A stretch of 44,315 bases of DNA from Trichomonas gallinae (Eukaryota), in assembly GCA_008369845.1 (NCBI GenBank), contig MRSU01011690.1, forward strand, positions 1 to 44,315. The letters run 5' to 3'. The translations under genes and the position numbers were made by a program. This document shows, in pieces, positions 1 to 44,315 of the stretch (the first letter of the stretch is position 1; the number at the start of each line of letters is the position of its first letter). The notes beneath the pieces are model-generated. The model saw only the letters and a list, made by a program, of their open reading frames with translations, had not been told where the DNA came from and made no database searches.

Positions 1-780
1 CTTACCACCATCTAACTAATAATCGTTTTCCCCTCAAATTATTTGGGGGGACTGCAAACTGTGGCAAAACTGGGTATATCAAAATGAATATCTCAGAAAC
101 TGAGTTTTGATAAAGACAAAAAATCTGATATGCTATGAGTCTAACCATTTGGTTATAGGAGCATTGAATGTAATACAAAGTGATAAATTCAAACATGTAA
201 AAAATCGAAAATATTTTCCATATTTAGAATGATATTTTTGAAGTTTGGATATTATTTTTGGATAACACAACTGACAAACATCAAGGTGGTTGATGGATGA
301 GATCTATCGGAGATAAAAAACAACAAGCCCCCTAAAAACAATACAAATTAGGGTGGGTCACTCTGTCAGAAAACTGACAAATTGATTTCATTCAAAAAAA
401 ATAACCAATAAAATTTATATAAATTTCTTAGTCATTATATGAACATCAAAAAAAAATGTCACTTTTAAAATTTCAAAAAATTATCTAAAAATATTGATAT
501 ATTTGTGTTAGTGGTCATTTTGGTATAAACAAAAAATTGTCACTTTTGAAGTATTCAATTTTACAATAGTGGAAATTTATGTAAAATGTGGCATATAATA
601 TTGATAACAATTTTATAATGATATTACGCCTGTAAACTTTGAAATTTTGAAATTTTTACTTTGAATGAATTCACAATCTTTGTTACTTTTATAATTACAT
701 TATCTAAAAATGATGGTTTCTATAAAGTGTAGATTAGAAATTTTTGATGGATAAATTTTCGATAATGTCACGTTTTAATA

Positions 781-1683
781 ATGGATATTGAAGAAGTCAA
801 CTGGTCTGATGAATTGGATGGTGAGAATTTTGAGCTCCCATTAGATAACACACATGTGCATGGCTGCCATTGGAAGTGCAAAGATGGAGAAGCGCAGTAT
901 GTACTATTGTTTTTGCATGGTTTGTGCTCTACTGTTGGATTTAACGCGAATTTATTGCGTGAAATCCCCAATCACTGTGGTTCTGCGCTTGCCACGGACC
1001 ACATTGGATCCGGTCACTCACCTGGATCCAAATCACATACATCAATAGACCAAATATGCAGAGAAACAACAGAATTGATTAAGTATACTACATCTTTGTA
1101 TCCAAATACACCGATTTTCTTGTTCGGGCATTCACTTGGAGGCCTCGCTGCCTGTAAATTTACGCTTATGCATTCGCCTGAGGTTGATAAACTAGCAGGT
1201 CTCATTTTGCATGCTCCATGGTTGGAAACAACTGGTGGATTGAAGCAATCATTCGTTTTGAAAACATTTTTGAGTATTGCTTCATTCGTTTGCCCAAGAT
1301 TGCAGCTGAATACAGGATTGGATGTCACCAAATCTGTATATCACGATAGATATAAAGAGACTGTCCTTAACTCACCTCACATAAATAAAGCGATCACGCC
1401 TGTCCTACTCAAATCCGTGTTTGAAGCGATGAATTATATCAAGTCGAATACGCATAATTTCCCGAAAGGACTTCCTTTATTGTTCATGCAAGGAATGCTC
1501 GATAATCTCGTGAATCCCATCAATAATGTCGCATGGGCTGAATCAGTACAGAATATTAATGGCGATGATATTGTTTCTATTGCAAAATTCGAAGACGGTC
1601 CCCATGATATCACAAAATTCAAAACGAGGAAAGAAGCCCTCGAAAAAATGTTCGGATTCATCAATCATATCATTGCGAAATAA
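781..1683 (+). CDS. Alpha/beta hydrolase, monoglyceride lipase/lysophospholipase-like (Hydrolase_4)
   Basis: 300-aa ORF with LFLHGL oxyanion segment, DHIGSGHS, nucleophile elbow GHSLGG, QGMLDNLV (Asp) and GPHDI (His), giving a complete triad. Confidence 0.9.
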   Translation: MDIEEVNWSDELDGENFELPLDNTHVHGCHWKCKDGEAQYVLLFLHGLCSTVGFNANLLREIPNHCGSALATDHIGSGHSPGSKSHTSIDQICRETTELIKYTTSLYPNTPIFLFGHSLGGLAACKFTLMHSPEVDKLAGLILHAPWLETTGGLKQSFVLKTFLSIASFVCPRLQLNTGLDVTKSVYHDRYKETVLNSPHINKAITPVLLKSVFEAMNYIKSNTHNFPKGLPLLFMQGMLDNLVNPINNVAWAESVQNINGDDIVSIAKFEDGPHDITKFKTRKEALEKMFGFINHIIAK

Positions 1684-3841
1684 TTTTACCCCATTTTTTT
1701 ATTGTATGATTTGATTTTATCAAATTATGTAAATTTCTAACTTCATTTATTTTACAGTATGTTTTTTATTCGTATTTACTTGGATATAATCGAAGGATTT
1801 ACTAAAATGGGACTTTCGTTTTATAAATCGATTCTAAATCATGTTTATTCGATGTAAATGTCGTATATGAGGATAAGATTTGATGGCGACTATTCTCGAC
1901 TAAAGTTAGTTTTTGTATTGATTTGATTCGATCTCATATCATTGGATTCCAGGTATTTGTTCAGCTTGTATTCGAGAAGAAGGGAGAGTAAGATATGAAA
2001 TGTTTGAAGATGATTTGTTGAATGTTATATTTTATTTCTTCAAGAAAATTTTTATAATTTTATTTTGTAGATTTCAGAAATTTTTATTAGCTTTTTAAGA
2101 TGAAAAATAGAGGATTTCTAATATTTAAATGAAATATGTCGTTTTAATTTTCGTTTTTTGTAATTTTCTAATAAGTTGTATTTATATTCACGTGTATATA
2201 TCGAAACAAAGTACTACATTCACGAGAGAAATGTATCTACAAGTAGTAAAGAAAGTATTCATTTAATACGAAATGTCGTTTACCATGAACAATGAAATTA
2301 TCTAAAAAATTAATTCATGCGAATGAAGGAAATAAAAGCACTACAGTTCATTTCTTTGGCTTTATATATCCAAGCAGTGCGTAAAGTTACGTTATTTTGA
2401 GTAAATACAGCGAGAGATTTTTGTATGCACATATATTTGACAAATCAATCCAGGGTTGTATTTTTTACTCTGTTTAAGTGAGAATACCTATTCTAATTTA
2501 GCTTTTACTAAAAAGTAATTTTCTTTCATTCTCTATAATTTGCTTTGCATTCGTGAAACTACTAGATATTTTACTTTATATCTCACATGTAGTAAAATTA
2601 TGAGCTTAAATCTACGTACTATCGTTGATATTCTGCTTAAATCGAGATATCTGTTTGTAGAATATGATATGCGAGAAGTGTGCGCGATGTAATGTGTTGT
2701 AAGCCCATCAATGAATCTATCAACGCCCTATCGCAAATTGGCGATAGAACAAAAAAAGAAAATGTCAATAGTAAACTGTAGATAATGTATTTAAAATTTT
2801 AGAAATTTATTGAACTATTCGAAAAATAGAGGTATATATCCAAGATTTTCAATTTTTAAATAAATCGATCCAAACTATAATTGGATATAAATAGTTTGTA
2901 TTATTTAGATTTTAAATTCTAATTATATTCATCGAGTTATAGATGAAACAATTATTTGTCAATCTAAAAAAATTAATGAACATATGATAAAGTTGGACGA
3001 GTGATTAAGTCTTAAATTCCACTCCTTATGTTCAACTGCCTTTGATCAGAGCCTAATATCAAGCTACTGCATATTTATACCTGATTAATGCAAAGTATAA
3101 AATATGTTCTCGTTTTTCGGGGATATTAATTAGTTTCAATACATTACTATTCAAAATACAAGACTGATCGTAATGAAACTACATTGTTATTCCCTAATGA
3201 TTTTTCCATATTATTTGATCATTTAAACTGATACAAAATAAGCCATCTCATATTCTACATATTGGAAACTGTAGTAATTCTTTCCCATCTATATCTTGAC
3301 AAATCAAATTATATTCTCAAAAAAATTTATTTTACACATTTACAGAAATGAAATACACGTATTAGACGCAACAATTAGCTACTTTAGCTTCTTTTCGGGA
3401 AATATTTTTATTTTTCCAAAGCGATTTTGATTTTGAAATACATTCTCTAAATCAGCTCAAAACTATTCACAATGATTACAATTATCGAAATGTATGCATA
3501 CTAATCTAACTACTACGTGAATTTTATGCAATTTTTTCAAATAAAATTCATTTGATAAAATTTAATTCGCTTTTTTTTAAAAAATGAGACCGTACCAATT
3601 CATTTATATGAATTTTGAATCTAATGAAGGCTAATGAAATATATTTTTAAATGCATTAGATAAATTTGATTAATTTTGATTTGTTGTAATTGTTTTAGTT
3701 CTCTTCTCCACTTAATATCCATTATATTGGATACAGGCTACATGTTGCCAGTTCATCTGTGGTAAAATTATAAATATTTGTTGATGAAAATGATGAAAAA
3801 AATGTTGATGGATTTTTTGAAATTGATATTTTTTTCATTAC

Positions 3842-5599
3842 ATGAAGATCGAGATTGTCTTTGTTTCCCACAGAACGAATGACACAGAACCATGCTTCAT
3901 TATCAATGCAGAGGACTGCTCGTATATCTTCAATGTTCCAGATGGCTCGCAAAGAGTCTTCATGGAGAAAAAATATAAAGTTTCAAAGATAAAGAGTGTT
4001 TTTCTTTCAAGTAATGATGAAAACTCGACTGGAGGTCTCCTTGGAATGATTTTTACAATGCTTTGCGTTGAAAATTTTGTTCCACCAAAGATTTGCGGCC
4101 CAGATTGCATAAAAGATCAATTAATGACTAACATTGCATATAAAAATGCACCAGAACTTCTTCCAGAAATATTAGAATCTTATCAAGATGAGTTTATCGA
4201 AGTGAATAGAATTCAGTTATCGAAAACAGTAGCTTTTGATATCAAAATGTGCGATTATCCAGGCAAATTTATGCCAAACAAAGCCAAACAGCTTGGAATT
4301 CCTGCTGGTCCATTATTCAAAAAATTAGTTGCAGGAGAATCAATAACTCTTGATGATGGACGTGTAATACAGGCATCGGATTGTGTAGGGGAATCAACAC
4401 CAGGTGATAATTTACTTGTTATCGATGCAAGATCGATTGATGACTTAAAATGCATTGAAATTACGAAATATAATACTGTCATTCATCTATCGAGTAATGA
4501 TTTGCTTGTTAATAATGATTATGTTCAGTTTTTCTCGAATATCAAAAATAATTTTGCATTTTGCACGAATAACTCAGTAGTTTACAAGACTGTCTATGAC
4601 AAGTACCAAGAATGCTCACAGTTGTATCCAGAATTTCTCAAGCCTTTATCATCATCAATGAATTCATTTAATCTTCCAAATCTTTACACAGTTGTATCAG
4701 AATCAGACATATACACAATTGCACCTCTAGACAAGAAGAAACTATATCCAGCAAAGAAGACAAGCTGCGATGAAGTAAATGGTGAATATCCACAATTTGA
4801 AACTTTCGGAGTAACTTTTCTTGGCACCGGAGCTCGACAACCACTTAAAATGCGCAATGTAACAGGCATTGTCGTTCACACGAAGTCAGGTGTTATTGCT
4901 GTAGATCCAGGAGAGGATTATGTTGGACAGCTGAGGAGAAAATACGGTCGCGAAGTTGCAGAAAGATTAATGAAAGAAGTCAAAATGATATTCATCACGC
5001 ATATACATGGCGACCATAACTATGGCGTCCATAAACTGTTGTCCGAGAGATCGAAGGTATCAGATGAAGAAATAATATTGCAAGCTGATCAAGATTTGAT
5101 TGATGAAATTAAGTTTTTCGAAAAAGGCAGAAAATTTAATATAAAATATGTAAATAGAGAAGTTAACTCAGTTAATGTTGGAAATAATGTAGTACACAGC
5201 ATCCCAACATCTCATTGCCCAGGTTCTCATGCTATACTAATAGATATAGATGGAAAATACAGATTTTCATTCACAGGAGATAAGAATCAAAAAGATGAGT
5301 TTATTTCCACTGTCGGAAATTGCGATTTTCTCGTCCACGAAGCAACATATGATGATGACAAAGCTGAAAAAGCAGACAGCGTTGGACACAGCACAATAGG
5401 CGAAGCTGTTGCTGCAGGCAAGAAACTCGGCGCAAAAACAGCTTTGACTCACATTTCAGGTAGATACTCGAAAGGATTGAGTTCGCCTGATAGCGAATGC
5501 TTCTTTGTGTTCGATTATCTTTTTGTTCCTTTCGAGAAAATCAACGAAATCAATGCTGTTTGCGATAAGATGAACTCATTACTAAGCTCTGAGGAATAA
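3842..5599 (+). CDS. ELAC2: tRNase Z long form (ELAC2/Trz1-like metallo-beta-lactamase)
   Basis: N-terminal pseudo-domain (YIFNVPDGSQR) and exosite/flexible arm PGKF..KAKQLGIPAGPLFKKLVAGESITL. C-terminal half has FLGTG..P..RN, THIHGDH (HxHxDH), FTGD, HEAT, GHST and LTHISGRY motifs. Confidence 0.93.
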   Translation: MKIEIVFVSHRTNDTEPCFIINAEDCSYIFNVPDGSQRVFMEKKYKVSKIKSVFLSSNDENSTGGLLGMIFTMLCVENFVPPKICGPDCIKDQLMTNIAYKNAPELLPEILESYQDEFIEVNRIQLSKTVAFDIKMCDYPGKFMPNKAKQLGIPAGPLFKKLVAGESITLDDGRVIQASDCVGESTPGDNLLVIDARSIDDLKCIEITKYNTVIHLSSNDLLVNNDYVQFFSNIKNNFAFCTNNSVVYKTVYDKYQECSQLYPEFLKPLSSSMNSFNLPNLYTVVSESDIYTIAPLDKKKLYPAKKTSCDEVNGEYPQFETFGVTFLGTGARQPLKMRNVTGIVVHTKSGVIAVDPGEDYVGQLRRKYGREVAERLMKEVKMIFITHIHGDHNYGVHKLLSERSKVSDEEIILQADQDLIDEIKFFEKGRKFNIKYVNREVNSVNVGNNVVHSIPTSHCPGSHAILIDIDGKYRFSFTGDKNQKDEFISTVGNCDFLVHEATYDDDKAEKADSVGHSTIGEAVAAGKKLGAKTALTHISGRYSKGLSSPDSECFFVFDYLFVPFEKINEINAVCDKMNSLLSSEE

Positions 5600-5879
5600 T
5601 AATTTACAATTTTTTTATCTTTTTTGTTAAATTCTAATTTGTATTTAATATAATACTTTTTATAGCTTATATAATAAAATATCGTATTATTTACTGCATA
5701 TTTCAAAGTTTTGATCATCATTAATTTTATTGCTTAATAATGAACTATTTATCATTCATTATTCAAAAAAGTGCACTAATTGATACATAGTTTTTAATAG
5801 ATGCAAATATATAAAAGAAAAATATTTTTTCGAAATTTTATTTGATAACGATAATGCAAAATTTATATTAAAATTGTAA

Positions 5880-6539
5880 TTAGTTAAACTTAACATCTCC
5901 ATTCTTAGCTATATGACCTATGATGCTGACGTCTTCATCATCATCTTGGAATGGTTCATAATCATTAAAATTATTGTCATTGAGAATCTCACCGAAGATC
6001 TCCATTTTGTTGATTGACATGCAAGGAGGCCAGCCTGGGCATGGTTCATTCTGGATTAATCTGATGTATTTGGTTGTGTAATCTTTGTTGAATTTATAGG
6101 TCTTTTCATTGCATCTGCGCATGGAATCATCCCTTTCTACCTTATGAACTTCAGTCCAAGTTTTATTATCATCGGAAATCTGCATAGACCAGCTGTATAA
6201 GCAGCAATCAATGCAGTATCCGTAATCTTCGCAGCAGCAATCATGGTAGCAACATCCGCAACGAATGAAATAACCATTAATCTTGAATTTCTTATCTTTA
6301 AGTGAAAATGTTATCCATGGATGTTCATCGTATGTTTTCCCGCAGTTTGAGCACCAGTCATATTGTTTATCGTAAGGATAAATCGCATATTCAGGCTTCG
6401 TCATCTGTGTTGAACCATTAATGTGTTGTTTTGATGATCCACTCGCGTCAATAACTACAATTTTATCATCAAAGAGTCTCTTAAATATTCCATTTGTTTC
6501 AACTGAAGCTGATCTTGCAAATAACAGATTTACAAGCAT
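5880..6539 (-). CDS. Cys-rich F5/8 type C (discoidin/galactose-binding-like) domain protein, probably secreted
   Basis: Short hydrophobic N-terminus and discoidin pattern WCS..PWITFSL..YFIR..SWSMQISDDNKTW..KYIRLIQ..MEIFG, with a CGCC..CCC..CIDCC insert typical of a Trichomonas family. Confidence 0.8.
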   Translation of the reverse strand: MLVNLLFARSASVETNGIFKRLFDDKIVVIDASGSSKQHINGSTQMTKPEYAIYPYDKQYDWCSNCGKTYDEHPWITFSLKDKKFKINGYFIRCGCCYHDCCCEDYGYCIDCCLYSWSMQISDDNKTWTEVHKVERDDSMRRCNEKTYKFNKDYTTKYIRLIQNEPCPGWPPCMSINKMEIFGEILNDNNFNDYEPFQDDDEDVSIIGHIAKNGDVKFN

Positions 6540-6547
6540 AAAATGAC

Positions 6548-6597
6548 TTTACACGACAAATTTAATTTTACATGACAATTAACAATTTACATGTCAA
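6548..6597 (-). promoter_or_regulatory. Three copies of TTGNCRTGTAAA at exact 19-bp spacing, just upstream of an Inr (TCATT)
   Basis: + strand TTTACACGACAA 6548-6559, TTTACATGACAA 6567-6578, TTTACATGTCAA 6586-6597. Inr-like TCATT on the minus strand at 6542-6546. Confidence 0.65.
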
Positions 6598-7553
6598 AAT
6601 AACGATCCCCATCATTCTATGGATTGGATAATTGTTTTGTACACCGCAAATAATAACAAGATGATCCATAGGACGTGTTTTATCATGAAAAACAACTAGA
6701 TAATCACTGTAAAATTCTGATGATTTCCAAAGACCGACCTAAAATGTTTAATATTCATTATGGAAGATGCAATTCTATAGAGAACAATTTTACCAGTCTA
6801 TATTTTGTTTTTAAGGGATGTTTATTAATGATAAAAGATATTTCAAATTTTCATTAACCCGTTAAATATCAAGAAAACGAATCACAGTTTCACAAATATT
6901 CATTCGATATGCAATTGAAATTATTGACAAACCCCACGGCCGATTAAAATGGAAAAATGAATTCTGTTGAAATTCTGGTATGAACGGGAATCGGAGTAAA
7001 TCAACTTTTCGCAATCTTTGCAGTAATATCATTCATGGTTTCAAAAGATAGCTATCAATTATTTTCTATCTCTCAAGAATTTACTCGTGATCATGCAAAA
7101 ATGAGATTTATGCTTATTTAAGAGTACTAGCATGTGTAGGCATGCGTTTGATAATCCGGTTTGATACAAAACTTGCAAAAAAAATTCATCTGAAAAAATG
7201 AAGCACGTTGGAAGTTTACTTTTGAGGAAATCTATTATACCATAATTGTACGGACATCAATTGCTTACCATATTTTTAATAACACACCTTTTTCAAATTT
7301 AAATCAGACAACACAATTTTGGGTTAAAATATTTGCACATACACACTCCATAAATTATGTTTTTATCATTTTTTTTATGGCTATATTTGAATTTGCAAGA
7401 ATTTTGAAGCGACTTTTCAATTTTTTTCAGAGCAAAAAAACGATTTTGCAAAATTGACAAATTTCAAGATTGTAAAAATATAACAACAAAACATCCCTTG
7501 CATTGAGACAATTTTTCAGAGAAAGAGGATACGATTATTTAATTTTTTTTTTT

Positions 7554-8090
7554 ATGAAGCATACTTATGTTCCAAAGTGTAGATTTACAGCAAAGGAGGA
7601 TGTACAGCTAAACTCCCTAATAGAGAAATACGGAGTTGGAGCGTGGGATGAAATATCAGCTGAGATGCAGACAAGAACTCCACGTCAGTGCCGCGAAAGG
7701 TGGACAAATTATCTTTGTCCTAAACTTTCTAACGCTCCATGGACTGATGCTGAAGACGAAATCTTAGATGATTTATATCAAGAATTTGGAAGTAAATGGA
7801 CAACAATAGCTGAATATTTCCCCAACAGATCTCCTAACTGTGTAAGAAACAGAATTAAATTGAAGCTTAGAAAAGAAGAAAAAGAAAACGAAAAACAGAA
7901 AATTCATCCACAAATTCCTGAACAAAAAGAGAAAAAAGTCGAAATTCCAGTAACTGAGACGTCTAAACCAAATACAGAACCGCAACAAACTCAAACACAA
8001 AGTAATTTAATGATATCAGATCAATATCCCGAGAAGGATTTACTCCAGCTACTAGACGATATTCCCGAGCTTACATCTATGTTTAATTAA
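7554..8090 (+). CDS. R2R3 Myb-like DNA-binding protein
   Basis: FTAKEDVQL..KYG..WDEIS..RTPRQCRERWTNYLCP and WTDAEDEIL..FGSKWTTIA..RSPNCVRNR. First ATG is at 7554; the ORF track starts at a TTG at 7503. Confidence 0.93.
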   Translation: MKHTYVPKCRFTAKEDVQLNSLIEKYGVGAWDEISAEMQTRTPRQCRERWTNYLCPKLSNAPWTDAEDEILDDLYQEFGSKWTTIAEYFPNRSPNCVRNRIKLKLRKEEKENEKQKIHPQIPEQKEKKVEIPVTETSKPNTEPQQTQTQSNLMISDQYPEKDLLQLLDDIPELTSMFN

Positions 8091-11000
8091 ATCATATTAT
8101 GTTTTTACCTTACAAAAATTGTTAATTTTTAGTCAGTTATTTTTCATTTACTTTTTGGATAGTGATTCATCAACTAAACAATGCATAAAGTAATCAGGAG
8201 TTACTTGGCTAGGTTTTTTTAAAAGCGAAATTACATTCATAGGCCTGACGAAATATTTTTACAGGTTAATCGAAATTAAGCTGTTTAACATGCAGAAGAT
8301 GCTAATATAACGCGTGCATGGACAGTAGCAGAAAAATTAAAAATAACTAATCAAAAACAGAAAAATAAAAACAAAAAATGCGATTTTAATAACAGTAATA
8401 TAGCAAAAATATGCTGTTATTCTATTTTGCCTTAATTTTAGTAAAATTAAAAATAAAAAATTAGTAATAAAAAATTTACAACCAAGCAAAAATGATTGCT
8501 TTGTAGATTATTAGATAATTATTGATAAAATGGCCGAAAAAGAGTGAGATTCTTATTTTTCACTAATATTAATGCTTGTTTTAGCTTTAAATCCGATCGT
8601 ACATACTAGATAATTTAGCAATAATTAATCACAATCTTTGCACCTCAAAAGCTATAATTTTTTTAAAAAAATAAAAGGGAAAATCTTTAAAAGCTTAGCG
8701 GTTCTTAGTGAAAAACATGATTAATTGGGTAAAATCGATGCTGATGGATTTGCCAATTTGTTATTTCTTTTTGCTTTTTCATTAATTGTATTCAAATATT
8801 TGAGAGCAGAAAAATCTACAGAATATTTTGTGAATAACGTTGGTTCATCTGAAATCTTAATTATATAAAATACGATAAATCTTTACAACAAATATATTTC
8901 ATATAATTTTATATAATTGGTTCGAACGTTAAATCACAATTTGTGAAAAATATTTAAAAGTTTAAATTGAATAATTTTGAGAACTATTCAAATGATTATT
9001 TGAGAATTCTTTTATTTATCGTAACACGATATCGTCCATAATCTTTAGTTTAATTTCTCTGACTATTTATTTTTGAGACAGAATTGAATCGAATTTGATT
9101 GTATTATTTTTGGATGTTTTTACAGTTATCAATTATGTATTCATACAAATAAGTAATTAGACCGTAAGTCATTCAAAACCATAACCTTTGAATAATTATC
9201 CAAACCTCTTTCAAATTATTCATTGTGCGAATACAAATATCAATAATAAATTGGTTATTTTTTATGACACATTATAACGTAATCTTATCCTTTTTGCTAT
9301 TGCATTAAGAGTGAATTTAAGCAAATTATCCCTCTCAAGATGAGAATAGTCTATAAACACTATCCTTTTTTAAGCGACCAATTTTTTTTTATTCGTCAAA
9401 ATTTCCTTAGCGAATATTTTATTCATATATTATTGATTCTGCTCAGCATCCTATATATAATGAGAATGCCGGCTTAAATTTATTAATGATGGTTATTTTT
9501 ACAGTCATTCAAAATTCCACAGCATAAAAATAATCAAATAAATTTGAAGGAAATATAAGTATTTATTTATTACTCATGATTTATGCATTATGTCCATATC
9601 TGACAGCAAAAAATGCATAATGACGTTTGAAAACATAAATATTTTCGTATCAACAACTGTTAATTTTTATTTTTTTTCCCCAAGCATGAAAAAATCAGAT
9701 TATATGGTGCCAGGATTTACTTGGCTGCCCGTTGAATTTTGAGTGTAATTTTTTAATCATCCTGCTAGCAAACATGGCAAAAAAGTTTGTGCTACCCTTA
9801 CCATTAAGCTGATTTTGCATCATGGTTATTCAATTGGGATGAAACAAGGAAAATCGATTTGCATTTACTCTTTTACGTTCTGGGTTTATGTCATTCATTC
9901 TTGAAACGGGAAAACCTGCTGCGATGACAGCAACGAGATCATTTATACAAGAGTTTCAGGTGGAAGACGGGCAAAATAAGATCTGAAATCTCCTCTATCA
10001 TCCCTCGCCAATTTGACCAAAGAAACACAATGGTAGCACGTATCTGGTGATGTTTCTATCATTAGTTATCTGAATCAGTTTATATAAATTATTTTTTTAT
10101 CCTTATTATTTCTTTCAAAACTGATATAAATATATATTGGTTAATTCTGCTTATTTCATTGTTCCTAGCCTCATGAACTGCAGTTTTCGTTGGGTTTCAT
10201 GGAGAACAATTGTATTTTGATAATCCCGCTTTTGAGGTTCATTATCAAAATTATAATAAACATTTTTACTATGATGCGTTTTATGACAAAAAGGACATAT
10301 ATCATGGATTTGAAGCTATACACACATTTATTATCAAGAGTTAAGACTATACTCAAGAGTTCGCAACTTTATAACGAATTTTGCACAATTTTCAATATAA
10401 TTATATTTTTTAATCGACAAACATATGTAAAACCGCTCCATAATGCAGTTTAACATCAATGAATGAGGTATATAGTGATGATCATTCAAGTACACCATGT
10501 CATTTCTTGATTTTTTGGATCCATATTTTATTTTTTCGAGTTTTGACAATAAATCAAACATAGATAGAACATATATGCTATTAGGTCTATGATATAACGG
10601 ATTACCATATGTTTATATACTTTATTACAAATCAATATATTCATTTTGATCAATAATCATCAAAATTGGCTTGAGATCAATTGCTTGATATATAATTAGA
10701 TCAATGATCATAATTCAACCTCTTAATAACCATTTATTGCATAACAATTTAATTTCAAAATATTAAATATTGAAATGTGTTGATGAAATTCAAAACATAT
10801 ATTCACTTCGGCCGGATTTATCTATTTTCAATAGCTTAAATGCTGTTGAGCATCAAAGAAAAAAACTATGCCATATTTTTTGCAGGAGTCTTCTAATGCT
10901 GAGTATATGAAGAACTACAATATTTATCGCAAAAACTGCCATCGTTCTTATTGCAGAAGGTATATACAGCATAATGTTTTATTCACTAGATAATATTGCA

Positions 11001-11349
11001 AATTAATCGCTTTGTCACACATTAATATGACAAATAGCCTATAGTTTTGCATGTTTTATGCTTAAATGCATATATATCTAATTCAATTTATCTTTTGATC
11101 GAAATTACAATATAAAACAAATCCTAATTCAATTTATGATTATGATTCATTCATTCTACCTTTCAAACAGTGTAAACATGGGATAAAAAAGCGTAATTCG
11201 CCGTTCAATAATAAATATAAACAAGTGTCGTAATTAATGAAAGAGACTAATTTATAAGTAGTAGATGTGACGAAAACCAATCAAAATTGTAAAATTCCAA
11301 TATATTGAGAATTATCAATTTTGAAAATCTTACAAATGCATGGTTGTAA

Positions 11350-11922
11350 TTAACAGCATGAGCCTTGACCTTTGTCCTTCTTTGGAGTATGAACGATTTC
11401 GTGCTGTGCTTGTGATTTTTCCATAGATGTGTAAGCAATCTCAGCAACAGCCCTGAATAGTTCATTAATATTGAAACCCGACAAAGCAGAAGTCTCCATG
11501 TAAAGCGATGCGTTAATCTCTTGTCCGTATGCTTTAGCTTTTTCAACGTCAATTTTTCTGTTTTCAAGATCTGTCTTGTTGCCGACAAGAATCATCTTCA
11601 CACCAGGCCCAGCTCTCTCTTTCAGCATCTGGACGAATTCAGGGAGAGATTCGAAAGATGCAGCGCTCGTTACATCGAAGACAACGATTGCAATTGATGC
11701 TCCGCTGAAGTACATCTGGGTAAGTGAACGGTATCTTTCCTGTCCAGCTGTATCCCAGACGTTCAATGAAATCATTTCTCCATTAACTTCAACTTCCAAG
11801 CAACAATTCGCAGCTCCGACAGTAACTTTCGCTTTCTCTGGGAATTCTCCAGAGCTCGCTCTCTGAACAATGCATGTTTTTCCAACGTCAGACTCTCCAA
11901 CAATAACTACCTTCACTCTCAT
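11350..11922 (-). CDS. Rab-family small GTPase
   Basis: GESDVGKT, TVGA, WDTAGQERYRSL, GNKTD, ETSAL and C-terminal CC prenylation signal. Confidence 0.95.
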   Translation of the reverse strand: MRVKVVIVGESDVGKTCIVQRASSGEFPEKAKVTVGAANCCLEVEVNGEMISLNVWDTAGQERYRSLTQMYFSGASIAIVVFDVTSAASFESLPEFVQMLKERAGPGVKMILVGNKTDLENRKIDVEKAKAYGQEINASLYMETSALSGFNINELFRAVAEIAYTSMEKSQAQHEIVHTPKKDKGQGSCC

Positions 11923-12417
11923 ATTGGATATTTGACGGATAATACTTTACATGGCAAAATTTATTTTATTTACACAAAATATTGCCAATGTTTATTATCT
12001 AGCTTCTGCAACAGTACAAACACTATTCAGCGTCATATATACCATTAGCAACAGTCTCATAATAAATATACTATTTTTTAAATTTATGATTTGGATAACA
12101 AAGCTTTTTTAATGGATTATAACTATTTTTGTTAGTCTAAAATATATTATTTCTATTAGATAAATTCATATCAATGTACATAAACATAAAAATACTGTTT
12201 TAAAATCATGATTCCAAAATTATTTGCATTATAAGTTATAGGTGCTTAATATCAAAAAGATATTTCCTTTTCAATTATATATTCAATCAATGACATTCTA
12301 ATAGCATTAAATATATAATTTTTCAAAAATATCGAAATTGAAGTCCGATCATAATACATATATCATATACATAACAAATATTTAATATATTAATAACAAA
12401 AATATAAAATAATATAA

Positions 12418-13638
12418 CTAATCAGTTTCAGTGTCAATTGATACAGAAGGAGGTCCAGAAGTATCATTGTCTGGGACTTTAGCTCTATGGTGATCTTTAA
12501 TATGGTGATCTATTTTAACCCTTTTAGGTTCTGGTTTCTTTTCCTCATCACTTTCATCATTATTACTTTCTTCTTCTTCAGCCGTTGAGTACTCATAAGT
12601 ATATTCGTCATCATCATTGAGAGATTTTATTGCAGAAACAGATTTCTTTGGAAGTTTTTTGTAAATGAAAAATCCGACGCCGCCGAGAGCAGCCACACCA
12701 ACTACACTTCCTGCAGTTGCTGATGTGGCTACTAGAAGAGTATCACTCTTTCGTGCTTCCTCTTGCTTGAATTCTGCTTCACATAAATATGTACTTAAGA
12801 AAATTATGCGAAGCTCTGATTTTGTGAGTGAATCTTTTACATAATCTTTTTTAACTGACGTATCATCGTCAACAAATATACGATTAATTTTGTAATTTGA
12901 TATTTTTTGACCAATAACGAGATTTGAACAGTTATTACGTATGAAGTATGAATTTTCCAGTACAGATGGTGTTTCCGACTGAAAAACGATACAAGCGCTA
13001 ACTTTTTGTAGAAACGAATTATTTGCAATATTTAAATGGTGAAAATATGAAGTATTAACATGTATGAGATCGTAATGACTTGGAAATTCTGATAAGAGGT
13101 TATGCTGTATATTGGAATAAGAAAATTCCGTTTTAGTTATTCCATTATAAGCTCCAGTCGCAGAAAATGAATTTGAATGATTAAGATATTGAATTCTTCC
13201 ATCCATCGACATAAAACTCAAAGCATTAAATGCGTTTTCTTCTTGTGAACCAGTATTAAAAATCGAAAGATAAGAAATATTGACATTACCAGATCCTACG
13301 TAGAACAGAAGTACTCCAGGATATTTAATATCCGATAAAATCTTGCAACCGCATGTTCTTACTATTGTTACATTTCCATTTGCTCTCCAATATAAAGTGG
13401 CTCCTGCGTAATTTTTAGTAATACCTGAGAAAAACGAGTCTTCAACAAGTAATTTATACTGTGATTTAGCAGATAATTTAATAACATGAGTATTAAAGTT
13501 TATCGCTTGTACTTTATCCAGGTAAACGTTTCCATCATAGTTCATATCAGGTGTTATAATCTTCGTGATGGTTGTATTTGGCTCATCCGCGTAATAATCA
13601 TTCCATCCCGAAGCTGCCAATGTAAAAAGAAGAAACAT
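12418..13638 (-). CDS. Single-pass type I membrane protein with beta-helix-like ectodomain and acidic cytoplasmic tail
   Basis: Short signal (MFLLFTLAAS), Asn/Ser-rich ectodomain ending FLSTYLC, TM segment AGSVVGVAALGGVGFFIY followed by KK, then tail DDDEYTYEYSTAEEEE. Confidence 0.8.
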   Translation of the reverse strand: MFLLFTLAASGWNDYYADEPNTTITKIITPDMNYDGNVYLDKVQAINFNTHVIKLSAKSQYKLLVEDSFFSGITKNYAGATLYWRANGNVTIVRTCGCKILSDIKYPGVLLFYVGSGNVNISYLSIFNTGSQEENAFNALSFMSMDGRIQYLNHSNSFSATGAYNGITKTEFSYSNIQHNLLSEFPSHYDLIHVNTSYFHHLNIANNSFLQKVSACIVFQSETPSVLENSYFIRNNCSNLVIGQKISNYKINRIFVDDDTSVKKDYVKDSLTKSELRIIFLSTYLCEAEFKQEEARKSDTLLVATSATAGSVVGVAALGGVGFFIYKKLPKKSVSAIKSLNDDDEYTYEYSTAEEEESNNDESDEEKKPEPKRVKIDHHIKDHHRAKVPDNDTSGPPSVSIDTETD

Positions 13639-14733
13639 TTTTAAAATAAAACATTTTTTGAATAAACTTCAGAAAAAAGAGCCTTATTTTTTACATGATA
13701 ACCATTGAGTGAAATGATCACAAAAAATCAGTAAAACATTTTTAATTTTTTCAGTCAAAAATTGCCAAGCACGAAATAAAATAATACCCAATATGTTATC
13801 TGCATTTTTTATTACAAAAAATCAATATTAAAAATTGAAAATTGGTAAGTCCCGAACAATTCTGACATTTTAGAATAATTATTTTAGATTTTTTTCAGAT
13901 GTTGATTTAAAAAATATTTATTCAATTTTATAAATATTTAAACGCAAGTATTATATGTTCTTTGTTGTCATTTTATATTTATTGACTTAATAAGGAATAC
14001 AAAATTTTATTAATTCACAAAAGTTAATGAATTATTTCAACAGAAATATGGGCAAAGCTCATGGCATACATAGGATGGTTAAAAATGTTTTTTGACTCAT
14101 ATTTTTATATCAAATGTTATCCTAGTTTTTTTCTTCATCGTTTATGTATCGAAATAAGGAACATATAGATTCTATAGGTCTTTGACTTCGTAGAAATTGG
14201 CAATAACCTCAATGAAATCTTGTTTTTATTTTCCAAATTAATTTTTCAGTTTTTAAGGCTAATTGATACGATCTAGCAACACAAGAGTGATATTTAAAGC
14301 GATTTTTCATGCAGTTATTTTGCAAATATTGATGTGTCGCTCAAATTTACAAATTATTGTACACTGCAAGATAAACACGCGACTTGCAATTTATGGACGA
14401 TATGAAAATCGTTACAATTATCCAGATTTTGTCATTTTTTGTCCAATTAAAAAATTATTTTGTTCATCCAGTAAATCATGATTCTATAAAAAATGCAGCT
14501 TATAGACAAATTCCAAATACAACTACGCTTTCTTTTGGCACAAAAATTCCGAGTCGCGTTTGATATGTTTTAAATTTTTATATATATTGACTTAGCAACT
14601 TAATCTATTTGGATTTATATTATCAAACATGTTCCCTATTGATTAGACTTACTTTTTTGGTTTCTCGAGGCAAATAATAATTATTTTCAAAAAAAAATCA
14701 GATTATTTCATAAATTATCAATAAAAACAAAAT

Positions 14734-16236
14734 TTATCTTATAAGTTCCTTCATGTAAGGACGTAAAACAGCCTTTGCTGCATCACCTCTTGTCATCTCA
14801 TATGCAGTCATTTTTTTTTCATCGACAGCCGACGGATCAGCACCTCTACTTATTAAGTACTTAACAGCATCACTTCTATTTTCAATTGCAGCGTACATCA
14901 GCGGAGTTTTATCTCCACAATCTCGGGCATCAACATCTAAGCCTTTATCTATCAAATGCCCGATGACTTCCGTGTTGCCGCTTATTGCCGCTAGGTGTAT
15001 AGCTGACCTACCAATGGAATCCCTAAAAGTCACATCTACTCCGTTGTCTGTCAATAAAAATGTAACATCTTTGAACCCTCTATAAGCTGCATGCATTAAA
15101 GGTGTCCACATGTTCGCTGCTTTCGTGTTTACGTTTGCTCCTGCTTTGATTAACACAGCACAGGCATCCTTGTATCCCCTGCTCGCTGCGTGCGTCAGCG
15201 GAGTCCATCCATTGGAGTCGCGAGGATCCAAAAGTGAACCAGAATTTATTAATTTTTGGCAGAATGCAGCATTTCCATTTGCAGCTGCGAAAGTTATTGG
15301 ACGCTTGAGAGCTGATGTTTGGGACTCTATTGATGCTCCGCAGCTCATGAGGTATTCTGCGACGTCGTAGCGGCCCTCAGATATGGCGAGAAGCAAGGGA
15401 GTGAAGCCTGCAGCGTCTTTTATGTCTATTTGTGCTTTTTTCTCGATTAAAAGTCTGGCCATTGGCATTTTTCCTGTAGAAGCTGCGTAGTGGAGTGGAG
15501 CTTGGCGTTCTTTGTCTAGGATGTTTATGTTTGGATTGTGATTTAAGAGAGCAATTGCCGATTCGTAATTTCCAAGTTGAACAGCATAACTTAATGCTGA
15601 TCTTCCTGTATCATCCTGTAAATCGATTGTAGCTCCACCTTTTATCAAGGTATCGATGATATTTGCTTGATTATATATTGATGCATATATTAAAGGTGTG
15701 TTATTCTGCTCATCTCTAATGTCAGGGTCGAGATCACAGTCTAACATGTATTTTATACTACCTTTGTTTCCTTTCTTTGCAGCCAGGAAGATATTCGGTT
15801 CATAATCGGCGGGTCTTTCTCGCTGAATCTTAGAAGGGTTAATAAACGACGCAAGTCTGTCACATAATGGCGGACCACGTATCGAACTTAACACATTGCA
15901 GATTTCATCAACAGAAGCGCATGAAATTCTCATTGTTTTTAATAATACGATCGCATTACCTTGATGTTTCGACGAAAGATAGTCAAAGAATTGTGCCGCG
16001 ATGCTAGCTTTTATCGTTCCTGCATTAGAAATTATACGATAAATAGAACTTAACGGTAGATCGTAGAAAACAGGATTACCTATGTATCGAAGGATTTTCT
16101 TCGATATGCGGTTCTCTAATTCCTCTGTTGGGGCCTTCTCGGCGATTGCTAGTAATAAGCTATTAATCGTATTAGAAGATCCCATGAAATAATTTGAAAT
16201 TTTTTCTCCTGGAAGTTTCAAAACGAACAAACTCAT
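14734..16236 (-). CDS. Ankyrin repeat protein
   Basis: About 10 repeats of the G.TPL..AA..G....V..LI..GA type, after an N-terminal FYDLPLSSIYRII segment typical of Trichomonas ankyrin proteins. Confidence 0.95.
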   Translation of the reverse strand: MSLFVLKLPGEKISNYFMGSSNTINSLLLAIAEKAPTEELENRISKKILRYIGNPVFYDLPLSSIYRIISNAGTIKASIAAQFFDYLSSKHQGNAIVLLKTMRISCASVDEICNVLSSIRGPPLCDRLASFINPSKIQRERPADYEPNIFLAAKKGNKGSIKYMLDCDLDPDIRDEQNNTPLIYASIYNQANIIDTLIKGGATIDLQDDTGRSALSYAVQLGNYESAIALLNHNPNINILDKERQAPLHYAASTGKMPMARLLIEKKAQIDIKDAAGFTPLLLAISEGRYDVAEYLMSCGASIESQTSALKRPITFAAANGNAAFCQKLINSGSLLDPRDSNGWTPLTHAASRGYKDACAVLIKAGANVNTKAANMWTPLMHAAYRGFKDVTFLLTDNGVDVTFRDSIGRSAIHLAAISGNTEVIGHLIDKGLDVDARDCGDKTPLMYAAIENRSDAVKYLISRGADPSAVDEKKMTAYEMTRGDAAKAVLRPYMKELIR

Positions 16237-17039
16237 GCTATTCAGGGTGGATTAAACGACCAATCTCAATCCTTTCAAAAAAGGCACAAAATTTGTCATC
16301 GAAAAGGAAATCATTTATTGGCTGGAACACAACAATATGGCTTATAAATTGCGGAACACACATTTACACACTGCGAAATCGTAGATTTTGAACAATGGAA
16401 AAATTTAGTTATGCAGATTCATACCAATTTGTATCGTCAAATCAAATACTATCATCATTGAAATCAAATGCTTCATTACTTTGTAAAAAAATCAACCAAA
16501 AATATGTTGCAATACGAAAACATTACAATTTGATGGAATACACATCCTAAAATATATCTACTTTTGGATGTATAAAGTAATTTTCATGCTTTGCAAGTAG
16601 TTTGGTATTTTGATTATTGATTGAATTTTCTTGGAATGATATTTGATGCCCAAAATTCATTTGTAAAATAATGCAATGGACAAGTATTATGAGGAAGGCA
16701 AAAATTTGAGTTATTTTAGTTTGGAACTCGAATTTATTTTGTATTGTATAAAAAAATAATGATATCGTATTACAAATGCATCATTCGCGCTTATATATTA
16801 TTTTTGATGAGCAGCATTGACTCCAAACAGCTTGAAGACTAATATTGATCAAACGAAATCAATATACTGTAAATCTGACGAAAATGACAAATTGACAAAA
16901 ATGTGGCAAAAATAATTTCTCTTTGATTTTTTCATTTTGTTCGATGAAAAACATGCTAAGCTTTCTATTTATCACGAAAATTTTAACATTTCGTATGTAA
17001 TTAATTTTTTTGATTTTTATTTTTCATGATAATATGGCA

Positions 17040-17045
<6 letters not shown>

Positions 17046-17075
<30 letters not shown>
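17046..17075. repeat. (AT)15 microsatellite
   Basis: Perfect dinucleotide run. Confidence 0.95.
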
Positions 17076-17078
<3 letters not shown>

Positions 17079-19892
17079 ATTAAGATACCATAAGATAAAT
17101 ATAAATCTCCATTGCCTTTATCATAAAATCAATTTTAATAAAATTGATTTTTTGATTTTGATATATATGAAATCTATCCATCATAGAATTAATCACCTTT
17201 CTTTTTGACATCTAAACACACAACAACGAGAGGCATCTTATTATGTAGTTCCGAAACTATTTTGCTTTTTAGTTTTAGTGTCATAAATGCAAACATTACT
17301 TGTCAAGCAAAGCGTATTAATTCTGTTTTATCTTATATATAGCATGCTCTAAAGCTGATGTACATGGATTTATAATACGAACAGGCTGAAAATCAATTTC
17401 GGACAAGAGATCTCTTCATTTAAGAATAAGATATGATTTTATTAATAATCTTGTTGAACGAAAATTTCGTGTTCTGTTTTATTAATGAAATCAAGGAACC
17501 AATTTTAACTAATTGTGATTTCAAATATTGAGAGAAAAATCGATAATAAACATACAGGCTTTACCGATACATGTTTTACTGCCTCTGGGCAAATGCGAGT
17601 AATTGAACTCGGTTTTTGTTTCGAAATATAAAATAGCAAAATCATTTTTTATACGTAAATATGTATTATTAACATAATAAACTAGCATGTAAACACACAG
17701 ACTATATGTTAAACTATAGCATTTGGGATATTTTAGAAATTTAAAATTTCAGTAAAAAATATAATTAAAGAAAACAATTGGATAATTGGCCTGTATATTG
17801 ACATTTAGTTAGTAAATGAAGGAACATTATCGAAAAGAATTAATAATGATTTTTTGATATGAATTTGAAAATTTCATGGTAAACCGTGGAAAATCGATAA
17901 ATATAAAGTATGAAACCTCGTAACTTTTGATTTTGTATTATTAGCCTGATTAAAAGCGGACAGAAATAGAAGGCAAAAAATAAATTTTAATTTCATTATT
18001 TTTGTATATTAGGAGAGCTAATAAGAGATAATGCTAAGGAACACGCTGGATATTATATAACTAGCTAGAAATCACACTCTTGAAAGCAACAAAACCAGCA
18101 AAAAATGCAAATTAGGGATTCAATTTATTGTGTTGTTTCTCAAAAATTTGATTGAATTAAGTTATAACCAAATTAACACCACCACATTTATTCATCTTTA
18201 GAAGCATATTATTTTCTAACGATGGCGAAATTAGAATTTCAATATTTAGAAACAAAAAAGTCTTTTTTGTCTATTTTCGCTTTATATGCAAATAAAACAC
18301 AATGATAATCAGAAAATAAAATGAACTGATTTCGTAATCGATATAAATATCATCGAATGAGCAGAAAAAAATATCAAATTGATGAAAAAATTGAGTTGCA
18401 TAAAAATATCGATAGAATAATTATTTTCAGAAAAGGCATTAACACGAAGCCAGCAACAGAAAAATTATAAAATTTCTAATCAGTAACAATTTAATATTCA
18501 ATTTTATTTAAGTCCATTCAATTTTTTGTGGCAACATTATAAATTTGAATTAATATTTGAATAATTTTTCTCGCGATTCTACATTTATCACTGAAAGATC
18601 TTTAATATTTAGCGAATGAAATAATTGAATGACAATTTACAAATCGTCTCAATACATATATTTGTGTAGTCACAAATTTCAATGGTACTCAAACATTTTC
18701 TGTAGTTGTAATATACTGAACAAAATCAGAGCGGTTATTTTAACTGATATTTCAATAATTGACAGGCTGTTTGATAAGTTATTTCCTAATTGAATGAATA
18801 GCAAAAACCGCTATTTTTTTTTTAATTCTCGGAATTTTGATCAATTATTATGATAACTGTTTTATGATGAACATGATGTTAATATATTATTCCATATTCA
18901 CATATTAATTCAGAAAGTTTTATGTAATCGTTCGTTTTTTGTAGCAGTATACCAAATTTTAATTTTATAATCCAAATATAGACATGGAGATAGATATAAA
19001 CTATATCATGGATAAGAAATTAATTAAGTTTTTGACACTGAAATTTGATGATTGTTTTGCCAAGGTGTATTTTCGTTCCCATTTAGAAGTCCTACCCTTA
19101 TGCTATCAAAATTATTTTGTGCTCACCGATATTTAAGTGTTTTCGTTAAAGGAGATGAAAAATCAATTCCCCGCTAATAAGCACATTATTGAAACATTTA
19201 TGTCGCAAATTTCTCTTAAGTAAATATGTAGCAATATGTCACATAACACATAAACCTTCTTTTTTTGATTTAACAAATACAATAAATTATTTCTTACTTT
19301 TTGATCGATAAATTTGGTACATTTATATATAGTGTGCATAATGCAAATTACAGGCGAGCATTCAATTAGAAAACTTCCAAATTTTAATTATGATGATCTT
19401 CAAAATAAAGTTTTTGCCGGTAATGCGCGGAATACAATATAGTGACGTATCTAGTTCATAATAATGCATTAAACTTTCGATCATTGCCAGCAATGGAAAA
19501 TATCTAAAACAAAATTCATCAGTAAAAAATTCATTCACAATTCAAATTCTGTGGATTTTAGAAATTTAATTATGTGTCTATTTGAGTATTCACATCCATC
19601 TGATCAGTTTTTGGTCAACAAAAATCACCAAGAGAAAAATACTTCAAGAAATATGTTTAGTATGATACGTAGATTGTTTTTATATCGAAATTTGAGTTGA
19701 TTTCTAAAATAAATTTATGACATGAAGTCTATGGATAATACATAGGTTAAATATTATTGTCCAAATAATGGAGTGAAACTTTACTCCCCTCAATTAATTC
19801 AATGAGTGGATTCTCAAACTTGAATACCAGAGTTTCACAATTTTTTGAAGGGATTTTAAAATTATTTTTTTTTTTTAGATTTTTTATAGATA

Positions 19893-20330
19893 ATGTATAG
19901 TTCCAAGTTAGAGCGCGATATAATAGAAACAAGAACTGTGAACAAACACTTCAGGACTACATCAAAATCGATCAGGGACTACGAGCGTTTGAAGAAAAGA
20001 ATCAAAAAAATTGGAATTAAGATGGATTTGGTTTCTGCCTACTTCGAGAACATTTTTGGAGGACATGTGACAACACTCTTCCTATTAAACCTCGCCGCGG
20101 ACCTCGAAAAAAAGATTCATGTGGAGGTTGATAGATTGGCGCGACGTAACAGACAAGCCTTGCTGTGCTGGTTCGCGGAAAATTGGGATAAAGTAAAACC
20201 AATCATTCTCGAGGAAAAAGTTCAAAAACTATTAAATCAGAGCAATTTAATCACAAAAGATATAACCAAAGAGGCAAAAGACACTGAGATAGACATATCA
20301 GACTTAAAGCAACTACTTAATCATCACTGA
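19893..20330 (+). CDS. Hypothetical protein of a parabasalid-expanded family (R.ARRNRQALLCWFAENW motif)
   Basis: 145-aa ORF with coding-like composition, a basic N-terminus and a VDRLARRNRQALLCWFAENWDKVKP motif that I recall recurring in Trichomonas hypotheticals. Confidence 0.75.
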   Translation: MYSSKLERDIIETRTVNKHFRTTSKSIRDYERLKKRIKKIGIKMDLVSAYFENIFGGHVTTLFLLNLAADLEKKIHVEVDRLARRNRQALLCWFAENWDKVKPIILEEKVQKLLNQSNLITKDITKEAKDTEIDISDLKQLLNHH

Positions 20331-23102
20331 TCCGTTTATAACAAAAAGTTTTCCAAAACTTTTTTCCTCAAAAAAATATATTATGTTGTAATTTTCAAGC
20401 CATATGTAGAGTGCTTGCTTGTTTTTGTAAATAGATTTTGTTTTTACCTGACAAGTATTTAAAGGTTAGCATATATACAGCGGTACTACTCACATATTTT
20501 TTGATATATTGTGAAATCATTTTTAAAATTGAATATTTATGGATTATAAACAAGTGCAATCAATTTCTTGGAACTTGGTTGTGAATAAAATACTTTCAAA
20601 TATTTGAAATGATGAATATTTTTGTAATTAATTACAATTATTTTTTTTGCCAAAAATATTCTTTCAAAATATATAATTACCTTAATGATTTAAAGTGCAT
20701 ATTATACAATGCATTCAGTAGTATTAAAGACTACACCAAAAATGAAGTGTTTTTCTTGAAATTATTTATAAATCAGGAAGGAATGTATTATTTCCTTCAA
20801 GCGATAATGGTTGATGTAGACCTTGCGTATTTATATATACGAGCAATTCTCAATAATACAGGTATTTTTCGATATAAATCAGTGATTGGAATTTCCGTAA
20901 AATCGAATTGTTACATGTGTTGGAAATAGCATACTCTAGGAGTATGAAGGTTTAAACGCCTGGGAAACTCTTTTGAACCAAAAGCCTCTTTAATAGGGTA
21001 GATATATTGGGAGATTCAAAATATTTGAATATCAAAGAATATTCACAACATTTTAACGTAGTTGTTTTCGAAATGTTGGGAAACGCAAAAATGTAATTTT
21101 CCGCAAAATAAACATATTTTTCCAGCAATATAAGGTACAACGAGCATATAAGATGAAAAATTAGTTTTGATATGCTTTCAAATTTCTTCTTTACAAATTT
21201 ACTGAAATATTTTGTTCTGAATTTCAAAACCTGTTCCAAATCATTCTACTGCATTATAAGGACCAGCTGTCGTCGAAAAGTTACAAAAATTTCAATGCTA
21301 AAATCTTTTGAGTTTGTGAGGTGTTTCAAATGCATTCAAATCACATATAGTTTGCTTCTTTTAGCTCTTTTTGGGTTCATGTAATTCCCTGTACCATGAA
21401 GTCGTCATATCAAATGAGATTTTTTATTTCGCGCCTTTTGCATACGTTATTTTTTTAACTTCTCTCTCATTATCATTTTTCAAATTTATTCTCACATGAC
21501 AGAAGTCATCATCATGTTGATAAAACGCTATAAAACGTTTCATAAAATAATTTGCTGACAATAGCCCAGCAAACCACTAATATGAAAAATAGAATAAAAA
21601 TAAATATCTACTGACAAAATCTTATGATTTTGTTAATATACTTTCATGAATAGTTCTCAAAATGCATTTGAATTTTTCCTTTTGAATATGCCTATATCAT
21701 TTTTCAATACCCAAAAGTTCTCATGCGATAAGCTATATTTAGAGAGCATTTTAAGCCAGAAATGCTGTGATTATTTTTTGAATGCTTTAACAAAATATTG
21801 CCTTCTCAATAAATAAAACGTCAACAGAAAATAAGCAGTGGTGTTTTCAAATTTTTTATTTCGAATTTTATTAGTTAATGATTTATAATGTATAAATAGC
21901 ATTTTTCATATTCATAAAATCAGACAAATTAATTTTCAAAATTGAAGCTTAATTTTATTATGTTTCCAACACATATGATGGTTCCAGTAGTTTAATCTAA
22001 TAAAATTTCATTTTACGCCTTTCGGACTCAATTTTTGAATTTTTATTTTTATCTTATTTTATCAGTATATTTATTGTTTACATTGTATTAATGAGTATTC
22101 AAACGCAGAAATAATCAAATACTGTGCGATTTTTAAAATCGAGAATTTGGGAAATCGGATATATCTATATTTGGACACACATACATTGTTTTCTAGTAAT
22201 TTCAATTTTGTTACCGATAGTATTTTTGGCAATGGCAATGATTTTTTTGATAACCGATTTTAATTGGACTCAAAAATCTGTTCGTCATTGATAAATCTAT
22301 TTATTAGGACCCAATTAACTAATTTCCTGTTGAGTTTAAGTCACATTTCGATTGCAAACAATTGCCAGAAAAAAGATTCGTCAAAAAATCTCACACACAG
22401 CCTGAAAAGATATATAACCATCAGAGATACTGTCAATATATCCTGTTATTTGATTATTTTCCTCTTGAAGTTCGTAGAAATATGGCAAGATGATAATTTT
22501 CACTGACTGTGAGAAAAACCCAACGAAAGCTAATATCTAAGTAGAATATATCTACTCCAAATACAATGAATAGCTGATTCTTGAAGTTTTTATTCCCTAA
22601 AACAACAAATCTGCTTTTTTATTTGACAAGTTAACTCAAAGCAGCAAAATCATCACAAGCATTAATATTAAAACTACGCTATAAAAGGCTATTAAGAATC
22701 TAAAAAGATTGAGCTTGATTGCATCATAAACTTGAAAATTATTGATGAATAAAAATATGGATATATAGACAAAAGAAACTAGTCTTATTTACTAAGATCA
22801 TTAACTTAGTTTTGACATTATCATCTGTTCTTATCAACAAAAATATCAACTTATAAAATGAGATATTTTTTTTTCAACGAACAAATTCATTTAAATATTG
22901 TTCGGAATGGAGCTATTATTGGATGAAAAAGTACACTGCATCTATAAGTATACATATAAATGCATGTTTCTCACATAGTTAATAGTCACAACTCTTGATA
23001 ATAATAGACCAAAAACGATTTTTTAGAATGCATGAAAATAAGGTTTATTAATAAAAAAGATAGAAGGATACATGTTTAAAGCATACAAATAAGTGAAATA
23101 AA

Positions 23103-23606
23103 TCAATTATAGTATGTGTAGCGCTGTTTGACGATTGGATTGGAGGTCATCTTGCCGTTGGTCTCACACATGAATGGCATCGATCCATTCTCGCATAAGT
23201 GGACTGAAATCTTGACTTTCACGTTATAATATTTGTTGTTTGGTGTCTGAAGATAAAACTCCTGAGTTGTCATTTTATTGGACTCAAAAGCGGACAATCT
23301 CAGTTCTACTTCACCAATGATCTCATTACCACCAAAGTTTTTCTTTTTCAGCAATGAAATTACAAATGATGAAGTATTGACATTATTATACTGGAAATCC
23401 CAGACATTTGTAGGTGCTGACTTGATAATAAACTCTTCTGGATGGAGCTTAACGCTTGTTCTTGGTCCGACACCTATGATAAATTTTGTGTCTTGCTTCA
23501 CTGGAACATCGCCCGGCTGCACAGCCTCAACGCGGACGTAGGCTGTATTGACAGGGATACCGGAGAACCTACTGTTGTTCATGGCCATGTTTCTGTTAAA
23601 CATCAT
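23103..23606 (-). CDS. C2-domain-like hypothetical protein (paralog A)
   Basis: 167 aa that aligns without gaps to 24782..25285. SSFVISLLKKKNFGGNEIIGEVELRL resembles the C-terminal C2 strands. Confidence 0.8.
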   Translation of the reverse strand: MMFNRNMAMNNSRFSGIPVNTAYVRVEAVQPGDVPVKQDTKFIIGVGPRTSVKLHPEEFIIKSAPTNVWDFQYNNVNTSSFVISLLKKKNFGGNEIIGEVELRLSAFESNKMTTQEFYLQTPNNKYYNVKVKISVHLCENGSMPFMCETNGKMTSNPIVKQRYTYYN

Positions 23607-23674
23607 TCAAAAGTGATGGGGTTTCCATTGACTTCTTGAAAACAAAATAGATTGAATGAATCAAATCAAAAAGA

Positions 23675-23696
23675 TTGAATGAAAAATAGGTCATTG
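23675..23696 (-). promoter_or_regulatory. Conserved promoter element CAATGACCTA-N5-CATTCAA (copy A)
   Basis: Minus strand CAATGACCTA TTTTT CATTCAA. The same motif and spacing occur upstream of the paralog at 24730-24751. Confidence 0.65.
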
Positions 23697-24729
23697 TTTT
23701 CAATGTATTTCATTCGTCAATCATCTAAAATCATTATAAAACTGCTTACTTTAATGTGTAGAGTCTATATTAAAGAAAAATGTAATTGTAAATGAAGATG
23801 ATTTGGTTTTCAATTTTTTCAGATTGGGACAAATTGATCAAGACTATCCAAACTATGCACATTGGTATATTTATGCTTTTGGTGCAGTTTTTGCAGTCAA
23901 AAAGTCATTCGTTCATTATTTTTTTTATCAGATCGTTTATCATGGTTGATTTTGATCCCAAATGACAATAACCGTGAATTTAGCAATATGAATAGTACTC
24001 GAATCTTGAGAATTTATGATTGGATACAATAAAGATTGATTTTCCAAAATTTCAAGATATAATTTTCGGCCAAAAACATCAAATATAGTTTTGGCTTATG
24101 ATTTATAATTTATTACTATCATTTTCAGACAAATAACCATCTCTTGGATTTGAGTTAGATAAAATTTTGAAGAATTAATTGTATAATAATGTAAAGTGTC
24201 TTAAATTGGAACAATATTGAAAATTCCGCTCGATTTTATTCCTCAAGTTTTGAGATTCGAAAAAGAAAGTCTTTATTTTAGTCAATTATATCATATTTGG
24301 ATTTGATATATCATTTCCATTTTGTGGTTTCATATAATAATTGATTTTCGAGATTGATGAATTGTAAAATTTTATATTGAGATCTTTTATATGATGTATA
24401 ATTAATATAATAATAAATAAATCAAAATCAGTTTTGCGAGAAAAATAACCATTGTTAGGCATTGAAAAATATTATCCATATAAGTCATATTTTTTCACCA
24501 AAATCCAAATTTTCGACAATTTTGGATTTTTTTTCGAACGATCCAAAAATTTTGTTATATTTAGTATCTATAGATTATGTTAAATAGAATTATTGAATAA
24601 AATCGAGAATTTTGATTTACCCGTAACTCATTGAATTTAATGACCTTTTTAACTCTCAAAATTAGTTTCAATACTATTAAAAATTAATATAAAAATACGC
24701 TTAAATATAGCGTATAGATCGATATTTTT

Positions 24730-24751
24730 CAATGACCTAATGAACATTCAA
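24730..24751 (+). promoter_or_regulatory. Conserved promoter element CAATGACCTA-N5-CATTCAA (copy B)
   Basis: CAATGACCTA ATGAA CATTCAA, 30 nt before the ATG at 24782. Confidence 0.65.
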
Positions 24752-24781
24752 AATTTTAATAATTTTTATCATTTTTAATAA

Positions 24782-25285
24782 ATGTTCAACAACAACACAT
24801 CATTGTACGATGACAACAATTATGCTATCAAGGAAGGTAACCGTGCATTCATTAGAATCGATTCAGTACATACAGGAACTTATCCTATCAAATCTAAATC
24901 CACACTTATTGCACATGTTGGTCCAAGAACAAGTTTCATGAATCATACAAGTGAATTTGGTCTCAATGAAGCTCCTCTTGATACATGGGACTTCTCCTAC
25001 AAGAATGCACAAAATTCATCTTTTGTTATTGCCATTTTCAAAAAGAGGCTCTTTGGTGGTGATGAAGAGATTGGGGAGATTGAGCTCAAGCTTGGTTCTT
25101 TTGAGAAAAACAAAGTCGTTTCAGAAACATTCGAACTCCAAACACCACGCAACAGATATTTCAATGTCAAGGTCAATGTTTCTGTTCACCTTTGCGAGGA
25201 TGAAGGTTTCCCATTCTGTGCAGACGGAAATGGAAAACTTCTCTCAAATCCAGTTATCCACCACCAGACAACATATTTCAACTAA
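24782..25285 (+). CDS. C2-domain-like hypothetical protein (paralog B)
   Basis: 167 aa sharing VGPRTS, WDF.Y.N, SSFVI, FGG.E.IGE.EL, LQTP.N.Y.NVKV..SVHLCE and NGK..SNP with paralog A. Confidence 0.8.
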   Translation: MFNNNTSLYDDNNYAIKEGNRAFIRIDSVHTGTYPIKSKSTLIAHVGPRTSFMNHTSEFGLNEAPLDTWDFSYKNAQNSSFVIAIFKKRLFGGDEEIGEIELKLGSFEKNKVVSETFELQTPRNRYFNVKVNVSVHLCEDEGFPFCADGNGKLLSNPVIHHQTTYFN

Positions 25286-25481
25286 TCTATATATTATATT
25301 ACTTCTTATATTATTGTAAATTATATTAAATACCATTTCTATCCCTCAAAATTTTTATTTTTATTTCAAAATCATCCCAGAAACCAATCGAAATCCGATA
25401 AATGGATACTAATTTGTAATGTTATTCATGTTCCTATTCAATTTAATAAAAAATCAAAATATTTTGAATTTTTGAAATGAT

Positions 25482-26599
25482 CTATGTGAAGAGATAAACA
25501 ATCAAAGGTATTTTCAGCAAAATATCGGTAATACATCTTTGGATTCTCATTGTTATGCAGTTTCCAAATTGATTATATGAAATCAAAGTAAATCGAAACA
25601 TCCCATTGCCAATCCAAATGCCAGGAGCGTGTGTGACATTACTCATCATATATTCACTGCTATTAACAAAAGCATAATGATCTGTTATCGAGTCCAAATA
25701 AAAAGTGTCGTGAATTGTCATTTCATCTGGTATTGTTGCGTCATTTGTCAACACGAAACTTGACCCACCACTGCAGCCAGCATTAGAGTAAAAAGAAGCA
25801 AAGCCACCATACCATCCACTTCCTGCACCACAAAAGTCATCAGGATAGGTAATAGAACGCTTAGATCCTTTCGGATGCGATGATGACCCTAATTTAGGTG
25901 ATTCGCCACTTCCGTATGTAAAAAAGTGACTGTTATTTATTTCAAAGTCAGGGTTGTAGCTGCTTTGCCAAAAGCTTTGACCTGTTAGGCCACCACCTGC
26001 TCCACCATTTCCTTCGTTAGGCTGTGTTAAAAAGTCATCACAGCCGCCACCTGCACCAGAGACAAGGACCGAGTGGAAAATGTTGTCCTCGAGGAACATC
26101 AATGATGTTTTTCCTCCTCCTGATGCTGCCCAGTAACCTTTTGGCGACTGCATTGCATAGCCACCTCCACCATATCAGCCTGGGATATATATCCAATCTT
26201 TTTGAAGGTAATCTAGGTAAGTTCCTTGTCCGCCAATCATCAGGTAAGCACGAGTTTCTTTCTTCAAATATAGTGTTGCTGACACGTAGCCTCCTGCACC
26301 AGATGAGTACATATTTGGATAACATTGGCTATTTCCTCTATATTTATGAACAATATCATCATTGCATTTATTTGTTTTTGGGTCGAGATAAGTAGAGCTT
26401 CTAGATGATGATGGTATTCCTCCGCTAGCTCCATATGCTTCAATTTTTATATAAGCCAGGTGATAGAATCAAGCTGTAATCGGTGCAATCAGATGAATTT
26501 TTACAAGGATAAAAGAACTCATAGACATTCTGAAATGAGCTTACTTGAACAGAACCCTTGCTTTTATTAACTAAATCATACTTGATATACAATTAACAT
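25482..26599 (-). pseudogene. Disrupted glycine-rich (ALK/LTK-like Gly-rich domain, 'PE-PGRS-like') gene
   Basis: Manual translation gives ..YEFFYPCKNSSDCTDYSLILSPGLYK / IEAYGASGG..SGAGGYVSATLYL..YLMIGGQG..PG*YGGGG.. continuing in frame into the 223-aa ORF. Lesions: extra base in the T-run at 26444-26448, in-frame TGA at 26175-26177, and a probable frameshift just after the ATG at 26599. Confidence 0.85.
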
Positions 26600-26637
26600 C
26601 TTCACTGATGCTGATTTTAAGGTTAATTTCGCATGAG

Positions 26638-26647
26638 TGTCACTTTT
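26638..26647 (+). promoter_or_regulatory. M2-like core promoter motif (TGTCACTTTT, reverse complement AAAAGTGACA)
   Basis: The same 10-mer occurs at 457-466, 538-547, 27865-27874 and, reversed, at 43785-43794, always upstream of a gene. It matches the described T. vaginalis M2 motif AAAGTGAC. Confidence 0.55.
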
Positions 26648-26692
26648 ATTTTAAGGGCGTGAAATTATTATTAAGGGAGCAAAGACGTTATT

Positions 26693-27244
26693 ATGACTCA
26701 GCAACTTTCTGGTAGATCTGATGGAAACACTACATCAAGATCATCTAGATCGGTCAAACAGCCAGTAATACAACTTTCTGATGAACAAAAACAAGAAATT
26801 CGCGAAGCTTTTGATCAATTCGATACTGATGGTTCAGGATCAATTGATGCTAAGGAGCTCAAAATAGTTATGAGAGCTCTAGGATTTGATTTGTCTAGAG
26901 AAGAAATACGAACACTCATGAGAAAAGTAGTCGGTGGAGAAGCACCAGCTATAGACTTCAATTTGTTTATGCAAATGATGGGTGATATTATACAGAAACG
27001 AGACCCTATCGCAGAAATACAAAAAGCTTTCGAATTATTTGATAAAGATGGAAACGGCTCAATTTCACTTAAAGACTTAAAGGCTGCAACAATAGAACTC
27101 GGAGAAAACCTTACAGATGAAGAAATTAGACTCATGGTTGGTGAAGCTGATCGAGATTTTGATGGAGAAGTAAACTTCAAAGAGTTTGAGCATGTTATGA
27201 GACAGATTGGATTGTGTGGTTCATCCCACGCTGAAAGGAAGTAA
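26693..27244 (+). CDS. CETN: Centrin (caltractin), EF-hand protein
   Basis: [83 protein letters not shown] is the centrin signature. Confidence 0.93.
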
Positions 27245-27991
27245 TTTTTGTCGAATATTTTTAATATTGTTATTTAATAAATCAAATACTGTTAATTTCT
27301 AGCTATAATTAGCTTTGTTTGATATTGTATATTGAGTTTTTCATATTAACAAATCAATCTTGTGAAAATATTATCATTTCATGCAAAACAACATCATATA
27401 GACTAAATTACATCATTGAAACATTCAATGTAGAAGGTGTTGGTTAATCATGCAAAATATTTAGATTTCGATTTCCATAATTTGAGCAAAAAAAGAGATA
27501 TTAGGAAAAAATAAAACTATATTCAGATATAATTTCAAATATAGACATCGAGTCAATCAGTGAGCAAAGACAACTCAGTGAATAATGTAATATCTTGTAT
27601 CCGTAAGACAAATGAGTTAATTTTGGAAATAATATTAATTAACCCATTATATAAATTATACTACATTATTTATTTTATTAAAATATTGGTTAAAAATCGT
27701 AAATTTTGAAATTTTATAAAAATAATATGCTAATTTTGGAAATACAAAAAGAAGATGAAAGATTACATTCTTTATCAGATTTTTATTGATATCATATGAT
27801 TGCAATTTCAAATTTTAATTGTCTAAAATAAACTATTAACGTTGAGATGATTTCTTAAAATCATTGTCACTTTTTGAATTTGATAAGGATAAGGTTAGAA
27901 ATATAATCAAAATTGATATCAAACAACAATCGCATATAATGTACATAATTTAGATGACAAAATCATTTCACACCGTTGGGTCATTTTTTGG

Positions 27992-29611
27992 ATGATTTTG
28001 CTTTCTCTTCTCAACGTTGCTTATCACATTTCAGAAGTGGGAGTCTTCACGAAGCAATTTACCAAGAACATAGATTTTATATTCAGCTTCACAAGCAAAG
28101 AAGACACTGAAACTTGGGCATATTTTCCCAACACAAATGATTTCATGGAAAGTAATAAAAAGTTGGACACTTTGTATAAGGATCCAATAAAATTACAGAT
28201 CACAAGTGAGAAATACCAATCTGAAATATCTTTTATAGTAATTCGAATCAAAAGTTCATGCACACATCTTGATTTCATAATAAATGGTGCCACTACAGTA
28301 ACACCATACAGATACACCACTACTTCCTCAGCGCCTCAGAAAATATGCATGGTTTTTCTCAGCAATGAACAATTAACTTATAAATATGAGATAAATGCAG
28401 ATTCAAGTGATCCAACCATGAATGTATATTCTAAATTGGACATGAATGGCAACTATAACAAATATTGTAATTATTGGCTGACTCCTAAAAATGGGCAGAT
28501 TACCTCGAGTGGATTTATTTTAGATTTCAATCCTACAAATTCAGGCCAGACTGCAGGTGTAAAGGAGATCTTAGGCTCAAGCAGCGAAATTACAGAAATG
28601 TTTCACCCAGATATAAAGAAATCCGTATTTGTTGCAAGTAAATCCATGTATACAAACGTACTCGTATTCCAACGTTACGGAAATCAAGAAATAATTCTTC
28701 AGAAAAATAATGCAACGAAATTATACTTCAAACGTTTCTCATATGCAGTTTTCATCGATCCAGATACAGACATTAATGCACGTGCAGAAACAGGAGAAGT
28801 TTATGGTGATCTTCTCGGAAATACAAAAATTGTTGCACTTTATTTCGCAACAGATGGGTCACTCAAATTAACTTACAACGGACAAAAAGAAAGCCAAAGT
28901 CTCAGGTTTATTACTTTCTTTAATGCTTCAGGATCATGTTATGAAGTAATAACTCTTGTTAAAAGCAGCGATTACAGAATTAAGATGCTTCCAAGCAATG
29001 GTTATTACTGTGTTTACTCAGCACTTTACGATGGTAACATCGAATTGAAATTTGATTCTTATGAAGCCGCTACTTGGAAGCCAGATGGCACCACAGGTCA
29101 TCTAGCAGCCAGAATGTCATCTTCATTCTTCGCGAAACTCTCGGTTGGAGACAGAACAGAAAAGTATATCATCAGCCAAACGGATTATTCAGCTAAAAAC
29201 ACTTTAACAATCCGAAATGCTGAACAAGATTATCTGGCGTATTTCATTGATGGTATCAAAGGCTTTAAGAACATTAATACAGATGAATCAGATTATTATG
29301 GGATGGAAACATGGAAGATTGTGCTGATAGTTATTGCTGTAATTATAATCCTTATCGGTATTTGCTTGTGCACTCTTGTTGGCTATTTAACTTGCTGCGA
29401 GGGCAAATGCAAGAAACAAAAAGAGGATGCACCGAGTGTTTCTCAATCCTCTATAATACCACCTTATGAATCTCCTCCTGCAGAGCCATACCAGCCACAA
29501 ACATATCAACAGCGATTTGATCAGCCATATGACCAACCTTATAACCAACCATATATTCAACCATATCAACCACATGAGCCAGATTCTACAAAATACGATT
29601 TAATTCCTTAA
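27992..29611 (+). CDS. Type I membrane protein with Pro/Tyr/Gln-repeat cytoplasmic tail
   Basis: Short signal MILLSLL, ~430-aa ectodomain, TM WKIVLIVIAVIIILIGICLCTLV, Cys cluster, and tail PPY..(QPY.)n ending YDLIP. Confidence 0.88.
   Translation: MILLSLLNVAYHISEVGVFTKQFTKNIDFIFSFTSKEDTETWAYFPNTNDFMESNKKLDTLYKDPIKLQITSEKYQSEISFIVIRIKSSCTHLDFIINGATTVTPYRYTTTSSAPQKICMVFLSNEQLTYKYEINADSSDPTMNVYSKLDMNGNYNKYCNYWLTPKNGQITSSGFILDFNPTNSGQTAGVKEILGSSSEITEMFHPDIKKSVFVASKSMYTNVLVFQRYGNQEIILQKNNATKLYFKRFSYAVFIDPDTDINARAETGEVYGDLLGNTKIVALYFATDGSLKLTYNGQKESQSLRFITFFNASGSCYEVITLVKSSDYRIKMLPSNGYYCVYSALYDGNIELKFDSYEAATWKPDGTTGHLAARMSSSFFAKLSVGDRTEKYIISQTDYSAKNTLTIRNAEQDYLAYFIDGIKGFKNINTDESDYYGMETWKIVLIVIAVIIILIGICLCTLVGYLTCCEGKCKKQKEDAPSVSQSSIIPPYESPPAEPYQPQTYQQRFDQPYDQPYNQPYIQPYQPHEPDSTKYDLIP
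29519..29571 (+). repeat. Degenerate 12-bp coding tandem repeat (xQPY)
   Basis: GATCAGCCATAT GACCAACCTTAT AACCAACCATAT ATTCAACCATAT encode DQPY DQPY NQPY IQPY. Confidence 0.8.
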
Positions 29612-30735
29612 ACAAACTAATTGCGTTTTTCATGATTTTTTATTTCTTTTTTTGATACATTTGCATCAAACAGCAAATTGAGAAACAAGCATATCTTCCT
29701 ATTACAAGAAGATGTATATCAATGACTATAGAAATGACATTAAAATCACTTCGACCATATAAATGTTGCCTTTTTGGAACACAGAAATGCTTTCAGGCCG
29801 CATTCTTATGACCAATACACGAGTCACCCCTATACTCATCGATTAGCTAAAATAGAATATTAGTACACCTCTTTACAGGAAGCTTTGCAACCAAAAAATA
29901 ATACGCGTATGAATATATAAATATAGATTATTCGAACATTTACCAAAAGCATTAAAACTCAAAAAATAAGTATTTCTTTCATATTACAAGGAACGTTGAA
30001 TCTCAAAATTATATTTGATCAGCGATAATATCTAACTATTATGCATGTAGATTATACATCGACTACATAACTATTCTATGCTTCGTATTGCCAAGATTAT
30101 CGATTTTTATGTTAGATGAAAAAAAGAAGAGCTCCACAATGAATTTTAAAACAAAATTTTAGGGTATTATTCTATAGATTGTGAGGATACTACATCACAA
30201 CATATCTTCAAGGATAAAAAGATTTGTCGGATAAAGAAAATGTAAGAACTTAAAGTGTCAAAAAATATTTGTCGAGACTGTTCGTTTTAGAGAATTTCTT
30301 TGTATTTCATTACTTAGATCGATCATAAACCGAATGCATAAGTAATCGGAAGACTAAATATTTATGTAAATTATTCTCTCACAAATATTTGAATGAGATT
30401 GAACAAAAATGCATTCAAAAAGTTCTACATAGTATAAAGATATTAACAAACACCAGCATAAACTTTCTACGAATTTTGAATAAACAAAAATCTTTTCCAT
30501 TGTAAAATAATTAATCAAAAATAAACTTTAAATAGATGCATGGGTGTTATTTTAAAGCATTTTGAAATTCAATGTTCTAAAAAAAAGTTATTGAAAATTG
30601 TAATGTAAATCATATGACTATAACTTTAAATAACCATTAATAGACTTATTTTCTAATGTTTTATTATCGTCCATTTATTCAAAATTTTCTGCAACCGAAA
30701 ATATCCCACAAATAGATATTATTTTCTCGTAGAAC

Positions 30736-31011
30736 ATGTTCTGCACGTCACTCATCTCACCACTCGCCATGAGAGCATACAATCCAGTTGCAGAAGAGAG
30801 AATACGCAAGTTCAGGAGCCAAAATATACCAATACTCAGCAAAACAGAACAAAAACCAATCTTACCTCCACTTTGCCTCGTAAAGAGATCTTCTCCAGAC
30901 ATTAACCTTCACATGGAAGAGATCGAGTACGAGAAGCTTCCCTCGCTCTACAATTACAAAAATCCAATGCCAAAGGCGATTTCTATCACATCATCTAGCA
31001 GCTCTTTGTAA
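30736..31011 (+). CDS. Small hypothetical protein (LPPL/LPSL motifs)
   Basis: 91-aa ORF with clearly higher GC and coding-like codons than its flanks, containing ILPPL and KLPSL short motifs. No recognisable domain. Confidence 0.55.
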   Translation: MFCTSLISPLAMRAYNPVAEERIRKFRSQNIPILSKTEQKPILPPLCLVKRSSPDINLHMEEIEYEKLPSLYNYKNPMPKAISITSSSSSL

Positions 31012-32942
31012 GAGGTTTGCTTTTTGTTAGAGATGTATTTGTTTATTATTTGTTAGTAAATTAGTCTGTATGAAATCGGCAACTTGCGATGAAATTTATC
31101 AATTTATTTTCCCATCTACCTTTTGAGCTTATATTTCATCGAGTGCGATAATACACCATTGTAAGCATAGATAAAACTCAGTAATTGATCAGTGAAACCC
31201 TTATTTAACGATAAATAAAAATTCCCGGCATATGTTTCATCGAAGAAAGTTTTAATTTCCTTTAATATAACGATGCAGGATTGTCTCCACAGCACAAATT
31301 TCAAATACCCACGGATGTTTCTATTCTCCCCTGTCTTTTTGAAACAGCCCCTATTTATTTTCTCGATGTATATGACATTTTTTACATTTACATGTCAGAA
31401 AAATATTTAGGGGCAAAATATTATAAAAAGGGGAAATATTCATTCGTTTCATTTCATTCCCGAATATCCTTTACACAGCTTTCACTCATATTGACAACAG
31501 ATCCTTGAATATACACAAGCATATTATATCATTTCATGTGCTTATTTGATCAAATATTCTATTAATGAATTTTCCATTGCCTTAATAAAAGCTCGTATAA
31601 TCATCTAACGAATAAATTAACACTAGTACCTTTGAATCCCTCCTTTTTTAACTTCATATCCGATGCAAATTTCGTTCATTTATTTCTTCATTTGATCATA
31701 TCGACTCCAAGTATGTTTCACTTATTACATGATTCATATAATCCAAATTCCAAACGAAGGGAAAATCCAGTTGCTAATGAAAATATTATGATTTCTTCTA
31801 AATTAGAGTTTATCGATCATTTGTAATGTATTGCAATTACATGGGCTAATCTAATCAAATTGACTTACTGTTAGGGCTGAAGAACAAAAAAATTATTTTA
31901 ATCGGGATTATTATGCAATCCAGCTCGAATCAGCCGCTATTTACGGCTGATTGTTTCTTTGTACTTCTTAGTCTTTACCTGGAATTAGAAATTAATAAGA
32001 AATTTTTGAATTTTGAAATGGTATTTTTTTAAATTTAAGTCAAACAACCTAAATTACAAACAAAAATAATAGAAAATAAAGGAATAAATTAGAATATTAC
32101 TACAATATCGCCTGATGCCAGTGTGACTATGTGCATTTGTATCAGTAATCTTAGCAATCTTCGATATTGATCTTCGCGATTGACCAGTGGCTTTGGGGCA
32201 TTGTATCTAGCATTCATATCCGAGTAAACACTCTGTGAGAAACTCATTCTAGATTAATGATTCTATTTCAGAGTAAAATCATATTTACAATTTTTTCAAA
32301 GCTTTACGAAAATTTTTGTCACCTCACTTATAAAATAGTTTTATCTTAATAAATTATTAACTGAGAAAATATTTTTGTCTGAATAAAATCAAAATGGATT
32401 GAAAATTTATCACATTCAATTTTCACTTTAAATTTAGCTGTCGAATTCACAAAATTTTTATGTAATATTGGAAAATTATGCATAAAATCAATTTTTATGT
32501 TGTTTTCCAAAATTTTGAATTTTCCATAAATCTTTTTTGTTAAATTATCGAACTATATAATTTTAAATAGACAAAGGTTTGATTTTCCATTTATAAAATT
32601 TAATCCCATCGCTTGGTTGCAATTTGGATACAATCTAGTCATTGATGGCAAATTATCAGATAAATTTATCATACAGGCCGTATGGAAAGTATAAATTATA
32701 CCAATTATATGATAAAACTAGAATTTCGAAATCATATTTTAAATTTTATGGTAAAACAGCTATGTATTGTATCAGTAGGCTACACATGTTATAAAAACCC
32801 ATACGAAGTTTTAGTTTTAACTTCCTAATTTCAATTTTTTTCGCATTCTACAGTATTATAGCTTGAAACATTAAATATATATTTCATATTCGTAAATATT
32901 TATATTTCGCAGTATTTCAAGTATAAAAACAAAAAATATATT

Positions 32943-33521
32943 TCAGCAGCATTTCTTCTTTGGTTTCCAAGGATCGTTTTCTTTATTGGCCTTAATTTGA
33001 ATAGTTCCAGACTCTTTATCTACAACTTTAACCGGAATCCCCGAAATCGTTTCAAAAATCATATAAACTGAGTAGCCAGTTAATGCGCTACATTCAAGAT
33101 GTGTTACAGCACCAATATTTGTACTAAATCCAACACCTTCTTCGAGAGTTATCGCTCTGCTTTCAGTGATATCACATTTATTTGCAACCACTATTAAATG
33201 AATTGATGGGGCTTGATCTTTTATCAGTTTTACCCAGTCAGATAGTCCTTCAAATGAGCTACGGTCATTAACACTATAAACTAAAACTGCGAAAACGGCA
33301 TTTCTGATGTAATTCGGGGTTAAAGCTCTGTATTGCTCTTGTCCAGCAGTATCCCATATTTGGTACTCATATGTTTTTGATTCTGACTCGTAAGTGTAAT
33401 TTTGCATTGCAACACCAGTTGTCGAGACTTGATATTGATTAAATTCTCCAGTGACAATTCGCGTGATCAAAGAAGTTTTACCAACAGAAGCATTTCCAAC
33501 GAAAACAACTTTGATGCTCAT
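32943..33521 (-). CDS. Rab-family small GTPase
   Basis: GNASVGKTS, STTG, WDTAGQEQYRAL, ANKCD, ECSAL and C-terminal KKKCC. Confidence 0.95.
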   Translation of the reverse strand: MSIKVVFVGNASVGKTSLITRIVTGEFNQYQVSTTGVAMQNYTYESESKTYEYQIWDTAGQEQYRALTPNYIRNAVFAVLVYSVNDRSSFEGLSDWVKLIKDQAPSIHLIVVANKCDITESRAITLEEGVGFSTNIGAVTHLECSALTGYSVYMIFETISGIPVKVVDKESGTIQIKANKENDPWKPKKKCC

Positions 33522-34353
33522 AAATTGAAAAAATAAGAATCAATATCTTTTACACGTCAAAATTTTGTTTACAGAACATATTTTATCAGTCATTAAAATA
33601 TACCACAGTGCTCTAAAATTCACCCATTGTACAGCAAATTGGTACAATTTTTGTTGACAACTTTACATGTCATATTTTTTTACCAAGTGTGATCGTAAGT
33701 TCTTGCTCTAATGGAACAGAATCAGCACAATGAAACTATAGGTATTTTTACTGTAATATTGACAGAAATAATACCTCAGATTTCTAAGAACAAAAAAATA
33801 TTTTTTAGCAGCATTTCTTCCTTTTATCTTATTCCTTTCAAAAATTTTTCCTTCTGCAAAATGTTTTGTGAATACAATGAATGAAAAATACGTTGCATCT
33901 TTTTCAGAAAATTGCTCCACTCCTCTGAAAAAGTTGCAACATATTTTCTAAATATTATTTAAATAGAAGATTATACTTTGATCTATAATATAGACTGCTG
34001 TTAACTCTATCAATTTATATACACGCAGGACTTAACAGAAGGAAATCCATTTGTTTATGTTCATATTTAAATAGTTATTGTTTCAACCAAATATTAAAAT
34101 ATTTCTTGTGTTTTGGAATACAGGTTGAAATGAATCGAATATTACATGGCTGCCATGATATGAGCATCATAACTATTATGCGAACAAAGTTTTTTCTTTG
34201 ATGAAATTGGATTGACTGCATTATATATCTTGCTGCAGATCTTTTTGACATCACGATTATTGTCAAAATAGATAAGTAAAAAAAAAAAAAAAAGAATTAA
34301 GATTCACCCAAACACAACAGAAATTTGCTGTAGTTTTAAGGAAATATTAAAAA

Positions 34354-35256
34354 AAAATCGATAATTCCGCATGTTAGAGCTTCTGGTGAAATGATTATCC
34401 TATCCCATTCTAAAACAAAAAAGGATCTACAAACTGGCCATAAGATATACCTCAGAAGTTCGATTTCAAAAGGCAACTTCACTGGCCAAACCACAGCAGA
34501 TGAGTCACACACATCCCGAGCACACGACGGCTGGATGGTGACTGGTGCTCTTCAAACCAAAATTTACACCGAAGTCAATTGTGATGAGTGTTGCACCACT
34601 GCTGGAGCTCCAACTGAGATCATGAAGTTGGAGAATAATAATAGCAATTTATCTGCCACAGTCGGCAATGCTATTATAATGCGTTCAAATAGCTGCGCAC
34701 AAGTCAAACAAATAGCAGTGCGCTGCATATGTACATGCAGTTTGATGAAACGGATTTGTTGACCTGCAGCTAATTTCGAACAAATTTTTATAATACCAAT
34801 TCCGAAGTTGGATTATAAAATCTTTCGATGCCAATCTCTGATTGACACCGAGAATACCCATGTGAGAGGGATTAATCTAAACAATTAATAGAACTTAAAG
34901 AGTGTTAGACGCGTCTTCTGCACATTGCTAATATGGTAACGAAGCTGCTCGTTGTTCTGAGCAATGCTAGTTTGGCAAGCAGACACCTGACATTAGCATT
35001 GCTCCTGAGGCAATGAAGCAGTCATCACACGTGGATATTGCAAGTTTTGCAGACGCCGATCTGTAAAACAACGGGGTGCTGATTCTCTGCTTAGCAACAC
35101 CGCTGCTGGGTTTTTGTATACAACCCAGTAATACAGAGAGTAACCAAATTTCACAAGGGAAAAATAAGATTTGCAGGGGACTGCAAATCTGCTGTGAATG
35201 GAATCCAAATCTTCTCAAACCCTAACTCATTCTCAGGAAAATGGAATTACGATTTT
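34354..35256 (+). ncRNA. Candidate large (~900 nt) structured RNA of unknown family
   Basis: More than a dozen nested helices found by eye, pairing of the two ends, and G-U pairs that work on the + strand. No family motif recognised and no evidence of expression. Confidence 0.55.
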
Positions 35257-35270
35257 GAAAATAAAAATGA

Positions 35271-35816
35271 TTAAAATTCAATGAATGAGGAGTCCCAGAA
35301 ATCCGTAAATGTGAACTCAATTCCTGGCTCAGATTCTGGGCATAAATCGTTTGTCTGGGGCTGAAATTCCATATCTCCATATTCAAGTCCAGAGAGATCC
35401 CTTCGTTTACAACGGCCTTTAAACAATCCTTTGATTGTTCCCGATTTCCTAACTTCAAGTCCCAAGGGATTATCATCATCATTCTTTAGTGGGCCAGAGA
35501 AGATAATCCGCTTGTTTCTTTCGCGCACATACCTATCATCAGAAGGTAGATAGTCTTTGAATACATCCCAATTATTATTGACAAATAATATTGATGCTTT
35601 TAAACTCCTATAAATGTCGGGATTTGCCACAACTTGGGGGTTCTTATCACAAGTACGCTTAATTAAAGACTTAATCTCGGTGTGTTTCCAATTTTGTTCT
35701 ATAATCAAAAGTTTGTAGGCCGTAAGTGTGTTGATATCGATGCTTTCCTGTGCCAGCTTTGCCCGTTTCCGCTGCACTTGCTGGCGCTTATTGTATATCG
35801 AGTTTCTCTTTTCCAT
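35271..35816 (-). CDS. Hypothetical protein, possibly a divergent relative of 19893..20330
   Basis: 181-aa ORF with basic N-terminus and acidic/aromatic C-terminus. DIYRSLKASILFVNNNWDVFKDYL parallels LARRNRQALLCWFAENWDKVKPII. Confidence 0.65.
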   Translation of the reverse strand: MEKRNSIYNKRQQVQRKRAKLAQESIDINTLTAYKLLIIEQNWKHTEIKSLIKRTCDKNPQVVANPDIYRSLKASILFVNNNWDVFKDYLPSDDRYVRERNKRIIFSGPLKNDDDNPLGLEVRKSGTIKGLFKGRCKRRDLSGLEYGDMEFQPQTNDLCPESEPGIEFTFTDFWDSSFIEF

Positions 35817-36712
35817 AGGATGTCCTATCTAGGAGTCAGAAGGGATTCTATTTTTTTTTTCATATAAACCAGGTATTGAATTTTTGAATTTCAGTTGTTT
35901 GGTCAGATCTCTCAATTTTTTAAAAGAATTTTTTTGTCATTTTGATAACATGTTTTATTGAAATTATCATTTTTAATATTCTTTATTATTTATTAATCAT
36001 TAAATTTTTAACATGGTTTATCTACATTTACATATAAACCATTTCATGTTTCAAAGACTAAAATTTTTTATTTACATAAACAATGTTGGATATTTATAGC
36101 ATTGGCTTCACTGTTATCATTTATTTAGCTAATTTTTCACTTTTGTGAAGTGTTAGATTATCATAAAAATTGATTTCCACTCTTACAAGCATGCCAACAC
36201 ATTCCATTGACATTTTCTAAAAAATCATTAAATCGTCGATAATCAATAAATTGAAATCATCAAAATTTTATTGCTTTATTTCAACCAAATCATGAAGTCA
36301 ATCTTATCATTACCATTCTCATTAGCAACCTAAATCCTTCAATATTCCATCAAATAAATGAAGGAAATTCCATTCTTTATAAATGATTTCCTCGATTCAA
36401 TATTTAATTTTCTTTCTAAAATCATTTCAATTTTGTATCCATTTAACATTGTATGAAATTAATATCAAAATGATAATTCAATCACCCATTATATTTTATG
36501 GAAATCGAATATCAAATTTAATCTTTGAACATTCTCATCTTAATTCACATTGAAAATTTCATAGATCATGCAAATATATCCAATGATATATCTTTTGTGT
36601 CTTAATTTTATGATTTTTCAATTCAATTAAAAAAGAATCAGAGAAATTAGAAAGCGATTTCTAAAACGAAATAAACTATTTATAAACAATATAAAAAGAT
36701 AAAAAATAAATA

Positions 36713-39700
36713 TTAAATCAAATTAGGGAAAGGAATAAAACGAATAGAATCAGTTGAGACGATGATGAATGATTCGCATCCCATGTTATAAGTGATAGCT
36801 TGGATATTTTCTTTTGTTTCATAAAATGTTGTCGACTTGTCTGGATACAAAGCGTGGAAATATGAAATCTGATGGTCAGAAGTAACATAAGCAATCAAAT
36901 CCTGTCCTAAATGTTCGAAAGCGTACAAACCTTGAATTTGTCTGCTCATCTCTGCTTCTCTGATGATTTCTCCGTTGATGGTCATAACAATTATCTTCGT
37001 TGACGTTGCAGCAACAATGTAGCCGTAATTCCTTGTGATAATCAAGAACTCTGGCTCGCCTTGTATATTTACCCTGTTGACAAATGTTCCATGCCTATTA
37101 AGAGCGTGAACGGAAATATTTCCATCAATTGTCCCATAAGCGAAAATTCTGAATCTCGGTGACGCGCAAAGAGCAGATATCTTGCAAGAGCTCAGTGTCA
37201 AAACACTTGGCTTTGCGTCTTTCTTGTATTCTTCGACAATAGATATTGTGCAGAAATCAGGGCAGAATAAGAAAGAATTCTCACAGTAAACGAAAATATT
37301 CGTTTCGCAGAACAATGTAAATGTTCCAATAAGTTTTGAGTCCTTATAAACAACAGCTGTCTTCTTTTCTGGTGTATAAATGACGCATCCGCACTGATTA
37401 TAAGCGAATGAAGTATTCGGAGTGATATCAATTGTTTCGTTTGCCATGTGACTTGATATTTTGATGTCTTGGTCGAATATTCCGCAAGAGAATGACGAGT
37501 AAGTTCCATTCGATAAAACAAAACCTAAAGTATACTTGTGGTGGAAATCGTTTAAGTCTGTGTTAATTGCTGCGAATACAATTCTCGATGTTTGTGTAGA
37601 TAACTGGCGTCTGATCATTTTAGTTAATGGAGCAGCAATTGAGATTTTCGGTGGATGTGATTTCATAAATAATTGTTTGTGCTTCTGCTTCTTCATGTTG
37701 CAGCCGAAATTATAATCAATCCACGACAAAACAATCTTTTGAATTGATGGAGTGTCAAGCATTTTACGAATAATCGCGATGAATTCGTATCTATCTTTGG
37801 CCCACGATGGAACTGTTCCTGGGACGGTTGAATCGAAGTAAATTCTTGCGTTAACATTCTTCTTCTTGCAAAGAGAATCAATTGTGATATCATCATTGCA
37901 TTCAACAACTTTAGAGAAATCGAAGATGCAGCCATTAATATTAATATCACTCAACAATGGTGGGAAAATCGGTTGCATGTCTGGCGAATTGAAGCTTCTT
38001 CCAGAGAATATGTTCATGTACATGATATACTCGAATGTTGTTATAACCTGGTTCTGCCATAGATGAGTGAAAGGAAGATTAAGGAAGAAATCTTTTTGCT
38101 TCGGCGGTGGAGAAATGAACTTAAATCCAGGCAACATATTCTTGGGGAAGAATTTTAGGAGCATTTGTGTGTCAGAGATTGGGAAATTCATCAGATATGA
38201 TCTACCGTCGTTCATATAAATCTCGAGATAATTAGGACGAGTGAATAAATAACCGATCATGTCAAACATGAGCTCTTTGCTTGTAACTTGCGTAATGATA
38301 AACGCTCGATCTCTGTAGATCCTGAAATCAGCTGGACTTGAAATTTTCTCTGAAACCAAGTTAACTTTAAATGCTTGTATTGCATCAGGAAGCGGCAAGA
38401 ATTGCTTGACCTGCTTCTCTTGGTTCAAAATCTTCTTCTTGAATGGGCAGAAAGCGTAGCAATATGCTCTGTCTCTCGTGTATGTCTGTTTGTTTGGAAT
38501 TAAGTTGCACATGTCTTGAAGAGAAATCTCAAACTCGTTTGCAATGATGTCATTCGATTCCATTGCGTATGATTGTCTGAATCTGTCGTTAATATATTTG
38601 TGGAAATCTTCCTGACTTTCTAATGTTATCCTGAGTTGCTCTAAAATACCTGAAACGACATCTCTGTAATTATGTTGATGATCAGCTAAACTTTTCTCGA
38701 AGAAATACAAAGAATTCGCCATGAATTGTTGGCGACTTTCGTTTGGAAGATTTTGATTTTTCGTGATCGACATCATAGGAATTAAATACTTCGAATCATG
38801 CTTAAACAAATCATATGTATTCGAACAAATCATTGCTTCTTCAACGAACATCATGTCAAGGAACTTGCATTCTTTGTTTGTTCTTGCTTCATAGTAAAGA
38901 AGAATGTTATTTGGATCAATTTTTGAAAGTTTTTCTAAATGTTCTAAATTGGACAATTCAAGCATCAGAATTGATTTCGTTGAATAAGGCATGAAATCTG
39001 GATCGTTAAATGGAGACTTAACCATTTCAGCTATCAGCGCTTCGTTGTGGCTTCTAAAGCAAGAATGGAAGAAGAAAGAAGAAAATGTTGCGTAAACAAC
39101 AGCAGAATCCAATTCATTGTTGACGCTCATAACTGTGTAGAAACTTGTCTTGATGAACATTATCATCAATTTAGATGTTGGCGGCGATAAAACATCATAA
39201 AGGAATCTGATGAAATAATAAACTTTGTAAAACTCAACAACAGGCTTTGCCATTTTAGGTATTACCTGGCAAATATACAAAATTATAAAGTTCGCGTGGT
39301 CTTCGTGTATATTATAAGCCATGATTAAAGGCCAGACAAACCAATCTGGGCAATAAAACGATTTGTCGCTTTTTAGAGACAATGAAATCTTTGGAGCGAA
39401 TAATTCCATGTATTGGGAGCCAAAATGAATCGCAATTAAGCATAATAATGTCATCAATCCTGGAAAATGTAATAGATTTTCGGAGAAATACTCGAAAACA
39501 TTTTTCTTGTTTTCTTCACTGAGATCCAAGTATATCTGGTAAGAATATTCACTAATATTTTGGTATCCAATCATGTTTATGGTGATAATCGAATTTTTGA
39601 CGATTTCAAAATCTTTATCTTTGACGAGACTTTCTATTAATCCTATATATCTATGCTCGATCAAATTAAGATTTAACAGTGGCTTTGTGATCTCTTGTAT

Positions 39701-42700
39701 GAGTTTTAAGAAAATGATTGTATTTGTTCTTGTCTTGCAAGAAGTGAGATGAGTGAACAAAATAATGAAATCTTGTGATGTGAAATGAATGAAAGCTAAT
39801 CTTTTCATTATTTTCACGAACATTTCACGAATCTTGAAAGCATATTCCACTGTGTATTTACTAGAGAAGAAGTTGCTTGTCTTTATATTGATTTCTGATG
39901 TCAAATCATTGATAGATTTAATATCATCATCTTCTTTGCTGAAAGACAAAACTAATTTGAACTGTGACAACAGCAAAGAGAAGTATGCTTTCTTCTTTAG
40001 CATGCTTGTTGCGTTAGGAAGAAGAATCGTGTACCAGTGAGTTAATATAAATTGTAAATCTTGCGGTGGAGCACGAATCCACAGCCAGAAATTGAAAACT
40101 AATTTGTTGAACCAATCTTTGTACAAAGGGGAATATTCTATCGAATCCAAAACATTGTAGATGGACATGTACAAATCTGAGTTCAATATATAATCGTGTT
40201 GCATCAAATTCGTCAATATTATGCCAATTGAACTGAATCCTTTTTGAGTGACAATTGAGCGTTTAAAGATTAACTTAATCAGTCCGAAAATCATTGGCGG
40301 ATAATTGTTATCAGTGCAGTTGCAGTTGAAGAAGTTCGCCAAAATGTTTCCATATTGTCCATCAATCATGTTATCAAGTAGATTCAATGATGGAACTCTG
40401 CAGTCGGGAACATTGATGATAATAGACTCAACGGAATTTCCAAACAATGAAGAAGGATCGGAGACTCTCTTCCTTGGAATTGTTATTGTAGATAAAACTC
40501 CTGGCTTAGGTATTGACCTTGACTTGAATATTGGCGTCTTAGAGAAAGCCCATGGACGAGTGTTGAGCTCTTCAACATCTTGGCGTGTTAATATTTCAGT
40601 GTAAATCGCGAAATCACCAAAAGCGCCCATTTGTATATTATCCCAATGTGAGTCAGCCATCGGCTCATTCAGTCCACCGACGTCTATATCAAGTTTACCA
40701 TTAAACGTGAAGTCAACTAAATCACTGTCATTCAATGGCTCCGAATTCTGGTAGGTGGAAATTCTTACCATTCCGTTATCCATTTTAATGATAACAGTGT
40801 AAACAGTCCATTGCTGGGAAGGAATGTTTTTGGCGAGAATGACTGAAGTTCTGGTGCAGTCTGCTTCGTATTTCAAGAACATATGACCTGCACTCAAGAA
40901 GCATCTTAAAAGATTTTCATCGTAATCTGTTATAGAGAAAATAGACATGCTTGCGTTGGATGATGTGAAAGGAGTAGCATCGACATTGACTTTAAATGTA
41001 ACAGAAAAGCCTTGATTCAAGTCGCTCGCGAATATATTTTGTACTGAGAACTGTGGTTCTGCTGATGTGCAAAGCGAAAATATTGAAAGAGGAGTCGTAG
41101 CACATTTTCCGAGTAAAATTTCCAAGAAATTCGCGAAATCAAAAGATCGTTGATCAACATTTTTCGAGATGAAATTTACCATTGATGTAGCAATTGCATT
41201 TGACGATTTAGTGAATGATATTGTCGACAAAAGTGGTAAAACATATTTTTGTACATCATTGTATGTCAAATTAATTGAAATCTCGACATTTCTGTAATAG
41301 AAAGTTGCATTGTCTTTCCTTTGGAATATGTATGTCATTAAAATCCAATCTAAATCGCCATCATGGAATTGTCTGCAGTTGTATGATGTATAAGTGCATA
41401 AGCTCATGAATGTTTTCAGAATTTCGACAAATTTATGTGATTTTCCGAAGACGGCAATAATAAGTGGAACAATTGAAGGTTCTTTAATATAGAATCTAGT
41501 TAAAGTTGTCATCGCGCAATATCCACTTAGTAACGACATCAACAGTGAAAAGATTTTATCTGATGGTTCATCGTTGTCGACTTTTTTGATTGCTTTGACT
41601 AATCTTGCGAAAAACGCTCTCTCCAGCATGAATCTGTCCATCGATCTCTCAATTCCGGACAATATTTTTAGAACATTTTCGAGGATTAAAGAATCAGGTC
41701 TTACATCAATGAAATCCAATAATAAATGCAGAATTGGCTGGAAAGATAATGACAAAAATGTTTGTTCAGCGATTGCGTCTGATAAAGTAGTGACCATAAC
41801 TTGCAAATAGTGTAAATATTGGTCATCATTCGCTTTAGGAATTACTCCTTCTATTGCATCGCAGTACCAGTTGACTAATGGCTCTAATATATATGATTTT
41901 TGCGTCGGATCAAAGAAGGGCAGAATATTTCGAACTGCGAAGAAAATCGTTTGCGTTAAATCTGTTTCTAGAGACAAAGACATGAAGAATGGGATGAAAG
42001 AGTTGCACATGAAGCATCTCTTAGCCAATTCCTTTGATTCGAAGATCTTGAAGATGAAAGATAAAAGTGCTGATCTCGGTTCTTCCAACATTTTATAATT
42101 ACATTGACATAGGTCGACCAAAGACTGTCCGAAGCACTTCAACATCTTTGTAGATGTGAACCTTGTGTAATCCATAGTCTCGTATTGCATGATTCTCACG
42201 CAAATTTCTGTGAAGAATATCGGAGTCCTTTCACACATCTCAATAACGTCTGGGAGTACTTCTATATCTCTTTCTATGAGGAAGTCTATGAAGGATGTAC
42301 GTAAACTATTGATCAAATCGTGTAGTGGTGCATCTCCAAAAATTGTATTTGCTGGATTCATCACGAAAGTGTTCATTATTGTAGGGATGAGTAATTTTAT
42401 CAGGTTAAGATCAGTAACTTTCTTGTAAATAACGAAAAATGCTGAATAAATGTAAACAGATTGATTCGGATCAGTAGAAATGCAAACAGATGTAATCAAT
42501 GATTGCAAAACTGATTCAAATGCTTCAGAACTACCCAACGATAAACTCTCTCCCAGGTCTACTGCCATAGAATAAATCTGCCGCGGAATGAATTCTTTAA
42601 GGGGAGCTCCATAGTGTAGTCTTTCGTAAGGAGGCTGCATGAAGTAGGGACTTAAATCGTTTTTGATGACTATTGATGAATAAGGCTGCATTTTTTCTGA

Positions 42701-43579
42701 TGTGACAAATTTTGTATTTGAAATATGTTCGGGTAGTAGTGGATTTGTAATAGAATTTACGACTTTTTCGGCGAATATTGTTGGAATTTTGAATATTTCT
42801 TCTAAAACTGCACGGCTTCGAAATAGTTTTGTGATTCTGCATAGTATTCGCATGCTTATTGACTCTAATTGAACAATAAACTTATCTAGGTAATTTAAGG
42901 CCGGTGTAATATCGTCAGTATGAATAATTTGGCGACTATCAATAACAATTTGCTCAAACATTAATTTCGTATCTCTTATGCTATCGACATGTTCTGTTTG
43001 GGAAACTTGGTCCAAAAAATCGATAAGTATTTTAAAGAAATCCGATTCTAGAGAAACATTTGTGTAAAATTGAACAATTATCGGCTGAATTATTGCTGGA
43101 ACCCATTTAAAACTCATTTCTTTGTTATAAAGAGCTAAGGTGACTACTTTTTTAAACAAATAATTCACTATTCTCGTATATTCAGTATTATTAATTCTAT
43201 TTAATAAATCCATAACGAGTTCTAATTTTTCTACAGACAGTATATTATTGCTATCACTAACGAATCCCATTGCATATATGCCTATAACTGTTGTATATAG
43301 CTGAATATGTTGTTTAAATCTGTCTTTGTTTTTTAATACGCTTCTCAATTCATCAACATCGAATGGGAAATTGTATCCTAGCTGCTTTAATACTGCTTCA
43401 ACGCTTTTGTTCTGCTTAACTTCGTCAGCGAATTTCGAAAATTGCTGTTTATCGAATGTAGGCACTAAACAAATGCATGAGTATTCTGGAGATCCATCGT
43501 TTTCCTTATAGGAGAGAGAAAAATCATAACGGAATGATATTAATTCGAAAAGTGGATCTTTTCCAGATCTTGACCGCAT
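36713..43579 (-). CDS. Beige/BEACH domain protein (helical repeats, ConA/LamG-like, PH-like, degenerate BEACH, WD40)
   Basis: 2288-aa ORF containing LWQNQVITTFEYIMYMNIFSGRSFN..QPIFP, VPSWA..EFI..IRKMLD..V.SWIDYNFG and QLF..SHP, followed by WD40-like repeats (FAYGTIDGNISV). Confidence 0.9.
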   Translation of the reverse strand: MRSRSGKDPLFELISFRYDFSLSYKENDGSPEYSCICLVPTFDKQQFSKFADEVKQNKSVEAVLKQLGYNFPFDVDELRSVLKNKDRFKQHIQLYTTVIGIYAMGFVSDSNNILSVEKLELVMDLLNRINNTEYTRIVNYLFKKVVTLALYNKEMSFKWVPAIIQPIIVQFYTNVSLESDFFKILIDFLDQVSQTEHVDSIRDTKLMFEQIVIDSRQIIHTDDITPALNYLDKFIVQLESISMRILCRITKLFRSRAVLEEIFKIPTIFAEKVVNSITNPLLPEHISNTKFVTSEKMQPYSSIVIKNDLSPYFMQPPYERLHYGAPLKEFIPRQIYSMAVDLGESLSLGSSEAFESVLQSLITSVCISTDPNQSVYIYSAFFVIYKKVTDLNLIKLLIPTIMNTFVMNPANTIFGDAPLHDLINSLRTSFIDFLIERDIEVLPDVIEMCERTPIFFTEICVRIMQYETMDYTRFTSTKMLKCFGQSLVDLCQCNYKMLEEPRSALLSFIFKIFESKELAKRCFMCNSFIPFFMSLSLETDLTQTIFFAVRNILPFFDPTQKSYILEPLVNWYCDAIEGVIPKANDDQYLHYLQVMVTTLSDAIAEQTFLSLSFQPILHLLLDFIDVRPDSLILENVLKILSGIERSMDRFMLERAFFARLVKAIKKVDNDEPSDKIFSLLMSLLSGYCAMTTLTRFYIKEPSIVPLIIAVFGKSHKFVEILKTFMSLCTYTSYNCRQFHDGDLDWILMTYIFQRKDNATFYYRNVEISINLTYNDVQKYVLPLLSTISFTKSSNAIATSMVNFISKNVDQRSFDFANFLEILLGKCATTPLSIFSLCTSAEPQFSVQNIFASDLNQGFSVTFKVNVDATPFTSSNASMSIFSITDYDENLLRCFLSAGHMFLKYEADCTRTSVILAKNIPSQQWTVYTVIIKMDNGMVRISTYQNSEPLNDSDLVDFTFNGKLDIDVGGLNEPMADSHWDNIQMGAFGDFAIYTEILTRQDVEELNTRPWAFSKTPIFKSRSIPKPGVLSTITIPRKRVSDPSSLFGNSVESIIINVPDCRVPSLNLLDNMIDGQYGNILANFFNCNCTDNNYPPMIFGLIKLIFKRSIVTQKGFSSIGIILTNLMQHDYILNSDLYMSIYNVLDSIEYSPLYKDWFNKLVFNFWLWIRAPPQDLQFILTHWYTILLPNATSMLKKKAYFSLLLSQFKLVLSFSKEDDDIKSINDLTSEINIKTSNFFSSKYTVEYAFKIREMFVKIMKRLAFIHFTSQDFIILFTHLTSCKTRTNTIIFLKLIQEITKPLLNLNLIEHRYIGLIESLVKDKDFEIVKNSIITINMIGYQNISEYSYQIYLDLSEENKKNVFEYFSENLLHFPGLMTLLCLIAIHFGSQYMELFAPKISLSLKSDKSFYCPDWFVWPLIMAYNIHEDHANFIILYICQVIPKMAKPVVEFYKVYYFIRFLYDVLSPPTSKLMIMFIKTSFYTVMSVNNELDSAVVYATFSSFFFHSCFRSHNEALIAEMVKSPFNDPDFMPYSTKSILMLELSNLEHLEKLSKIDPNNILLYYEARTNKECKFLDMMFVEEAMICSNTYDLFKHDSKYLIPMMSITKNQNLPNESRQQFMANSLYFFEKSLADHQHNYRDVVSGILEQLRITLESQEDFHKYINDRFRQSYAMESNDIIANEFEISLQDMCNLIPNKQTYTRDRAYCYAFCPFKKKILNQEKQVKQFLPLPDAIQAFKVNLVSEKISSPADFRIYRDRAFIITQVTSKELMFDMIGYLFTRPNYLEIYMNDGRSYLMNFPISDTQMLLKFFPKNMLPGFKFISPPPKQKDFFLNLPFTHLWQNQVITTFEYIMYMNIFSGRSFNSPDMQPIFPPLLSDININGCIFDFSKVVECNDDITIDSLCKKKNVNARIYFDSTVPGTVPSWAKDRYEFIAIIRKMLDTPSIQKIVLSWIDYNFGCNMKKQKHKQLFMKSHPPKISIAAPLTKMIRRQLSTQTSRIVFAAINTDLNDFHHKYTLGFVLSNGTYSSFSCGIFDQDIKISSHMANETIDITPNTSFAYNQCGCVIYTPEKKTAVVYKDSKLIGTFTLFCETNIFVYCENSFLFCPDFCTISIVEEYKKDAKPSVLTLSSCKISALCASPRFRIFAYGTIDGNISVHALNRHGTFVNRVNIQGEPEFLIITRNYGYIVAATSTKIIVMTINGEIIREAEMSRQIQGLYAFEHLGQDLIAYVTSDHQISYFHALYPDKSTTFYETKENIQAITYNMGCESFIIVSTDSIRFIPFPNLI

Positions 43580-44188
43580 TTTTTTGGTGACTTTTCATAA
43601 TCGGAATCAAATCCAAACAGTTTGATCAGTCAATTAGCAATAAAATTGGCCATTATTTTTTGAATTTTTTTTTGGCAAAATAAGAAAACTCTTTTTTCGG
43701 ACTCTAAACATTAAATACAAAATAGGAAACATGAGTTGAATTTGTATTAATGATTCCGCTGCATTTTACTGCGAAATCGCTTCAAAAAGTGACATTTTAA
43801 TTTTTTTAAAATTTTGTTTTATTATATATAATAGAATGAAATATACCATTCCGAGTCAAAATGTAAAGTGTCAAATTTACTGACAAATATTTATAAGTTT
43901 ACGCGGTAAAAATTAATTTACATGTCAATTATGTGAATGATTTTCTTATTGTCGAGATTTCGAACAGACAAGATTGGTAGACTGTAGTATCATTTTAGTC
44001 ATTCATAAAAGGCAGATTTCAATTCCATTCTATCAAAGATTTAGCAAGGAAATTTCACCAAATCTTTCTTCCGAATTATGGCAGACTTAGTGAATGAAGC
44101 ATTATCATCGTCGGCTGTTCATTTTTTTTTAAATCTCATCCAAAACCTTTGAGATGAGCCATGTCGGAGCCAATAAAGATATAGAATC

Positions 44189-44315
44189 TCAGGTGGGGGT
44201 GGAGGTGGGTTTGTTTCGATGCTTTTCTCAATGGGAAAATGATAAGTGGCAGCTCGCCAATGCCATCATACAGCTCATCTGACCCTGTATATGGCAATAT
44301 AGGTCACGGAGCATG
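44189..44315 (+). pseudogene. Fragment of a glycine-rich-family gene (frameshifted C-terminal part, truncated by window edge)
   Basis: SGGGGGGFVS, then after a -1 shift at ~44218 DAFLNGKMISGSSPMPSYSSSDPVYGNIGHGA, which is the typical ending of the Gly-rich family. No intact upstream frame. Confidence 0.55.

What the first reader, a model, noticed from the sequence alone, without database searches (positions are those of the whole stretch)
34354..35256. ~900-nt island folded end to end: candidate undescribed large structured RNA
Seen: a relatively GC-rich island between a Rab and a convergent gene is tiled by helices. The ends pair (AAAATCG-a-TAATTCC 34354-68 with GGAATTACGATTTT 35243-56, 14 bp with one bulge). 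A long-range perfect 10-bp helix CACAGCAGAT 34492-501/ATCTGCTGTG 35187-96 competes for ATCT with the last hairpin. Local helices: GAGCTTCTG 34377-85/CAGAAGTTC 34453-61; AGTCAC+CATCC 34503-16/GGATG+GTGACT 34533-43; CTCCAACT 34608-15/AGTTGGAG 34626-33; ATAATAGCA 34638-46/TGCTATTAT 34669-77 with inner TGCC/GGCA; a long interrupted arm 34683-34713/34754-34781 capped by small hairpins; TTTTATAAT-a-CCAATT/AGTTGG-ATTATAAAA 34786-34820; TGCCAA/TTGGCA 34829/34972 enclosing TTGACAC/GTGTTAG and CATTGCT/AGCAATG; CATTGC/GCAATG 34997-35015; GTTTTGCAGA/TCTGTAAAAC 35044-69; TGCTGGGTT/AACCCAGTA 35104-30; AGATTTGCAG-GGGA-CTGCAAATCT 35167-90 with a GNRA tetraloop. Non-Watson-Crick pairs in these stems are G-U on the + strand and would be C-A on the - strand, which favours a + strand RNA over DNA cruciforms. 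Inference: a selected multi-arm RNA, too long for SRP, RNase P/MRP, U3 or snRNAs and lacking their motifs. Internal T5 runs argue against Pol III transcription.
Basis: partly seen in the sequence, partly recalled or inferred. Interest (0 to 1): 0.9.

Follow-up and report, generated by a model that had tools for sequence, protein, structure and literature searches.

The report
Candidate trichomonad telomerase RNA, tail template
A 900-base non-coding stretch of a Trichomonas-like genome is predicted to fold unusually well and carries a telomere-template-like word in a predicted open loop near its end, so it may be this group's unidentified telomerase RNA, but expression and any link to telomerase are untested.

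Summary
Several listed helices exclude each other, so the drawn structure is not established. There is no Rfam match. The host is a trichomonad (RNase Z 67% identical to T. vaginalis). A relative about 90% identical keeps the island between the same genes.

It is the only such 9-mer in 44 kb (28 of 5000 shuffles on the + strand) and ends the longest predicted single-stranded stretch, inside the terminal helix and before an Sm-like site. The best reading is a telomerase RNA (about 40%) whose template lies at the 3' end, unlike described ones.

Against: no triple-helix pseudoknot and no clear boundary helix; the trichomonad telomere repeat and TERT were not confirmed; there are no expression or covariation data; with seven repeat types allowed, chance gives such a word in 12% of shuffles.

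The parts
34354..35256 (+). candidate structured RNA gene; ends inferred from the terminal helix, strand likely +
   Evidence: syntenic in a relative
34354..34368 (+). 5' strand of terminal helix (predicted core-enclosing helix)
   Evidence: pair probability 0.91-1.00
35243..35256 (+). 3' strand of terminal helix
35218..35226 (+). AACCCTAAC, 1.5 copies of the complement of TTAGGG: candidate template (3' AAC would align, 5' AACCCT would be copied)
   Evidence: only such 9-mer in the window on either strand; mean unpaired probability 0.86
35202..35226 (+). longest predicted single-stranded stretch of the island (25 nt), ending with the candidate template
34492..34501 (+). 5' strand of perfect 10-bp long-range helix with 35187-35196; would close a 690-nt multi-arm domain 5' of the template
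   Evidence: probability 0.11; forcing it costs 2.2 kcal/mol
35167..35196 (+). GNRA hairpin 35167-35190 and the overlapping 3' strand of the long-range helix; candidate template-boundary region
   Evidence: most of the hairpin's span up to 35181 is not alignable in the relative
34377..34488 (+). 5' domain: stems 34377-86/34452-61 and 34435-40/34483-88 could cross as an H-type pseudoknot, without U-rich/A-rich triple-helix strands
34503..35130 (+). array of local helices, including the unlisted 11-bp helix 34959-69/34994-35004
35251..35258 (+). GATTTTGA, Sm-site-like word overlapping the terminal helix; weak, as the pattern occurs 41 times on the + strand of the window
   Evidence: consensus recalled
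32943..33521 (-). flanking Rab-family GTPase gene (divergent)
35271..35816 (-). flanking 181-aa orphan gene (convergent), stop codon 14 nt from the island's end

Best explanation
The island is likely the gene for this trichomonad's telomerase RNA, a roughly 900-nt RNA predicted to come from the + strand and to be closed by a 14-bp terminal helix, with the word AACCCUAAC predicted to lie single-stranded 30 nt from its 3' end, where it would serve as template. Inferred mechanism: the telomere's 3' end (..GTT) would pair with the 3' AAC, TERT would copy the six bases 5' of it to add AGGGTT, stop at a boundary set by an upstream helix, and realign, giving (TTAGGG)n; reading one base further would give TTTAGGG. 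The terminal helix would act as the core-enclosing helix. The 690-nt helix array 5' of the template would be a scaffold and hold any CR4/5-equivalent, so the order would be the reverse of described telomerase RNAs. Shown: helices, folding excess, the word and its rarity, synteny in one relative. Inferred: transcription, strand, ends, the fold itself, TERT binding, templating.
For: Folding excess ranks first of 49 tiles on both strands. The 9-mer is the only one in 44,315 nt on either strand; it occurs in 28 of 5000 shuffles on the + strand and 42 of 5000 on either. It is among the 1.7% least paired 9-mers, ends the longest open stretch, and stays open under both alternative folds (0.86, 0.87). 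It lies on the strand favoured by G-U interruptions (7 of 200 shuffles). Templates for TTAGGG are typically 1.5-2 repeats (PMC4993307), and TTAGGG is the repeat in two other metamonads (PMC6759080; PMC11316075). T. brucei TR is about 1000 nt, has no pseudoknot and its post-template helix is dispensable (PMC5175330), so a missing pseudoknot is not fatal. A yeast TR with its ends moved between template and pseudoknot still works in vivo (PMC7685517). One contig of a relative spans the island between the same genes at ordinary depth. Telomerase RNAs of distant lineages are not expected to match Rfam models (own knowledge).
Against: Described TRs mostly have the core in the 5' half and the activating domain distal (PMC8643685); here the template is 30 nt from the inferred 3' end. 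No U-rich/A-rich triple-helix pseudoknot was found. The nearest strong upstream helix ends 21 nt before the template, and a nearer one (34462-68/35199-205) has probability 0.01-0.10. In the predicted ensemble a helix closes right behind the template (35192-200/35228-36, p 0.66). No CR4/5-like element was identified. I noticed the word after looking; allowing seven repeat types on both strands, 595 of 5000 shuffles hold one. The trichomonad telomere repeat and a trichomonad TERT were not confirmed in the texts or supplements searched, and metamonad repeats vary (TAGGG in Giardia, TATATGGTCT in Barthelona). Whether the relative keeps the template letter for letter is not known: its piece is aligned, but the base-level rows for the island were not shown.
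Confidence: 0.4

Rival explanations
1. A + strand structured non-coding RNA of another, undescribed kind, in which the telomere-like word is chance.
For: Folding excess; no Rfam match; synteny with few indels in two aligned pieces (1 gap letter in 452 against 13 in 310 intergenic); atypical template position; 12% chance of some template-like word when seven repeat types are allowed.
Against: The word matches the commonest eukaryotic repeat, is unique in the window and sits at the end of the longest open stretch. The indel contrast is biased: the first piece has 17 gap letters in 201, and 213 nt were unalignable.
Confidence: 0.32
2. A structured RNA of the - strand, such as an unusually long 3' extension of the convergent orphan gene.
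For: The - strand folds with z -4.78 and has more confident pairs (180 against 160). The orphan's stop codon is 14 nt from the island.
Against: The local folding excess is larger on + (-48.5 against -38.0); interrupted stems favour G-U on +; trichomonad 3' UTRs are short (recalled).
Confidence: 0.08
3. A relic of a mobile element or an endogenised viral or satellite RNA, with the paired ends as terminal inverted repeats or a panhandle.
For: 14-bp complementary ends; GC above the surroundings; internally repeated CATTGC/GCAATG words; three stretches unalignable in a close relative.
Against: No flanking target-site duplication is visible. Depth over the island in the relative's run is 12-32, while a neighbouring small hairpin repeat shows 945 (a weak measure by the tool's own warning). 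The same site is occupied in the relative. The ORF has no viral relative in IMG/VR.
Confidence: 0.12
4. A small protein-coding gene (ORF 34391-34762, 123 aa) with incidental folding, or a plain chance outlier.
For: A stop-free stretch of 135 codons occurs in only 36 of 1000 shuffles. Two of the three replaced stretches in the relative change length by multiples of three (+6, +36, +2). 150-nt tiles are not exceptional.
Against: No homologue by word search, although that search found the relative's copy of the neighbouring gene; no Pfam family. The five HMMER hits are sums of weak matches to tandem-repeat proteins (best single match 13 bits). The ORF covers under half of the island, and the +36 change lies outside it.
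Confidence: 0.08

Closest known systems
Trypanosoma brucei telomerase RNA (PMC5175330 and PMC8643685, passages read)
   Same: Size near 1 kb; single-stranded template for TTAGGG inside a helix-closed core; no triple-helix pseudoknot.
   Different: T. brucei has an 11-nt template in the 5' half, a template-adjacent Helix II, a distal 3' eCR4/5 and a box C/D end (C/D: PMC11206666). Here the word is 9 nt and at the 3' end, the bulk of the RNA lies 5' of it, and no D box lies near the 3' end.
Saccharomyces TLC1 and its engineered circular permutant cpJ3 (PMC7685517, passages read)
   Same: Long arms around a small core; cpJ3 has its ends between template and pseudoknot, as this island would if the 5' domain is a pseudoknot. 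A 3' Sm site is known for fungal TRs (PMC11206666).
   Different: cpJ3 is artificial; TLC1 has a pseudoknot with base triples, which was not found here; the Sm-like word here overlaps a helix.
Trichomonas RNase P, RNase MRP, snRNAs and snoRNAs (listed in PMC3268645, passages read)
   Same: Structured RNAs of the same lineage; terminal pairing.
   Different: No Rfam match at E up to 10; no CR-I motif of P or MRP and no U17 motifs (recalled patterns).

Membership tests
telomerase RNA | single-stranded template of 1.5-2 telomere repeats with an alignment region | tested here: met
   AACCCTAAC at 35218-26, predicted unpaired 0.86; 28 of 5000 shuffles; met for TTAGGG, by prediction only
telomerase RNA | template matches the organism's own telomere repeat | tested here: inconclusive
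   no genome held; repeat not stated in the texts or supplements searched
telomerase RNA | core-enclosing helix | tested here: inconclusive
   the 14-bp terminal helix (p 0.91-1.0) encloses the template, but no covariation data
telomerase RNA | template-boundary element just 5' of the template | tested here: inconclusive
   strong helices end 21-27 nt upstream; a helix 12 nt upstream has probability 0.01-0.10
telomerase RNA | pseudoknot with base triples 3' of the template (absent in trypanosomes) | tested here: not met
   only 16 nt lie between template and terminal helix; the best crossing stems are in the 5' domain and lack U/A-rich strands; not universal per PMC5175330
telomerase RNA | second TERT-bound domain (CR4/5 or equivalent) | not testable with these tools
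   no sequence signature outside vertebrates and fungi; needs reconstitution
telomerase RNA | expressed, bound by TERT, directs repeat synthesis | not testable with these tools
   no RNA holder listed; bench tests needed
RNase P / MRP RNA | CR-I and CR-V forming P4; Rfam match | tested here: not met
   no Rfam hit; no CR-I; two loose CR-V-like matches far from the 3' end
box C/D or H/ACA snoRNA (U3, U17 types) | terminal C and D boxes, or U17 m1/m2 motifs | tested here: not met
   the one C box is internal (34581), last + strand CTGA at 35079; no m1/m2
MITE / DNA transposon | terminal inverted repeats, target-site duplication, many copies | tested here: inconclusive
   complementary ends present; no duplication visible; ordinary depth in the relative; own genome not held

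The most novel reading that the evidence does not exclude
The first telomerase RNA from a parabasalid (and, in the papers searched, from any metamonad), built as a natural rearrangement: template at the 3' end, with the scaffold and any pseudoknot or CR4/5-equivalent placed 5' of it, the layout so far made only by engineering yeast telomerase RNA.
Probability: 0.3. Interest if true: 0.85.

Novelty: new variant of a known kind. Interest (0 to 1): 0.62.

Why it matters
I found no report of a trichomonad telomerase RNA in six of my searches, and a 2024 review says the Giardia RNA is still unknown (PMC10999387); subscription papers are largely outside this library. A concrete candidate makes telomerase in this branch directly testable and gives an entry point for finding the RNA in T. 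vaginalis and T. foetus by synteny. A 3'-terminal template would be a natural case of the connectivity rule found by engineering yeast telomerase RNA. If it is not telomerase RNA, it remains an unassigned 900-nt folded element in a lineage with few known long RNAs.

Tried and rejected
Rfam scan of 33500-36200 at E up to 10: 7 weak matches, all far below gathering scores. Whole genome not held. Sequencing-run search: one DNA holder, no RNA holder listed, which says nothing on expression. Neighbour-gene locus search in metagenomes gave one locus, L001, a bacterial contig with a chance peptide match and no template word: dropped. ORF 34391-34762: no homologue; 5 HMMER hits rejected as summed repeat matches. 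Full-span folding control timed out and was replaced by a 120-nt-span control. The pseudoknot shuffle test (0 of 300 reach the observed value) is driven by one 10-bp stem and was not counted as support. The strand-neutral G-U test partly excludes G-U helices by design, so I report it but weight more. Atlas search of the orphan neighbour: scores 0.76, uninformative. Earlier findings: none by sequence, place or trichomonad words; the 8 telomerase-RNA candidates shown are from other genomes and were not used. Supplements: no telomere repeat or TERT entry found; the T. foetus table was cut when stored and one file of PMC3622300 was not searched, so these blanks are not absence. PMC5855555 does not mention Trichomonas; PMC2588526 added nothing. 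Base-level differences of the relative inside the island were not obtained, so covariation and template identity stay open.

Full report
Setting. The window is gene-dense, AT-rich eukaryotic DNA. Its RNase Z is 67% identical to the Trichomonas vaginalis G3 protein over 69% of its length, so the host is a trichomonad; no whole genome is held. The island lies between a divergent Rab gene (32943-33521, -) and a convergent 181-aa orphan (35271-35816, -), followed by a BEACH-domain gene.

Observation. All 13 helix pairs checked are at the stated places. The 903 nt fold at -259.9 kcal/mol on + (z -4.23) and -279.8 on - (z -4.78), 20 shuffles each. Among 49 tiles of the same length, folded with a 120-nt span and 6 shuffles each, the island has the largest excess on both strands (-48.5 and -38.0; next -26.1) and the highest GC; its edges were chosen to fit, the other tiles' were not. 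The signal is diffuse: 150-nt tiles in the island reach only z -2.65 on +, and perfect stems of 8 bp or more number 11 against 6.3 in 100 shuffles.

A perfect 11-bp helix it missed (34959-69/34994-35004, p 0.99) excludes three listed helices. The long-range 10-bp helix has probability 0.11 against 0.78 for the GNRA hairpin, though forcing it costs only 2.2 kcal/mol. For strand, singly interrupted stems show 4 G-T and 1 A-C of 18 (7 of 200 shuffles; the rest of the window has 128 and 146). A strand-neutral count showed 0 G-T and 3 A-C of 5, and the - strand has more confident pairs. The + strand is likely, not shown.

Known families and coding. Rfam gives 7 weak matches at E up to 10, none near a gathering score. 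RNase P/MRP CR-I, U17 and SRP patterns (recalled) are absent, and C/D boxes are not terminal. The 123-aa ORF has no homologue; five HMMER hits are summed matches to repeat proteins. A stop-free run that long occurs in 36 of 1000 shuffles, so coding is unlikely but not excluded.

Relative. One public DNA run, X1, holds a relative. A single contig of it covers 34316-37498 in order. In the island it aligns in four pieces: 34316-34516 (13 substitutions, 17 gap letters), 34607-34853 (22, 1), 34905-35109 (26, 0), and 35182 onward (49, 5 to 35959). Three stretches are replaced by unalignable letters (90 by 96, 51 by 87, 72 by 74). Substitution rates in the middle pieces equal the intergenic rate (p 0.49); gaps there are rarer (1 of 452 against 13 of 310), but that contrast is biased by which pieces aligned. 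Depth over the island is 12-32, against 945 at a nearby hairpin repeat, a weak hint of single copy. The terminal helix strands, the long-range helix strands and the template word all lie in aligned pieces, but the table showed 40 of 323 differences, none in the island, so covariation and template identity are untested. The aligned piece starts at 35182, leaving out the 5' arm of the GNRA hairpin, a slight hint for the long-range helix.

The missed feature. AACCCTAAC at 35218-35226 is 1.5 copies of the complement of TTAGGG and the only such 9-mer in 44,315 nt on either strand. It occurs in 28 of 5000 shuffles on + and 42 on either strand; with seven repeat types on both strands allowed, 595 of 5000. 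It ends the longest predicted open stretch (35202-35226), ranks in the top 1.7% of 9-mers for being unpaired, and stays open in both alternative folds. The overlapping AAACCCTAA would fit TTTAGGG. An Sm-like word follows at 35251-58, but that pattern occurs 41 times on the + strand.

Mechanism (inferred). TERT would hold the RNA by the helix-closed core, pair the telomere end ..GTT with AAC and copy six bases to add AGGGTT per cycle. Two layouts fit. In the first, the terminal helix is the core-enclosing helix, the 690-nt array is a large arm on the 5' side of the template, and there is no pseudoknot, as in T. brucei, where none was found and the post-template helix is dispensable (PMC5175330). 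In the second, the crossing stems 34377-86/34452-61 and 34435-40/34483-88 form a pseudoknot at the 5' end, giving a natural version of the yeast permutant cpJ3, which works in vivo with its ends between template and pseudoknot (PMC7685517). In both, any activating domain lies 5' of the template, whereas described TRs mostly have the core in the 5' half and that domain distal (PMC8643685; PMC4993307).

Weaknesses. There are no triple-helix strands; the boundary helix is unclear; a predicted helix abuts the template's 3' side (p 0.66); the word was noticed after looking. TTAGGG is reported in Monocercomonoides and a Skoliomonas, but Giardia and Barthelona differ. In 2013 nothing was known of T. 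vaginalis telomeres (PMC3622300); the two recent assemblies gave no repeat in the passages found (PMC12289875, PMC13735942); supplement searches found no repeat or TERT entry, with one table cut and one file unsearched.

What I saw of papers: term-search passages only, for PMC3622300, PMC7685517, PMC12289875, PMC13735942, PMC11316075, PMC10999387, PMC6759080, PMC11206666, PMC5175330, PMC4993307, PMC2588526, PMC3268645 and PMC8643685; PMC5855555 returned no passage; other papers only as listings. Searches for a trichomonad or metamonad telomerase RNA listed none; PMC10999387 says the Giardia RNA remains unknown.

Verdict. The folded island is real as a statistical feature. Telomerase RNA is the best single explanation (0.4), ahead of another undescribed structured RNA (0.32), a mobile or viral relic (0.12), a - strand RNA (0.08) and coding or chance (0.08). 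I file it as a candidate that would work like a telomerase RNA, not as a member: one usual feature (a 3' pseudoknot with triples) was not met and the decisive ones could not be tested. Interest 0.62.

Noticed in passing
window 33876-33965: A strong DNA/RNA hairpin (z -6.0 for 33870-33965) in the only bin with very high depth in run X1 (945 against about 25). The relative's syntenic contig lacks 33775-33949, so this is likely a small, recently inserted repeat (MITE-like).
   Followed up: partly
window 33785-33823: A near-copy (34 of 39 columns) of the Rab gene's stop region 32924-32961; the relative also joins to a copy of 32924-32970 here. Likely a remnant of a tandem Rab duplication.
   Followed up: partly
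window 35271-35816 (-): A 181-aa orphan gene with one homologue, 97% identical, in the relative; no Pfam family and no useful Atlas hit.
   Followed up: partly
window 23103-23606 (-) and 24782-25285 (+): Two divergently oriented 167-aa ORFs that look like paralogues by eye; not aligned or scanned.
   Followed up: no
window 901-1050, 5401-5550, 21451-21750, 29701-29850: 150-nt tiles with folding z of -4 to -6 on one or both strands (12 shuffles each); some lie in coding sequence.
   Followed up: no
window 34923-35019: Repeated CATTGC/GCAATG words (23-nt direct repeat at 34923 and 34997, 74% alike) allow mutually exclusive folds, which may be an internal duplication or a switch.
   Followed up: partly
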